DNA from: Candidatus Microsaccharimonas sossegonensis
GTDB lineage: Bacteria; Patescibacteriota; Saccharimonadia; Saccharimonadales; Saccharimonadaceae
Assembly: GCA_004100325.1 (NCBI GenBank)
Contig: SCKX01000001.1
Location: forward strand, 291,453-355,452
DNA length: 64,000 bases
Reading direction: 5' to 3'
How positions within the stretch are numbered: position 1 is the first letter of the stretch; the number at the start of each line of letters is the position of its first letter. Shown piece after piece: positions 1 to 64,000 of this stretch. The position numbers and the translations under genes are program-made. Below the pieces are notes generated by a model. The model was not told where the DNA came from. It did no database searches and saw only the letters and a list, made by a program, of their open reading frames with translations.

Positions 1-95
1 GAACTAAAAATAACATCCTTCCAAAAAACGATGGTTGATAGTCCGCGTTTTTCTTATGCTTTCAACACAGAGGTCAAAATGGTACTATGACCCTA

Positions 96-2978
96 ATGGC
101 AGCCGAGAGACAACCACCGATTTTTAAGCGTCGCGATCACGGCAGCGAACGTCGTGGTGTTTTCTCGGTGCCCGCTGATATCAATACATTAGCGTATCGA
201 CAAGAACAGTCTAAACAATCAAAGGCAAGATTACTTGCAAAACTGCGAGAAGCGCAACGAGCACGTACCGAAACCTTAGAGGCGATAGACCTTGGAAATA
301 AAGCACTCCCCGCATACACCCACAAACATGAAATTCTTGCGAATATTGATGCATATAAAGCTGTTATTTTAGGTGGTCCGACAGGAAGTGGAAAGAGTAC
401 GCAGCTCCCACAATATTTATATGAGGCAGGCTATGATATGACGGTTGTGTTGGTGCCGCGCCGCGTGATTGCCGATGGACTCGGTGAACGGATTCGTGAA
501 GAATTTACAGATCAATTAGGGAGAGATAAAGCGGAAAATATGGTAGGCATTGTTCATGGTGAGCGTGTCGAAATGCATAACGACAACAGAGTAGTTGTTA
601 TGACACCACAAACCTTCAATGTAATGGAAAAAGATATAAAAGAGAAATACGGCGACAAGAAAGTCGCGATTATTTCTGATGAAATTCACGAAGCGAACCT
701 ATTCACTGAAATTGCTACCGGCGTTGCGGCGATGGCGGTGCAGGAATATGAGGATTGGCGATTAGTTGCGGCGAGTGCAACGCACAATTCTGAAACATTA
801 CAAAAAACGTTTCAAATGCTCAATAAAGATAGCTACGTCCCAATAATCAATATCAAAGGCCGTCCATTTAACGTTGAAATGAAGGAAGAGCCAAGGTTTA
901 GTTTGATGGAAGTGTACGCAAAAGTAGGACATGAACACCAAAAAGCAATGCTTTTTACATCTGGAAAACGTGAAATCGACCATATTATTGACGAGACGAT
1001 TGCCGAACTGAAAAAAACAGACCCAAATGCTTCCAAACAAGTAGTATTTAGAAAACTTCACGGTGAATTAAGTGAGTTTGAACTTTCACACATCAACGAT
1101 CCGATTCCTGAGGGGCATCGATTAGTCATTGTGTCTTCACCAGCCGGTATGTCGGGCATTACGATTCCAGGTGTGACATTAGTGGTGAGCGACGGAACGA
1201 TCAACCGTCAAGAACTTGATGAAGACGGTATTCTGGGACTTGTCCGTCACTATTTGTCGCAGGATGAAATAATTCAACAAATTGGTCGGGCTGGCAGAGA
1301 TGTACCTGGAGGAGTTGGATATATTGCGCGGCCAACCACGGTCATGGAAGACCAACTTCGAAAACGTGGCAAAGAAGTAGAGATGCCGCAAATGGAATAC
1401 GTTCCGTTTAGCGAACATGACAGTCATGCACCGCCAGAAATTTATCACACCAACCTTTCTCGAGTTGTCCTGACTGTTGCTGCAATAAATCTTCATTTTA
1501 GCGACATTAACGACTATATTCCGCACCCGGTTGCGCCGTCTGCAATTATTAATGCCGAAGAATCGTTGTCACGTTTGGGTGCGCTTGATGATGAAGATAA
1601 AGTGACAAAAACGGGCCTTAAAATGAATCATTTCCCGATTAGTCCAGAACTTTCACGCGGTTTGGTTGAAGCAAAAGACGCCGAACTTCGCGGAGAGCGC
1701 ACGGCGATGCATTTGGCGCGTGTTGCTTTAATTGCGGCAGCCGTTGAGGTTGGGGGGTTGCAGGATTTTAGTCCGGACAAGCCGAAAACATGGAAGGCGT
1801 TGATTCGTCCCGAGGTTGCAGATGATTTTATGGCGCAGCATGATTTGATGAGTGCAGTGCAGGGACTAGATCAGCTAGAAACAAAAGAGTTGTTTGATTT
1901 TTTGGAAAAGTTTGCGATTCACCCGAAGCGTCTGGAGCGGGCGCAGAAAGTAGCACGAAAGATTTTACAGGTATTTAAAATGAATTTAGACAACATTATT
2001 GTTACCATTCCCGTGCCTGATGAAGAAGCAGACATTCGAAGTGATTTTACGGCCGGCATGATCGACCTTGTCTATGAAGAAGCAGGCAGGGTGTATCGCA
2101 AGACAACTTATAAAAATATTCATGGTGACGAGACGGCAACAAAGCGTCTTTTAAGTCTTAGAAGTGTCGCTGTACCCGAGCGCGGTCAACTACTCGCCGG
2201 TATTCCAAGGTGGTATGAAAAACAGTCAAAGGATGGATTAAAACGATTTGATGTCATTGAAATGATATTAAAGGTTGATCCTAAAACTGTCGGTCAATAT
2301 GCAATGGCAAATGATCTGCTTGTGGGACGGTTGCTTGCACCGCAAATGGACGGTGATCGTATCGTTGAACGTCAGCAGATGATGTTTGGTTCAATTCCTG
2401 TCGGCATTCCCGTAAAGAGTGAATCACTTGAGCTGATTCCCCAAGCAAGTCAAGATGTATTGGTTGAACGAGTACTCGAAAAACCAGGTCCAAGACAACG
2501 TGCGCTACGTGAAATCGCCGAAGAACTGGAATGGTACCAAAAAGCTTTTTCAGACGATATTTTGGCACAGTATCGGCAGATCAAAGCTCCGGAATATTTG
2601 ACAAAAGAAAGTATAAAAGCGCTCATTCAAAAGTATGCGAAAAGTACTCGTGCAATGACTGAAATTGATCGTCGCCTCGGAGAATATTCGTATAGCAAAA
2701 ACATTACCATCAATCGTTACTTTGACGAACCTTCCCGACGCGAGTTGAGACGTCGATCACCACGCTCGATTGAAGTCGCGGGTGTAGGTGTCTTACGGGT
2801 GCAATACGACATGGGAACGCCGTACATAACGCGAACCGCCGGGTTATCTATGGCACAGTTTAAAGCAGCCGCAGCCCAGCACCTCACTCTTGCCGATGGA
2901 CGTAAAGTATTATATCAAGTAGAGAAACATGGTGGCGGCATCGAACGTTTAACGGCGGATGAATTCTTAAAATCTTAG
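96..2978 (+). CDS. HrpA/HrpB-like DEAH-box RNA helicase
   Basis: Motifs GPTGSGKSTQLPQ (I), DEIH (II), SAT (III), HGEL, TIPGV (V), QQIGRAGR (VI), and an HA2-like region (LGAL...GLKMNHFPISPELSR). The ORF track starts at 87. ATG 96 is preferred because TG-G-TACTAT (80-88) lies 7 nt upstream. Confidence 0.85.
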   Translation: MAAERQPPIFKRRDHGSERRGVFSVPADINTLAYRQEQSKQSKARLLAKLREAQRARTETLEAIDLGNKALPAYTHKHEILANIDAYKAVILGGPTGSGKSTQLPQYLYEAGYDMTVVLVPRRVIADGLGERIREEFTDQLGRDKAENMVGIVHGERVEMHNDNRVVVMTPQTFNVMEKDIKEKYGDKKVAIISDEIHEANLFTEIATGVAAMAVQEYEDWRLVAASATHNSETLQKTFQMLNKDSYVPIINIKGRPFNVEMKEEPRFSLMEVYAKVGHEHQKAMLFTSGKREIDHIIDETIAELKKTDPNASKQVVFRKLHGELSEFELSHINDPIPEGHRLVIVSSPAGMSGITIPGVTLVVSDGTINRQELDEDGILGLVRHYLSQDEIIQQIGRAGRDVPGGVGYIARPTTVMEDQLRKRGKEVEMPQMEYVPFSEHDSHAPPEIYHTNLSRVVLTVAAINLHFSDINDYIPHPVAPSAIINAEESLSRLGALDDEDKVTKTGLKMNHFPISPELSRGLVEAKDAELRGERTAMHLARVALIAAAVEVGGLQDFSPDKPKTWKALIRPEVADDFMAQHDLMSAVQGLDQLETKELFDFLEKFAIHPKRLERAQKVARKILQVFKMNLDNIIVTIPVPDEEADIRSDFTAGMIDLVYEEAGRVYRKTTYKNIHGDETATKRLLSLRSVAVPERGQLLAGIPRWYEKQSKDGLKRFDVIEMILKVDPKTVGQYAMANDLLVGRLLAPQMDGDRIVERQQMMFGSIPVGIPVKSESLELIPQASQDVLVERVLEKPGPRQRALREIAEELEWYQKAFSDDILAQYRQIKAPEYLTKESIKALIQKYAKSTRAMTEIDRRLGEYSYSKNITINRYFDEPSRRELRRRSPRSIEVAGVGVLRVQYDMGTPYITRTAGLSMAQFKAAAAQHLTLADGRKVLYQVEKHGGGIERLTADEFLKS

Positions 2979-3536
2979 TGAATCAGCTACGGCATCAAGC
3001 TGGTCGTAAAAGTGATCGAGTGAGCCATTGTTTATGATAAAAAAGTCAGCTGCCGCAATTGGTCCACCTTTTTGGAGAGTTTCAATTTCATGCGTGTCAC
3101 GTGCCGCTGATATTTCTGGTGTTTGGGGGCGGGCTGATCTGGTTTGTAGCCAATGGTAGCGAAGATGTTTTGGTGAAGTGATCGCAACAACTGTTGTTTC
3201 GCCTGGAAAGGCATGTTTGATGGCTTTATATTCATCCCAGGTGTAAATGCCGTCGGCAATAATGCGGTGTTGTCCGGAGCTAGAGAGTTCACGAATTTGC
3301 TTGATGATGCGTTTGACAACAAAATCATTGCCTTCTTTCTGACGGATTTCAACGCGAAATTTTGCTTCGTTAGCTTCACCTTTTTCAATGCCAGCTTCAG
3401 CCATAGCTTCGTAGATGATGCCGCCAAAGTATACCTTCGGATAACCTTTTTCAGTAAAGTGTTCAACTGCAGTTGTTTTGCCGGCCCCAGTCAGACCAAC
3501 AAAAGCGAGAATTTTCAGGTTTTCCTGTTTGTTCAT
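2967..3536 (-). CDS. P-loop kinase, dephospho-CoA kinase-like (UPF0200-type)
   Basis: N-terminal Walker A GLTGAGKTT, IADGIY, C-terminal ADFFIINNGSLDHF typical of NMP/DPCK-like kinases. Confidence 0.65.
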   Translation of the reverse strand: MNKQENLKILAFVGLTGAGKTTAVEHFTEKGYPKVYFGGIIYEAMAEAGIEKGEANEAKFRVEIRQKEGNDFVVKRIIKQIRELSSSGQHRIIADGIYTWDEYKAIKHAFPGETTVVAITSPKHLRYHWLQTRSARPQTPEISAARDTHEIETLQKGGPIAAADFFIINNGSLDHFYDQLDAVADSLRF

Positions 3537-3600
3537 GTAGCTATTGTAACAGATCGGTTATGGTTGCGTCTTGTGTTGTTCACCTCTATGATACGTATAT

Positions 3601-3849
3601 ATGGAAAGTGATTGGCGACATAAGGCGGCGTGTGCCAAAACAGATCCAGAGCTTTTCTTTCCGACTGGCGAAACATCCAAGCACGACCTTGATCAAATTC
3701 AGGGCGCGAAAGCGTTTTGTGTGAGATGTTTAGTGAAGGAGCGGTGTTTGGAATATGCGCTCGAAACACACCAAGCATTTGGGGTGTGGGGTGGTATGAG
3801 CACGGCCGAGCGAAAAGCTTTCGTGCGACGCGCTCGACACGGCTACTAA
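3601..3849 (+). CDS. whiB: WhiB-family Fe-S transcription factor (WhiB1-like)
   Basis: 82 aa; W-R-x2-AAC, DPELFFP, C-x2-C-x5-C (four Cys in total), GVWGG turn; promoter TTGCGT(3564)-17-TATGAT(3587). Confidence 0.92.
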   Translation: MESDWRHKAACAKTDPELFFPTGETSKHDLDQIQGAKAFCVRCLVKERCLEYALETHQAFGVWGGMSTAERKAFVRRARHGY

Positions 3850-3888
3850 TGAGTCTTTGCAACTCTTTTTAACTGTTATACTAAAAAT

Positions 3889-6438
3889 ATGAAACGGTTG
3901 GCAGTTATTGATGGAAAGTCCGTATTTTATCGTGGCTATTATGCGATGCCGGGACTGTCGCTTCCAGATGGAACGCCAACTGGCGGCGTCTTTGGCTTTA
4001 TCTCAATTGCAATCGAACTGATAAAAAAGCTAGAACCTGATTATGTCGCCGTAGCGTGGGATATAAAAGGCACCAGTGCTGCCAAACGCCTCGAGATTTT
4101 TGATGGCTACAAATTAGGGCGCACCAAGCCGCAAGAGGACTTTTATGCGCAGCTTCCGATTCTCCGTGAAGTTCTCGAAGCGTTTAATTGGCCTCTTTAT
4201 GAACTTGATCGGTACGAGGCAGACGATATTATGGGTACTTTTGCCGCACAAGCAAAAAAAGAGGGGGTTGAGGCGTGTTTGGTGACAGGCGACTATGACC
4301 TTTTGCAGCTGATTGATGATAACACAGGCGTGTATATTACGCGTACCGGCAGTACTGATCTGGTTCGCTACGATGCTGCTGCTTTCGAGGCGAAGTATGG
4401 CATAAAAGTGAATCAATTTATTGATTACAAGGCGCTCGTGGGGGATAGCAGTGATAATATTCCTGGTGTTTCAAACATCGGTCCAAAGGCAGCCCAAATG
4501 CTGTTGACGACGTATGGTGATCTGGACGGCATTTACGCACACACCAACGATCTAAAGGGTGCGCAGCAAAAAAATATCGTTGCAGGTAAAAATGCTGCCT
4601 ACATGAGTCAAAAACTTGCCAGGATCTTTACCGATGCACCAATTAAAATTGATTGGAACGCAGCGAATATCGAGCGTACCCAAGTCGACAAAGTTATCGA
4701 AGTGCTACGTAAGTATCAGTTTAATTCCTTGGTCGGTCGTCTGCCGCGACACATGAAGATTGGCGACAAGGTCATTGACGTTGAAGCCGCCGGAGAGGTA
4801 TCAGAAGAAAAAGCCGAAATTGTTTCACTTGAAGTAGTGAAGTGGCCAGATAACCTACGCATTGACGGTCCGGTGTTGATTGATGTGATTGACGATGCTT
4901 TGTGGGTATCGACTGACAAAAACACAATTGCAACAAAGCCGGTCGTGGAAGTTGATACAAGCGTCTGGACAGCGCTTGGCATGGCGACCGTCGTGAGCTA
5001 TGACGTCAAAGATGTCTACCACAAGCTGGCAGCGCTCGGTGTCTTTCCGAGATTTTCTAATGTGCACGATATTCGACAGGGTGCGTTCTTGATTGATCCG
5101 CTACGACGTGACAGATCCGCACATGCCTTGATTGGGATGGAAGCGCCAGAACCAACCCAATTACTAGCTGGGTTATGGATAGTATACGGTTCACAGGTTG
5201 CCTTTTTCAAGAAGGTACCAAAGCTTGCAAGGATCGCTCAAGAGCTTGATTTTCCACTTACCTACATACTTTTTCGAATCGAGCATAAGGGAGTGTTGGT
5301 TGATCCGATGGTACTGCATAAGATGAGTGATGAACTGGGATCCGAACACCAAAAACTTGAACAAGAAATGTGTTCAATGGTTGGATACGAATTTAACATT
5401 GGTAGTCCGGCTCAACTTTCAGAGGTGTTATTTACAAAACTACAACTTCCAACGGCAGGTATTAAAAAGGGTAAGACAGGGTATAGTACCGGACAAGCGG
5501 AACTTGATAAGCTCCGTGGTCAGCACCCAATTATCGAGCTGATCGAGCAAACCCGAGAGCTAGCAAAACTTAAGAATACTTATACTGATTCACTGCCAAA
5601 ACTTGCTGATGTGCACCATCGTATCCACACAACATTTAATCAAGACGTTGCGTCGACGGGACGCCTCAGTAGCTCCAATCCGAACCTTCAGAATATTCCA
5701 ATTCGGACTGAACTAGGACGGAAAATCCGTGAAGCATTTATTGCTGATGGTGACAAAGTGCTTGTCAGTGCTGACTATTCACAGTTCGAGCTTCGCCTAG
5801 CTGCCATCCTCGCTAACGACAAAAAGCTCATTAATGACTTTAACGGTGATGTTGATATTCACACCAAGACAGCGAGTGAAGTGTATGGCATTCCAATGGG
5901 TGAGGTGACGAAACATCAAAGGCGCGACGCAAAAGTGATCAATTTCGGCGTGCTGTATGGGATGAGTCCACATGGACTTGCTGCACAAACGGGCATGTCA
6001 TTCGGACAGGCAAAAGAGTTTATTGAACAGTATTTCAAACTGCGCGAACCGATTCGTAGGTTTATCGATGATACGCTGACGAAAGCACGAACCGAGGGCT
6101 ACGTTGAAACGTACTTTGGTCGTCGTCGCCCAACACCCGACATCAAGAGTAGTAACTTTATGGTGCGGGCAGGTGCGGAGCGCGCGGCGGCGAACATGCC
6201 CATCCAAGGCACTGAAGCAGACCTGATGAAACTCGCCATGATTCGTGTTGATGAGAAACTAGGAGACTTAGGTGATCAGGTGCTACAGATTCACGACTCG
6301 ATCTTGGTCGAATGTCCGGAAAAGAATGCCGACAAGGTTGCAAACATCCTAAAAACGACTATGGAAGAGATTGCGCCAGAACTAGGTATTTCACTGCGGG
6401 TTGATGTCAGTAGTGGCAAAAACTGGGGTGATTTATGA
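3889..6438 (+). CDS. polA: DNA polymerase I (5'-3' exonuclease + degenerate 3'-5' exonuclease + polymerase)
   Basis: IDGKS..YRGYYA, EADD, DSSDNIPGV, motif A SADYSQFELR, motif B RRDAKVINFGVLYG, motif C QIHDSI. Confidence 0.97.
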   Translation: MKRLAVIDGKSVFYRGYYAMPGLSLPDGTPTGGVFGFISIAIELIKKLEPDYVAVAWDIKGTSAAKRLEIFDGYKLGRTKPQEDFYAQLPILREVLEAFNWPLYELDRYEADDIMGTFAAQAKKEGVEACLVTGDYDLLQLIDDNTGVYITRTGSTDLVRYDAAAFEAKYGIKVNQFIDYKALVGDSSDNIPGVSNIGPKAAQMLLTTYGDLDGIYAHTNDLKGAQQKNIVAGKNAAYMSQKLARIFTDAPIKIDWNAANIERTQVDKVIEVLRKYQFNSLVGRLPRHMKIGDKVIDVEAAGEVSEEKAEIVSLEVVKWPDNLRIDGPVLIDVIDDALWVSTDKNTIATKPVVEVDTSVWTALGMATVVSYDVKDVYHKLAALGVFPRFSNVHDIRQGAFLIDPLRRDRSAHALIGMEAPEPTQLLAGLWIVYGSQVAFFKKVPKLARIAQELDFPLTYILFRIEHKGVLVDPMVLHKMSDELGSEHQKLEQEMCSMVGYEFNIGSPAQLSEVLFTKLQLPTAGIKKGKTGYSTGQAELDKLRGQHPIIELIEQTRELAKLKNTYTDSLPKLADVHHRIHTTFNQDVASTGRLSSSNPNLQNIPIRTELGRKIREAFIADGDKVLVSADYSQFELRLAAILANDKKLINDFNGDVDIHTKTASEVYGIPMGEVTKHQRRDAKVINFGVLYGMSPHGLAAQTGMSFGQAKEFIEQYFKLREPIRRFIDDTLTKARTEGYVETYFGRRRPTPDIKSSNFMVRAGAERAAANMPIQGTEADLMKLAMIRVDEKLGDLGDQVLQIHDSILVECPEKNADKVANILKTTMEEIAPELGISLRVDVSSGKNWGDL

Positions 6439-6848
6439 TCAAAGCGGTTATCTTTGATTGTTTTGGCGTTGTCCTCGATATTATGCGAGGCACGAAGATC
6501 GAACAAACCATCAAGCTCATCAAGGAACTAAAAGGTCAGTACAAGTTAGCGATGCTGACGAACGTACCGAGCCGCTATGCGCTTGATCAACGATTTAATC
6601 CCGGTGAACTTGACCAGCTGTTTGATGTTATCGTTGCGTCCGGTGAAGTTGGATGGGACAAACCTGCTCCAGAAATTTATATAATGACGGTTGAAAAGTT
6701 GGCAGTTGAGCCAGAAGAGTGCTTATTTATTGATGACATTCCATCATTCACCAAAGCTGCAGCAGCACTTGGCATCAAGACGTTTACCTATGTCAATGTG
6801 CCTGAATCAATCACGGCGATTACAGCGATACTACATGACAATGAGTAG
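6435..6848 (+). CDS. HAD-superfamily hydrolase (short, little cap domain)
   Basis: FDCFGV motif I (second Asp replaced), LTN motif II, KPAPEIY, FIDD motif IV. Confidence 0.8.
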   Translation: MIKAVIFDCFGVVLDIMRGTKIEQTIKLIKELKGQYKLAMLTNVPSRYALDQRFNPGELDQLFDVIVASGEVGWDKPAPEIYIMTVEKLAVEPEECLFIDDIPSFTKAAAALGIKTFTYVNVPESITAITAILHDNE

Positions 6849-6917
6849 GATTGGTATGTCGTCACGCAGCGCCCATAGACATTTGACAAGAATGGGGAAA
6901 ACTACTAAGGTTAAGCT

Positions 6918-7523
6918 ATGGTTAATTACAGAACATCCCGTATCATTCCTATCGTACTCGTGGTCGTTATTATCATTATTGCCATTGCATCGCTTGTATC
7001 GCTGGCTCGCGTTGTCTTATTCTCTAATTCAGCAAGTACTAATACGTCACAAGTTGATACCAGCCGCGAGGCACTACTTAACACCACTGCCAACCGCAGC
7101 GTTTCAATGACGGTTCGCGGACCAATCGTTGCAGACGAACTCTTCCGCTCGTACAAAATAGACATTGGACCAAGCAAGCGACAAGTTGTCACCTACACCG
7201 GATATCTTAGGACTGTCGTTGACCAAGTCTTACTGACTAACAGCGTGGCGTCGTACACGGAATTTGTTAACGCGCTCGATAAAGCAAACCTGACAAAAGG
7301 CAAGCAGTTCACTGCTGACAAGAATGACACCAGCGGAGTGTGTGCAACAGGCAACGTCTATACCTTTACTATTTACGACGGCACAACTAACGTCAAAGAC
7401 CTCTGGACTTCAACCTGTAGCGGATCAAAGGGTTCGCTAGATGCCAGTGTGACACAGCTTACTAACTTGTTCGTTAAGCAAGTTCCTGGTGCCGAGACTC
7501 TGATCAAAAAAGTGAATCTCTAA
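6918..7523 (+). CDS. Membrane-anchored extracytoplasmic hypothetical protein
   Basis: N-terminal hydrophobic helix, a C-terminal Cys pair, promoter TTGACA(6883)-17-TAAGGT(6906). Confidence 0.7.
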   Translation: MVNYRTSRIIPIVLVVVIIIIAIASLVSLARVVLFSNSASTNTSQVDTSREALLNTTANRSVSMTVRGPIVADELFRSYKIDIGPSKRQVVTYTGYLRTVVDQVLLTNSVASYTEFVNALDKANLTKGKQFTADKNDTSGVCATGNVYTFTIYDGTTNVKDLWTSTCSGSKGSLDASVTQLTNLFVKQVPGAETLIKKVNL

Positions 7524-7559
7524 AACTTGATGCTGGAGTGATTATAAAGGAACACATCG

Positions 7560-8429
7560 GTGCCTGAATTACCAGAAGTAGAAACAGTTCGTCGAGGACT
7601 CTCTGAACTTATTCTTGGTAAAATACTTACCAGTGCAATATATGATACGCCAAAGAGTTTCCCAAACGCCCAGAATGATGTCAAGCAGTTTTTAGTAAGC
7701 GCGACCGTAACGGCAATTCGCCGCCGTGCAAAAGTGTTGATGATCGATCTTTCAAGCGGGTATTCACTGGTTGTGCATTTAAAGATGACGGGGCAGTTGG
7801 TGTTCGTTGATCAACAGACGCGCTTTGGGGCAGGTCATCCGAACGATAGTTTGGTGAATGCACTACCTGATAGGTCGACTCGCATGACTTTGGAATTTAA
7901 TGATGGATCGCAGCTATTTTTTAACGATCAGCGTAAATTTGGCTGGGTACGTTTGATGCCGACCAAGGAAATTCCACAGCTTGCTTTTATGCAAAAGGTG
8001 GGACCAGAACCGCTGGAACCAGATTTTACTGTGGCGCAATTCGTAGAGCGTTTTAAACGCCGCGGACGCACTAACATAAAAGCTGCCATGCTTGATCAGT
8101 CCGTTGTGGCCGGTGTGGGTAATATTTATGCTGATGAGTCTTTGTGGGGTGCGAAGCTTCACCCCATGCGCCTAGTCGGAACGATTTCCTCGGCAGAATT
8201 TAAGAAACTATATACTGAACTGCGCAGTGTTATGAATCTTTCGATTGAAAAAGGCGGCTCATCAAATCGCAATTACGTGAACGCTGAAGGCAAACGGGGA
8301 AGTTATATGGATGTTGAACGCGTCTTTCGACGTGAAGGTTTGCCATGTCCCCGCTGCGGTACAACAATCGAGAAACTGCGCGTTGCCGGTCGAGGTACGC
8401 ATATCTGTCCGTACTGTCAGTCACTATAA
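7560..8429 (+). CDS. mutM: Formamidopyrimidine-DNA glycosylase
   Basis: N-terminal PELPEVE, HLKMTG, GVGNIYADE (H2TH), C-terminal zinc finger CPRC...CPYCQ. Confidence 0.96.
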   Translation: MPELPEVETVRRGLSELILGKILTSAIYDTPKSFPNAQNDVKQFLVSATVTAIRRRAKVLMIDLSSGYSLVVHLKMTGQLVFVDQQTRFGAGHPNDSLVNALPDRSTRMTLEFNDGSQLFFNDQRKFGWVRLMPTKEIPQLAFMQKVGPEPLEPDFTVAQFVERFKRRGRTNIKAAMLDQSVVAGVGNIYADESLWGAKLHPMRLVGTISSAEFKKLYTELRSVMNLSIEKGGSSNRNYVNAEGKRGSYMDVERVFRREGLPCPRCGTTIEKLRVAGRGTHICPYCQSL

Positions 8430-8449
8430 ATATCGGCTATACTTATCTA

Positions 8450-9352
8450 ATGATTACGTGGTTTACCGGAGAGAATACATTTGATATTCAGCAAGCCGTC
8501 GCGGCGATTGTCGACACTTTTGATGGGAACGCGGAACGGATTGATGGCACGACACTCGAACTTAAACATATACCAGATCTTTTGATGGGTGGGACGTTGT
8601 TTGCAGAAAAGCGGTTGGTGATTATCAAAGATCTTTCACAAAATGGGGCAGTTTGGGAAAAGTTGCCAGAATGGATTGGCCGTACCTCAGATGATATTGA
8701 TGTCGTACTGATTGATAGCAAGCCAGATAAACGTACCAATGGATACAAAGAAGTCAAAAAACGCGTGGTACTCAAAGAATTTCCTATCTGGAGAGATCGA
8801 GACCAGTCATTAGCTGAAACGTGGGTGGTGAAGCATGCCGAAACTCTGGGGCTGAAACTGGATAAAAAACTAGCGCACCATATTGTGGCACGAATCGGAC
8901 TTGAAAAGTGGCAGCTGGCGAACGGGCTTGAAAAGATTGCACTCCTTAAAACAGTGACGGTAGAAACGATTAACGACATCATCGACCCGAACCCGACCGA
9001 GAATGTTTTTCGGTTGTTTGAACTGGCACTGGATAATCGCCGTCAAGCGGTTCACGATATGATTCGGGCGCTGGAACCGGTTGAAGATCCATACAAACTA
9101 TTTGCATTGTTGTCATCACAAGCCTTGCAGCTGGCAGTTGTTGCGAATGCGGGACCAAACGATAATCCCACCAAAGATTTTGATATTCACCCATATGTTG
9201 CTGAGAAGTTGTCGCATCGTGGCAAGAGGCTAGGTGCGCGCAGGTCAGCACGTATCTTGGCGGCATTTGCTCAGACTGATGCGGATATGAAACGTTCAAA
9301 GGCCGAGCCATGGCTGCTGATTGAACGAACCCTTTTATCGATGACGCAGTAA
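8450..9352 (+). CDS. holA: DNA polymerase III delta subunit
   Basis: MITWFTGENTF start, LFAEKRLVIIK, ANGLEKIALL, NVFRLFELA, C-terminal D..MK.S...PW.LIE. Start moved from 8345 to ATG 8450, which has TATACT 6 nt upstream. Confidence 0.8.
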   Translation: MITWFTGENTFDIQQAVAAIVDTFDGNAERIDGTTLELKHIPDLLMGGTLFAEKRLVIIKDLSQNGAVWEKLPEWIGRTSDDIDVVLIDSKPDKRTNGYKEVKKRVVLKEFPIWRDRDQSLAETWVVKHAETLGLKLDKKLAHHIVARIGLEKWQLANGLEKIALLKTVTVETINDIIDPNPTENVFRLFELALDNRRQAVHDMIRALEPVEDPYKLFALLSSQALQLAVVANAGPNDNPTKDFDIHPYVAEKLSHRGKRLGARRSARILAAFAQTDADMKRSKAEPWLLIERTLLSMTQ

Positions 9353-9386
9353 AAATAACCTCGGCATGAGAGTGAGGGGTTATTTT
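9352..9386. terminator. Bidirectional intrinsic terminator between holA and rpsT
   Basis: AAAATAACCTC...GAGGGGTTATTTT imperfect inverted repeat with A/T tails between convergent genes. Confidence 0.65.
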
Positions 9387-9400
9387 AGTGAGTTCTGAAA

Positions 9401-9772
9401 CTATTTTTTGGCAGCTGGCTTCTTGGCAGCAGGTTTTTTCACTGGAGTAGTTTTTGCGGCTGGTTTCTTTGCGCCAGCAGTCTTGGCAGCAGGTTTCGCA
9501 GCTGATGTTTTTTTGGCACCACCAAGCTTGACGCCGGCTGCTTTCGCTACCTTTGAAAGCTTGGCTTTACGACGTGAGGCAGTATTCTTGTCGAGCAGGT
9601 TCTTCTTAACGGCAGTGTCGATTTCACTTTGTGCCTTTGAAAGGGTAGCGGTGCTTGGTTTTGCGGTGAAAGCTTTGACGGCATCCTTGACATCACGTTT
9701 AATACCAACGTTTCGTTCGTTGCGCTTGATAGTTTGTTTTGCTCGCTTGATAGCGGATTTAATAATTGGCAT
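9401..9772 (-). CDS. rpsT: 30S ribosomal protein S20 with Lys/Ala/Pro-rich C-terminal tail
   Basis: MPIIKSAIKRAKQT, EIDTAVKKNLLDKNTASRRKAKL, followed by KKPAA repeats. Confidence 0.92.
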   Translation of the reverse strand: MPIIKSAIKRAKQTIKRNERNVGIKRDVKDAVKAFTAKPSTATLSKAQSEIDTAVKKNLLDKNTASRRKAKLSKVAKAAGVKLGGAKKTSAAKPAAKTAGAKKPAAKTTPVKKPAAKKPAAKK

Positions 9773-9953
9773 TGATTTCCTTTGTCTCTTAATATGCTGT
9801 TTTCAGCTACTAATCTATTTATAGTCTATTCAGGAGGTGATTATAGAGGAAAACGCCCTCTTTGTAAAGGGATAGGGAGTATTTGTTGACGCTTTTGAAA
9901 CCCTTATGGTATAGTACTCAAAAAGGGTAACACCAAAAAGAAACAAAAATCAT

Positions 9954-11606
9954 ATGGACGATATAAAAGCCAAACAACAGATTGTCGAAAAGATAAAATC
10001 ATCGACAAACATTTTGGTGACCGTTTCAAATAGTCCTTCGGTTGACGCATTGTCTGCAGCGCTAGGATTAACGCTCCTGTTTGATAAGCTCGACAAGCAT
10101 CCAACAGCGGTTTTTAGCGGTGATGTGCCACCTGCAATCTCGTTTTTGAAGCCCGAGGAAACTTTCGACGAAACGACTGACAGCCTCCGCGACTTTATTA
10201 TTGCGCTTGATAAAGAAAAAGCTGACCACCTGCGCTACAAAGTTGAAGGCGACAGCGTTAAGATCTTTATCACACCGTACAAGACAACAATTACCAGTGA
10301 TGACCTCGAATTCAGCCAGGGTGATTTCAATGTTGAATTGGTTATCGCACTTGGCGTTGACGTCCAGGAACACCTTGACGGCGCCCTCGAATCACACGGA
10401 CAAATCCTTCACGATGCTGATATTATTACCGTGACTGCTGGTGAACAAGTCAGTAACCTCGGTGGAATTGACTGGCACGACGATCAAGCAAGTAGCCTCA
10501 GTGAAATGGTGGCGGGACTTGCCGAAGCATTAAAGACGGACAAGAACAAATCGCTGCTTGATGCATCGATTGCCACTGCCTTCCTAACCGGCATCGTGGC
10601 TGAAACCGATCGCTTTAGTAATACACACACTACTTCCCGAGTCATGACGGTTGCGGCGTCTCTTATGGGAGCTGGTGCTGACCAACAACTGATCGCTTCA
10701 AAATTACAGGAAACGCACGAGATCGGAAACCTGAGCGTCAAAAAAGAAGAAGAGATGGGCGAAGAGCCCGAGGAAGCACCTCAGCCAAAAGAATCATTGA
10801 CGATTAGTCACAAGTCAACTGAAACCCTTGAAGAAATGGACAAGCGTGTCAAAGCAGCCGAGCAAGCCGAAGCTGCCGTCGCTGCCGATGAAGTCTTGAC
10901 TGCCGCAACGGGTCAAACCCCAGAGACACCAAAAAAATCAGAGCCACCAAAACAGCCAGAATCTCCGAACGAACCACAACCGTTACCCGCGCCTGTACAA
11001 CCACAGAGCGAACATACCGGTAACACTTATGCGGCTGGCGCATACGCTTTGGATGAAGACACGCACACTGAAGAACCATCGTTTGGTGGAACGTTAAACG
11101 CCACGACCGAGCAAGCTGCTGAAGACACTCGCCGTGAAGAAGAGAATGATAAGAACAAAACGATTTTAACCCATTCATATCTCGAGTCTTCACCAGCCAG
11201 TACGTCCCCAAGCTCTGCAACTGGGGCTGGGTCATCATATGTGCTGGGACACGATGATGCGACGCCAGCCACGCAACCTGTGCCAGATCAGCCTGCGCCA
11301 GCAGTTTCTATGCCTCATGAACTCGTGATTGAACCACCAGCGGCACCGGTTGTTTCAACTCCAGTCGATCTTGGACTTCCAATGCCCCCACCATTACCAG
11401 ATTTTAGCGCCCAACCAGCCCCGGGGACAGCATACGCCTTTGACGGAGTACCAGCACCTACGCCGGGTCAGCAACCAGCAATACTTGGTGACATCCTCGC
11501 ACCAGAGCCACCGGTTACGCAAACAGCACCGCTCAAGTCGTCAGTCCCACCGACAACAGCTTCGAATGATCCAAGCCAATTCCAGATACCCGGGCAACAG
11601 CCATAG
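9954..11606 (+). CDS. DHH/NrnA-like phosphoesterase domain (degenerate) fused to an acidic Pro-rich disordered tail
   Basis: SPSVDALSAALGL, GIDWHD (DHH position), ASSLSEMV, TGIVAETDRFS; residues after about 260 are low complexity; lies directly upstream of truB; promoter TTGACG(9886)-18-TATAGT(9910). Confidence 0.7.
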   Translation: MDDIKAKQQIVEKIKSSTNILVTVSNSPSVDALSAALGLTLLFDKLDKHPTAVFSGDVPPAISFLKPEETFDETTDSLRDFIIALDKEKADHLRYKVEGDSVKIFITPYKTTITSDDLEFSQGDFNVELVIALGVDVQEHLDGALESHGQILHDADIITVTAGEQVSNLGGIDWHDDQASSLSEMVAGLAEALKTDKNKSLLDASIATAFLTGIVAETDRFSNTHTTSRVMTVAASLMGAGADQQLIASKLQETHEIGNLSVKKEEEMGEEPEEAPQPKESLTISHKSTETLEEMDKRVKAAEQAEAAVAADEVLTAATGQTPETPKKSEPPKQPESPNEPQPLPAPVQPQSEHTGNTYAAGAYALDEDTHTEEPSFGGTLNATTEQAAEDTRREEENDKNKTILTHSYLESSPASTSPSSATGAGSSYVLGHDDATPATQPVPDQPAPAVSMPHELVIEPPAAPVVSTPVDLGLPMPPPLPDFSAQPAPGTAYAFDGVPAPTPGQQPAILGDILAPEPPVTQTAPLKSSVPPTTASNDPSQFQIPGQQP

Positions 11607-11652
11607 GCGCACCGTTCGACCCACTGGGAACAAGTAAGATATAATCTTATTC

Positions 11653-12318
11653 ATGCAAGAAGACAGCATTCTTTTGATTGACAAACCAAGCGGCATGACT
11701 AGCTTTGGTGTTGTTGCGCGTGTCCGTCGGAAATTATCGCAACAACTAGGCAAGAAAGCTAAAGTCGGGCACACTGGCACGCTTGATCCATTTGCGACCG
11801 GCCTGATGATTATAGTGACCGGTAAAGAATGTCGTAATGCCGGAACGTATTCAAAACTCGACAAAGTCTACGAGGCTGTCGTTCGATTAGGGCAGACCAG
11901 TTCGACGGGCGACCCGGAGGGTGAAATCTCGGACGTGTCCGATATTCAGCCGACGCTTGATGAAATTAATGATGCCTTACGCCAGTTTGTCGGTGAGATA
12001 CAACAGACGCCACCAATCTACAGCGCTATTAAGATTAACGGGCAGCGAGCCTACAAGCTTGCTCGAAATGGTAGCACTGCTGAGACGATTGAAATGCCAG
12101 TTCGCACCGTCACAATCTATAGCCTAGAACTAGTTGAGTATACCTATCCAGATATCAAGGTTCGCGTCCACGTCAGTAGCGGAACCTATATTAGAACACT
12201 GGCTGAGGACATCGGAAAAGTCCTTGGAACTGGCGCCTACTGCACCGAACTTCGCCGAACAAACATCGCCGACTTTCGGGTCGGCGATGCGGTGCTGCTA
12301 GATGTTGGTCAACTTTAG
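11653..12318 (+). CDS. truB: tRNA pseudouridine(55) synthase
   Basis: IDKPSGMTS, KVGHTGTLDPFATG, YSAIKINGQRAYKLAR, SSGTYIRTLAEDIG. Confidence 0.96.
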   Translation: MQEDSILLIDKPSGMTSFGVVARVRRKLSQQLGKKAKVGHTGTLDPFATGLMIIVTGKECRNAGTYSKLDKVYEAVVRLGQTSSTGDPEGEISDVSDIQPTLDEINDALRQFVGEIQQTPPIYSAIKINGQRAYKLARNGSTAETIEMPVRTVTIYSLELVEYTYPDIKVRVHVSSGTYIRTLAEDIGKVLGTGAYCTELRRTNIADFRVGDAVLLDVGQL

Positions 12319-14984
12319 AAGGTTTCGTCGATTTTTTCGATTGCGTCTTTACGGTCACCAGTGCGTGGCTTAATGCGTACGTCAGTTGCTGCAATGTGAG
12401 CTTGTTTCTTAACACGCTCTAATGCAACATTGATATCACCATGTCCGGCAGGGTCAAGGTTACCAACGGCAAACTTATCATCCGCGACAGTAATTCTTCC
12501 ACTAAGAAGCTCATCCCTGACGTCAATATATGTCTGTAGTGAGTTTTTGTGGTGAGTTGCCATCAGTTCAGCAGATAGCTTACCATTGACGAGGAATTCA
12601 GCAGCACGCTGTTTGAGGTAGGCTTCATCAGCGATACCTTGTCGAACGGCATCGCGGGTTTCGCCATCAAAATACGCACCCTTTGTTTCCCAGTTTCCAG
12701 CTTCCATTGCTTCGGCGATGACATTGCGGTATGGCGCATAGTCTGCGCTACTAGCGTTCTTAATGATTGCCGCACCCATGCCGTATGGCGCAGCCTTAAT
12801 TGTATCAACGATGGCAACTTCACGGGTATAGATATCTGCTGGGGTAAACTGGCGGATAGTGCCATTCGAGTCCCTTCCCACAACGGCTCGCCCATTTGCA
12901 AGCTCGTTGCGTTGATCGACAGACAGTTTGAAGTAACTTGCGAGTGAACGTGCCGCAGCAACATTTTCATCATGTGCTTTAAATTCAGTAGCGATTGCGC
13001 TTGCCAGCGCAACATTAGCTGCTTTCTGACCGCCAACTCCGCCAGCCAGGATCTGCAGGTGATCTTCGCGTATAAAGCGTGTCGTCCAGTTGTCCTCGAT
13101 GACATCATGTGCGGACTTGCGGCGAATGGCACTGAGTGCTAGCTCTTCATGCGAGGATCGCAGCGAGTGCGTTATCTGGCTTAATTCACCAGTGACAGCA
13201 ACTCGACCAGAGCGATATTCTTCAATTTGTGTTTCAGTTTCTTTCATGGTAACTTCGACACGTTGCTTCAAATCCTCCAATTGAAGATTTTGAAGGTGAA
13301 GTTGACTCCCGCGACTATTAATTTCCTGCTGAATGTGTTCTTTAAGCGTGTTGTCAACGATGTTTTTCTCTTGTTCAGCTTCAAACATTTGCTTATGTAG
13401 CTTAACGTAGCCTTTTGAACGATGATAGCGGTTATCGGCTTCACTTGTATAAAGCGCTGTGCGATCTTTCACACGACGTTTGCTGTTATCCATTGCGCGC
13501 GCAATACGTCGTGCGCCGTTATACCATCTGAGCTTATCATCACGGAGCCCTTGCTGTTTATGCATCGCTAAACTGTCTGCAGACCAGCTCTTTGTGCGGT
13601 CCATAAGACCTTTCTTCGGAGCATTGATAATGCCGGCGATCTTTCCGAGCAGACCTCCGCTCAGGCGAAGAAGGAGCGGAGAGATGGCGAGCGGTGCAAC
13701 TTGAACTGCCATACCAAAGATGACACCAAAAATGTTGGTTGCATTTTGAATAATCAACCCACCGGCAAGCTGTGAGCCACCAAAGACGAGCGAGAATGCC
13801 GGGAAAAAGACAAGCATCGTCGTGAAAAGTTCACGCCATTTCTTGAACCACTGTTCGGTGTTCGGCAACAGATAGGCAACAAAGGCAAGCGGGGCAACAA
13901 CAATCAGGATAATAATAATTGCTTGACGGGCAGCCAAGATAAGTAATACAGCAAGAATCGTCAAAAGAAGTCCGATGAGAACAGGCACCAGCAAGTAGAT
14001 TGCGCCAGCGACAGTGCCACCGGTTGCAGCGATAAGGCCAATCGTCGCGGCGCCACCCGACAGGACGAAGGCGGCAATTGCAGACCACCCCATGCCGTTA
14101 GTATTTGCCCAAGTATCATTGTTAATATTAAACGTGTTTTGTCGGATTTGAACAAAAATATCCTGGAGCGAGTATCCAAGGATATTTGAAAGGTCGACCG
14201 CAATCGAAGAGATAAAGTATGAAAGGTTCACCAGCACTGCCGCCACAATCAGGCGAGGGAGAAGCTTTTTAAGGCCATAATTACTAATGCCAATGTTCGT
14301 TAGCTGAGAGTAAATAATAATCAGAAAGACAATAATGAACGCCACGTTGGCGATACTACGCATGATGTTCCATGCGGTGTAAAGATCGTTGCCAGTATTG
14401 GTTGTTTTTGCGGGCTGGACAACAAGGAACCCCTTCATGATATTAAAGATATTGTCCATGCCATCAGCCAGGAAGGTCGTGACAGGACAGATAATCCACC
14501 CGACACCTTGAATGGTACAAGAACTGTAACTGCTTTCGCTACCTTTTGGAGTGATGGTAATTGCTTGCTTGTCAGTCGGGTTTGAGAATACCTTGCTCGA
14601 CGAATAATCGTAGGTCGCAAACGATGCAGTCTTTTCTTTTGGAGGATCTGTCCCAGATGTAAAGTAAATCACATATGCTTTTTGTGTCGTCGGGGGTGTT
14701 GACGTATTTGTTTGGTTTGTCGACGTCGGTATATAGATGTAATAAGGCGTGCCTTCTGGTAAACCGATACTATCATTAGCAGCTGCGTTTCCAGCTGGAA
14801 AATATTCATTTCCGTTATAAAGGATGTTGTTACCTTTCCAACTCGCTGTTGGATCAGCTGCATAGGTAAGGGTGTGATTGCCGAAGGTGACCCATAGTAA
14901 GGCCGTCATAAACACGGTCAACGCAAACGTTAAGATGCTTCGTGCGGAGAGCCCTCGGCGCGAAGTGGACCACACTCGTTCCAT
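12315..14984 (-). CDS. Large polytopic membrane protein, VirB6/TrbL-like
   Basis: N-terminal TM/signal and extracellular domain; about 7 TM helices (WNIMRSIANVAFII...LPRLIVAAVLVNLS...PLAFVAYLLPNTEQWFKKW); long cytoplasmic helical tail. The family call is from recalled CPR homologs. Confidence 0.55.
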   Translation of the reverse strand: MERVWSTSRRGLSARSILTFALTVFMTALLWVTFGNHTLTYAADPTASWKGNNILYNGNEYFPAGNAAANDSIGLPEGTPYYIYIPTSTNQTNTSTPPTTQKAYVIYFTSGTDPPKEKTASFATYDYSSSKVFSNPTDKQAITITPKGSESSYSSCTIQGVGWIICPVTTFLADGMDNIFNIMKGFLVVQPAKTTNTGNDLYTAWNIMRSIANVAFIIVFLIIIYSQLTNIGISNYGLKKLLPRLIVAAVLVNLSYFISSIAVDLSNILGYSLQDIFVQIRQNTFNINNDTWANTNGMGWSAIAAFVLSGGAATIGLIAATGGTVAGAIYLLVPVLIGLLLTILAVLLILAARQAIIIILIVVAPLAFVAYLLPNTEQWFKKWRELFTTMLVFFPAFSLVFGGSQLAGGLIIQNATNIFGVIFGMAVQVAPLAISPLLLRLSGGLLGKIAGIINAPKKGLMDRTKSWSADSLAMHKQQGLRDDKLRWYNGARRIARAMDNSKRRVKDRTALYTSEADNRYHRSKGYVKLHKQMFEAEQEKNIVDNTLKEHIQQEINSRGSQLHLQNLQLEDLKQRVEVTMKETETQIEEYRSGRVAVTGELSQITHSLRSSHEELALSAIRRKSAHDVIEDNWTTRFIREDHLQILAGGVGGQKAANVALASAIATEFKAHDENVAAARSLASYFKLSVDQRNELANGRAVVGRDSNGTIRQFTPADIYTREVAIVDTIKAAPYGMGAAIIKNASSADYAPYRNVIAEAMEAGNWETKGAYFDGETRDAVRQGIADEAYLKQRAAEFLVNGKLSAELMATHHKNSLQTYIDVRDELLSGRITVADDKFAVGNLDPAGHGDINVALERVKKQAHIAATDVRIKPRTGDRKDAIEKIDETF

Positions 14985-15073
14985 ATCTCTGTAACAATAG
15001 CATAGAACAGATTAAAAGTCAATGATGCTAACCTCTTGAAAGGTGGGAATAATTCTGGTACAATACACACCTG

Positions 15074-15340
15074 ATGATTACAGCAGACACCAAGGCAACA
15101 GCATTTAGCCTGGCCCAAACCCACAAAACCGATGTCGGCAGCCCGCAGGCTCAAGCGTCAGTGCTAACGACTCGTATCAAAGAGATTACCAAGCACTTAA
15201 AGGTCAACAAGCACGACCATATGGCTCGTCGCGGACTTATCCAAATGGTTGCTCGCCGTAAAAAGCTTTTGAAATACCTCGAAGCCAAAGACTTCGAAGC
15301 CTATAAAGCGACCGTCGCGAAACTCGGACTCCGTAAATAA
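15074..15340 (+). CDS. rpsO: 30S ribosomal protein S15
   Basis: DVGSPQAQ, HLKVNKHDHMARRGL, RRKKLLKYL, LGLRK. Confidence 0.97.
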   Translation: MITADTKATAFSLAQTHKTDVGSPQAQASVLTTRIKEITKHLKVNKHDHMARRGLIQMVARRKKLLKYLEAKDFEAYKATVAKLGLRK

Positions 15341-15356
15341 TACGGGGTTCTTTTTT
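15327..15356 (+). terminator. Intrinsic terminator after rpsO
   Basis: CTCCGTA-aataa-TACGGGG stem followed by a T tract. Confidence 0.6.
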
Positions 15357-15394
15357 ATTGATTTAAATAGTTTCGATCTGTAGAGTTGTGATAG

Positions 15395-17196
15395 ATGAGT
15401 GATTTGAAACGAACGTTGTCGGCCAAGGACCGGGTACTCGGTATTGGGCGAGTTGCCAAGATTACCTATCAGGCAGCGCCACTGGGGGTATTCATAAAGT
15501 CTTTCTGAGTTATTGTAAATTCTGTTCTTCCGATTATTACAACATATTTTGCGGCACTGACGACAACTTCATTGGCTCAGGCTTATGCCGGTGATGGATC
15601 GGCTGGTAGTCGAGCACTTCGGTATGTGATTATAACGGTGATTCTTGGGATTGCCTTAACCGCCTGGAGCAGCGTTGAGCAATATGTCAACCAATTTGTT
15701 CGTTACAAGATCGACGCCGTTATCAATGATAAGTTGTATGAACAGTTTCTGGGACTAGACTTCTGGCGCTATGATGATAAAAATACAGTCGATCTGTTTG
15801 ATAAAGCCCAGCAATTTTCTCGTTTCTTTGGCTACGTGTTCGATAGGCTAACTAGCGTCATACAACAAGTCGTCACAATGGTCGCTGGGTTAATAGGACT
15901 GATGTTTGTTAGCTGGTGGTTGGGGGTAATTTTGATACTCGCTGTTATTCCTGGCATGTTTATTCAATACAGACTTTCGAAAGCACAAATTGCGCATTGG
16001 GCGAGCAATGTAGAAACCAGGCGTATGACGAATATGATCGAATGGGGGATGTTTAAAGTTTCAACTATTGCAGAGCTACGTATGTATGGTATGGTCAAGC
16101 ATCTCTTATCACTTCGTCGAAGTCTGCGCGAGAAAGATGTCAAAGACCGGATTGATTTCGAACGGCAGTATATTTTTAAGAGATTAATGGCTGATGTCGT
16201 CGAGTCTGCGGCTGAAGTTACTGCTCTGATATTCACTGCATTGCAAATCGTTGCGCGGGTACAGCCAATCGGACAGTTTCTGTATGTTCAGCAGGTTGTA
16301 TCACGAGCACTGAGTGGCTCAAGGGGCGTTATATCTGAGTTCAATAGTATTGATGAAGATGTTGCAAATCTGTTCGACTACAATCAATTTATGGAACTGC
16401 CACAGGCACGGCATCGACAAAAGAACTTATATAAAAAACCTAAACAGATCATATTTGACGACGTATCGTTTCACTATCCTGCCAACGATACTCAAGTGCT
16501 GCAGCACATATCTCTTGTTATTGACGAGGGTGCACATATTGCGATCGTTGGAGAAAATGGTGCCGGCAAGTCAACCTTTACAAAACTTTTGCTTGGCCTA
16601 TATAGCCCGACAGACGGGACTGTTACGGTTGATGGTGTTAATCTGGCCGATGTAAAGTTAGCGGACTGCACGCGTATATTGGGGTTTTGCAGCAAGATTT
16701 TACAGCATTTTCATTTGCGAATGCGAAAGATAATGTGTTGCTTGGTGATATTACCAATTCCTATGATGACAAACGGTTTCATGACGCACTTTCACGTGCT
16801 GAAGCAAAAACATTCCTTGAGAAGCTACCAAAGGGCGTTGATACATACGTCAATCAATGGATGGAGCATAGCGATGGAACCTCCGGTGTCGATCTTTCGG
16901 GCGGGCAGTGGCAGCGCTTGGCGCTAGCTCGTAATTTCTACCGTGATAGTCCAATCATCATTTTGGATGAGCCGACCAGTGCAATTGATGCGCTTGCTGA
17001 ATCACGCATTTTCCAGCGGCTCCTAAGCGATAAAAAGAAAACTATTATTACAATAAGCCATCGCCTGACGACAGTAGAAAAGGCGGATATCATATATATG
17101 TTTGAAGCTGGCGTTATTGTAGAGCAGGGTACGCACGACTATCTCGTGAAGAAACGTGGTTCATATTATCATATGTTTGAGAGCCAACTACGCTAA
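15395..17196 (+). pseudogene. ABC exporter (fused permease/ATPase, MsbA-like) disrupted by an in-frame TGA and a frameshift
   Basis: ATG 15395 is in frame with ORF 15572 but interrupted by TGA 15506-15508. Walker A GENGAGKST is in ORF 15572; signature LSGGQWQR and Walker B ILDEPT are in a second frame (ORF 16687). Adding one G at about 16668 restores D-W-H-A-Y-I-G-V-L-Q-Q-D-F. Confidence 0.8.
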
Positions 17197-17227
17197 TATT
17201 GGATGGCCTGAGAAGGAACCCACAAAG

Positions 17228-17296
17228 CAGTAGCGTACAAAAATCGCTATCGCCCGAGTGGAGTTCCTCTCGGGCGATAGCACTTAGACAGTAGCG
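17228..17296. repeat. 13-bp perfect hairpin flanked by 8-bp direct repeats
   Basis: GCTATCGCCCGAG (17246-17258) / CTCGGGCGATAGC (17269-17281); CAGTAGCG at 17228 and 17289. Confidence 0.7.
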
Positions 17297-17341
17297 CAAA
17301 ATTTATGTATTCTTATGAAAGAATGTAAAAATTTTTTATTA

Positions 17342-17803
17342 CTAAGCTAACTTAGAGTAGATATAAACTGGACGATCGTTTTCAACGTAGTCAGTGATAT
17401 CTATCGTTTGTAAGAAGTCGGGAAGTATTGGATTCGTCTTTGGATCGATAAAATCTGCCCGGGCTATTTCTAGAAATCCATGTGTTGTCGCATTTAAGTT
17501 GATTGATTCGTAGTCTGCCGTATTCTCAATGAGAAAAAAGAACTCCAGGTGCTCTTTAGTTGCATCCGATGGTTCCGCAAACTGTTGAATAAATAAAAGT
17601 TTACCTATCTTTGGTGCGATGCCCGTTTCTTCAATCATTTCCCGGTATAAGCCGTCTGTTAAGGACTCTAGTGGATCAAGCCCACCGCCGAATGTTGCCC
17701 AGTTTTTGGCTTCGTTACCATCATTGTCTTTTTGCTTTGTGGCAAGTATTTTGCCGTCACGATAAATTATACCCCGTATTGCCACGCGTCGATTTGCGTT
17801 CAT
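17342..17803 (-). CDS. NUDIX hydrolase
   Basis: Intact Nudix box GLDPLESLTDGLYREMIEETG; SD GGAGG upstream. Confidence 0.9.
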   Translation of the reverse strand: MNANRRVAIRGIIYRDGKILATKQKDNDGNEAKNWATFGGGLDPLESLTDGLYREMIEETGIAPKIGKLLFIQQFAEPSDATKEHLEFFFLIENTADYESINLNATTHGFLEIARADFIDPKTNPILPDFLQTIDITDYVENDRPVYIYSKLA

Positions 17804-18050
17804 AAAGAACCTCCATGATTAATTAACTTGTGTTGTAAGAAGACGCAATTGGTTCGGCCGTCCGAACGTATGCGAGTAGAGGAACCCCATTGATAGGTGC
17901 AGGTTCATAGTAATAAAAATAGTAACATACTTAACAGTGGTATAATAGTATAGTCAACGTGCATGGATGAGGTGCTGGATGCAGGTATTTTGAATACAAA
18001 ATGCGTACACCCGTTACCTTCACCCTGCTTTAATAAAAGAGGAGCCTAAC

Positions 18051-20159
18051 ATGGCAACAATCAACCCTTATGGTAAGGATATTATTACAGTAACCACAGA
18101 GTTTGAGGGACGACCTCTGACGCTGGAAGTGAATCGAGTCGGATTTCGCACCTCTGGAAGTGTGCTGGTGACATATGGTGACACCGTCATTCTCGGATCT
18201 GCCCAAGTTGGAACGCGTCCCATTGTCCTTGATTATTTCCCACTTTCCATCGACTATGAAGAAAAAATGTATGCAGCGGGAAAAATTAGTGGAAGTCGTT
18301 TCATTAAACGCGAAGGTCGTCCATCTGATGAGGCGATTTTGATCGGACGCATTATTGACCGCCCAATTCGTCCGCTGTTTCCAAAAGGTTATCGCCAAGA
18401 GGTGCAAGTAGTTGCCAGCGTCCTCTCGATGGATCCATCATTTCGTCCTGATATGATCGCGATGATTGCTGCTTCTAGCGCGCTGATGCTAACTGGAACA
18501 CCGTTTGATGGTCCTGTGGCCGGACTCCGGATTGGTCGTCTTAATGGCAAGTTCAAAGCCTTCCTCAGCCCCGAAGAACGTGAACAGAGTGACCTTGACC
18601 TAGTCGTTGCTGGTATCGAAAGTGGCATCACGATGGTAGAAGCTGGTGCCGACCAAGTGCCCGAAGAGGTGGTCGCTGATGCACTTGCCTGGGCATTTGA
18701 ACATTATCAACCTGCAATTAAGCTCCAACAGGAATTGGCTGAAAAAGTTGCGCCTGCTACACAGGAATATACCCTGGTTCTTCCTGAAGAGGGGATTCAA
18801 CAAGAAGTGGATGCTTGGGTAAAGGGTAAATTAGGTGAAGCGATCCGCCGGCCATACCCGGAGCGAAACGAACTAGTAAATCAACTTCGCTGGACATTCC
18901 ACGAGGAAATGGGCGAGAAAATTGGTGATGATTATGCCAACGATAAATATGATGAAGCTTTCACCCTGGCGGTGCACAAAGATGTTCGCCGCGGTATTGT
19001 CGATGATAACCTTCGTCCTGACGGTCGTCGGCTTGACGAAATTCGCCCACTGTCCAGCGAAGTAGGGGTCTTGCCTCGTACTCACGGATCATCGCTGTTT
19101 ACACGTGGTATGACGCAAGGTCTAAATATCGTGACCTTGGCGCCACTCAGCTATGCGCAGTTGGTTGACACGATGGAAGTTTCGGACGGTGAACGCCGTT
19201 ACATGCACCATTACAATGCCCCAGGCTACACTGTCGGTGAAGTCCAACGGCTTGGTGGTCCTGGTCGGCGCGAAATCGGACATGGCTACCTCGCTGAACG
19301 TGCGATTCTACCGGTTCTTCCAGCTGAGGAAGACTTTCCTTACGCTATTCGTAGCGTCACCGAGATCATGAGCCAAAATGGTTCAACTTCCATGGCGGCA
19401 ACCTGTAGTTCAACCTTGGCACTGATGGATGCCGGAGTGCCAATTACGGCTCCAGTATCTGGTATTGCGATGGGTCTGATGATGGACGGCAACACACCCT
19501 ACATTCTTTCTGACATTGCCGATGCTGAGGATTTTGCTGGTGACATGGACTTTAAGTCCGCGGGAACCGCTGCCGGTATTACGGCGCTGCAAATGGATAT
19601 GAAGGTACATGGTTTGCCTGTCGAGATTCTGCGTGATGCACTGCTGACAGCAAAAAAAGGACGTGCCCACATTCTTGAACATATGTTGACGACACTTGCC
19701 GAGCCGCGAAAAGAGCTCAGTCCCTACGCGCCACGTATAGAAAAGATTAAAATTAATCCTGAAAAGATTGGTGCGGTGATTGGTAAGGCTGGCGAAGTGA
19801 TTAACAAGATTACCGCCGAGACTGGTGCTGAAATCGACATCAAGGAGGACGGTTTAATTACCGTCGCAGGATCAGACCCAAGCAAAATTCAACAGGCAAT
19901 TGACTGGATCCGCTCACTGACCGAAGAAGCCGAAGTAGGCAAGATTTACACTGGGACTGTCGTCAGTCTTAAAGACTTTGGTGCCTTTATTAACATCATG
20001 CCCGGTCAAGACGGTATGGTGCATATCTCCCAGCTCTCAAACGAACGTGTTGAAAAAGTTGAAGACGTGCTGCACGAAGGACAGGTCGTCAAGGCAAAGC
20101 TTATCGGTATTGATGAACGCGGACGCCTCAGCCTGAGTCTTAAAGACGTCGAGCAGTAA
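18051..20159 (+). CDS. pnp: Polyribonucleotide nucleotidyltransferase
   Basis: FIKREGRPS, RPDGR, RREIGHG, SNGS-like QNGSTSMA, GDMDFK, KH and S1 domains; promoter TG-G-TATAAT 17938-17946. Confidence 0.98.
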   Translation: MATINPYGKDIITVTTEFEGRPLTLEVNRVGFRTSGSVLVTYGDTVILGSAQVGTRPIVLDYFPLSIDYEEKMYAAGKISGSRFIKREGRPSDEAILIGRIIDRPIRPLFPKGYRQEVQVVASVLSMDPSFRPDMIAMIAASSALMLTGTPFDGPVAGLRIGRLNGKFKAFLSPEEREQSDLDLVVAGIESGITMVEAGADQVPEEVVADALAWAFEHYQPAIKLQQELAEKVAPATQEYTLVLPEEGIQQEVDAWVKGKLGEAIRRPYPERNELVNQLRWTFHEEMGEKIGDDYANDKYDEAFTLAVHKDVRRGIVDDNLRPDGRRLDEIRPLSSEVGVLPRTHGSSLFTRGMTQGLNIVTLAPLSYAQLVDTMEVSDGERRYMHHYNAPGYTVGEVQRLGGPGRREIGHGYLAERAILPVLPAEEDFPYAIRSVTEIMSQNGSTSMAATCSSTLALMDAGVPITAPVSGIAMGLMMDGNTPYILSDIADAEDFAGDMDFKSAGTAAGITALQMDMKVHGLPVEILRDALLTAKKGRAHILEHMLTTLAEPRKELSPYAPRIEKIKINPEKIGAVIGKAGEVINKITAETGAEIDIKEDGLITVAGSDPSKIQQAIDWIRSLTEEAEVGKIYTGTVVSLKDFGAFINIMPGQDGMVHISQLSNERVEKVEDVLHEGQVVKAKLIGIDERGRLSLSLKDVEQ

Positions 20160-20755
20160 TGGAAACTAAAAAGACGCAGCTTGAGCAAATTGCGGCAGAC
20201 ATTCGCGAAAAGAATGTCTGCCCAGATTTGGCCAAGCACGCAACAAACCTAGTGATGGGGGACGGTAACCTCGATAGTGATATTGTGTTAATTGGTGAAG
20301 CACCCGGTAAAAACGAAGACCTTCAAGGATTGCCGTTCGTTGGAGCAGCCGGAAAATTCTTGAATGAGATGCTGGCAGCTGCCGGACTCGATCGACAAGA
20401 TGTTTACATCACCAACATCGTTAAATATCGACCACCAAACAATCGTGACCCTTTGCCAGAGGAAAAAGCTGCCTTTTGGCCATATTTACTCAAGCAGCTT
20501 CAGGTGATTGATCCAAAAGTCGTGATTACTTTAGGGCGCCACAGCATGGAATATTTTTTGCCAGGCATGAACATAGGGGCGATTCATGGTCAGCCAAAAC
20601 GCGTACAATTCGGCGATCATACCATTGTCGTTATGCCTTTATTTCACCCAGCCGCAGCCCTTTATAACGGCGGTCTTCGCCAGACACTCATTGACGATTT
20701 TTTAAAAGTGCCAGCCGTCATGACACAGCTGGAAACATTGCCAGATCGCACGTAG
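20159..20755 (+). CDS. Uracil-DNA glycosylase family 4
   Basis: GEAPGKNED, PFVGAAG, NIVKYRPPNNRDP, LFHPAAALY; ATG overlaps the pnp stop. Confidence 0.93.
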   Translation: METKKTQLEQIAADIREKNVCPDLAKHATNLVMGDGNLDSDIVLIGEAPGKNEDLQGLPFVGAAGKFLNEMLAAAGLDRQDVYITNIVKYRPPNNRDPLPEEKAAFWPYLLKQLQVIDPKVVITLGRHSMEYFLPGMNIGAIHGQPKRVQFGDHTIVVMPLFHPAAALYNGGLRQTLIDDFLKVPAVMTQLETLPDRT

Positions 20756-20920
20756 TTTGCTATAATAATAGCACTTGAACAGAGAGGGGTGATGACCAGT
20801 CACACGGTCGATCAAATTCTACATCTCTCGAACTTGAATTTATACCATCATTTTAAATATTTTTTCGAATGTCATTAACAAGAAATTAAATATATTTTCT
20901 AAAAAGGAGAATAAAAACAT

Positions 20921-23191
20921 ATGGGTCAACAACGACTCGCTACGCCTACACCAGACGATACCTCAAAACAACCGTTCCGTCACGGTAACAATAACGGTAA
21001 AAACAACAGTAATAACAACAGTAATAACGGGAACACTACCCAGCGCCCAAAACAGAATAATACTGTCCTAGCAGGTACGCAAACTCGCCGGGGTGAAGTC
21101 TTCCGTGCCCAGCGACGTACCTCTGAAGATGTCAACCTTCGCGCCTCACAGCACATCATCAACGTGCCAGTGAATAAATCTGTCTTTAACGGTTATGGTG
21201 GCAAACAGTACAGCCTTGCCGACCAAAAGAAGCAGCCACGCACAAACGGTCCAAAACTTCGTATCATTCCACTTGGCGGACTTGGCGAAATGGGTATCGG
21301 CAAGAACATGATGGCGGTCGAATACGACAATGACATTATTGTCATCGACATGGGCTTCTTGTTCCCAGGTTCAGATTATCCAGGTATTAACTATATTATT
21401 CCTGACATAACGTACCTTGAAGAAAACAAGCATAAAATCCGCGGCATTGTCTTTACCCACGGACATCTCGACCACATTGGTGCCTTCCGTCATATCATCG
21501 ATAAGATTCCAGCACCAATTTACGGTTCTAAATTCACGCTTGCGATGGTTCAAAAAACGATGGAAGAAGCTACCAGCGGCTTTGAACCTGAGTACAACGT
21601 GCTGGACCCAGAAGCGCACGAACGTGTCCAACTTGGCGACAGTTTTAACATCGAACTCGTCCGTGTAAACCACTCGATTCCAGATGCGACAGCCGTCGTT
21701 ATTCGGACTCCACTTGGTGTAGTGATTGATACGGGTGACTGGCGGTTTGAAGAAGCACCAGTTGATGGACGTAAATTCGACCTTGAGCGACTCACTGAAA
21801 TTGCGACAAAAGAAGGTATTTTAATGCTCATGAACGAATCAACCAACTGTGAGTCAGATGGTACGCACACCCATGGTGAGTTCGATATCCAAGAAAGCAT
21901 GGGACAGGTGATGGAAAAATATCCTAACAGCCGTCTTGTCCTTAGTTGTTTTAGTAGCCAGATTCACCGTATGCAGGTTATTCTCGATGAAGCCAAAAAA
22001 CACAACCGTAAGGTTGCTTTTGCTGGGTACAGCATGATCCAAAACGTCGAAGTCGCGCTTCGTACCGGAACCATCAAAGTTCCGAAAGATGTCATCGTAA
22101 AAATGGAAGACATCGTCAAAATGCCTGACGGTAAAGTAACCATCGTCTGTACTGGTTCACAGGGTGAGTTCAGTGCCGTCCTTAACCGCATGGCATCCGG
22201 TTCACATAAATTCATTAAGATTAAGGGCACTGACGTTATTGTCTTTAGTTCAAACCCAATTCCTGGTAATGAGAAGTACGTTGTTCGTACTGTCGACGGT
22301 CTGATGCGAGAGGGAAGTGATGTCATCCAAAATGGTAAAACTCACCTGACTGGTATTGGTCCGCTGCACCTTTCGGGTCATGGCTACTACGATGACCACG
22401 TCAAGCTGATTAACGCGCTGAACCCACGGTACTACCTGCCAATCCACGGTGAGTTCCACATGTTGGTTCATAACGCCGAGCTTGCCCAAAAAGAAGCCGG
22501 TATCCCCCGTGAAAACATCTTCGTCTGTGACAGTGGCGACGTGATTGAAATCACCACCGAAGGTGCCAAAAAAGCCGGACGCGTGCCTGTTGGCGGCGTC
22601 ATGTACGACGACTCTGGCGCGATTGTGTCGGAAGTGGTACTAAAAGACCGCATCCACATGGCAACTGAAGGTATGTTCGTCGTGATTCTGACCGTATCAA
22701 AAGGCAGCGGACGCCTACTGACTAGCCCTGATATTATCTCTCGTGGCTTCATTTACCTCCGCGATAGCGAAGAATTAATGGGTGTCATTCGCCAGTACTT
22801 AAAGCAAAAAGTTGCCCGCACTTTTAATGGTCGCCGTGTCGACCTTGACACCGTCAAGAAGGAAATCAAAGACGAATTAACGCACGTTCTGTACGATCAG
22901 ACTCGCCGGACGCCAATCGTGATCCCAGTAATCAACGAAATCGGCGGTGGCGGTGGTCAAAAGCCTCAGGCTGAAGGCCACCAGCAGCGCCAGCAACAAG
23001 GCCGAAATGGCGGTAATAACAGTGGTCCACGACCAAACAACCGTCGCCCACAAGGTGATACTTTGCAGGAGGAAGTCGTTCCTGAAGCTGTCCAGGCGCT
23101 TGATCTCGAACCAAAATCCTTCCCGGCACCGATGGTGCCCGACACAGAAGCAGTTGAACCAAAAAACCGTTCTGACGCCCGCGGCTACTAA
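20921..23191 (+). CDS. rnj: Ribonuclease J with low-complexity N- and C-terminal extensions
   Basis: IPLGGLGEMGIGKNM, HGHLDHIG, NHSIPD, DTGDW, CTGSQGE, HLSGHG, PIHGE. Confidence 0.96.
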   Translation: MGQQRLATPTPDDTSKQPFRHGNNNGKNNSNNNSNNGNTTQRPKQNNTVLAGTQTRRGEVFRAQRRTSEDVNLRASQHIINVPVNKSVFNGYGGKQYSLADQKKQPRTNGPKLRIIPLGGLGEMGIGKNMMAVEYDNDIIVIDMGFLFPGSDYPGINYIIPDITYLEENKHKIRGIVFTHGHLDHIGAFRHIIDKIPAPIYGSKFTLAMVQKTMEEATSGFEPEYNVLDPEAHERVQLGDSFNIELVRVNHSIPDATAVVIRTPLGVVIDTGDWRFEEAPVDGRKFDLERLTEIATKEGILMLMNESTNCESDGTHTHGEFDIQESMGQVMEKYPNSRLVLSCFSSQIHRMQVILDEAKKHNRKVAFAGYSMIQNVEVALRTGTIKVPKDVIVKMEDIVKMPDGKVTIVCTGSQGEFSAVLNRMASGSHKFIKIKGTDVIVFSSNPIPGNEKYVVRTVDGLMREGSDVIQNGKTHLTGIGPLHLSGHGYYDDHVKLINALNPRYYLPIHGEFHMLVHNAELAQKEAGIPRENIFVCDSGDVIEITTEGAKKAGRVPVGGVMYDDSGAIVSEVVLKDRIHMATEGMFVVILTVSKGSGRLLTSPDIISRGFIYLRDSEELMGVIRQYLKQKVARTFNGRRVDLDTVKKEIKDELTHVLYDQTRRTPIVIPVINEIGGGGGQKPQAEGHQQRQQQGRNGGNNSGPRPNNRRPQGDTLQEEVVPEAVQALDLEPKSFPAPMVPDTEAVEPKNRSDARGY

Positions 23192-23206
23192 ACATACTTA
23201 GATTCA

Positions 23207-23236
23207 AAAAAGACTCTCATTAGGGGGAGTCTTTTT
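23207..23236 (+). terminator. Intrinsic terminator after rnj
   Basis: AAAAAGACTCTC...GGGAGTCTTTTT. Confidence 0.75.
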
Positions 23237-23247
23237 GGTTAAAGAGA

Positions 23248-23357
23248 GAAGCGGCTATGCTGCCCCAGTAAAACATCTGCAGTCCGAGTCTATCCCGGTA
23301 CTGAAACAGAGAGAGACCCGGACTGCAGATGTTTTACTGGGGCAGCATAGCCGCTTC
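23248..23357. repeat. 110-nt element with perfect 39-bp inverted arms (hairpin family, copy 1)
   Basis: 23248-23286 is the exact reverse complement of 23319-23357; the core is shared with 47500-47541. Confidence 0.9.
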
Positions 23358-23461
23358 AGGCTCAAACCATAACCCTCTTGCAAAATGTAGTAAATTTTGC
23401 TATAATAACTCTTATGAAATAGCGGGAAGTCCGCTCAAGATAAACTATAATAAAAAAGAGT

Positions 23462-25747
23462 ATGGCTAAAAGAAAAAAACGCGGCGTCAGTCGCAAAAAA
23501 TCTGCTCGAACAAACGTCGCACCGCAACACACATTGCCACAGGGGTTCTGGGCGCAGGTAGGGGCGATTCTCTTGATTGCTTTTTCTTTACTACTCATTT
23601 TGAGCTGGTTTGGACTCGGTGGCCCAATCCTTGATTGGCTCTACGCATCTTCAATGAGCCTCATCGGCTATGCGGTCTATATTGTGCCACTTGTCTTTAT
23701 CTATGTTGCGGTAGAGACTTTCCGCGTCGAAGACAACCGCTTGCCATTTGTTATGAAAGCCGCAACCGTCTTCTCACTGGTATGGTTTGCAGGCCTGTTT
23801 GGGCTGCTAAAAGCCGCTGACGGCAAAACGACCGGTGGCTATATCGGTGACCTCGCAAACAGCGGTATGCTGGTACTTGTCAACAGCGGCGTGGCGGCAT
23901 TCATCTATATTCTTTTGATCTTTATGACGACGTTATTTATCATTCGCGTCTCACCAATCACGATCATTAAAAAGCTTTACCAGCTGACTCGTCGCGATAC
24001 CACTGAACAAGATGCCAATGTGAAGGTCATGCGCAGTGCCGCCGCCCTTGACGCACCATCCAAATCAACACTTGCCGCTGACTTCAAAATGAATGCCGGT
24101 GTCTCTGTTATTGGAGTCGAAGAAACGGACAAAAAACAATCTCGCCTCTCAAGTCTCAAGGGTGCGACGCCGCGCGATAAAATCGCTGAAGATCGGGCAG
24201 CCCTCGTGACCATCAGTGATCCTAACTGGGAAGCGCCATCTATCGATCTATTGGAAAAAAACCAATCTCCGGCTGATGCTGGTGATGTTCAGCAAAATGC
24301 CCAAATTATTAAAGCTACATTAAGTGAATTCAATATCGACGTCGATATGAAAGGCGCTAACATTGGTCCAAAGGTAACACAGTACACTTTAAAACCACCT
24401 TCAGGTGTAAAACTCACGCGTATTACGCAGCTTGAAACGAATATCGCGTTGAACCTCGCCGCGCAGAGTCTTCGCATTGAAGCGCCCATTCCTGGTCAAA
24501 AAGCTGTCGGTATCGAAGTGCCAAACCCTAAAGCTGCTGATGTCCGCCTCCACTCAATCCTTACCAGCCCACAGTGGAAAGCACATAATGAGCCATTGAA
24601 GTTTGCGATTGGTAAAGATATTTCTGGACAGGCAATGCTCGGTGAACTCAATAAGATGCCCCACCTTCTTATCGCCGGACAAACTGGCTCTGGTAAGTCG
24701 GTGATGATTAACACGCTGCTGACGAGTCTTTTGTATCACAATAGCCCGTCTGAAATGAAGCTGATCCTTGTTGACCCAAAGCAAGTGGAAATGGCGCCGT
24801 ACGAGGATATACCACACCTCCTTACCCCCGTTATAAATGAACCAGAAAAGACAATTAGTGCCCTCAAGTGGGCAGTCAATGAGATGGAACGCCGTTACAG
24901 GCTCCTAGCTGAAAATAAGGTTCGTGACATCGCAACTTATAACAAAATGATTCAATCTGGTGCAAAAAAGATTACCGTCGCTGATGAAGATCGCATACCA
25001 CAAGAACACCACAACGGTGCCATGCCATATGTCGTGATTGTCATCGACGAGCTGGCTGACCTCATGATGGTTGCATCCCGCGACGTCGAAGCGCTCATTG
25101 TGCGGCTTGCCCAAAAAGCCCGTGCGGTTGGCATCCACTTGGTGCTTGCCACCCAGCGTCCATCCGTTGATGTTATTACCGGTCTGATTAAAGCCAACGT
25201 GCCGGCGCGTATCGCCTTTACGGTTGCCTCTCAGATTGACTCGCGGACAATTCTTGACCAAATCGGTGCCGAAAAGTTGCTTGGTCAGGGTGACATGTTG
25301 ATGTTGACACCTTCGATGAGCAAACCAAAGCGTATTCAGGGTGCCTGGGTCACTGACGAAGAAGTCGTGAAAATTAGTGACTATTTGCGTGCGCAGTCGC
25401 CTCCACAGTACAACGATGAGGTTGTCAGCCAGCCGGTCGTCCTTAATGGCAAGGGTGGAGTCGTCATGGACTTTGATCGTGACGGTGATGGTGACGACGA
25501 CATGTACCGTGATGCCGTTCGTGTCGTAATTGATGCCGGTAAAGCCAGCGCCAGCCTCTTGCAACGTCGTCTACGGGTTGGCTACGCCCGCGCAGCACGC
25601 TTGATTGAGAACATGGAAGAGCAGGGCATTATTGGCCCGGCTGATGGTGCGCGGCCGCGCGACGTGCTTGTCGGCAGCTTCGATGACGTTTTTGGTACCC
25701 GCACCTCTGACGGCGCAACTGATATGAATGGCGATGATCTCGGATAG
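23462..25747 (+). CDS. ftsK: DNA translocase FtsK/SpoIIIE
   Basis: 4-TM N-terminus, GPKVTQY, RIEAPIPG, HLLIAGQTGSGKS, IDELADLM, ATQRPS, gamma domain ASLLQRRLRVGYARAARL; promoter TTGCAA(23378)-17-TATAAT(23401). Confidence 0.97.
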   Translation: MAKRKKRGVSRKKSARTNVAPQHTLPQGFWAQVGAILLIAFSLLLILSWFGLGGPILDWLYASSMSLIGYAVYIVPLVFIYVAVETFRVEDNRLPFVMKAATVFSLVWFAGLFGLLKAADGKTTGGYIGDLANSGMLVLVNSGVAAFIYILLIFMTTLFIIRVSPITIIKKLYQLTRRDTTEQDANVKVMRSAAALDAPSKSTLAADFKMNAGVSVIGVEETDKKQSRLSSLKGATPRDKIAEDRAALVTISDPNWEAPSIDLLEKNQSPADAGDVQQNAQIIKATLSEFNIDVDMKGANIGPKVTQYTLKPPSGVKLTRITQLETNIALNLAAQSLRIEAPIPGQKAVGIEVPNPKAADVRLHSILTSPQWKAHNEPLKFAIGKDISGQAMLGELNKMPHLLIAGQTGSGKSVMINTLLTSLLYHNSPSEMKLILVDPKQVEMAPYEDIPHLLTPVINEPEKTISALKWAVNEMERRYRLLAENKVRDIATYNKMIQSGAKKITVADEDRIPQEHHNGAMPYVVIVIDELADLMMVASRDVEALIVRLAQKARAVGIHLVLATQRPSVDVITGLIKANVPARIAFTVASQIDSRTILDQIGAEKLLGQGDMLMLTPSMSKPKRIQGAWVTDEEVVKISDYLRAQSPPQYNDEVVSQPVVLNGKGGVVMDFDRDGDGDDDMYRDAVRVVIDAGKASASLLQRRLRVGYARAARLIENMEEQGIIGPADGARPRDVLVGSFDDVFGTRTSDGATDMNGDDLG

Positions 25748-25980
25748 ATACGCCTTGTGGTTTTTGACTGACCCTGATGGGGTTAAAGAATCGTCAGAAG
25801 TTTAACTTTATTTTCATTTTAAACCTTTAAGCTAGGTATAAGGTTGTAAAGTAGGGCGACCACTTGTCGAGAGGGGTAAAGTAGGGTATAATAACAGAGA
25901 TAATAACTCAAGCTTATATAACGTAAGAGAAGTATAAGCATTCGGTCTGTAATAATGGATCGGATCCCAAAAGGAGAAGC

Positions 25981-26340
25981 ATGAAAGAATACGAACTCAC
26001 TGTTCTGATTCATCCAGATCTGGAAGCAGATCTGGAAACGCCACTGACGAAAGTCCGTGACATTATTAAGAACGCTGGAGGTGCCATCATCCGTGAAGAC
26101 AACTGGGGCAAGAAGAAACTTGCCTATCCAATCAAGCGCGAAGAATTTGGTCTTTACGTCTACATGGACGTCGAACTTCCAGCTGATGCGCCGCTCAAGA
26201 TCAGTAACATTTTTAATATTACTGACGAAGTCCTGCGTTACCTACTGGTCACAGTCAACGAGAAAGCTCGAAAAGCGCTCGCAGCTGAACAAGAACGTGC
26301 GGCTGGTCGCGAAACCACAGAGCCTGCAACGAAAGAATAA
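25981..26340 (+). CDS. rpsF: 30S ribosomal protein S6
   Basis: YELTVLIHP, WGKKKLAYPI, VLRYL. Confidence 0.96.
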   Translation: MKEYELTVLIHPDLEADLETPLTKVRDIIKNAGGAIIREDNWGKKKLAYPIKREEFGLYVYMDVELPADAPLKISNIFNITDEVLRYLLVTVNEKARKALAAEQERAAGRETTEPATKE

Positions 26341-26365
26341 GAGGAAATAAGGGGAGAACACAGTT

Positions 26366-26818
26366 ATGGCAAAAAGCATCAATCAAGTAATTCTGATGGG
26401 ACGCCTGACCCGCGACCCTGAACAACGCACCACGACTGGCGGCAAGACCATTGCAAACTTCAGTATTGCAGTTGACCGCGGCGGCGACAGTGACGCAGCT
26501 GACTTTTTTGAAATAACCGCCTGGGAAAAGCTTGGCGACTTGGTGATTCAGTACCTCCGTAAAGGACGCCGCGTGCTTGTCCAAGGACGCCTTCGCCAGG
26601 ATAGCTGGGATGACAAAGAAACCGGCAAGAAGCGCTCGCGCGTTGAAGTGACCGCCACGGACGTTACTTTCCTTGATGGACCATCTGATGGTCAAGGTAA
26701 TGGTAATGGCGGTTCTAGCGCCCCTCGCGCTGACTCGAGCAACTCAAAAAAATCTGATGATGTTGTGATTGAAGACATCGAAGATAAACCAATTGATTTA
26801 AGTGAAATTCCATTCTAG
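26366..26818 (+). CDS. ssb: Single-stranded DNA-binding protein
   Basis: NQVILMGRLTRDPE, VQGRL, acidic C-terminus ending EIPF. Confidence 0.97.
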   Translation: MAKSINQVILMGRLTRDPEQRTTTGGKTIANFSIAVDRGGDSDAADFFEITAWEKLGDLVIQYLRKGRRVLVQGRLRQDSWDDKETGKKRSRVEVTATDVTFLDGPSDGQGNGNGGSSAPRADSSNSKKSDDVVIEDIEDKPIDLSEIPF

Positions 26819-26852
26819 TTTTACTAGAAATAATTATGAGGAGAAATAAGAA

Positions 26853-27053
26853 ATGCCAAAACGACTAAAAAAAGATACGCCTGTCTACTTTGACTATAAA
26901 GATGTCAAAACGTTGCAGCGTTTCATCAACATCTACGGACAGATCGAACCAATCGGTAAGACTGGTCTCAGCGCCAAGCAGCAGCGTCAGCTTGCGACTG
27001 CTATCAAGCGTGCTCGTCACCTCGCGTTACTCCCATTCGTATCACAGGGATAA
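26853..27053 (+). CDS. rpsR: 30S ribosomal protein S18
   Basis: [29 protein letters not shown]. Confidence 0.96.
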
Positions 27054-27059
27054 TGTGCC

Positions 27060-27626
27060 ATGGCGTATTATCAGCCGACCGATCTTAAAAAAGGTGTTGT
27101 TGTCCAAATCGATAACAAGCCTTTTAAGGTGATCGATTACAACCAAAAAGTGATGGGTCGCGGAGGAAGCATTGTGAACGTAAAACTGAAGAATCTTATT
27201 GATGGATCAGTGATTCCAAAAACTTTTAAAGGGCAAGAAAAAATTGACTCTGCCGAAGTGAACAATCAAACGGTGCAATACCTATATAGCGATGGTTCGG
27301 ACTTCTTCTTTATGGATCCAGGCACATTCGAACAATTCCAGCTTGCTGCCGATGTTGTCGAAGAGGCTAAAGGTTACTTGAAAGAAGGCAACGAACTCAG
27401 TCTACAGTTCTTTGATGGGCGGGTGATTAACGTTGAACTGCCAAAGAACGTCTTCCTCGAAGTCACCTATAGCGAAGACGTCGTGAAGGGCGACACTACC
27501 AGTAGCGTCCTCAAAGACGCAACTCTCGAAACGGGTCTCGTGATTAAAGTCCCAGCTTTTATCAAGACAGGCGACATTATTTCGGTTGATACGACAACCA
27601 GCGAATATCGCGAGCGAAAGAAATAG
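27060..27626 (+). CDS. efp: Elongation factor P
   Basis: KNLIDG, QYLY.DG..F.FMD..TFEQ, GDT, LETG..IKVP.FI..GD, VDT...EY.ER; tip loop is VMGRGG. Confidence 0.93.
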   Translation: MAYYQPTDLKKGVVVQIDNKPFKVIDYNQKVMGRGGSIVNVKLKNLIDGSVIPKTFKGQEKIDSAEVNNQTVQYLYSDGSDFFFMDPGTFEQFQLAADVVEEAKGYLKEGNELSLQFFDGRVINVELPKNVFLEVTYSEDVVKGDTTSSVLKDATLETGLVIKVPAFIKTGDIISVDTTTSEYRERKK

Positions 27627-27632
27627 CCATCT

Positions 27633-28169
27633 ATGTCTCTTCCTGGCGAACGTCTTCTATTAGCGGCAACGCTCGATGAGGTTCAAGAAGGCGAACTTTT
27701 TGATAATTTGCCACCGCACATGTCGTTGGTGCGATGGTCTAGTATAGCGGAACACCGACGCGCACAAGTTGAATGTGGATTGAACAATATTTTTTCGAAT
27801 CAGCATGTGTACCAAGATGTCCTAGGCAGCGTTAATGACTCCTATGTTATTGATGGTGAGAGGGTTCGTGTGCGTTTAATGAAACTTAAAGAGAGAGATC
27901 TGAAGTTTCGTGACGCTGCACATAGTCTAATAAAAAGTCTTGGGCGATTTGATCCGGAAGACAGGTACGCAGACACAAAGTCTTTTTATGAAGGTCACGC
28001 CAAATTTCGCCCGCTTGTCAAAGATACACCAGAGCGAAAGATTGGGCATTTCGAATCGGTATCCTTTCAAACGGTTGCAATGTTCGCATTACATGCTGAT
28101 GATCCTAGACATATTCACCGAGTACTCAGTAGCTATCAGTTGGCACACAGCGAAAAAGAGCCGACATGA
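27633..28169 (+). CDS. Hypothetical protein, possibly 2H-phosphoesterase-like
   Basis: LPPHMSLV resembles the first HxT/S motif; the second motif position reads FRPLV. Confidence 0.45.
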   Translation: MSLPGERLLLAATLDEVQEGELFDNLPPHMSLVRWSSIAEHRRAQVECGLNNIFSNQHVYQDVLGSVNDSYVIDGERVRVRLMKLKERDLKFRDAAHSLIKSLGRFDPEDRYADTKSFYEGHAKFRPLVKDTPERKIGHFESVSFQTVAMFALHADDPRHIHRVLSSYQLAHSEKEPT

Positions 28170-28915
28170 GGTTACGTTTAGATGCCGAAATGACTCGACG
28201 TGGGTTGGTGCTGACGCGCTCTCAAGCTGAGAGTTTTATTAAGTTGGGCAAAGTAACAGTCAATGGCAAAAAAATTCTTAAACCTGGCTTTTTTGTGAAT
28301 GCTGACGCGACGATTATGTTAGATGTCGATGAACAATACGTCAGCCGTGCCGGGCTGAAACTCGGCAGTGTTGCATACCTCTTGAATCTTGATTTCAAAG
28401 ATAACATCGTGCTTGATGTCGGCAGCAGTACGGGCGGATTTACAGATTATGCGCTTCGCCGTGGGGCGAAAAAGGTGTATGCGGTTGATGTTGGTACTGA
28501 TCAGCTTCACCCCAGTCTTCATGGAAATCCACAGATTGAACTTCATGAAAAAACCGATATCAGGGACTTTTATACGGACGAGAAGCCGCAGATCGTCGTC
28601 ATTGATGTATCATTTATTAGCCTTCGCGAGATTTTGCCGCATATTGCGCGTGAACTAGCCGATGAAACAACACAAATAGTCGCGATGGTAAAACCGCAGT
28701 TTGAGGCGGGCAAAGACCAAACCAACAAAGGTGTTATTAAAAATGATGGCATGCGCCGGCAGATCTTAAAAGATTTTGAAGTTTGGGCCCAAGGATTGTT
28801 CTATATTCAGGCGAAACGTGACAGTGACGTTGCAGGAGCGAAAGGGAATCAAGAGCGGTTCTATCTGCTGACGTTAAAACGGAACTCCACTACATCACCT
28901 GGACGCATCACATAA
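28166..28915 (+). CDS. tlyA: TlyA-family rRNA 2'-O-methyltransferase
   Basis: S4 domain (RLD...R.GL..TRSQA), YVSRAGLKL, LDVGSSTGGFT, DVSFISL, KPQFE, GAKGNQE. Confidence 0.93.
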   Translation: MRLRLDAEMTRRGLVLTRSQAESFIKLGKVTVNGKKILKPGFFVNADATIMLDVDEQYVSRAGLKLGSVAYLLNLDFKDNIVLDVGSSTGGFTDYALRRGAKKVYAVDVGTDQLHPSLHGNPQIELHEKTDIRDFYTDEKPQIVVIDVSFISLREILPHIARELADETTQIVAMVKPQFEAGKDQTNKGVIKNDGMRRQILKDFEVWAQGLFYIQAKRDSDVAGAKGNQERFYLLTLKRNSTTSPGRIT

Positions 28916-29943
28916 TCACGACCTTCAGTGCGCATTTTTCCGGCAGCTTTAGCAGCTGCTTCGCTTCCTGCGGCAACCAGGTCGTCGAAATCAACGATGG
29001 CTGCGGCAATGAAGCCCTTTTCAAAATCAGTGTGAATGACGCCGGCGGCTTGTGGAGCGGTGTAGCCTTGGTGAATCGTCCAGGCGCGGACTTCTTTGGG
29101 ACCGGCGGTCAGGTAACTCTGCAGTTCAAGCGTATCGTAGGCAACGCGCGCCAGCTGTCCTAGGCCAGATTCCTTGATGCCGTAAGCGTCGAGCAGTTCA
29201 GTCGCATCGGCTTCCGCCACGCCGCGAAGCTCTTCTTCAATCTTGGCGCAAATGAAAATGCTGGCAGCCGGGGCGACCAGCGCCTCGAGCTGTTTCTTTT
29301 TGGTTTCATTCACTAGTCCTCGTTCATCGACGTTGAACACATAGATGACTGGTTTGGTGGAAAGGAGTTGCAGTCCCTGAATAAGTTCTGTATTCAACTC
29401 AGGGATCTCGCTGGCAAGTTTACCCTCTTTTAATCTAGCTTGCAACCTTAAAAGTTGTTCAATGTCGGCTTTGGTTGCAGGATTTGCTTTTGCTTCTTTC
29501 TCTAGGCGGGGAAGCTGTTTTTCAATACTTTGCAGGTCGGCGAGGATCAGTTCAGTATTGATTGTTTCGATGTCCTTTTTAGGATCAACCACATCATCAA
29601 CATGGATGACATCTGGGCTATCAAAGGCACGCACAACATGTACAATAGCGTCGCACTCGCGGATGTTCGCTAGGAATTTATTGCCCAGCCCTTCGCCTTT
29701 GCTGGCACCGGCGACCAACCCCGCTATATCCACAAATGTCACCGTCGCTGGAATCACTTTTTGCGCATTGTACATTTTTTCAAGGACAGGGAGGCGTTCA
29801 TCGGGTACGGCAATAATCCCCGTGTTCGGTTCAATGGTCGCGAACGGATAATTAGCCGCCAGTGTATTATTGTCGGTCAGCGCGTTAAATAGGGTGGACT
29901 TACCAACGTTGGGAAGCCCAACGATGCCAATAGATACACTCAT
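28861..29943 (-). CDS. ychF: Obg-family ATPase YchF
   Basis: GIVGLPNVGKSTLFNA, NYPFATIEPN, DIAGLV, FLANIRE, TGS domain; overlaps the tlyA 3' end. Confidence 0.97.
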   Translation of the reverse strand: MSVSIGIVGLPNVGKSTLFNALTDNNTLAANYPFATIEPNTGIIAVPDERLPVLEKMYNAQKVIPATVTFVDIAGLVAGASKGEGLGNKFLANIRECDAIVHVVRAFDSPDVIHVDDVVDPKKDIETINTELILADLQSIEKQLPRLEKEAKANPATKADIEQLLRLQARLKEGKLASEIPELNTELIQGLQLLSTKPVIYVFNVDERGLVNETKKKQLEALVAPAASIFICAKIEEELRGVAEADATELLDAYGIKESGLGQLARVAYDTLELQSYLTAGPKEVRAWTIHQGYTAPQAAGVIHTDFEKGFIAAAIVDFDDLVAAGSEAAAKAAGKMRTEGRDYVMRPGDVVEFRFNVSR

Positions 29944-30023
29944 ATCTGGTAATTATACCATAACAGGGGTGATCATCACGGTAGTAATGGTCTTTCCCTC
30001 GACGCTTATGCTATAATTCCAGC

Positions 30024-30539
30024 ATGGAACAAATACCTACTCAAGCAGCAGCCAAGAAGAAAAAAAGCAGCAAATTCTTATGCATTGCGCCGTGGGTTGG
30101 GTCGGCGTTATTTGTCGCCGTGCTGGCTATCGGCGCTTATTTTTACGTGACAAAGAAACCGATTGTTGTTGTTCCGGCTGGAAATACAACCTCCGTCAGT
30201 ACAATCGTGTGTGATGATGCGATTGTAAACACGTATAATGCAGCTTCGAAGCTACAAGTCAGGACTCCGGGTGGCGATGTTACGACAGACGTTGACGCAC
30301 TGACGAGACTTGATGCGACCATACGGTCAAAAACTGGCTTTGAGCAAGATCCAACCTGTCAGACGATTTTATTTTGGAACGCAATTACGAGTAGCGATGT
30401 TGGAAAGGCGACGATTGCTTTAAAGGCGATCCAATCATTGCATGATGCACATAACTATGCCGACAGTAATCTTGAAAATACCACCAGTATTTCTGTGATG
30501 AAAGATTCTTTAACTGCGTTGTCAACAAACAAGGTATAA
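30024..30539 (+). CDS. Membrane-anchored hypothetical protein at the head of the pilus-associated cluster
   Basis: Basic N-terminus, one TM helix, Cys pair; TG-C-TATAAT 6 nt upstream of ATG. Confidence 0.65.
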   Translation: MEQIPTQAAAKKKKSSKFLCIAPWVGSALFVAVLAIGAYFYVTKKPIVVVPAGNTTSVSTIVCDDAIVNTYNAASKLQVRTPGGDVTTDVDALTRLDATIRSKTGFEQDPTCQTILFWNAITSSDVGKATIALKAIQSLHDAHNYADSNLENTTSISVMKDSLTALSTNKV

Positions 30540-30540
30540 G

Positions 30541-31602
30541 GTGTTAAGAGAACATATGGGACATTGGGTAAAAAAGTATGCGGTAGGAATGTTTCCTGGT
30601 ATCGTGCTGGTTGTAACAGTCATTGTCGCTCTACTTATGTCGTCATCCGTGCATGCTGGCGGAGCAATTGGTGACCCTGGACCGGGGGGCGGTGGTAACG
30701 GTGGTGCGCAAACGGGCTATGGATATGGATGGTACAAATTTAATACCAATGGCGCTGGTACGGGTACACCTGGAAGTATGAAATCTGACAACTGGGCGAG
30801 CGTTCAAGCGTTATGTACTGCCGCAGGGGCAACAACCATCACTGCCTTTATTGTTCAAACGTCGAGAAGAACCGTATCGTCCTCGGTTGTCTATACGTAT
30901 GATTCCACTAAATACAGAACCTACCGGTTGTATCTTGGCAATAATGGTGGCTATTGGCAGACTTATGCTCAGGCACAAGCGGCCTTTAATACACTGCCTA
31001 GTAAAGGAGTAGATACCCGCGGGTATACATTTGGGCGGAATGTTGGATGGTTTTGCTCAGACTTCCAACCACGAGATTATAGTTTGACGCCAACAATTAC
31101 AGGCTCTCCAGATTTTACTGACGGCAATAGTACAGGCAGTAGTAAGGCGACGCTAAATCCTTCAGTCAATAACACTGGCTCGGTTTCGTCAGACGGTAAT
31201 TCTCAGTGGCGTGTCGTGCGTTTTAATGTCGCTCCTGGTGGCGCTATTCCTGTGGCTGGAGAGTCGGGCAGTCCGCCTGAATTGTATTACGGGTATGGGG
31301 CGGTCGCTATTGCTAATGGAACAGGTGTGACGTTTCAAAGGAACGTGACGAATTTGTCGGTGGGACAACAGGATATTGGTGATCTTCCGATCGGTACGCG
31401 CATTTGTTTTGGGTTGTCTGTCCAGCCAGCAACCCAGAATAATGGTAACTGGCGCAACAGCGCGCCGTTCTGTGTAACGATCGCCAAAAGTCCAAAGATT
31501 CAGGTACGAGGGGGTGATATCCGTGTCGGCAGCAATTTTGCAGATCAAGCAGCGTCCAGTGGTTCAAACATAACAACGAGTCAGACGACCAAGAATCGAT
31601 AA
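30541..31602 (+). CDS. Secreted putative pilus-associated adhesin, N-terminal part (signal, variable domain, Ig-like domain, linker)
   Basis: Signal-like helix, Gly-rich linker, Cys pairs, beta-rich domain from YSLTPT to CVTIAKSPKIQVRGGD, then a stop. Confidence 0.55.
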   Translation: MLREHMGHWVKKYAVGMFPGIVLVVTVIVALLMSSSVHAGGAIGDPGPGGGGNGGAQTGYGYGWYKFNTNGAGTGTPGSMKSDNWASVQALCTAAGATTITAFIVQTSRRTVSSSVVYTYDSTKYRTYRLYLGNNGGYWQTYAQAQAAFNTLPSKGVDTRGYTFGRNVGWFCSDFQPRDYSLTPTITGSPDFTDGNSTGSSKATLNPSVNNTGSVSSDGNSQWRVVRFNVAPGGAIPVAGESGSPPELYYGYGAVAIANGTGVTFQRNVTNLSVGQQDIGDLPIGTRICFGLSVQPATQNNGNWRNSAPFCVTIAKSPKIQVRGGDIRVGSNFADQAASSGSNITTSQTTKNR

Positions 31603-33308
31603 TGAGACATAGATTATTTCATATCCGAATAGCACGAATGCCAAAACTCCTCGTCGGTATCGTTGGGGTTTTCACGATGTTGTCTATGACAGTCGTGGCG
31701 TCATATTCGGTGCAGGCGCTGTCCAGCAATGGTCCGGACTCAGCCGACTACGGCAACAGTTCGGCCCGATATACGCTCGAAGATACTACTCAATTAAAAG
31801 TAACACGCAGTATAATCCCAATTTACTACTCGACAAATCCCGGCACAGTCACCGTTACGGCAAACTCATTCTCCTTTGAAAACAGTACCAGACCACACCC
31901 GTATGTTTCATTTAATGGACGATCTGGGGTACAAAGTGATACCACTTTCCCTGTGTCTGGTTTTACCTACGATCCTAATACGGGATATTTTGTTGCGTTG
32001 ATTACAGCCGAAATGACTGGTGTGACACAACAGACGTATAATGTTATTAACTGGAAACTAAGCGTTCCTGGTGGCGGCATTATCGGAACGTACGCGGCGA
32101 ACGGAAGTAATTCTGCTGTCGAGCTTCCCAACCGGTGCGACAGCCTAGATAACCGCGGGTGTGGGCAGTACTATAATTACTCGCTTCCATTTGGAACGCA
32201 GTGTCAAGCTCAGGGTAATCAGGTGGTAAGCGCAACGATATATGACGGCGACAATGGGAACATCCCTGTCCAGACATCAAAAAATTTCACGGTGAACATA
32301 TTCGACGAAACAGATAATAAGAACATTGCGTTTACTCTTTCTGGTTCGGAAAGTAATGGACAAACAGCTACCTATACATTTACGGTGCAGCCGTATCACA
32401 AGTATCGCTTTCAGGTAAACAACGTCTATGCCAATAATGTGATGCAGATTAACTTGCCGTATGATGGTATTACTTATTTGTCAGACTGTCGGTCGCTTGA
32501 AAAAACCGACCGTATTTACGGAAGTTGGGGTGAGTACGGCGTCATGGCAACCGGCGTGATCAAAGGCATTGGCTCTGGTTCAGCTTTTGCTGGGCGCGGT
32601 TTGTCGTATGCAACGACTTGTAGCTATACCTTCCTTACGCTTGCGAATGCAACTAACTCAAACTGTAAATCAACCCCGCCGGCAAATTATGGGGGGTATA
32701 AAACGGGACGCACAATACCAAACGTGGCGGCAAATTTTCCGGTCACGTCGGCAGCAGCAACGCTGAGAGGAAATAACTTGGATGTGTCACTGCTACGCGG
32801 GACGTACAAAACCGCAGGTAACATTACGTTAACTGGGGGAATGCTACAAAAGGGAAAGACTGTTGTTATTAACACTTATAATCCTGTCACAAAGGCATAT
32901 GGTGACATTACGATTGCGGGCAATATTACCTATACGACCGATCCGTTGACGTCGGCAGATCAAATTCCGCAACTAGTGCTGATTGCGGGCAATATTAATA
33001 TCCGAGATACAGTTACGCAGGTCGATGGCTGGCTCAGTGCTGAAGGGACGCTCAATACATGCTCTAATATCAATCGCACTTCGATTACGATTAATAATTG
33101 TAACCAGCTGCTCACCATCAATGGACCCGTAATGGCAAAAGAGGTACAGCTATGGCGCACAGCAGGGTCACTCGACGGTGATAATTCTGGTGCTCCAGCA
33201 GAGGTATTTAATCTTCGGCCGGATGCGTATTTGTGGGGATTATCACAAAGTGCGCAGAGTGGGCGGCTTGAAACTGTCTACACCCAGGAACTACCACCAC
33301 GTTTCTAG
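31602..33308 (+). CDS. Secreted putative pilus-associated adhesin (PilY1/PilX-position) with conserved-looking C-terminal domain
   Basis: Signal-like helix, Thr/Asn-rich beta domain, GSWGEYG...QLVLIA.NINI...PAEVFNLRPDAYLW...ELPPRF; lies directly upstream of pilM. Confidence 0.55.
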   Translation: MRHRLFHIRIARMPKLLVGIVGVFTMLSMTVVASYSVQALSSNGPDSADYGNSSARYTLEDTTQLKVTRSIIPIYYSTNPGTVTVTANSFSFENSTRPHPYVSFNGRSGVQSDTTFPVSGFTYDPNTGYFVALITAEMTGVTQQTYNVINWKLSVPGGGIIGTYAANGSNSAVELPNRCDSLDNRGCGQYYNYSLPFGTQCQAQGNQVVSATIYDGDNGNIPVQTSKNFTVNIFDETDNKNIAFTLSGSESNGQTATYTFTVQPYHKYRFQVNNVYANNVMQINLPYDGITYLSDCRSLEKTDRIYGSWGEYGVMATGVIKGIGSGSAFAGRGLSYATTCSYTFLTLANATNSNCKSTPPANYGGYKTGRTIPNVAANFPVTSAAATLRGNNLDVSLLRGTYKTAGNITLTGGMLQKGKTVVINTYNPVTKAYGDITIAGNITYTTDPLTSADQIPQLVLIAGNINIRDTVTQVDGWLSAEGTLNTCSNINRTSITINNCNQLLTINGPVMAKEVQLWRTAGSLDGDNSGAPAEVFNLRPDAYLWGLSQSAQSGRLETVYTQELPPRF

Positions 33309-33359
33309 AGTAATACAACTTGCTTTTACGCTTATGCTTTCGGTATAATGAAGGGCAAT

Positions 33360-34409
33360 ATGGCATTACTAAAAGGCGTGGGCGACTTCTTTGCTCTAGA
33401 TATCGGAACAAATGCAGTACGAGTACTACAACTCTCTTCGACAGGTCCCGACAGTTGGTCGCTTGAGCATTTTGGATATGCACCTCTCGATGAACATACC
33501 GCGACGAGTAATTCACCGGAAAGTCTTCGCAAACTCGGTGAAATTATCATGACTGCAGTAGGACAGAGCGGCATCAAAACAAAAAATGTTGTGATTGGGC
33601 TTCCCTCGAACAAAACTTTTACAACGGTGATTGAGCTACCAGTCATGCCCGAAGCAGAACTGAAAAGCACGCTAAAGTATCAAATTGACCAGTATATTCC
33701 GATGGCCGCTAACGAAGCTAAAGTTGATTGGGCACTGCTCGGCACTTCTTTACATGACCCAAAGATGCAGGAAGTGCTACTTGCCAGCACCGCCAATGCC
33801 TACGCAGAAGAGCGCCTTGAATTTATCGAGAGCCTTGGACTAGATGTGATCGCATCAGAGCCGGATCCTTTGGCGATGGTTCGTTCGCTGCTACCGGCGG
33901 GTGTGCCTGATGGGCGCCTTATTATTGACGTTGGTGAACTTTCCACTGATCTCGCGATTACTTTTGGTGAGAGCCCGCGACTTGTCCGTACCATTCCTAT
34001 GGGTGTGAAGACGCTCATCAAAGCAGCGGTTCAGAACTTGAACGTTCAAGAAGATCAAGCTCGTCAATTTATTTTGAAATTTGGGCTAGCCCCTGACCGC
34101 CTTGAGGGTCAGGTCTACCGCGCGCTAGAGTCGACGCTTGAAAACTTTGCGACTGAACTGACAAAATCTGTCAAATTCTTTCAGACACGATACCCAAGTA
34201 CTCCTGTAGGCGGCATTTTACTGTCAGGATATGCGGCAATTGTTCCGTTATTTGGTGAGTACGTCACCGCTAAAACAAGCATCCCATCCTCAGTCGCAAA
34301 TCCGTGGCAGAAAGTTCGCGTTTCTCAAGCTAATCAGCAGCAGTTAATGACGGTGGCGTCTGAATTTGCGACCGTGATTGGACTTGCACAGCGAAGGAAC
34401 AAGCGATGA
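33360..34409 (+). CDS. pilM: Type IV pilus assembly protein PilM
   Basis: Actin-like ALDIGTNAVR, QIDQYIP, IDVGELST, ILLSG, VIGLA. The track start 33348 overlaps the -10 TATAAT (33344-33349), so ATG 33360 is preferred. Confidence 0.9.
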   Translation: MALLKGVGDFFALDIGTNAVRVLQLSSTGPDSWSLEHFGYAPLDEHTATSNSPESLRKLGEIIMTAVGQSGIKTKNVVIGLPSNKTFTTVIELPVMPEAELKSTLKYQIDQYIPMAANEAKVDWALLGTSLHDPKMQEVLLASTANAYAEERLEFIESLGLDVIASEPDPLAMVRSLLPAGVPDGRLIIDVGELSTDLAITFGESPRLVRTIPMGVKTLIKAAVQNLNVQEDQARQFILKFGLAPDRLEGQVYRALESTLENFATELTKSVKFFQTRYPSTPVGGILLSGYAAIVPLFGEYVTAKTSIPSSVANPWQKVRVSQANQQQLMTVASEFATVIGLAQRRNKR

Positions 34410-35134
34410 TTGAAATTAATCTTGTCCCCGATATAAAGCAAGAGCTTATACACGCGCGGAAGGTTCGTTCGACAGTTATTTCTGGGGCAATTATTGCCAT
34501 TATTGCGGCTGCTGGGTTAGTTGTCGTGCTTTCGATCTATGTGTTTGGTGTTCAGACAGTTCGTAATGTGGTTGCAGACAGCTCTATTAAAAACGGCAGC
34601 GACAAGCTCGCGCAAGTCAATGATCTCTCGAAAATTTTAACAATTCAGAATCAACTAACAAAAATGAGTGCGTTGAACGATAGTAAAAAGGTTGATTCAC
34701 GTGTTTTTGACCTGCTCCAAGCGATTATTCCCCCGTCTCCAAATACTGTCCAAGTTTCTAGTTTGATCATTGATGCAACTGCTGGCTCGATCACATTTGA
34801 AGGCCAAACGCCCAGCTACCCATCACTTGAAGCATTCAAGAAAACGATTGGTGCAGCCAACGTCCGGTTCAAGGATGCGAGTGGTAAACAAACCGATGTT
34901 GTTCTCGCGACTAACCTAAGTATTGCAAATGTCAGCTACGGTCAAGACGCTAGTGGTGCCAAAGTCCTTCGATTTACCGTCAGCTTTACTTATGCACCAG
35001 AACTCTTCTCGCCAGCATCAATCGACCCGACAATCGTGTTGATTAACGGCGGAAATGTAACCGACTCATATCTGGGTATTCCAAAAAGTATTTTTACGGA
35101 CCGCGCCGCTGATACAGGGAGTGCAAACAAATGA
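34406..35134 (+). CDS. pilN: PilN-like alignment protein
   Basis: MIEINLVP start, single TM, coiled coil then ferredoxin-like fold; follows pilM. Confidence 0.75.
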   Translation: MIEINLVPDIKQELIHARKVRSTVISGAIIAIIAAAGLVVVLSIYVFGVQTVRNVVADSSIKNGSDKLAQVNDLSKILTIQNQLTKMSALNDSKKVDSRVFDLLQAIIPPSPNTVQVSSLIIDATAGSITFEGQTPSYPSLEAFKKTIGAANVRFKDASGKQTDVVLATNLSIANVSYGQDASGAKVLRFTVSFTYAPELFSPASIDPTIVLINGGNVTDSYLGIPKSIFTDRAADTGSANK

Positions 35135-35826
35135 AACCAAATGATACGGCGCTACGAAAGCGCACTCAAATTTCCAAAGCTAATCGTATGATGTTTATAT
35201 GGATCGCCGCCGCCTCTGCATTAGTCAGTTTTGCGCTCGTCGCGTCTGTCTTTTTGGGTCAGAAGCTTGTCTTTAATGAAAAAATTTTGCTAGAAAAAAA
35301 TAAGACGATCAGTACGCTCGATAAGAATAATAAAGCCGTGCCTGACCTGCAATCAGCCGTACGCGTCCTTGACACGAATACAGATCTTGCAACTACCAAG
35401 GCGAATAATAGCGATCAGACGATTCAGGTCATTTTAGACGCGCTGCCTTCTGACGCAAATTCATTGGCGCTTGGCGCATCATTACAGAACAAATTACTGG
35501 CTGGTGTGCCGGGACTGACAATCCAAAGCCTTCAGGTTGACCCGGTCCAAGGTGTCGAGACATTAATCAGCGGCAGTGTTGTGAGCGCTAGCACACCAGT
35601 TGCTGCTGGAACGCAAAACCAAATTACGTTCAACTTCTCGGTGAGTGGTAATGCCGATGCACTCAAGCAAGCTTTAATGAACCTCGAGCGATCAATTCGA
35701 ACAATTGATATCACCAGGTTGCAAGTTGAAAATCAGGGAAATACTCAAATTATGACGGTACAAGCTCGCGCATTTTACGAGCCAGTAAAAACAGTCAGTC
35801 TCTATGACAAGGTGGTAAAGCCATGA
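35131..35826 (+). CDS. pilO: PilO-like alignment protein
   Basis: Single TM, coiled coil, ILDALP, C-terminal SVSG...L.NLERSIR.I pattern. Confidence 0.7.
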   Translation: MKPNDTALRKRTQISKANRMMFIWIAAASALVSFALVASVFLGQKLVFNEKILLEKNKTISTLDKNNKAVPDLQSAVRVLDTNTDLATTKANNSDQTIQVILDALPSDANSLALGASLQNKLLAGVPGLTIQSLQVDPVQGVETLISGSVVSASTPVAAGTQNQITFNFSVSGNADALKQALMNLERSIRTIDITRLQVENQGNTQIMTVQARAFYEPVKTVSLYDKVVKP

Positions 35827-36095
35827 AAAAAACTGATGTAGCGATGATTATATTGATTGCAGCCTTGAGCGCCGGTATTGCCTACTTCGTTGCGCAGGGC
35901 GTGTTTGGATCAATGAGCTCACAAAGTGTCAAAGTGAAGACAATTGATGCAATCACCAGTAATGTCCAAACTCCAGATAAGAAAATTTTTAATACCAATG
36001 CTATCAACCCGTCTGTAGGAGTAAATATTAATAATACCGGAACGACGCCAAGTACTGGTGCCGCTTCGACACCGACCAACAATGGAAATCGTTAA
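35823..36095 (+). CDS. Small membrane protein at the PilP position
   Basis: 90 aa, N-terminal TM, overlaps the pilO stop. Confidence 0.55.
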   Translation: MKKTDVAMIILIAALSAGIAYFVAQGVFGSMSSQSVKVKTIDAITSNVQTPDKKIFNTNAINPSVGVNINNTGTTPSTGAASTPTNNGNR

Positions 36096-36106
36096 GGGGG
36101 CTGAAC

Positions 36107-37870
36107 GTGCCACTGCTGACTGACGATATCCAGGATAAGCTTGTAAAATTGCTGGTTGAAGAAGGCTTGGTGGCGTCTTCTGTACTGACGCAGGCACAAG
36201 CCGAATCAACGACCGAAAAAAAGCCGCTGTTTAGCCTTTTATCAGAGAAAGCGATTATTGATGACGAGCTTTTGACCCACGCCATCGCCCAAGTGTCCGG
36301 GGTGCCGTATGTGAATTTGACCAATACGATGATTGACCAGAACATTCTGGGGCTTTTACCGGAAGATATTGCCGAACGCTTTATGGCAGTGCCGCTTGCT
36401 GAAGTTCAGAATCGCCTAGCCGTTGCTATGATCGACGCCAACAACGTCCAAGCCGTCGACTATTTGGCGAATCGTATTCAGCGTCCGCTCAAGGTTTTTA
36501 TGGCATCAGAAGCAGGTGTGCGTCACGTCCTTGATCAATATCGAACTGACCTCTCTAGTGTCGACAAAGCTGCCCAAGTATCACAGCAGGAGGCAAACGC
36601 TGAAGAGGCGAGTGATGTCAAGACGATTGTCCAAGATTCACCAATCAGTCAGGCGCTGAGTAAAATTTTGGAGTATGCGATTAAGTCCCGTGCCAGTGAC
36701 GTTCATGTCGAACCACTGGAAAGGTCGCTGAAAATTCGCGTCCGTGTCGATGGGGTACTTCGGGAAATTATGCAACTGCCAAAGAGTATCGAGCCCGCCC
36801 TCGTGAGCCGAGTAAAAATCCTTTCTAACCTTAAGATCGACGAACACCGTGTACCGCAAGATGGTCAATTCGCTGTAAAAATCGCCGGCAAAGAAGTTGA
36901 CCTCCGTATCGCGATTAGCCCAGTGGTGTGGGGTGAGCAAATTGTTATTCGTTTGCTTGACAAGTCGGGTAATACGTTTGACCTTCAAGACATGGGGTAT
37001 GCCGGCCGCGGGCTTCGCGTCGTCAAACATGGCATTAAGCGTCCAAATGGCATGATCCTCACCTCTGGACCAACTGGTTCGGGTAAATCGACCAGCCTTT
37101 ATGCCCTTATTAAGGAAATTAAAGACGACAGTGTGAATATTGTAACCTTGGAAGATCCAGTTGAGTACAAAATGGACGGAGTTAACCAAATTCAAGTCAA
37201 TGCAGAAGTCGGACTGACCTTTGCCAACGGGCTTCGCTCGATTCTGCGTCAGGACCCCGATGTCGTGATGGTCGGGGAAATCCGCGACGGTGAGACGGCG
37301 GCGCTTGCCGTGCAGGCGGCTCTGACAGGACATCTGGTGTTTAGTACGCTCCACACTAACAGTGCAGCGGGCGTGCTGCCTCGTCTGCTTGATATGAACA
37401 TTGAACCATTCCTTATCGCCAGTACGGTGAATACAATTATTGGTCAACGACTGGTGCGAAAAGTCGCACCAAAACGTGAAACGTATCAATCGAGTCCGAT
37501 CGAAACCCAGAACATTATAGCGACAATTGGTCACTTGCTGCCGAAAACTAAAGAGGACGTTGCCAGAGTCTCGCAAGATTTAGGCTACAAAGACCTTCCC
37601 CTGGCAGGACAAAGCGCTTATACTTTGGTAAGAGGTATTGATACGCCTCAGACGCCGCACGGCTACAGTGGTCGTGCGGGGATCTACGAAGTGATGGATG
37701 TCAATCCGGATATCCAAAAACTGATCGTAGAAAAAGCTTCAAGCTCGGAAATTCAACGGCTTGCAGTGTCTCAGGGTATGATTACAATGCGTCAGGATGG
37801 TTATTTGAAAGCACTATCGGGCGTCACAACCATTGAAGAAGTCAATAGAGTAACGTCGGATGCGGCATAA
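36107..37870 (+). CDS. pilB: Type IV pilus extension ATPase PilB
   Basis: ASDVHVEP, RVPQDG, GPTGSGKST, TLEDPVEY, LRQDPD, GEIRD, TGHLVFSTLHTN, GYSGRAGIYEV. Confidence 0.95.
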   Translation: MPLLTDDIQDKLVKLLVEEGLVASSVLTQAQAESTTEKKPLFSLLSEKAIIDDELLTHAIAQVSGVPYVNLTNTMIDQNILGLLPEDIAERFMAVPLAEVQNRLAVAMIDANNVQAVDYLANRIQRPLKVFMASEAGVRHVLDQYRTDLSSVDKAAQVSQQEANAEEASDVKTIVQDSPISQALSKILEYAIKSRASDVHVEPLERSLKIRVRVDGVLREIMQLPKSIEPALVSRVKILSNLKIDEHRVPQDGQFAVKIAGKEVDLRIAISPVVWGEQIVIRLLDKSGNTFDLQDMGYAGRGLRVVKHGIKRPNGMILTSGPTGSGKSTSLYALIKEIKDDSVNIVTLEDPVEYKMDGVNQIQVNAEVGLTFANGLRSILRQDPDVVMVGEIRDGETAALAVQAALTGHLVFSTLHTNSAAGVLPRLLDMNIEPFLIASTVNTIIGQRLVRKVAPKRETYQSSPIETQNIIATIGHLLPKTKEDVARVSQDLGYKDLPLAGQSAYTLVRGIDTPQTPHGYSGRAGIYEVMDVNPDIQKLIVEKASSSEIQRLAVSQGMITMRQDGYLKALSGVTTIEEVNRVTSDAA

Positions 37871-37885
37871 GGGTGGGATAAAGAC

Positions 37886-38956
37886 ATGAACAACCAACAA
37901 CTACGAATCGAAGTCTTACTGGAAGAAGTGGTACGCCGCAAAGCGTCTGACCTTCATCTTCAGGTAGGATTGCCACCTATGCTGCGGATCGACGGCGCTC
38001 TGATTCCAGTCGCCGGCTTTAATCCACTTGATGAAGCAGCTGTCGAAACGCTGGTGTTTGCTATCTTAGACCAAGACCAGCGTCAAATTCTTTTAAAAGA
38101 CAAAGAATTTGACTTTAGTTTTGCCTTCGGAACGCTTGGTCGTTTTCGTGTCAACGCTTTCCACGAACGCGGTAACCTAGCGGCGGCGCTTCGTTTGATC
38201 CCGAACGAAATCAAATCAATCACCGAGCTTGGTATGCCCAATGTCGTTCTCAACTTCGCTGAATTCCCCCGCGGCCTCGTGCTGGTGACTGGACCAACCG
38301 GTTCTGGTAAGTCGACCACGCTGGCGGCACTGGTCGACAAGATTAATACCGAGAAATCACAGCACATTATCACGATTGAGGATCCGATTGAGTTTACGCA
38401 TAAGTCGAAGAAATCAGTGGTTGTCCAACGTGAAGTCCACTACGACACCTATTCATTTAGTGCGGCCCTGCGTTCAAGTTTGCGCCAAGACCCGGATGTC
38501 GTGCTGATTGGCGAGATGCGTGACCTTGAGACGATCTCTGCGGCCATTACCATTGCCGAAACCGGACACTTGGTGTTTGCGACGCTGCACACTAACTCGG
38601 CAGCCCAGTCTATCGACCGCATGATCGATGTCTTTCCGCCTCACCAACAGCCACAAATCCGAGCTCAGCTTTCAAATATCCTGATGGCAATCGTGTCACA
38701 GCGCCTTGTTCCATCTATCGGTGGAGGGCGGGTGGTTGCTGCTGAAATTTTGGTCGCTAATCCAGCCGTTCGTAACATTATCCGTGAAGGTAAGGCGCAC
38801 CAACTTGATGCGATTATTCAGACTGGTGCCGACCAGGGTATGCAGACGATGGACCGCACCCTCGTTAGTCTTGTTCAAGCAGGAACGATTACCTACGATA
38901 GCGCCCGTGAGTTTGCGGTCGACTTAACTGAATTTGAAAGGTTAATGAGAGGCTAA
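37886..38956 (+). CDS. pilT: Type IV pilus retraction ATPase PilT
   Basis: ASDLHL, GPTGSGKSTT, TIEDPIEF, GEMRD, AETGHLV, AVRNIIRE (AIRNLIRE motif), GMQTMD. Confidence 0.96.
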   Translation: MNNQQLRIEVLLEEVVRRKASDLHLQVGLPPMLRIDGALIPVAGFNPLDEAAVETLVFAILDQDQRQILLKDKEFDFSFAFGTLGRFRVNAFHERGNLAAALRLIPNEIKSITELGMPNVVLNFAEFPRGLVLVTGPTGSGKSTTLAALVDKINTEKSQHIITIEDPIEFTHKSKKSVVVQREVHYDTYSFSAALRSSLRQDPDVVLIGEMRDLETISAAITIAETGHLVFATLHTNSAAQSIDRMIDVFPPHQQPQIRAQLSNILMAIVSQRLVPSIGGGRVVAAEILVANPAVRNIIREGKAHQLDAIIQTGADQGMQTMDRTLVSLVQAGTITYDSAREFAVDLTEFERLMRG

Positions 38957-38973
38957 TCCTCTCAAATACGCGC

Positions 38974-40185
38974 ATGAAAAAGTTTGCTTACGAAGCCCGA
39001 GACCGCGCTACCAACAAGCTCGTCAAAGCCTCACTTCAGGCGGAGTCTGAACATGCTGCCGCGCAGCTACTGGTAAAGCAGGGTTTTGTGCCTCTTTCCA
39101 TTAAAGAACAAATCGGTGACGGTTCGTTCCTTGCGCGAATTACTGGTCGTATTACGACGAAAGACCGCGTTGTTTTTACGCGTCAATTGGCAACCTTGAT
39201 TGGTGCCGGGCTGCCACTGAGTCAGAGTCTCCACACTGTCCTTGAGCAAACCAGCAACAAGCAGCTCCAATCCGTCATTCAGGAAATTGTCGCCGATGTT
39301 GAAGGCGGTAAATCGCTGTCACTGGCATTTGGCAAGCACCCAACTGTTTTTGACGGAGTGTTTATCTCGCTGGTATCAGCCGGTGAGCTTTCGGGGACGC
39401 TCGACGATTCATTACAGCGAGTTGCGGCGCAACAGGAAAAAGACGCCGCCACGATGAGTAAGATTAAGGGCGCCTTAACCTATCCGATTATCGTCTTGGT
39501 GGTTATTTTCGGTGTTCTGGCATTCATGTTGTTTACCGTCGTTCCCCAAGTAGAAAAGCTCTACACCGACCTTCGTAAAGAGCTACCCTTCCTGACAAAG
39601 ATCATGGTGGCGGCTGCCGATGGCTTGGCGCGTTATTGGTGGATCGTGCTTATTGCGGTTGGTATCGGTGTGTATTTCTTACTTCAGTTTCTAAAAACTG
39701 AGGCAGGGATCCGATTTAAAGACGAATTCAAACTTCGTATTCCGGTGTTTGGAAAAATGGTACGAAAACTGTACATGGCACGTTTTACTCGTACCGGACA
39801 AACCTTACTGGGCACCGGTGTCAGTATGCTCGATATGTTGAAGGTGAGTTCGACGGCCGTGAATAATACTGTCATTGCAAAAGCGATTGATCGTGCAGCT
39901 GATAAGGTGAAGGGCGGCAAAGCATTATCGGCGGCGCTTGAACCGGAGGAAATGATTATGACACTTGTTCCGCAAATGATTAAAATTGGTGAGCAATCCG
40001 GTCGTATCGATGAAATGCTGGGAAAAGTGGCGCAGGTATACGAGGACGAACTTGATGAACAGATCAAGACGATCTCAACAGCGATCGAACCAATCCTGAT
40101 GGTTGTGTTAGCCGTTGTTGCTGGTGGGATGGTCGGAGCCATTCTGCTGCCGATTTACGGACTGGTGAATGGCGTGAATGTTTAA
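38974..40185 (+). CDS. pilC: Type IV pilus platform protein PilC (GspF family)
   Basis: FTRQLATLIGAGLPL, GELSGTL, ALTYP, GEQSG, IEPIL. Confidence 0.95.
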   Translation: MKKFAYEARDRATNKLVKASLQAESEHAAAQLLVKQGFVPLSIKEQIGDGSFLARITGRITTKDRVVFTRQLATLIGAGLPLSQSLHTVLEQTSNKQLQSVIQEIVADVEGGKSLSLAFGKHPTVFDGVFISLVSAGELSGTLDDSLQRVAAQQEKDAATMSKIKGALTYPIIVLVVIFGVLAFMLFTVVPQVEKLYTDLRKELPFLTKIMVAAADGLARYWWIVLIAVGIGVYFLLQFLKTEAGIRFKDEFKLRIPVFGKMVRKLYMARFTRTGQTLLGTGVSMLDMLKVSSTAVNNTVIAKAIDRAADKVKGGKALSAALEPEEMIMTLVPQMIKIGEQSGRIDEMLGKVAQVYEDELDEQIKTISTAIEPILMVVLAVVAGGMVGAILLPIYGLVNGVNV

Positions 40186-40278
40186 AATAACTAGACAAAC
40201 GCACCATGGTCGGCTACTATTAAACACAAGCAGTTTAATGCATTAAATTAGTTCATTTGAAAGGTGGAAAAAATTCCT

Positions 40279-40800
40279 ATGAACGCTCTTAGAAAAAAAA
40301 CAAACGCCAACGCCAAAGCCAGCGGCTTTACAATCATCGAAGTTGTGTTAGTGCTTGCAATTGCAGGACTCATCTTCCTGATGGTATTCATCGCCTTGCC
40401 GGCACTGCAGAGTAGCCAACGCGACACGGCGCGTAAAAACGACGTCAGTGCCGTCGCATCAGCGATTACTTCCTACACCAGTAACAACCGTGGTTCGTTC
40501 CCAACCACAGTCGCTTTAACAGGCAGTGCAACTGGCGATCCTGATGCTTCTGGAAAATTTGCCGGCTATATCACCTCTGTATCAAACAACACCACAAACG
40601 TGAAAGTCGTTGCAGCCCAGACAAGCCAATCGGTGACTCAAGGTCAGATGATTGTCGTGCAGTCTTCTAAGTGTGGCACGACTGGCGCGGCATCAAACGG
40701 CAGCGCAACCGAGACACTGACGGCAGGAACATCTCGACAGTTCGCGGTCGTGACCTTCCTTGAAGCGGGCGGCGGAACGTCATATTGCCAAGATAGCTAG
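40279..40800 (+). CDS. pilA: Major type IV pilin
   Basis: Class III signal KASG|FTIIEVVLVLAIAG, QRDTARKND, C-terminal Cys pair. Confidence 0.85.
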   Translation: MNALRKKTNANAKASGFTIIEVVLVLAIAGLIFLMVFIALPALQSSQRDTARKNDVSAVASAITSYTSNNRGSFPTTVALTGSATGDPDASGKFAGYITSVSNNTTNVKVVAAQTSQSVTQGQMIVVQSSKCGTTGAASNGSATETLTAGTSRQFAVVTFLEAGGGTSYCQDS

Positions 40801-40809
40801 TCATTAAAC

Positions 40810-41685
40810 ATGGAATTTGTCATATATCTCACATTGGTCCTCTTTGGGCTGGTACTTGGAAGCTTTGCTGGAGCGTCCGTCTGGCGCCTGCGTGCTCGAC
40901 AACTGGTGGCTGATAAAAAGAACGGTGATCCTGTTGATCACGTAGAATACACCAAGCTAAAGCATATAGCACACGAGAAAGTATCGAATGATCATTCTCT
41001 TTGCCTTCACTGCGGATATAAGCTTCGCTGGTATGATTTGATCCCACTTGTCAGCTGGATAATGCTACGCGGACGCTGTCGACGGTGCCGCCAACCAATT
41101 GGTATCATGGAGCCGCTGATTGAACTAGGCATGGCGACTTTCTTTGTGCTCTCTTATGTACTATGGCCATTTGACCTCACTAGCGGCTTACAGATCGCTC
41201 AGTTCATTATGTGGCTGATTGCCGGCGTGGGCTTAGGAATTATGTTTGCCTATGATGCACGGTGGTTCCTGCTGCCGAACAAGATCAATATTGCCGTGAT
41301 TATATTGGGAATTACGAGTGTGCTTCTTATGATTATCGGGGCACCGGATCACGTTGGTGCGCTTTTCAATGTCCTTGGGTCTGTTGCAGTGCTGAGCGGT
41401 ATTTATTTTGTACTGTACTTGGTCTCAAAGGGGCGCTGGATCGGGTTTGGTGACATTAAGCTTGGGCTGGGGTTAGGGCTGTTACTTGGCGACTGGAAAC
41501 TGGCTGTCATTGGATTGTTTTTCGCAAACCTGATCGGCTGTTTAATCGTCATTCCATTGATGATTAAGGGCAAATTGAAACGAAACTCACATGTGCCATT
41601 TGGACCGCTGCTTATCGCTGGGGCGATTATTGCCAAACTGGTCGGGATGAGTATTGTTGAGTTCTATACGCTTAGCCTCATGTAG
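40810..41685 (+). CDS. pilD: Prepilin peptidase
   Basis: GSF, CxxC...LRWYDLIPLVSW...CxxC, D..WFLLPN, GFGDIKL, VPFGP. Confidence 0.94.
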   Translation: MEFVIYLTLVLFGLVLGSFAGASVWRLRARQLVADKKNGDPVDHVEYTKLKHIAHEKVSNDHSLCLHCGYKLRWYDLIPLVSWIMLRGRCRRCRQPIGIMEPLIELGMATFFVLSYVLWPFDLTSGLQIAQFIMWLIAGVGLGIMFAYDARWFLLPNKINIAVIILGITSVLLMIIGAPDHVGALFNVLGSVAVLSGIYFVLYLVSKGRWIGFGDIKLGLGLGLLLGDWKLAVIGLFFANLIGCLIVIPLMIKGKLKRNSHVPFGPLLIAGAIIAKLVGMSIVEFYTLSLM

Positions 41686-41744
41686 ACTTTCAAGGGCTTA
41701 TCAAAAGGGTTATGTGCATGCCGCTTATGCTATAATGGCGTCAC

Positions 41745-42566
41745 ATGGGCATTCACTTTTCAGCAAGCTTCCGCATGGACTCTCAGCGAGGGTTTACTAT
41801 CATCGAAACGATGCTAGTGCTGGCAGTCACAGGGCTACTTATTGTGACGTTACTCGTCGGAGTTGGTGCATCTATTAACAACCAGCGCTATAAGGATTCG
41901 GTGGTCTCTTTGAAATCACTGCTGCAAAGTCAATACGCGATGGCCAACGACGTCACGAACACTCGTAACGCCAACTGGACGTGTAATTCATCTGCTCAAC
42001 CGGTGGCGGTTTCGAATGGGACTGCACCAGGTCAATCGGATTGCGTTTTTATTGGACGATATCTGAGTATCGTCGACGGTGCTATTGCATCGGCAACCAT
42101 CATTGGCTACGAGAACTCGACGGCCGCCGCACCAAACGACATTGCAGAGATTAACAATAACTACACGCTTGGTATCTCAACCGATAGCATTAATACATCG
42201 ACGATGGAATGGGGATCGGCGATTGCCTGGCCGACAAGTGGGACAGAGGCAAAAAGCCCAACCAAGCCGCGATCAATCGCTATTCTTGTCCTTCGCTCAC
42301 CCAGTAGCGGCACTTCATATACGTTCACTAGTGACACAGTCTACGACATCAACACAATTACTTCGGCCAGCTTAAAGGCGATGCTGGTAGTGAGTACCAA
42401 CGCTGTACCTGGGCAAATGCAACGAACGCTTTGCGTGGATGCAAATGGTGCGACTGTTCCCGAAAAAATTGCCGTGTATATTGGGCAAGCTGCCTCAGAC
42501 GCAAGCGCCATTGAAACGCGGACGAATGCGACCACTCAATCACTAGGAGGTGATACGAAATGCTAA
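41745..42566 (+). CDS. Minor pilin (FimT/GspH-like)
   Basis: QRG|FTIIETMLVLAV N-methyl-Phe cleavage site; has its own TG-C-TATAAT 8 nt upstream. Confidence 0.8.
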   Translation: MGIHFSASFRMDSQRGFTIIETMLVLAVTGLLIVTLLVGVGASINNQRYKDSVVSLKSLLQSQYAMANDVTNTRNANWTCNSSAQPVAVSNGTAPGQSDCVFIGRYLSIVDGAIASATIIGYENSTAAAPNDIAEINNNYTLGISTDSINTSTMEWGSAIAWPTSGTEAKSPTKPRSIAILVLRSPSSGTSYTFTSDTVYDINTITSASLKAMLVVSTNAVPGQMQRTLCVDANGATVPEKIAVYIGQAASDASAIETRTNATTQSLGGDTKC

Positions 42567-43198
42567 GGCGACGGCGCTTTGCTGAGCGAGATAGGGGAGA
42601 CACGCTGATTGAAGTGCTTTTTGCCTTTGCGGTGCTGAGTTTGGTCATTATCGGTGCGCTGACCATCATGAACCAAGGGGCAATTGCCTCTCAGCGTTCA
42701 CTTGAGATATCTTTGGTGCGCAATGAAGTCGATGCTCAGGCAACGGCAATTCGCTTTCTTCACGATGCGTACGTTGCGCAGTTCAAGCCAAACACAACCT
42801 ACGATCCTACGACACCAGCTGGGCAGTGGGCAAAAATGTCGCAGGCTATTGGGACCATTACCTCAGCGTCATCGTTTGGTGCAGTTGCCTCTTGTCCGAT
42901 ACCACCTCAAGGAAGTTTTATAATTGATCCCACCAACGCGACATATATCGCTGGTTCATCAACCGTATTAGTACCCGCAACAACCACTGCAAAGGTCATG
43001 TATGATACGAATACTGGGTTGCTAAAGCAAGCGCAAGGTATATGGATTGAAGCCGTCCGTTCACCTATCGCGACCGATGTGAACAAAAAGAACACTCGCT
43101 ATATCGACTTTCATATTTACGCCTGTTGGGATAGTCCGGGCTCTGGTCCGCCGATGACGATTGGCACAATTGTGAGGTTATATGAACCACAAAGCTAA
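42560..43198 (+). CDS. Minor pilin (PilV-like)
   Basis: RG|DTLIEVLFAFAV pilin-like N-terminus. Confidence 0.75.
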   Translation: MLRRRRFAERDRGDTLIEVLFAFAVLSLVIIGALTIMNQGAIASQRSLEISLVRNEVDAQATAIRFLHDAYVAQFKPNTTYDPTTPAGQWAKMSQAIGTITSASSFGAVASCPIPPQGSFIIDPTNATYIAGSSTVLVPATTTAKVMYDTNTGLLKQAQGIWIEAVRSPIATDVNKKNTRYIDFHIYACWDSPGSGPPMTIGTIVRLYEPQS

Positions 43199-43919
43199 CG
43201 TGAATAAAAAAGGCTTTACGCTCATCGAGCTGATGCTGGCGATGACATTTATTTCAATGTTGCTCCTCACCATTGCGCTGACGATCATGCAGATTGCAAC
43301 TATTTATAACAAGGGCATGATTACCAAAGAAGTAAACCAGTCTTCTCGAACAATCTCTGATGAATTAAGTCTGGCAATGCGTTCAAGCGGCACTTTTTCG
43401 CTTTCAACGAAGTATATCCAAAATACCTGGGGCGGACGGCTGTGCATGGGGCAATATAGCTACATCTGGAACTACGGGAAAGCGCTTGCTGCCCCAGACC
43501 CAAGTCGAAATCAGTACTCCGCAGCAGCACCATCTGGCAACACGGTCATTAGTGGGGGAGTGACGCGGTACGAAATAAGTTTGGTAAAAGTGCCCGATGC
43601 CGGCGGATCCTACTGCGTTGCAAACGGTAGTGGTGTATATCCAAAAATTGATCCGACAAATGCGGTTGAATTACTACGAACTGGTGATCATGGACTCGTG
43701 CTCCATAATTTAACAGTCACCTCTGTTCCTTCGGCCTCAGACGCGCTCTCGTCGCAGCAACTGTATACGGTGTCGTATACCATTGGCACAAACGATCTCA
43801 ACGCGCTCAATAGTGATCAAACGTTATGCAAAGGTCCCGGCGTGCCGGGCTCAGACCTCAACTACTGCGTCGTAAACCAGTTCACTATTGTCCTAAGGGT
43901 AGTAAATGGGGTTAACTAG
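43182..43919 (+). CDS. Minor pilin (PilW-like)
   Basis: KKG|FTLIELMLAM. Confidence 0.8.
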   Translation: MNHKANVNKKGFTLIELMLAMTFISMLLLTIALTIMQIATIYNKGMITKEVNQSSRTISDELSLAMRSSGTFSLSTKYIQNTWGGRLCMGQYSYIWNYGKALAAPDPSRNQYSAAAPSGNTVISGGVTRYEISLVKVPDAGGSYCVANGSGVYPKIDPTNAVELLRTGDHGLVLHNLTVTSVPSASDALSSQQLYTVSYTIGTNDLNALNSDQTLCKGPGVPGSDLNYCVVNQFTIVLRVVNGVN

Positions 43920-45126
43920 AATGGTTATGGTAAATCATAGGCGACGTGAGTCAGGTGCGGTATCGTTGTTTTTAGTGATCTTTGCCATGCTATTGATTAC
44001 TGTTGTGACGCTTAGCTTCCTGCGTACAATGATTGCTGATCAACAACAATCATCGGTCAGTGATCTGTCAAAGAGTGCCTATGACTCGGCGCTGGCAGGA
44101 ACGGAAGATGCCAAGCGAGCGCTTATCTATTACCGAACCGTTTGTGCGACAGGCGATGCGAGCGCTTGTGCACTTGCAAAGCAAGCGATTGATTCAAACA
44201 CATGTAACGCAGGGCTATCGAGCGTCGTCAATACAAGTGATCCTACGAAAGTGGTTGTCGCACAAGCGCAGTCAGGAGGTGACGCGACATTTAATCAGTC
44301 GTATACCTGCGTAAAAATGAAGCTTGCAACTAGTGATTATGTCGGTACACTTGCAGCAAACACCTCAAAGATTATTCCGCTGAAAACAACGGGTACGTTT
44401 AGCCAAGTTCTTCTACAGTGGTTCCGGACAGAAGACTTTGGAACGACGGGGACAAACGTCAATCTTGAAGCGACACCTCCACAGGTTGATGGTGGTGGCA
44501 CAAATCAAAATATTTGGCCGCTGTTGGCACAATCGAGTTGGCCGGCAACTCGTCCTCCAGTGATGCGCACGCAAATGTTCCAGTACGGGTCTAGTTTTAC
44601 ATTGAATAGTTTTGATAGTAATACTAGTGGTGTCAGCAACGCCAATACGCTGTTTTTGTATCCTACTGGTGTGACCGGTACGGCAAACGCAACTCAAGAT
44701 AGCTGGTCGTTTACCGATCGGGACGTCCGCTTGACACCAACCGGCACTCCTCTTGGAACGACTTGTTCTGGCAAATTAAGCGGTGGTGGCTACGCGTGTA
44801 GTGCTATTTTAAACTTTCCAGTGCCGATTGGTAATGCACCCGGTGACACTACGCGGACTGCCTACTTGCGTTTAACGGCACTGTACAAAACGACACGTTT
44901 TAGTGTCAGCCCGATAGGAACGCAGTTTGATGGCGTACAGCCGAGCATCGATTCAACCGGACGTGCCGGTGATCAATATCGCCGTGTAGAGAGTCGGGTT
45001 GATCTTATCAATGTGAACTTCCCGTTTCCTGAAGCTGCGTTAGACGTTTCGGGTAACCTTTGCAAGAATTTCCTTGTAACTGATAGCTCGAATACAATTC
45101 CTGCCAATCAAACAACGTGTACATAG
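43906..45126 (+). CDS. Minor pilin (PilX-like)
   Basis: ESG|AVSLFLVIF lacking Glu5, AYDSALAGTEDAKRA, large Cys-containing C-terminal domain. Confidence 0.75.
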   Translation: MGLTRMVMVNHRRRESGAVSLFLVIFAMLLITVVTLSFLRTMIADQQQSSVSDLSKSAYDSALAGTEDAKRALIYYRTVCATGDASACALAKQAIDSNTCNAGLSSVVNTSDPTKVVVAQAQSGGDATFNQSYTCVKMKLATSDYVGTLAANTSKIIPLKTTGTFSQVLLQWFRTEDFGTTGTNVNLEATPPQVDGGGTNQNIWPLLAQSSWPATRPPVMRTQMFQYGSSFTLNSFDSNTSGVSNANTLFLYPTGVTGTANATQDSWSFTDRDVRLTPTGTPLGTTCSGKLSGGGYACSAILNFPVPIGNAPGDTTRTAYLRLTALYKTTRFSVSPIGTQFDGVQPSIDSTGRAGDQYRRVESRVDLINVNFPFPEAALDVSGNLCKNFLVTDSSNTIPANQTTCT

Positions 45127-45129
45127 TAG

Positions 45130-46044
45130 TTAGCTCGATTCGCTGTGGAACTTTTCGTAGACTTCGCGTAAATGTTCGTCGGTGACGTGGGTATACACCT
45201 GCGTTGTGCTGATATTACTATGTCCCAGCATGCTTTGGACGCTGCGGATATCGGCACCGTTCATTAAAAGATCCGTCGCAAAACTGTGACGCATCGTGTG
45301 CGGACTGACGTGTTTGGTAATGCCAGCCAGGCGGGCATACTTTGATACCATGCGTTGGATGCTGCGAGCGGTCAGGCGACGGAAATTACCAGAGGTAGAT
45401 GGTTCGACATTTTTGCTGTAACTAATAAAAAGCGGAGCCAGCGTATCGTCGCGCACATCGAGGTAATGGTCTACCCAGCCGGCTGCTGCTTCGCTAATAA
45501 AGACCGGACGGTCCTTTTGTCCCTTACCGCGGACCATAAATTCACGGCGCTTGGTATTGACGTGGTCGCGGTTCAAATTGATCAGTTCAGACACACGAAG
45601 TCCACTCGAGAAAAGTAACTCCACGATTGCACGGTCGCGCAGCCCCGCTTCAGACGTGATATCAATACCAGCAATAAGTCGCTCGACTTCATCGTAGTGG
45701 AGAAACGTTACTTGTTTGCGGTTCACTTTTGGCAGCACGATCTTATTTGGCGCTAATGACTCGATATCTCGCTGTGAAAGGTAGCCTAAAAAGCCGCGTA
45801 GGGCGATCAGGTGATAGGACTGCGTAATAGTTGCTAGGGTGTCATCGTCATTATTTTTGTAGCGGTTAAGCCATAATCGGTATTTGCGAATCATTTCAGA
45901 CGTAATGTCGCCCACCGTAGTATCGTCTGTAAACTCGACGAATCGCTCTAGGTAGAGGCGGTAGTTTTCAGCCGTTTTTGCCGAACGACCACCTTCGACC
46001 TCTAGGTGTTCGATGTAGTCGAGGATCAGTTCGGACATATACAT
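45130..46044 (-). CDS. Tyrosine recombinase, XerC/XerD family
   Basis: RDRAIVELLFSSGLRVSEL, VRGKGQKDR, HTMRHSFAT, LGHSNISTTQVYTHV (R-K-H-R-H-Y catalytic set intact). Confidence 0.93.
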   Translation of the reverse strand: MYMSELILDYIEHLEVEGGRSAKTAENYRLYLERFVEFTDDTTVGDITSEMIRKYRLWLNRYKNNDDDTLATITQSYHLIALRGFLGYLSQRDIESLAPNKIVLPKVNRKQVTFLHYDEVERLIAGIDITSEAGLRDRAIVELLFSSGLRVSELINLNRDHVNTKRREFMVRGKGQKDRPVFISEAAAGWVDHYLDVRDDTLAPLFISYSKNVEPSTSGNFRRLTARSIQRMVSKYARLAGITKHVSPHTMRHSFATDLLMNGADIRSVQSMLGHSNISTTQVYTHVTDEHLREVYEKFHSESS

Positions 46045-46090
46045 GTAATAAGCATAGCCTAAAAGGACGCTAGACGATACAATAGATGAT

Positions 46091-46891
46091 ATGTTTACAT
46101 TTCTTCAATCCATTATCTTAGGACTGGTCCAAGGTCTTACCGAGTTCATTCCCGTCAGTAGTTCGGGTCATTTAGTATTGACGCAGGTGCTTATGGCGGG
46201 TGCGTCAGATCATTACTTCATTGCGTTTCTTGATCTAGGCACGACGCTCGTGTTAATTATTTATTTTCGTAAGAAAATTTATGAGATTTTGCATAATATA
46301 TTTATTGATCGCAACATCCGCTTGGCGCGAAATATCCTTTTGACTGCTATTCCGGCGGGAATTGTTGGCTACTTATTATCCGATTTTATTAATACATCAT
46401 GGTTCTTTGGTTCTGTGGTCGTTGTCGCCATCGGGCTGATTGTTGTTGGGACGATCATGATTATTCTCGAAAGATTACCGAAAGCGTCTCACGTCAAGAA
46501 CGGCGAAGCACTACCCGCAAAACGTGCGCTGGTTGTCGGTATCGTGCAGGTGCTGGCTTTAATTCCGGGTGTATCACGCTCTGGATCAACCATTATTGCA
46601 GGTCGCCTGGCCGGGCTGAGTGCGAAAGAAGCTGCCGAATATAGTTTTCTCGCGGCACTACCAATTATGCTCGGTGTGGCTTTGAAACTTTTTGCTGGTA
46701 GCACAGAGCGGGCTTACCTGATGACCAATCTTTCAACGGTGGTGGTGAGTAACATCTTTGCCTTTATTGCCGGCATGATCGCTGTCACATTCATGCTAAA
46801 TTACCTCAAACGGCACAGTCTGGCTGTCTTTGGCTGGTACCGCGTTGCACTGGGAGTCATCGTTTTGACTACTTTTCTTCTGGTACAATAA
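46091..46891 (+). CDS. uppP: Undecaprenyl-diphosphate phosphatase
   Basis: QGLTEFIPVSSSGHL, PGVSRSGSTI, AAEYSFL. Confidence 0.95.
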   Translation: MFTFLQSIILGLVQGLTEFIPVSSSGHLVLTQVLMAGASDHYFIAFLDLGTTLVLIIYFRKKIYEILHNIFIDRNIRLARNILLTAIPAGIVGYLLSDFINTSWFFGSVVVVAIGLIVVGTIMIILERLPKASHVKNGEALPAKRALVVGIVQVLALIPGVSRSGSTIIAGRLAGLSAKEAAEYSFLAALPIMLGVALKLFAGSTERAYLMTNLSTVVVSNIFAFIAGMIAVTFMLNYLKRHSLAVFGWYRVALGVIVLTTFLLVQ

Positions 46892-46934
46892 AAATAGTTA
46901 GTAATATTCATAGCTCGACAGGCAGGGGACACTT

Positions 46935-47447
46935 ATGAAAAAAAATAATCTTATTGAACGCACACTCATTCTTTTTAAGCCTGACGCCGTGCAGCGTGGC
47001 GTTGTTGGTGAAATTCTGACCCGTTTTGAACGTGTCGGGTTAAAGATTATCGGTACGAAAATGATCGCACCCGACCGCGACCATTACTACAAGCACTACG
47101 AAGAAATCGGGCAAGTGATTACGCGCCGCGGTCAAAAAGTCTTTGATAATAATCTTGATATTATGAACGCTGGTCCGGTTATCGCAATGGTATTCGAAGG
47201 CATCGAAGCTGTCGAACTTGTACGTAAGCTTGTTGGTTCAACTGAACCAAAGTCATCAGCACCAGGGACAATCCGCGGTGATTTCTCACATATGAGCTAT
47301 GGCTACGGTGACGCCGAAGATAAGGCAATTCCAAACCTTATCCATGCATCAGGTGACCTTGCGGATGCCAAGCAAGAGATCCCGCACTGGTTCTCGGACG
47401 ATGAACTTTTTGATTACTCGGTTTTGAACGAAAAGTTCACGAGATAG
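46935..47447 (+). CDS. ndk: Nucleoside diphosphate kinase
   Basis: ERTLILFKPDAVQR, PGTIRGDF, NLIHASG. Confidence 0.95.
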   Translation: MKKNNLIERTLILFKPDAVQRGVVGEILTRFERVGLKIIGTKMIAPDRDHYYKHYEEIGQVITRRGQKVFDNNLDIMNAGPVIAMVFEGIEAVELVRKLVGSTEPKSSAPGTIRGDFSHMSYGYGDAEDKAIPNLIHASGDLADAKQEIPHWFSDDELFDYSVLNEKFTR

Positions 47448-47457
47448 AGTAACGTTC

Positions 47458-47563
47458 CGGATCGCAAAGCCAGTTCAGGAACTGCCTCGCGCCGGGCCCC
47501 TCTCTGTTTCAGTACCGGGATTGACTCGGGCTGCGGATGTTCCTGAACTGGCTTTGCGAGCCG
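47458..47563. repeat. Hairpin element with perfect 21-bp outer arms (hairpin family, copy 2)
   Basis: 47462-47482 is the reverse complement of 47539-47559; core 47500-47541 matches the reverse complement of 23272-23313 at 39/42 nt. Confidence 0.88.
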
Positions 47564-47593
47564 TCCCGTGGTCCTGTCTGTTAAAATAGGTAA

Positions 47594-47614
47594 GTGCCCC
47601 GGTAGCTCAACTGG
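47594..47614 (+). repeat. 21-nt duplicate of the 5' end of tRNA-Arg
   Basis: GTGCCCCGGTAGCTCAACTGG at 47594-47614 and 47674-47694. Confidence 0.9.
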
Positions 47615-47675
47615 CCCAGCGAAGCGATATAGAAATCGTGACGCTATCCAGTTGAATTATTGTCGCGTACAATGT

Positions 47676-47752
47676 GCCCCGGTAGCTCAACTGGATAGAG
47701 TAGATCCGTCCTAAGGATAAGGTTGTAGGTTCGACTCCTGCCCGGGGTACCA
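47676..47752 (+). tRNA. tRNA-Arg(CCT)
   Basis: Cloverleaf: acceptor GCCCCGG/CCGGGGT, anticodon loop GTCCTAA, T-loop TTCGACT, encoded CCA. Confidence 0.9.
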
Positions 47753-47766
47753 TACATTTATGCTTC

Positions 47767-47791
47767 AAGACTTCATGTATGAAGTCTTTTT
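47767..47791 (+). terminator. Intrinsic terminator after tRNA-Arg
   Basis: AAGACTTCAT-gt-ATGAAGTCTT plus T tract. Confidence 0.7.
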
Positions 47792-47858
47792 GTTTGTGCT
47801 TGCGATCTTTCTGTCAATAAAGTTAAAATGAAAGCCAGTTTTAACTAGGGAGTATATT

Positions 47859-48176
47859 ATGGACAGAAAAGATAAAAGCGTCACTGTTCATCAAGAATGG
47901 GAAGCTAACTATAACGCCACTGGACGAGCTACTATTGATCAAAGTACTACTGAATTGTCTGGTACAAAGCGTGAAGCAGATCTTATTGTTGCCGGTCTGA
48001 GAGTGCTGAAGGCACAGAAAGAAATGGCACGAGTAGCTGAAAGTCTAGTTCGCCCAAATAGTTTTGGTGATAGGCGTCCTAGCTTACTATCCAGTGACGA
48101 AGTAACAAAGCTCATCGAATCAATCGAAACCCCAAACTATGTTGCTGAGCCTGTAGTTCGCCAAGAATATATATAA
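47859..48176 (+). CDS. Hypothetical protein (orphan-like)
   Basis: 105-aa ORF with SD AGGGAG and a plausible promoter; no recognisable motif. Confidence 0.5.
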   Translation: MDRKDKSVTVHQEWEANYNATGRATIDQSTTELSGTKREADLIVAGLRVLKAQKEMARVAESLVRPNSFGDRRPSLLSSDEVTKLIESIETPNYVAEPVVRQEYI

Positions 48177-48292
48177 TTTTAGTAAGCCCAACTTTATAAT
48201 TGTTGCAAGAGTGTGGCTGATAAATCAACTCAAATGGACAGAGTTGCAACTTTTTTCACTGCTTTCTAATAAAAAAGAGACATAAGATAACT

Positions 48293-48322
48293 CACGTTTA
48301 GGAGTTACACGTTTAGGAGTTA
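48293..48322. repeat. 15-bp tandem duplication in a terminator-like region
   Basis: CACGTTTAGGAGTTA twice, followed by a T tract. Confidence 0.8.
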
Positions 48323-48424
48323 TTTTTTAGCTGGTCCTTGCAGACTTGGGGGATTGGTTGAGCGTTGCAGGGTTTACTATCAGGAGATTCGTCTCCGTCG
48401 CCAATTCCTCCGATTTGCTGTATT

Positions 48425-48970
48425 ATGGCTACAGTTATGGCAAAAGAAGCATCAGAGCCAGCAAAACTTGATTTTGAGGGGCAACGCCCGGGTGAAAAGG
48501 TGTTGTTTGTGTTTCGTCGTCACCTTATTGCGATGCGAAAAGGGTTTTGGCTCCTGCTGATACCTCTGGTGATTACGGCGATTCCACCGCTGATCTGGCA
48601 GTCCAATCTGGAACTCTTTTTACTACCGGTTGGGGGCTTGGTGCTGGGGCTTATCCTGTTTTTTTACCATTATGTGTTGTGGTACTTTACGATTTACCTG
48701 GTAACGAACCAGCGTATCCGTCAGGTGACGCAAAAGGGTGTATTTGGTAAGGATGTGGTTGAGCTTCGGTTGTCAAAGATCCAAAACATAAGCTATAATA
48801 TACCAGGATTCACTGGTGAAATTTTAGGGTTTGGGACTATTGTTATCCAGACATTCGTCGGCGACTTGGTGATTCGAAAGGTCGAACATCCAGAGAAGAT
48901 ATACAACATGTTACAAAACGCCGTTGCGGATGCGATCGAGCAAGGAGATCATGAAGAAATTATTGAATAA
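48425..48970 (+). CDS. Membrane protein with bacterial PH domain (bPH_2-like)
   Basis: Two TM helices, YLVTNQRI, ELRLSKIQNI, LGFGTIVIQT; start uncertain (48425 or 48437). Confidence 0.75.
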   Translation: MATVMAKEASEPAKLDFEGQRPGEKVLFVFRRHLIAMRKGFWLLLIPLVITAIPPLIWQSNLELFLLPVGGLVLGLILFFYHYVLWYFTIYLVTNQRIRQVTQKGVFGKDVVELRLSKIQNISYNIPGFTGEILGFGTIVIQTFVGDLVIRKVEHPEKIYNMLQNAVADAIEQGDHEEIIE

Positions 48971-50015
48971 GATACCGCGTCTAGGCAAGAAAGCTACTCC
49001 TGAGTCTTCGCGTATTACTACTGAAACCATCGCTGAACATCGCGAGCGAATCTTAGCTGGTGGGCGTCGCTTTAAGTACCCAGTTCAGTACGCGCGCCAT
49101 CGCCTTGTGTTTAATGCGATCATTATTACTATTGCGACGCTGATTGTCCTGGTTGGTGTGGGTATTTGGCAACTGTACTCGGTGCAGAACACCAGTGACT
49201 TTATGTACCGCGTAACACGTGTCTTGCCGGTGCCGGTCGCTACAATTGACGGTCAGCCAGTTTTATATAGTGATTATTTGATGAAGTACCGCAGCTCAAT
49301 CCATTATCTTGAGACAAAAGAGCGCGTTAATCTTAAAACACAGGATGGCAAGCGGCAATCTGACTTCGTTAAATCGCAGGCAATGGATGACGCTTTGGCG
49401 GATGCCTATGCAACTAAACTTGCAAAAGATCGCAACATTACCGTTACTGATGCCGAGCTCCAAACGTTCTTAAAACAACAACGAAATTCAACCGACGGTG
49501 AAGTGTCTCAGTCGACCTACGATGCGGTGATCCTCGATTACTACGGTTGGACACCACAAGAATACGCCCGGGCAATGCAGATAAAATTACTACGACAAAA
49601 AGTCTCTTTTGCGATCGATACCGATGCGAACTCGGTCTCGAAGACAGTCGGAGCAACGATTGCTGCTGGTAACACTAACTTGAAAAGCGTGACCGAAACA
49701 GTCAACAAGACAGCGAAAGTCCAGGTTGTGTACGGCGCGCTTGGATTTGTGCCAAAAACTAACCAAGATGGTGGGCTGACCGCTGCTGCGACAAAATTAC
49801 AAAAAGGTCAAATCTCGTCTGTAATACAATCAACAACAGGTGAGGGATACTATTACGTTAAATTACTTGACGTCAATGATACCCAGGTAAATTATGAATA
49901 TGTCCACATCCCATTAACGGCATTTACGAAACAGCTTCAAGCGGCGAAAGACCAGAAAAAAGTTCAAGAGTACATCAAGGTACCTGAGGTGAACACCACG
50001 CCGGCGCAGCAATAG
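48951..50015 (+). CDS. SurA/PrsA-like membrane-anchored chaperone
   Basis: TM anchor, PVATIDGQ, A..RNITVTD.E, parvulin-like GQISSVIQS..GYYYVKL; SD AAGGAG before ATG 48951. Confidence 0.7.
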   Translation: MKKLLNKIPRLGKKATPESSRITTETIAEHRERILAGGRRFKYPVQYARHRLVFNAIIITIATLIVLVGVGIWQLYSVQNTSDFMYRVTRVLPVPVATIDGQPVLYSDYLMKYRSSIHYLETKERVNLKTQDGKRQSDFVKSQAMDDALADAYATKLAKDRNITVTDAELQTFLKQQRNSTDGEVSQSTYDAVILDYYGWTPQEYARAMQIKLLRQKVSFAIDTDANSVSKTVGATIAAGNTNLKSVTETVNKTAKVQVVYGALGFVPKTNQDGGLTAAATKLQKGQISSVIQSTTGEGYYYVKLLDVNDTQVNYEYVHIPLTAFTKQLQAAKDQKKVQEYIKVPEVNTTPAQQ

Positions 50016-50051
50016 TCGTATAATAGATCTAGAACGTAACGGAGGATAACT

Positions 50052-50669
50052 ATGACATTTACAGTACCAGACCTTGGATACGCATACGACGCACTGGGTG
50101 AAAATATTAGCGCCGACATTATGCAGTTGCACCACGACAAGCACCATCAAACCTATGTTGACAAGCTGAATGCAGCAATTGCGACGTACCCTGAACTAGC
50201 AGACAAGACAATCGAAGAACTCCTTGGCAACCTCGGCGCCGTACCGGAAGCTATTCGCGGCGCTGTTCGTAACCATGGTGGCGGGCACTATAATCACAGT
50301 CTTTTCTGGAAAGTCTTGTCACCCATTTCAAGTGGGGGCGGCGGTGAACCAAGTGGTGCATTGCTGGATGGTATCGTTGCGAAGTACGGCTCTTACCAAG
50401 CGTTTACGGATGAATTTAGCGCCAAAGCGCTGGCTGTTTTTGGCAGTGGCTGGGCATGGCTCCAACCTGACCTTTCGATTGTCACAACGGCAAACCAGGA
50501 TGTACCGTTCATGAACGGTCAACCTGAACCAGTTATTGGCCTTGATGTTTGGGAGCACGCCTATTACCTCGATTACAAAAACAAGCGTGACGACTACGTC
50601 AAGGCATTCTGGAACGTTGTTGACTGGAACTTTGCTGCCCAGCGCTACGCACAACTGACGCAAAGCTAA
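50052..50669 (+). CDS. sodA: Superoxide dismutase, Mn/Fe family (Mn-type signatures)
   Basis: HHDKHHQTY, NHGGGHYNHSLFW, GSGWAWL, NQD, DVWEHAYY. Confidence 0.95.
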   Translation: MTFTVPDLGYAYDALGENISADIMQLHHDKHHQTYVDKLNAAIATYPELADKTIEELLGNLGAVPEAIRGAVRNHGGGHYNHSLFWKVLSPISSGGGGEPSGALLDGIVAKYGSYQAFTDEFSAKALAVFGSGWAWLQPDLSIVTTANQDVPFMNGQPEPVIGLDVWEHAYYLDYKNKRDDYVKAFWNVVDWNFAAQRYAQLTQS

Positions 50670-50691
50670 GCTAAGCTACCATTTCCAACCA

Positions 50692-52131
50692 ATGACACCC
50701 CATCCGACTCCCCCAATAATCTACGAGATTAATACGCCAATTTTTTTGCATGAGATAGGTCAGCGAGTTGGGTATCCGGTGACACTTGCTGAAGTCCCAG
50801 ACAAAGAGTGGGACGCCATTGCGCGCCCAGGCGTCAGTATGGTCTGGTTGATGGGGGTATGGAAACGAAGCAGCTTAGCGAGAGAAATGGCAAAGGATGA
50901 GCCATGGCTAAAGAAAACACTGCCTGACATGCAACCCGAGGATCTTCTCGGCTCGGCTTACAGTATTCAAGACTACACCGTCGATGAATTATACGGTGGC
51001 AATGAAGCACTGGCAGTCGCTCGTCGCAAGCTCAAAGAACGGGGAATTGGCATCATGTTGGATTACGTGCCGAATCACGTCGGTATTGATCATCGTTGGG
51101 TCACTGAACACCCAAATTATTTTTTGCCAGGCACTGAACACGAATTAGCCAAACACCCTGAAGCGTTTGTCCAGACAGCCGGCGGCATTTTCGCTAAGGG
51201 AAAAGACCCGAATTTTGATCCGTGGTCAGATGTACTACAGCTAAATGCTTTTTCTGAAGGACTCAGAAATGAAGTAATTTCAACACTATCGTTCATTGCT
51301 AGCATCAGCGACGGTGTTCGGTGTGACATGGCGATGCTGATGATGAATACTATTTTTAAGTCTACATGGGGTACCTGGGCAGGTCCTGCACCTGCGACCG
51401 ACTACTGGCCACACATTATTACGGCAGTTCGCGAAAAAGCACCAGATTTCCTTTTTCTCGCTGAAGTTTATTGGGATAAACAGCAAGATTTGCTCGGTCA
51501 AGGCTTTGATTTTTGTTATGACAAAGACCTCTATGATGATCTTTTAGAAGGCTCGGTGCACCGTATTAGGAATCATCTGCAAGCGCCTGTGGCATATCAA
51601 AATCACTTACTACGTTTCCTTGAAAATCACGATGAAGAGCGTGCTGCCAAAGAATTTACAGTCGCTAAGCAAATGGCAGCTGCTGTCATAATAGCAACAC
51701 TTCCCGGTGCTCATTTATATCATGATGGACAGCGTGAAGGACGGCTAGTGAAGGTACCGGTTCATGTAGGACGTCGCGTCGATGAGCCGGTCAATGAAGC
51801 GATCGCGCTTTTTTATGACAAACTCTGGGCATTCATCGCCCAGAAAAACTTCGTTGTAGGTGAGTGGAACCTTTTACATCCCTTGTCTCGATTCTGGCAC
51901 CGTCCATCGCATCATGTCCTCGCCTGGGAATGGACGAGAGAGACACAACGATACATCATTGCGGTGAATTATAGTCCCCAAAAAGCCCACGTTGCACTGG
52001 ATATTGACCGCAGTAAAGTGGCACATGCCGAAGACATCTTAAACGGTCACGTGAACTGGACTGAGTACATAGATGGTACACGTCTTGCCCTTGATGCGTG
52101 GCAACACATCGTCATAACCTTAGAAAAGTAA
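50692..52131 (+). CDS. Alpha-amylase family glycosidase (GH13)
   Basis: DYVPNH, DGVRCDMA (nucleophile), LAEVYW (acid/base), FLENHDE. Confidence 0.9.
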   Translation: MTPHPTPPIIYEINTPIFLHEIGQRVGYPVTLAEVPDKEWDAIARPGVSMVWLMGVWKRSSLAREMAKDEPWLKKTLPDMQPEDLLGSAYSIQDYTVDELYGGNEALAVARRKLKERGIGIMLDYVPNHVGIDHRWVTEHPNYFLPGTEHELAKHPEAFVQTAGGIFAKGKDPNFDPWSDVLQLNAFSEGLRNEVISTLSFIASISDGVRCDMAMLMMNTIFKSTWGTWAGPAPATDYWPHIITAVREKAPDFLFLAEVYWDKQQDLLGQGFDFCYDKDLYDDLLEGSVHRIRNHLQAPVAYQNHLLRFLENHDEERAAKEFTVAKQMAAAVIIATLPGAHLYHDGQREGRLVKVPVHVGRRVDEPVNEAIALFYDKLWAFIAQKNFVVGEWNLLHPLSRFWHRPSHHVLAWEWTRETQRYIIAVNYSPQKAHVALDIDRSKVAHAEDILNGHVNWTEYIDGTRLALDAWQHIVITLEK

Positions 52132-52141
52132 TCTGCATAAC

Positions 52142-52167
52142 AAAAAACTCCCTATTAGGGAGTTTTT
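52142..52167. terminator. Bidirectional terminator between GH13 and tRNA-Asp
   Basis: AAAAACTCCCTA/TAGGGAGTTTTT. Confidence 0.75.
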
Positions 52168-52180
52168 GCATAATCCATCT

Positions 52181-52258
52181 TGGCGGGCCCGACCGGATTC
52201 GAACCGGCGATCTTCTCCGTGACAGGGAGACGTGATAGGCCAACTTCACTACGAGCCC
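52181..52258 (-). tRNA. tRNA-Asp(GTC)
   Basis: Reverse-complement cloverleaf, anticodon arm TCTCC-CTGTCAC-GGAGA, TTCGAAT, CCA. Confidence 0.95.
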
Positions 52259-52397
52259 ACGCAGTATTCTCTAAAAGATAGTCTTGGCCTAAAGACTCTA
52301 AGGATTTTAGCAGTTTTTCACCCTTATAGCAACCTCCGGTGCAAGCACACTCTCCACTCTCAGCGTTCACATGGTATAATAGCAAGAGTCTGGACGT

Positions 52398-52473
52398 GCC
52401 GTTGTAGCTCAGTTGGTAGAGCGGCGCTTTCGTAAAGCGTAGGTCTCCGGTTCGATCCCGGACAACGGCTCCA
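52398..52473 (+). tRNA. tRNA-Thr(CGT)
   Basis: Acceptor GCCGTTG/CAACGGC, anticodon loop TTCGTAA, discriminator T plus CCA; promoter TG-G-TATAAT 52372-52380. Confidence 0.95.
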
Positions 52474-52479
52474 TATATT

Positions 52480-52860
52480 ATGTTATCTCACACTATCAAA
52501 CAATCCTTCAAAGAACTTATCACCAATCGTTACCTAACGGTGCTGACGGTGATTACCTTGGTACTTGCACTCGGGTTTACTTCTTATATCCTGATTAACG
52601 TTCGCCCCAGTGAGCTTCAGTTAGTGACGCACTACACCGCATTTGGTGTCACGCACCTCTACCGTGACCAGTGGTACTATCTATTTACGTTTGGGGGATT
52701 TGCGCTTTTAGTTGCGTTCTTGCATAGTACTATCGCACTTAAAATGTACCTGACGAAAGGTCATCCGCTAGCTATTATGTTTGCTTGGATGGGAATCGGC
52801 ATCATTATCTTTGCCTGGGTGACCGCAGCCTCAATCATTAACGTGTGGTCACCGGTTTAG
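52480..52860 (+). CDS. Small integral membrane protein
   Basis: Three hydrophobic helices, HYTAFG motif. Confidence 0.65.
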   Translation: MLSHTIKQSFKELITNRYLTVLTVITLVLALGFTSYILINVRPSELQLVTHYTAFGVTHLYRDQWYYLFTFGGFALLVAFLHSTIALKMYLTKGHPLAIMFAWMGIGIIIFAWVTAASIINVWSPV

Positions 52861-52886
52861 GATCCTTAAAAAGGGAGTCGTCACGT

Positions 52887-54551
52887 ATGATTGATCTTGA
52901 GATCCCCTTAGGCAAGCGAACGCGTACCTACCGTTTTTTTGAGATGCTGCCGGCGATTCTGAGCTACGGTGCACTAGTTCTTCTGATTGTTTTATCTTTA
53001 GTATCACCGCTACTGGCTGCGGTGTACTTGATGCTGATCATTGTGACGCTGCTGGTGAAGGCGGTTGGCATCGCGTATCACACCATTGGTGGGCGCAATA
53101 ACCTTGAGCGGGCGCAAAAGATTGACTGGCGTGAACGCTTGAATGATTTTGAAAATCCACAACAATCATACAAGCGACACCTTAAATCGCGCTCAAAAGC
53201 CTTTGGCATGCAGAATCATATTGATAACCTGCGTCTGGCAGCGGCTGATCCCGATGCCTTTCCAAAGCCATCCGAACTCTATAATCTGGTGATCATTGCC
53301 GCCTATAATGAGTCGTACGAAATCATCGGACCAACCATTCAGTCTATTCTGGCGACGACGTATAACAAAAAACGTCTTATCGTGGCGCTTGCCTACGAAG
53401 AGCGGGGCGGTGATGGCATACAAAAGACCGCCGAGCGTCTCCGTACAGAATTTGCGGACAAATTCGTTGATTTCGTCTTAGTAAAGCACCCGCGCGACCT
53501 GCCTAATGAAGTGGTTGGAAAAGGCGGGAACATTACCTATGCTGGCAAATACATGCAGCAGTGGCTGGACAAGAAGGGAATCGCGTATAAGCATGTTCTC
53601 GTTACCACCCTCGACTCTGACAACCACCCGCACGCCGTCTATTTTGACTATGCAATGTATGAATTTGTGGTGCATGAAGACCGAAAACACTTGTCGTTCC
53701 AGCCGATCTCACTCTTTTTGAATAATATTTGGGACGTCCCAGCACTGATGCGCGTTGTCGCTACCGGTAACTCATTTTGGAACATTATTAGCTCGATGCG
53801 TCCGCATGCCCTTCGCAACTTTGCGTCGCATTCCCAACCGATGGAAGCCCTGGTAGAGATGGACTTTTGGAGCACTCGAACGATTGTCGAAGATGGTCAT
53901 CAGTATTGGCGCAGCTATTTTTACTTCAACGGTAATTATGACGTGATTCCACTGTATATTCCGATCTATCAGGATGCCGTGCTCGACTCAACTTATTGGA
54001 AGACGCTAAAAGCCCAGTTTATCCAACTCCGCCGCTGGGCGTACGGCGCGTCAGACGTTCCCTACGTGGCAACACGAGTATTAAGTCGTCAGCGCAATGT
54101 CCCATTTTTTGCGGGCTTCTCACGGCTGTTACGGCTGATTGATGGACACTTAACACTGGCAAGTGTTTCCATTTTGGTCGCTGTCGGGGGCTGGGTACCG
54201 TTATTTATTAATAATCAGGCGTACCGCGATGTCGTCGCGCACCAATTACCAGATATGATTAGTAATATCCAGCGCATTGCCCTGATTGGGCTGTTTATCA
54301 CCGTCTTCTTGTCGTTCAAGATGCTACCGCCGCGACCAGAGCGCTATAAACGTGTTCGTAACATTGGTATGGTGGCGCAGTGGCTACTGATGCCAATATC
54401 CGCTGTAGTCTATAGCGCTGGTTCTGCACTGTATTCACAGGGGCGGCTATTCCTTGGAAAATACCTGACAAAGTTTGATGTCACCAATAAAGAGACCTAT
54501 GTATCGGTATCGGCGCAGCGTGCTAAAGTTGCGCAAAAGAAAAAAGCTTAG
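52887..54551 (+). CDS. Processive glycosyltransferase family 2 (cellulose-synthase-like)
   Basis: GKGGN, TLDSD (DxD), IVEDG, QLRRW (QxxRW), N- and C-terminal TM helices; SD AAGGGAG before ATG 52887. Confidence 0.85.
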   Translation: MIDLEIPLGKRTRTYRFFEMLPAILSYGALVLLIVLSLVSPLLAAVYLMLIIVTLLVKAVGIAYHTIGGRNNLERAQKIDWRERLNDFENPQQSYKRHLKSRSKAFGMQNHIDNLRLAAADPDAFPKPSELYNLVIIAAYNESYEIIGPTIQSILATTYNKKRLIVALAYEERGGDGIQKTAERLRTEFADKFVDFVLVKHPRDLPNEVVGKGGNITYAGKYMQQWLDKKGIAYKHVLVTTLDSDNHPHAVYFDYAMYEFVVHEDRKHLSFQPISLFLNNIWDVPALMRVVATGNSFWNIISSMRPHALRNFASHSQPMEALVEMDFWSTRTIVEDGHQYWRSYFYFNGNYDVIPLYIPIYQDAVLDSTYWKTLKAQFIQLRRWAYGASDVPYVATRVLSRQRNVPFFAGFSRLLRLIDGHLTLASVSILVAVGGWVPLFINNQAYRDVVAHQLPDMISNIQRIALIGLFITVFLSFKMLPPRPERYKRVRNIGMVAQWLLMPISAVVYSAGSALYSQGRLFLGKYLTKFDVTNKETYVSVSAQRAKVAQKKKA

Positions 54552-54599
54552 CCTGACGCCTATGTACGTATTCTGACCGCCTGACTATCAAGAAAGAAT

Positions 54600-54627
54600 A
54601 AAAGACCTCCATTGCTGGAGGTCTTTT
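54600..54627. terminator. Bidirectional terminator
   Basis: AAAAGACCTCCA-ttgc-TGGAGGTCTTTT between GT2 and a convergent small ORF. Confidence 0.8.
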
Positions 54628-54650
54628 GGATTGAAATCTGGTGTTATTGC

Positions 54651-54776
54651 TTAGATCGTACGAATACGAACTTCGCGTTTAATCTCTTGAAGCGTCTTAT
54701 TGTACTCGAAACCGAGTGAAAATCGTTCAAGAGCTGAGGCTTTTTGGTTTGATTCAATCTGTTGTTTCTTAACCAT
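54651..54776 (-). CDS. 41-aa small protein not in the ORF track (MVKKQQIESNQKASALERFSLGFEYNKTLQEIKREVRIRTI)
   Basis: Minus-strand TTGACA(54811-54806)-17-TAATAT(54788-54783)-6-ATG; terminator immediately after the stop. Confidence 0.65.
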   Translation of the reverse strand: MVKKQQIESNQKASALERFSLGFEYNKTLQEIKREVRIRTI

Positions 54777-54969
54777 GCACTCATATTAGCATAAAGGGAA
54801 TACATTGTCAATGGTACAGCTTTTCGTTTATGATATCACCTGTGATATAAATATTTCACGTGAGTGAAAAATAGGGTCGAAAAGGGTAGTGGAAAAATAC
54901 TTGTGGCTATGGGGAAAAGAAAACCACCCCTGTAATCAATGATTATATGGAGTGGTTCATACATACATA

Positions 54970-55046
54970 TGGTGGGTCCTAGAGGATTTGAACCTCTCAC
55001 CTCCTCAACGTCAATGAGGCGCTCTAGCCAAATGAGCTAAGGACCC
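54970..55046 (-). tRNA. tRNA-Val(GAC)
   Basis: Reverse-complement cloverleaf, anticodon arm CCTCA-TTGACGT-TGAGG, TTCAAAT, CCA. Confidence 0.95.
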
Positions 55047-55144
55047 ATATTTTTCCTGGGTTGCTAGTAAAGCTTTATAATCGTAGCAGAATAGGGGTAA
55101 GGAATCAATAAACCCCTGTAAATAGGGGATAATGGTGTATAATA

Positions 55145-55336
55145 ACGAACAGAGTGATGACGAAGCCTAACCATCTTCTGAACTCCGTGGGTGTGTGGAT
55201 GTACGAAACGTCCCTTATGAGTAAAAGTCCGGTGGAACCGTCTGACCCTAAGTTGGACCCGAGACATACGCTATAAAGATTCAACCCCTTATGAATAGGG
55301 TGACGAACCTCATTATCGTATGTTTTATTTTTTATT
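55145..55336 (+). promoter_or_regulatory. T-box riboswitch leader of thrS
   Basis: Antiterminator CGG-[TGGAACC]-GTC...GAC-CCG (55230-55261); UGGA matches the UCCA end of tRNA-Thr; short stem I (GATG/CATC, GAG/CTC); overlapping terminator ACATACG...CGTATGT plus T tract. Confidence 0.75.
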
Positions 55337-55360
55337 AAGAATTAAAGAGGAGAATAAGCA

Positions 55361-57172
55361 ATGAACGACGAACAATTACACGCAATGCGTCACAGCCTGG
55401 CACATATTACCGCTGCAGCGGTACAACGTATCTGGCCAGATGCGAAGTTCGGCGTTGGTCCAGTGGTTGAAAACGGCTTCTATTACGATATCGACCTAGG
55501 TGAGCGCAAGATATCTGAGGCAAATTTTCCAAAAATCGAAAAAGAAATGCACGGCATCATTCACTATGGTGACGATTTCGAGAGGTTTGAGATGCCAATT
55601 GACCAAGCAATTGATTGGTCAAAGCAGAACAACCAACCGTACAAAGAAGAGCTTTTGAACGATTTGAAGCGATCAGGCACGACGGTTGCCAAAGATTTGG
55701 ATGCGGCGGAACTAGGACTGGCCACAGAAGGCGACGCGGCAGTCGAAAACGTGTCGTTTTATAAGAATGGCAACTTTGTTGATCTGTGTCGCGGTCCGCA
55801 CGTCGCAAATACTAAGGATGTGGGGGCGTTTAAGCTACTCCGCGTCGCCGGAGCTTACTGGCGTGGGAACGAAAAGAATCCTCAGATGCAACGATTGTAC
55901 GGTGTCGCCTTTTCGACTCAAGAAGAACTTGATCTGCACCTAGAGCGCCTTGAGCAGGCCAAGCTTCGTGATCACCGAAAGCTTGGGAAAGAGCTTGATC
56001 TCTATGCCGTATCACCACTTGTTGGTGCAGGACTCCCGCTATTTACCCCAAAAGGTACGGTGCTTCGGGAAAAGCTTACACATTATGCCGAACAACTTCG
56101 TCGTGAGGGTGGTTTTAACCGAGTAAGTATTCCGCATATCGGAAAAACAGACCTGTATAAGGTATCTGGCCATTGGAATAAGTTTGGCGACGAGTTGTTC
56201 TTGGTGGAAAGCCAAGAAACGAGTGACAACTTCGTTTTGAAGCCGATGAACTGTCCGCACCACAATCAAATTTACGCGAGTCAGCCTCGAAGCTATCGAG
56301 ACCTTCCGGTTCGTTATTTTGAAACAACGACGGTGTATCGTGATGAGAAAACTGGTGAACTGGGTGGGTTGAATCGGGTACGTTCGATCTCGCAAGATGA
56401 CAGCCATGTGTACGCTCGCCACGATCAAATCGATGCCGAGGTAGGAAAGCTCGTCAAAGACATCCACAAATTGTATGGCCTTCTAGGGATGAGCCTTCGT
56501 GCACGCTTGAGCTTCCGCGACGAAACTGATAAATATCTTGGCGAACAAAGTCTATGGGATGATGCGCAAGCGACGATCTCGAAACTTGCTGAAGAAAACC
56601 AACTAGACTACTTTGTAGCGGCAGGTGAAGCAGCTTTTTATGGTCCAAAGATCGACTTCATGGCAACCGATGCTATTGGACGAGAACACCAAGTTGCCAC
56701 AATTCAGCTCGACTTCGTTCAGCCAGAGCGATTCAAGCTAGAGTATCGTGATGCAGAAGGCAGCGTTGCTCGACCAGTTATGATCCACTGTGCGCTGCTT
56801 GGCTCGATCGAAAGATTCCTTAGTGTCTACATAGAACACACCGCAGGCTGGTTTCCGTTCTGGGTTGCTCCAGAGCAAATCCGTATCCTTACCATCAACG
56901 ATCAAGTGCTGCCGTATGTCGACGACATAAAAACTGTTTTGGACAGCACCGTTTTGATGCAACCACTGAAATACAACGAACTTCGCTACACATTGGATGA
57001 TCGCAACGAATCGCTGGGCAAGAAGATCCGCGAAGCAACAAACGGGAAGATTCCAGTGCAGCTGATCGTTGGTCCACAAGATCAAGCGGCACGACAGGTG
57101 AGTGTGCGAACACAGGCTGGTGAAGAGAAGGTTTCCCTCGAAATGCTTGAGAATTACTTACGGAACTTGTAA
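55361..57172 (+). CDS. thrS: Threonine--tRNA ligase (no N-terminal TGS domain)
   Basis: RHSLAH, DLCRGPH, RDHRKLG, KPMNCP, YRDE, FYGPKID, TIQLDF, GSIERF. Confidence 0.98.
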   Translation: MNDEQLHAMRHSLAHITAAAVQRIWPDAKFGVGPVVENGFYYDIDLGERKISEANFPKIEKEMHGIIHYGDDFERFEMPIDQAIDWSKQNNQPYKEELLNDLKRSGTTVAKDLDAAELGLATEGDAAVENVSFYKNGNFVDLCRGPHVANTKDVGAFKLLRVAGAYWRGNEKNPQMQRLYGVAFSTQEELDLHLERLEQAKLRDHRKLGKELDLYAVSPLVGAGLPLFTPKGTVLREKLTHYAEQLRREGGFNRVSIPHIGKTDLYKVSGHWNKFGDELFLVESQETSDNFVLKPMNCPHHNQIYASQPRSYRDLPVRYFETTTVYRDEKTGELGGLNRVRSISQDDSHVYARHDQIDAEVGKLVKDIHKLYGLLGMSLRARLSFRDETDKYLGEQSLWDDAQATISKLAEENQLDYFVAAGEAAFYGPKIDFMATDAIGREHQVATIQLDFVQPERFKLEYRDAEGSVARPVMIHCALLGSIERFLSVYIEHTAGWFPFWVAPEQIRILTINDQVLPYVDDIKTVLDSTVLMQPLKYNELRYTLDDRNESLGKKIREATNGKIPVQLIVGPQDQAARQVSVRTQAGEEKVSLEMLENYLRNL

Positions 57173-57780
57173 TGACAAAGAAGAAGATAGCAATCGACAT
57201 CGACGACGTCATCGCTGACACAAATGAGGCGATGCGTCTTTGGGCTAATCTAGTGAGCGGTGTCGAACTTTTACCGGAACATTACAATGTTAAAGGTGAA
57301 TACTGGTCATATTACGAGCGAATATGGGCAACACATAATATAGATGATCGGCTTAACTTTGATGATTTTGAAGCAGAACTTATAGAGGACCAGATGCATG
57401 TTCCGCTAATCGCAAGTGCTGCGTTTGCGGTTAAAGAACTTCGCGATCGCTATTCGGTTGTCCTGTTAACCTCTCGCAATCCTGCGCTTGAGGATGGAAC
57501 AAAGCGATGGCTGAAAGAGCATATTGAGGATGATATCGAGGTATTCTTTGCAAAAAACGTTCGCATGAACATAGGCAAATCAAAGGGCGATCTATGTAAA
57601 GAGATGGGTGTGTCACTACTCATTGACGATAATATTGATCACTGTCAAAGTGCAATCGAAAACGGTATTGAAGCAATTCTTTTTGGAAACTATGGATGGC
57701 AAACAGCAACACCTGAAGGTGCAGTGAACTGTAAGGACTGGCCAGCTGTGTTGGAGTATCTTGATGGCCGAGCTAAGTAG
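57172..57780 (+). CDS. HAD-family 5'(3')-nucleotidase-like protein
   Basis: IDIDDVIAD, LTSR, K...C, LIDDN. Confidence 0.8.
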   Translation: MTKKKIAIDIDDVIADTNEAMRLWANLVSGVELLPEHYNVKGEYWSYYERIWATHNIDDRLNFDDFEAELIEDQMHVPLIASAAFAVKELRDRYSVVLLTSRNPALEDGTKRWLKEHIEDDIEVFFAKNVRMNIGKSKGDLCKEMGVSLLIDDNIDHCQSAIENGIEAILFGNYGWQTATPEGAVNCKDWPAVLEYLDGRAK

Positions 57781-58078
57781 TCAATTCCGAAAAGACGTCC
57801 AAGCTCTCATAACAAAAGTGCCAAAAGGCAAAGTCACGACCTACGGTGACCTGGCGGCAATGGCGGGACATCCATACGCCGCTCGTGTTGTTGGTGGTTT
57901 GGCACATTATGGCGACACGGAATTGCCGTGGCATCGATTGGTGAACCGATTTGGCGGTCTTGCTAGTGGCTACTACGGGGGCAGGGAACTTCAAGAGCAG
58001 CATCTTCTAGCTGAAGGCATTAGCTGTACCAATTTTATAGTAGATAACTTTAAGGAGCTTCGATGGCTACCAGGCTAG
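57764..58078 (+). CDS. Alkyltransferase-like protein (Atl/YbaZ type)
   Basis: VPKGKVTTYGDLA, ARVVG, PWHRLV (Trp in place of the catalytic Cys of PCHRV). Confidence 0.85.
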   Translation: MAELSSQFRKDVQALITKVPKGKVTTYGDLAAMAGHPYAARVVGGLAHYGDTELPWHRLVNRFGGLASGYYGGRELQEQHLLAEGISCTNFIVDNFKELRWLPG

Positions 58079-58947
58079 ATCACCACAAAAAAGAGGTACC
58101 ACTAATTGTGATTGTGGGTCCGACTGCCAGTGGTAAATCAAAGCTTGCCATTGAACTAGCCGAGCAATATAAAGGTGAAATTATTGCTGCCGATTCACGC
58201 ACTATTTATAAGGATATGGATATTGGGACGGCAAAGCCAAGCAAAGCAGACCAAAAACGAGTACCGCACTGGGGACTCGACCTTATCGCGCCGAACGAGT
58301 CATTTTCAGCAGCAGTTTTTAAAGCTTATGCTGTCCAAAAAATTGCCGAAATCCGGGCGCGCGGTCACGTACCGTTTCTGGTTGGAGGCACCGGTTTATA
58401 CGTTGATAGTGTCGTTTTTGATTATCAATTTGGTCCGGTCGCAGACCCTGAAAAGCGTGCCGAACTCGAACACATGAGCCTCGCAGCACTGCATAACTAT
58501 TGTATTCAAAACAACATTACGCTACCAGAAAATGATAAGAACAAGCGCTATGTCATTCGTGCGATTGAACAAAAAAGCATAAGCACAAAGAGGTCAGAGT
58601 TACCAATTGATAACTGCATCATTGTCGGAATTACTACGGATCGCGAGGTGTTGCGTCAACGAATTCATATAAGATGCAAACAACTATTTGACGATGGAGT
58701 CGCTTTGGAAGCAAAAAAGTTGGGCGAAATATATGGCTGGGAAAACGAAGCTATGACAGGCAATGTGTACCGTTTAGCACGCCAATATCTAAACAACGAA
58801 ATCACTGAATCTGAGTTCAAGGTAAAGAACGAAACAGCGGACTGGCAGCTTGCCAAAAGACAGCTGACCTGGATGAAGCGTAACCCATTTATTCATTGGC
58901 TGTCTTTAGAAAACGTACAAAATTACATTGCTAAGTATCTCGCGTAG
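58063..58947 (+). CDS. miaA: tRNA dimethylallyltransferase
   Basis: GPTASGKS, ADSRTIYKDMDIGTAKP, VGGTGLY, LAKRQLTW. Confidence 0.95.
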   Translation: MATRLDHHKKEVPLIVIVGPTASGKSKLAIELAEQYKGEIIAADSRTIYKDMDIGTAKPSKADQKRVPHWGLDLIAPNESFSAAVFKAYAVQKIAEIRARGHVPFLVGGTGLYVDSVVFDYQFGPVADPEKRAELEHMSLAALHNYCIQNNITLPENDKNKRYVIRAIEQKSISTKRSELPIDNCIIVGITTDREVLRQRIHIRCKQLFDDGVALEAKKLGEIYGWENEAMTGNVYRLARQYLNNEITESEFKVKNETADWQLAKRQLTWMKRNPFIHWLSLENVQNYIAKYLA

Positions 58948-59010
58948 CCACTATTGACGTGGTATGATAGAACACGAAAGTTATGCATACACGTGCGGAA
59001 GGGAAGAGAG

Positions 59011-59616
59011 ATGATTGATGCGTTGTTCGGCTCAAAAACTCGGGTGAAATTATTGCACCTGTTCTTGAATCACCCTGGACAATCTTTTTATGTGCGTGAA
59101 ATTACTCGTCTGATCGACGAACAAATTAATTCTGTTCGCCGTGAATTATCGAACATGCTTGAAGTCGGTGTAATTACGAGTGATAGCAGCGATAACAAGC
59201 TGTTCTATCAGGTCAATCAGCGCTACGACTTTTATACAGCATTGCGGGCAATCTTCGCCAATGAACCGATTAACGCCAGTAAACCGACGCTTTCTGGTGG
59301 GGAAGCAGTTAGTGAACAGTACCTCAGCGCAATAGCTGACATTGCGGCGCTGCGCATCGCCATTTTGTCGGGAATACTTGTAAAAGGCTCGACGAGTGTG
59401 ATTGATGTCCTTTTGGTAGGAACACTGCCGACTGCTAAGGTAAAAGCTGCGATGGGTATCATCGAAAAGCTGGAAGGTCGCGAGATCAACTATAGTGTCA
59501 TGTCGTATGATGACTTCTACTATCGTTTGAGCGTGCGTGATAAATTTATTACTGAAATCCTTAACTCAAAGCACACTGTCGCTCTCGATAAAGATGGTGT
59601 CCTCAGTCAGCCATAG
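59011..59616 (+). CDS. Winged-helix regulator fused to a degenerate nucleotidyltransferase-like domain
   Basis: LFGSKTRVKLL, YVREITRL, NSVRRELSN (wHTH); C-terminal IDVLLVG, EINYSVM..DDF.YR. Confidence 0.65.
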   Translation: MIDALFGSKTRVKLLHLFLNHPGQSFYVREITRLIDEQINSVRRELSNMLEVGVITSDSSDNKLFYQVNQRYDFYTALRAIFANEPINASKPTLSGGEAVSEQYLSAIADIAALRIAILSGILVKGSTSVIDVLLVGTLPTAKVKAAMGIIEKLEGREINYSVMSYDDFYYRLSVRDKFITEILNSKHTVALDKDGVLSQP

Positions 59617-59662
59617 CATATCGTCGCTAGATCAGAATTAATGACAAAAAAAGGAAGAACAT

Positions 59663-60298
59663 ATGTTTGAAATTGAATATAAAGGTGCAAATAGCGTTAG
59701 TATCTCTACGAAAAAGTCGGTTTTAGTGACGGATCCAAAGCTTTCACTGGTAGGCCTGAAAGATGTATCAACGAAAGATGCCGTAGAACTGGCAACGGAA
59801 GCTCGTTTTGCGCTACATAGCGAAAACGCCCGTCTCAATATTGAAGGTCCAGGCGAATATGGCGTTGCCGATTTTGATATTAAAGGAATTGCTGCTCGAA
59901 GGCACCTTGATAGCGAGGCGCAGCCACTTATGTCGACGATATATCGCGTTGAAATTAATGAAACACGCATTGCGATCGTTGGAAACATCTATGAAAAGTT
60001 GTCAGAAGCGCAGCTTGAGGATATTGGCCTGATTGACATCTTGATTATTCCCGTTGGTGGCAACGGCTATACACTTGATGTGACCGGCGCCGCATCAGTG
60101 ATTCGTTCAATCGATCCAAAAATCGTCATTCCTGTGCATTACGCTGATGCTGGCATTACATATGAAGTACAGCAGGATTCTTTAGAGACATTCACCAAAG
60201 AACTGGGCGCTCCGGTTGAAGAACTACCGAAGTTTAGGCTGAAACAAGGCGCAGCGCTGCCACCAGTGCTCACAACTGTTGTTTTAACACGTGCGTAA
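59663..60298 (+). CDS. Metallo-beta-lactamase-fold protein lacking HxHxDH
   Basis: TDP, GPGEY, IDILIIPVGG, P..VIPVHY; the metal-motif position reads LATEARF. Confidence 0.65.
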   Translation: MFEIEYKGANSVSISTKKSVLVTDPKLSLVGLKDVSTKDAVELATEARFALHSENARLNIEGPGEYGVADFDIKGIAARRHLDSEAQPLMSTIYRVEINETRIAIVGNIYEKLSEAQLEDIGLIDILIIPVGGNGYTLDVTGAASVIRSIDPKIVIPVHYADAGITYEVQQDSLETFTKELGAPVEELPKFRLKQGAALPPVLTTVVLTRA

Positions 60299-60326
60299 TC
60301 TGCACCGACGCTTAGACACTTAAAAC

Positions 60327-60363
60327 AAAAAACTCCTCATTAGATATATGCGAGGGGTTTTTT
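60327..60363. terminator. Bidirectional terminator before the rpmB end
   Basis: AAAAAACTCCTC...GAGGGGTTTTTT. Confidence 0.7.
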
Positions 60364-60387
60364 GCGGCGGCTTATTCTAACAGCTAC

Positions 60388-60609
60388 TCACTGCGTAGCG
60401 ACCGCTGATCCTTTTACGGGCAGGATACCTTTTTTCTTGAGGGTACGAATGGCTTGGGTCGAAAGTACCATGGTAACTTTTTGGCCCTCAAATTCAAAAG
60501 TCTTCTTTTGAAGGTTGGGTTTGAAAACGCGGTTAGTCCGACGCAAAGAGAAGCTAACGTTGTTGCCAAATTGCTTTCCTTTTCCGGTGAGTTCACATCG
60601 TGCGACCAT
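60388..60609 (-). CDS. rpmB: 50S ribosomal protein L28
   Basis: [31 protein letters not shown]; start moved to ATG 60609. Confidence 0.94.
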
Positions 60610-60677
60610 AATGTACTTCATTTTACCCTTTTTACCTCTGAGAGTCAAGCGTTCGCCGATCTGGTATACTAATAAAT

Positions 60678-61313
60678 ATGGATTTTATAGTCAGTATTAT
60701 TATTGTGCTAGGGATTTTGCTGCTGTCGATGACGCTTCACGAGGCAATGCACGGTTTTATTGCCTTTTGGTTAGGCGATGACACAGCAAAAAGAGAAGGG
60801 CGATTAACCCTTAACCCGATTAAGCATCTAGATCCGTTTCTTTCAGTCATCCTTCCATTGGCGCTGTTTTTAGTTGGTGCGCCCGTCTTTGGAGGAGCAA
60901 AACCAGTTCCCTTTAATCCCGACAGAGTCAAAGGGGAAGAGTGGGGGGCTGCGCTCGTCGCTGCTGCCGGTCCTATAACGAACTTGGTGATCGCGTTTAT
61001 TACTTTTGGTATATGGGCTGTTCTGGGTGCGCCTGGTGCGTCGAGCCTTGCTGGGCAGATACTCATCACAGCCTACACAATTAACCTTGGTTTCTTTATC
61101 TTTAACAGCATTCCAATACCACCACTGGATGGATCCCGGGTCATGTATGCGCTTGCCCCTGATTTTGTCAGGACAGGTATGCGGGCAATTGAGCGCTATG
61201 GAATTATCTTTGTTTTTGCGATCGTACTTCTCTTTAATGGTGTCATTGGAAAAATAATTTTAACCGTCATGAACTTCTTTATTGGTGTCTTTGCGGGCAT
61301 TTTCCAGGTATAA
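60678..61313 (+). CDS. Site-2 protease family (M50) membrane metalloprotease
   Basis: [20 protein letters not shown]. Confidence 0.92.
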
Positions 61314-61387
61314 TACCTGCATTTTTTACTACGATAACGCTGTGTGATTTCAGTATTATCTCAGAATTGCGGTGTTATACTTAATAA

Positions 61388-61540
61388 TGCCTAAGGGGCA
61401 AAAAACTGTAAGTGTATATGATTTTCCGATATCATAGATTAGGGAAGCCAACATACCTTATTTCCGTGGAAATAAGCTGAGGCCAACCACCTTGCACACA
61501 CGCGGGGAATATCATAACGTTTACTGTTTTCCCTTGGGCA
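61388..61540 (+). ncRNA. Candidate 6S-like RNA
   Basis: TG-T-TATACT (61373-61381) promoter; closing stem TGCCTAAGGG/CCCTTGGGCA; further pairing TATGAT/ATCATA and TTCC/GGAA; central unpaired segments GGGAAGCCAACAT and ACCTTGCAC; short apical hairpin CTTATTTCC/GGAAATAAG. Confidence 0.5.
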
Positions 61541-61724
61541 CATAGCTTTATTTTAGCAACACCCCCTAGAGAGGTGATTTTTTATTATTTCTGCTAGTGA
61601 TTTGACGAATTAATAGTATTATGGTATTTTTCAGTTAGTTAGAGTTTTCTAACCAGAGGGACGTAATTTACCCTCGATCAGACGCGGGTGTGAATCCGCT
61701 AGACATCTGAAAGGATGTAGTAGA

Positions 61725-62015
61725 ATGGGACGTAGTCGTCATCCGCAAGGATGCACCTGTTCCGATTGTAATGCTCGCTACTTCAAGCGACTGCGCTCGG
61801 GAGGTTGGACACCTCGCGCAGTGGGAACGATTGACGGTGGTGATCCGGTGACATTCCGCGAGGGAACTGGCGAGAACGAGGGTCACACGTTGATTGCCGA
61901 TGGTGATCTGTCGGCACGTCAGTTTGACGCGAATCACAACCACTATGGTTCGAGGCGAGAAGGTGGTGGAGAATTCTCTGAAGACAGAGGAGCCTATACC
62001 GGTCCTGATCATTAG
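61725..62015 (+). CDS. Small hypothetical protein with H-x3-C-x-C-x2-C and HNHYG motifs
   Basis: 96-aa ORF downstream of promoter TTGACG(61602)-17-TATTTT(61625) and a structured leader. Confidence 0.45.
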   Translation: MGRSRHPQGCTCSDCNARYFKRLRSGGWTPRAVGTIDGGDPVTFREGTGENEGHTLIADGDLSARQFDANHNHYGSRREGGGEFSEDRGAYTGPDH

Positions 62016-62080
62016 CATGACGTCTTGAGCTGGGACGTAAACTCAGCTCATAAACTATTAAATGGAAGTACGCTGTTACT

Positions 62081-62431
62081 ATGGGCAATGAAGAATATTT
62101 AGATGGTGTTGAACTTAAAGAAAGTAAAAACAGTGAGGTGCTGTTACTCGAATTAGGTTTGTTACTGTACGAGTCTTTAATAAATAGTGAAACGCTTCCA
62201 GAGGTTGAGCTGCTTGTGGGCGTTGTACTCGAATATTCACAAATGGTGAGTCAATATGCCGATAAAACTGGTCGTCTTCAAGAGAGTCTTGCGGTTGATC
62301 TTAATGAAGCCGTCCAATTTAAGCGTACTTTGCTGACGGAAGGCGAATCAGCTGATGACTGGATGGTCTATGCTAATGGCTTTAAGGCTAATCTTATGTC
62401 AGCTGCTCAAGACCTTGAAGTAAACCTGTAG
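62081..62431 (+). CDS. Acidic helical hypothetical protein
   Basis: 116 aa, Glu/Leu-rich, AT-rich DNA. Confidence 0.5.
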   Translation: MGNEEYLDGVELKESKNSEVLLLELGLLLYESLINSETLPEVELLVGVVLEYSQMVSQYADKTGRLQESLAVDLNEAVQFKRTLLTEGESADDWMVYANGFKANLMSAAQDLEVNL

Positions 62432-62490
62432 TCTATTTTTTGGTATAAATTTCTATATTATGTGTCCATCAGCCTTTGAGAGAACTGATT

Positions 62491-62784
62491 ATGGATATAA
62501 ATGAACTACATAAATTATTAGATACTACAGAACTATCACGAGATACTAAGCGAACTGAGTTAATTTCGTTCCTAAAGTCTATTAACGGCGTATTACACGC
62601 TTACCCTGAAAAAAGTAGGGAAGTTGCGTACGATATTGCTGGTATTTTATCAACTGAATATGCACGGTCGTTGTCGGATAAAAATATAGACAGTATACTT
62701 ACCTTAGCCGGTGAATTAGAAAGTGAAGAGGATTTGAACAATTCAAATTGGTATCTATTGGCAAATCTTATAAATGAGCTTTAA
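62491..62784 (+). CDS. Acidic helical hypothetical protein (immunity-protein-like in size and charge)
   Basis: 97 aa from ATG 62491, AT-rich, followed by a terminator. Confidence 0.5.
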   Translation: MDINELHKLLDTTELSRDTKRTELISFLKSINGVLHAYPEKSREVAYDIAGILSTEYARSLSDKNIDSILTLAGELESEEDLNNSNWYLLANLINEL

Positions 62785-62806
62785 GGCATAAAATAATTCA
62801 CGACGA

Positions 62807-62830
62807 GGACTTCGCGGGAAGTCTTTTTTT
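62807..62830 (+). terminator. Intrinsic terminator
   Basis: GGACTTC-gcgg-GAAGTCT plus T tract. Confidence 0.7.
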
Positions 62831-62875
62831 ATTGCTATGTTACAATAAACATGAACGGAATTTATTAAACAAAAA

Positions 62876-63772
62876 ATGAAACAGCGTTTATCGGTTCGAG
62901 CAATCATTAACGACGGTGGTAAGGCGCTTGTTGTACGCCGTGCTAATGGGCGCCCGACGATCCTTGGGAAATACGAGTTACCCGGGGGAAAGCTGGCATA
63001 TAACGAACAGCCGGAAGATGCGCTTCGCCGCTACTTACACGATGACATTGGAATGCATGTAAAGTCGGCACAATTGTTTGATGTTGTGACGTACATCGAC
63101 CACGACGATCGAGGCATTCAGTATGCGGTGATTGTGTACTTGGTGATGCCAGCAGAAACGAACCGGCCGATCAAACTCAGCGGTAATTACAACAAGTATA
63201 AGTATAGCGTGATGTCACAATTTCAACAGAACGAACTGACCGATTTAACACAACTTTTGTTGGGAATTATACAACAAGAAGAAATAACAGATAAAACTTT
63301 CAAAACGGTTAAGGTTTCTGGTGCTAAAAATACATCGGATGACATGATTACGATTTTTTCTGATGGAGGATCGCGGGGTAATCCTGGACCGTCTGCAGCT
63401 GGTTACGTCATCCTCGATTCTAGCCAACAAGTCATTGCTGAGGGGGGAGAATACCTTGGCATCACAACTAACAACCAGGCCGAGTACCATGGTGTCCGCT
63501 TGGGTCTAGAAAAAGCGATCGAACTAAAATGTAAGCGCGTTGATTTTAAACTTGATAGTATGTTGGTGGTCAATCAAATGAAAGGCTTTTATAAAATCAA
63601 GAACCGTGAACTATGGCCAATTCACGAACGCATCCGTGGATTGATGACAAAATTCGAGAGGGTAACTTTTTATCATGTGATGCGTGAGTTTAATCAATTA
63701 GCTGACGGAATGGTCAATAAAACCCTTGACGAGCATATGAACGAGCGTGCAGAGGATCAGCAGCAAACCTAA
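62876..63772 (+). CDS. NUDIX-like domain fused to RNase HI (archaeal/mycobacterial type)
   Basis: N-terminal YELPGG...ALRRYLHDDIG; C-terminal FSDGGSRGNPG, TNNQAEY, DSMLVVNQM, REFNQLADGMVN. Confidence 0.85.
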   Translation: MKQRLSVRAIINDGGKALVVRRANGRPTILGKYELPGGKLAYNEQPEDALRRYLHDDIGMHVKSAQLFDVVTYIDHDDRGIQYAVIVYLVMPAETNRPIKLSGNYNKYKYSVMSQFQQNELTDLTQLLLGIIQQEEITDKTFKTVKVSGAKNTSDDMITIFSDGGSRGNPGPSAAGYVILDSSQQVIAEGGEYLGITTNNQAEYHGVRLGLEKAIELKCKRVDFKLDSMLVVNQMKGFYKIKNRELWPIHERIRGLMTKFERVTFYHVMREFNQLADGMVNKTLDEHMNERAEDQQQT

Positions 63773-63802
63773 AAGCTTTAGCTTGGTGTATAATGCTATC
63801 AG

Positions 63803-64000
63803 GCAGTTCATTAGACGACCGCTTGCCATAAAACAGCAAGAGGAAAGTCCGGGCAGCATAGGATATGGCAGTTGTTAACGGCAACCGGGGGTAACCCTAG
63901 GGAAAGTGCCACAGAAACAAAACCGCCTGCTAGATTTCGATCTGGGAGGTAAGGGTGAAATGAGTGGGGTAAGAGCCCACAGCGTCATATGGCGACATAT
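63803..64000 (+). ncRNA. rnpB: RNase P RNA, 5' part (truncated by the window end)
   Basis: GAGGAAAGTCCGGGC, GAAAGTGCCACAGAAA, GGGTGAAA...GGTAAGAGCCCAC; TATAAT 63789-63794 upstream; the 5' end is approximate. Confidence 0.93.

Follow-up and report, generated by a model that had tools for sequence, protein, structure and literature searches.

Two long hairpins lie in a 64,000-nt stretch of the Candidatus Microsaccharimonas sossegonensis genome (hereafter the window), and they raise the question of what kind of element keeps a common centre while its arms are free to vary and yet remain paired. Copy 1 is formed by 39-nt arms at 23248-23286 and 23319-23357, exact reverse complements of each other around a 32-nt centre. 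Copy 2 has exact reverse-complement 21-nt arms at 47462-47482 and 47539-47559, and its pairing reaches out to 47458-47563 with one mismatch (left arm 47458-47482, right arm 47539-47563). Re-measurement bore out the preliminary description in these respects and also in the block common to the two copies, where 47500-47541 matches the reverse complement of 23272-23313 at 39 of 42 positions, the 22-mer CTCTCTGTTTCAGTACCGGGAT included. Folded as single-stranded DNA, copy 1 reaches −56.8 kcal/mol (z −19.6 versus shuffled sequence) and copy 2 −35.1 kcal/mol (z −6.9). Assembly errors can yield long perfect palindromes, but we give virtually no credence to an assembly fold-back artefact or a chance similarity as the source of these hairpins. 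Logan contigs, assembled independently from four DNA runs, cover 23000-23600, the copy 1 site included, with no differences, which excludes fold-back; the element occurs at orthologous positions in dozens of independent assemblies (more than 100 counted); and the 22-mer, found twice in the window, is expected 0.00 times (100 shuffles).

Copy 1 is preceded by a putative rnj gene (20921-23191, + strand; a 756-aa ORF labelled in the first reading) and by an intrinsic-terminator-like hairpin with a T-run at 23205-23237 (+), for which the scan gives 23214-23237 and the wider extent was drawn by eye. Downstream lies a promoter-like site for ftsK, TTGCAA-17-TATAAT with a TG extension, at 23378-23406 (+), in a flank conserved in genomes G034, G015, G012 and G061 (G000 being that of Ca. 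M. sossegonensis). Copy 2 starts 10 nt past the stop codon of ndk (46935-47447, +) and is followed by a tRNA gene at 47676-47749. Upstream of this tRNA gene, its 5′ 21 nt occur a second time and its D arm occurs in antisense (47594-47694), an arrangement kept at the orthologous locus in G003 (L099) and G015 (L100) and absent in G012, G034 and G061. Elsewhere, the window holds an MDR-NUDIX RNA motif (RF02918) at 17843-17911 (−), which exceeds its gathering score at 65 bits, and the 5′ part of a class A bacterial RNase P RNA at 63803-64000 (+), the remainder of which is cut off by the window end.

Both hairpins are copies of a palindromic element of ~100-125 bp that is specific to one family of Saccharibacteria. 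Our covariance model R1 has exactly two matches in the window, one at 47484-47536 in copy 2 (42 bits, E 2e-9) and one at 23277-23326 in copy 1 (− strand; E 5.5e-6). The copy 2 core, 56 nt at 47483-47538 (+) with the form TGCCTCGCGCCGGG-apex-CTCGGGCTGCGGAT, was delimited by R1 and two core alignments. Copy 1 carries a degenerate, 'perfected' version of this core; the forward strand of the element is there the minus strand of the window, and the 22-mer lies at 23292-23313. A search of the whole G000 genome (810 kb, six contigs) found five copies, three of them following a gene (rnj, ndk, serS) and two lying in frame within one (dnaX, leuS); this disposes of the possibility that no further copies exist. 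The intergenic placement behind genes that had been proposed thus holds for both window copies but misses those inside dnaX and leuS. Likewise, the 22-mer is present in both window copies, as described, but it is merely one apex variant and the basal module below it is more widespread.

The truly conserved part of the family is this basal module, GGCTTCRCN-CYGGG...CTCRGG-YTGCAGAT, which at the ndk locus can be extended to (A)C-GGCTTCRCN-CYGGG...CTCRGG-YTGCAG-AT-G(T), with apical parts that are quite different between members of the genus. Within the genus, 23 of 40 genomes carry the pattern, at 1-9 copies each, and controls gave zero matches. Of 121 genomes of the family searched with R1, 26 gave matches, representing 24 of the 95 sampled genera, and among 401 genomes the strict basal-module pattern matched in no other family of the order. 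The exact apex 19-mer is confined to just three other GTDB species of the same genus (Candidatus Microsaccharimonas / Saccharibacteria) and to 39 real metagenome loci, which group into a few orthologous sites (ndk-tRNA, dnaX, serS-hpf, rnj-ftsK and upstream of rpmE); two further matches, in Flintibacter and Flavihumibacter, were dismissed as chance. BLAST searches of the core against phage and plasmid collections gave no match, and a single pattern match in IMG/VR, in a high-GC contig without a hairpin, was also attributed to chance, leaving a phage or plasmid origin unsupported. In one ndk locus (L104, G025), two members lie in opposite orientation ~170 nt apart downstream of the gene. A literature search returned no description of such an element for Saccharibacteria or Patescibacteria.

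The core is an asymmetric, imperfect hairpin of 36-57 nt, composed of the basal module and a lineage-variable apex that ranges from a simple 11-nt hairpin to a 30-nt structure; the 22-mer is one of these lineage-specific apices. Over a set of 37 diverse cores, pairing holds in 95.6% of cells compared with 82.3% in shuffles, and both-side changes number 69 cells compared with 18, values reached by none of 500 shuffles. Two basal pairs covary in a strictly Watson-Crick manner (GC 44 / AT 14 and CG 43 / TA 14), with no G-T or A-C intermediates. The core also has a bulged base and a nearly constant G-T pair (54 of 58), and its unpaired blocks GGCTTC and CTGCAGAT show little or no variation.

Conserved loops and covarying helices are what a structured ncRNA would display, or a cis-acting RNA element such as a 3′-UTR stabiliser, a processing site or a protein-binding RNA. 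Such an element would also fit the two conserved G-U pairs kept by the forward strand, the location of most intergenic copies just 3′ of stop codons, and the transition mismatches in the arms, which would form G-U pairs 21 times on the sense strand versus 10 on the antisense strand; this roughly twofold excess leaves some room for RNA-level selection on stems. We nonetheless regard an RNA function as unlikely, since the covariation, real as it is, comes with no preferred strand. Between co-directional genes the core is sense in 12 cases and antisense in 14, and at the ndk, leuS, mnmA and rnj loci it has been inverted in place in some species and not in others. At ndk, G000, G012, G026, G017 and G029 carry it one way and G034, G015, G008, G003 and G025 the opposite way, the core remaining 100% identical between G034 and G015; at leuS, the core of G012 is inverted relative to G000 and G034 inside homologous arms; and at mnmA, G026 and G005 share one orientation and G024 has the reverse. 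Translation as part of an ORF applies to about half of the classified copies. Furthermore, the arms contain ~792 Watson-Crick pairs, 31 G-T or A-C and 48 others, and pairing so nearly pure is unlike the outcome of RNA-level selection.

Neither a promoter nor a terminator is conserved alongside the element, and copy 1 sits between a terminator-like site and a promoter. Gathering scores applied to the window and E-value scans of 16 loci (to an E of 10 or 1) gave the element no Rfam match beyond generic miRNA precursor hairpins, in agreement with the earlier remark that it was not recognised as a named element; the ncRNA suggestion made at the same time was not supported by the orientation, translation and pairing data. 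No RNA run was found to contain this organism. A role as an intrinsic terminator was rejected as well: there is no T-run at copy 1 or copy 2, copy 1 follows a separate terminator, and copies within genes cannot be terminators. In other species, A/T runs do border some copies.

Insertion within genes is common. The dnaX copy of G000 occupies approximately residues 364-401 with the frame open, and in-frame read-through copies are found in dnaX, leuS and mnmA within the genus. In other genera, 14 of 20 copies examined (about two thirds) sit within long ORFs that continue through them, the genes concerned being tsaD (three times), cysS (twice), an rlmD-like gene, topA, dus, rnhB, fpg, an ABC-F gene and leuS. 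The peptide encoded depends on the orientation and frame of the copy. Intron-like removal was rejected because the reading frame is open through every intragenic copy, and the dnaX copy, which lies after domain III, was discarded as a tau/gamma frameshift signal on finding no slippery site and no insert in G012 or G061. In annotation, such hairpins risk being mistaken for ncRNAs, terminators or protein insertions.

Comparison with unoccupied alleles, which the preliminary description had proposed for the rnj-ftsK and ndk-tRNA intergenic regions, was informative at both: G061 is empty at each, and G006 and G005 are also empty at ndk. The leuS site is empty in 27 of 40 genomes, the mnmA site is occupied in 3 of 40, and G012 and G061 lack the dnaX copy. 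What distinguishes an occupied site from an empty one is usually the entire hairpin with both arms. The junctions at leuS, mnmA and rnj-ftsK have no direct target-site duplication, and a possible duplication of a TC dinucleotide is seen in three of four copies of one subfamily only. Occupied leuS alleles form an in-frame decay series from 53 residues through 50, 45, 43, 38 and 30 down to a footprint. At the position of the G000 hairpin, the rnj-ftsK spacer of G012 has an unrelated insert of ~690 nt with a small reverse-strand ORF (L270, G012:C5:295110-295800).

Once in place, the element is conserved above synonymous sites. Among G000, G012, G034 and G015, fourfold degenerate sites of ndk are 39-55% identical, and the hairpin downstream, which is present in both orientations, is 80-100% identical in its core and 86-89% in its arms; the sequence just beyond the arms has diverged. 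Such conservation is not expected of purely selfish DNA and suggests that the element serves the host in some way, or that gene conversion among the copies or drive maintains it. Its persistence in both orientations implies a factor or a drive process. Unbiased correction of one arm by the other would not by itself slow evolution, and we therefore consider that mispaired or mutated copies are being removed.

These data bear most directly on the idea that the element is a host DNA-level site, a hairpin or cruciform bound or processed by a lineage-specific protein, with dispersal secondary. Examples would include nucleoid organisation, topoisomerase action, or a recombination or DNA-uptake signal, all of which we hold to be possible although improbable on balance. 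A function of this kind would not depend on orientation, and it would suit both the conservation of core and arms far above fourfold sites and the near-invariance of unpaired and asymmetric positions, the G-T pair among them, where paired positions covary. The low, stable copy number of 1-9 per genome over 24 genera is also in keeping with it. On the other hand, many close relatives do without the element at given loci with no visible replacement, the leuS copies are decaying via deletions, and a benefit to the host poorly explains insertion within essential genes. Chromosomal position and strand follow no pattern (orientation linked to the replichore was rejected, the strands being mixed over short distances in complete genomes), and no partner protein was found.

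The arms follow rules of their own. They are locus-specific inverted repeats of 15-35 bp (39 in copy 1), usually with NGAAAC/GTTTCN or GAC/GTC at their base. As first described, outer arms are unrelated between different loci; at one locus, however, they are related by descent across species. Members of subfamilies have inner-arm segments in common. In one subfamily, four copies, each in a different genus and a different gene, have the outer ends GCCTTTTCGCC...GGCGAGCGGC, and the spacing between these ends and the core is constant. In G035, at least six copies share their arms too, so that whole units are repeated, while the five copies of G000 have no common ends. Four of the G035 copies lie within ~100-500 nt of contig ends, which suggests that assemblies break at the element repeat; at two such ends (L158, L160), arm units (cttcctagg...) are partly duplicated in tandem beside the copies. 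Apart from the partner arm, the arms have no match elsewhere in the genome and none in IMG/VR, and captured foreign or genomic DNA was rejected as their source.

Between orthologues compared in the same register, arm differences are fully compensated in 34 cases, one-sided in 12 and uncompensated in 3. The closest orthologue pairs have one-sided differences only, indicating that mismatches arise first and are resolved later. The arm sequence has more than one source. At leuS, native coding sequence (E-I-D-F-L-I-S-E), with a homologous counterpart in the empty alleles, serves as the left arm, and the inner right arm repeats it in inverted form; at mnmA and in the rnj-ftsK spacer, the empty sites have neither arm, so that both are new DNA; and dnaX is ambiguous. 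A general rule of native flank plus inverted copy was rejected on these grounds. In copy 1, the core is affected too: in place of its left half stands the complement of its right half. The inner 13 nt of its left arm, CATCTGCAGTCCG, correspond to the over-written core positions, and comparison with other copies reveals that the GGCTTCRC motif is missing. This over-writing accounts both for the 39-bp arm length and for an R1 score of just 29.5 bits.

Replication template switching has been credited with producing perfect stems in a single step, compensatory changes of several bases at once, longer stems and inverted loops (PMC8794818), and all four patterns are present in this family. The earlier suggestion that the arms are rebuilt by template switching has thus fared well, given the mostly compensated changes, the in-place inversion of the core and the half-core replacement in copy 1. 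Template switching, which we infer from these patterns rather than from a reconstructed phylogeny, would shape the arms. The element is a natural test case for template switching that creates, maintains and flips long perfect stems, and for the extent to which 'RNA-like covariation' can originate at the DNA level.

What moves the core between loci is a separate matter. A RAYT/IS200-like or IS110 reader had been proposed and received no support, as none of the 40 genomes of the genus contained a Y1 (PF01797) or an IS110 (PF01548) domain, the controls of the Y1 profile search being positive. Thus, no related autonomous IS was found among the families searched (Y1 and IS110, 40 genomes), and the DEDD transposase of IS110/bridge-RNA elements is among the domains absent. 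Reverse transcriptases, present in 15 of the 40 genomes, are uncorrelated with the element and were rejected as its mobiliser. One of them, outside the window at G000:C1:630749-631360, is a 355-aa ORF with an RVT_1 domain (74 bits) that could be of DGR or retron type. The broader proposal of a REP/MITE-like non-autonomous element is therefore upheld in part: dispersal, presence/absence variation, in-frame insertion and a subfamily with shared ends favour it, but the enzymes put forward are absent.

The reading we favour, with moderate confidence, is a DNA-level palindromic element of the RPE/MITE kind, the RPEs being Rickettsia palindromic elements. Its core would be read as a folded single strand or cruciform by a putative trans-acting protein, for mobilisation, for a DNA-level role in the host, or both, and its arms would carry no sequence information. 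Replication template switching between the arms would keep them perfectly complementary, extend and flip them, and sometimes over-write the core, as in copy 1, with selection against mispaired intermediates presumably acting too. The element would spread, or would once have spread, in the manner of RPEs. Several observations weigh against this best reading: no mobilising enzyme was found, the copies are conserved in place above synonymous sites, the arms of leuS differ in origin from those of mnmA and rnj-ftsK (dnaX being ambiguous), and G-U mismatches are in excess on the sense strand.

A bolder variant, which we offer only tentatively, makes the core the recognition module of a new DNA-level system, in which a putative protein inserts, maintains or copies the element without a known transposase. 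Fold-back synthesis would build the arms and thus leave an inverted rather than a direct repeat, and the element might be kept by drive, for instance through preferential uptake or recombination of hairpin DNA in naturally competent bacteria. If true, the element would define a new class of DNA, mobile or self-maintaining, that can write loops of ~35 residues into essential proteins.

Several known systems resemble parts of this picture. With integron attC sites, the element has in common a conserved structure suited to folded-strand recognition, extrahelical bases, an unpaired spacer, a variable terminal structure and little sequence conservation elsewhere. An attC-like recombination site served by a tyrosine recombinase, with integron-like cassettes, would match the imperfect hairpin with its bulged base, unpaired internal spacer, variable terminus and AC...GT junction. 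It is nevertheless highly improbable here, as the copies are solitary rather than arrayed or flanking cassettes, they lie inside housekeeping genes, the hairpin base is unlike RYYYAAC/GTTRRRY, the arms far exceed the length of an R box, and no integrase adjoins any copy.

Template switching and quasipalindrome correction (Ripley; Lovett; Löytynoja and Goldman) would account for the arms and the flips but leave the conserved core and its arrival at new loci unexplained. Small palindromic repeats are usually defined by conserved ends; this family, spanning at least 24 genera, instead conserves its centre and lets its arms vary, perfectly paired as they remain. Shared ends of the classical MITE kind are seen in the four-copy subfamily (GCCTTTTCGCC/GGCGAGCGGC); the G035 copies share arms, and the G000 copies share no ends. 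REP sequences and REPINs are similar in being non-autonomous extragenic palindromes located just 3′ of genes; as doublets they form long hairpins, and it is folded DNA that is recognised, as we propose for the present element. However, REPINs have conserved arms and a variable centre, the reverse of the Saccharibacteria element, which moreover lacks the conserved GTAG tetranucleotide, has no Y1 transposase in the 40 genomes of its genus, numbers 1-9 copies per genome instead of hundreds and is commonly intragenic.

The closest described analogue is provided by the RPEs, palindromic repeats of ~100-150 bp without a transposase of their own in reduced-genome, host-dependent bacteria. No enzyme is known to mobilise them either. 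Copies within an RPE family are alike over their full length, and each family has a conserved encoded peptide. In contrast, copies of the present element resemble one another over the central 55 nt only, joined in one subfamily by the outermost 11 nt, and have locus-specific arms; the use of both orientations means that the encoded peptide is not conserved, unlike that of RPEs. The two have no sequence relation, and the likeness is one of kind rather than homology. RPEs are dispersed between genes and also, with unusual frequency, in frame, translated, inside unrelated housekeeping genes (PMC10969869), and the same in-frame read-through is seen here in dnaX, leuS, mnmA, tsaD, cysS, an rlmD-like gene, topA, dus, rnhB, fpg and an ABC-F gene. 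In parallel to Rickettsia, these reduced-genome episymbionts thus carry a repeat in frame within the essential genes dnaX, leuS, tsaD and cysS.
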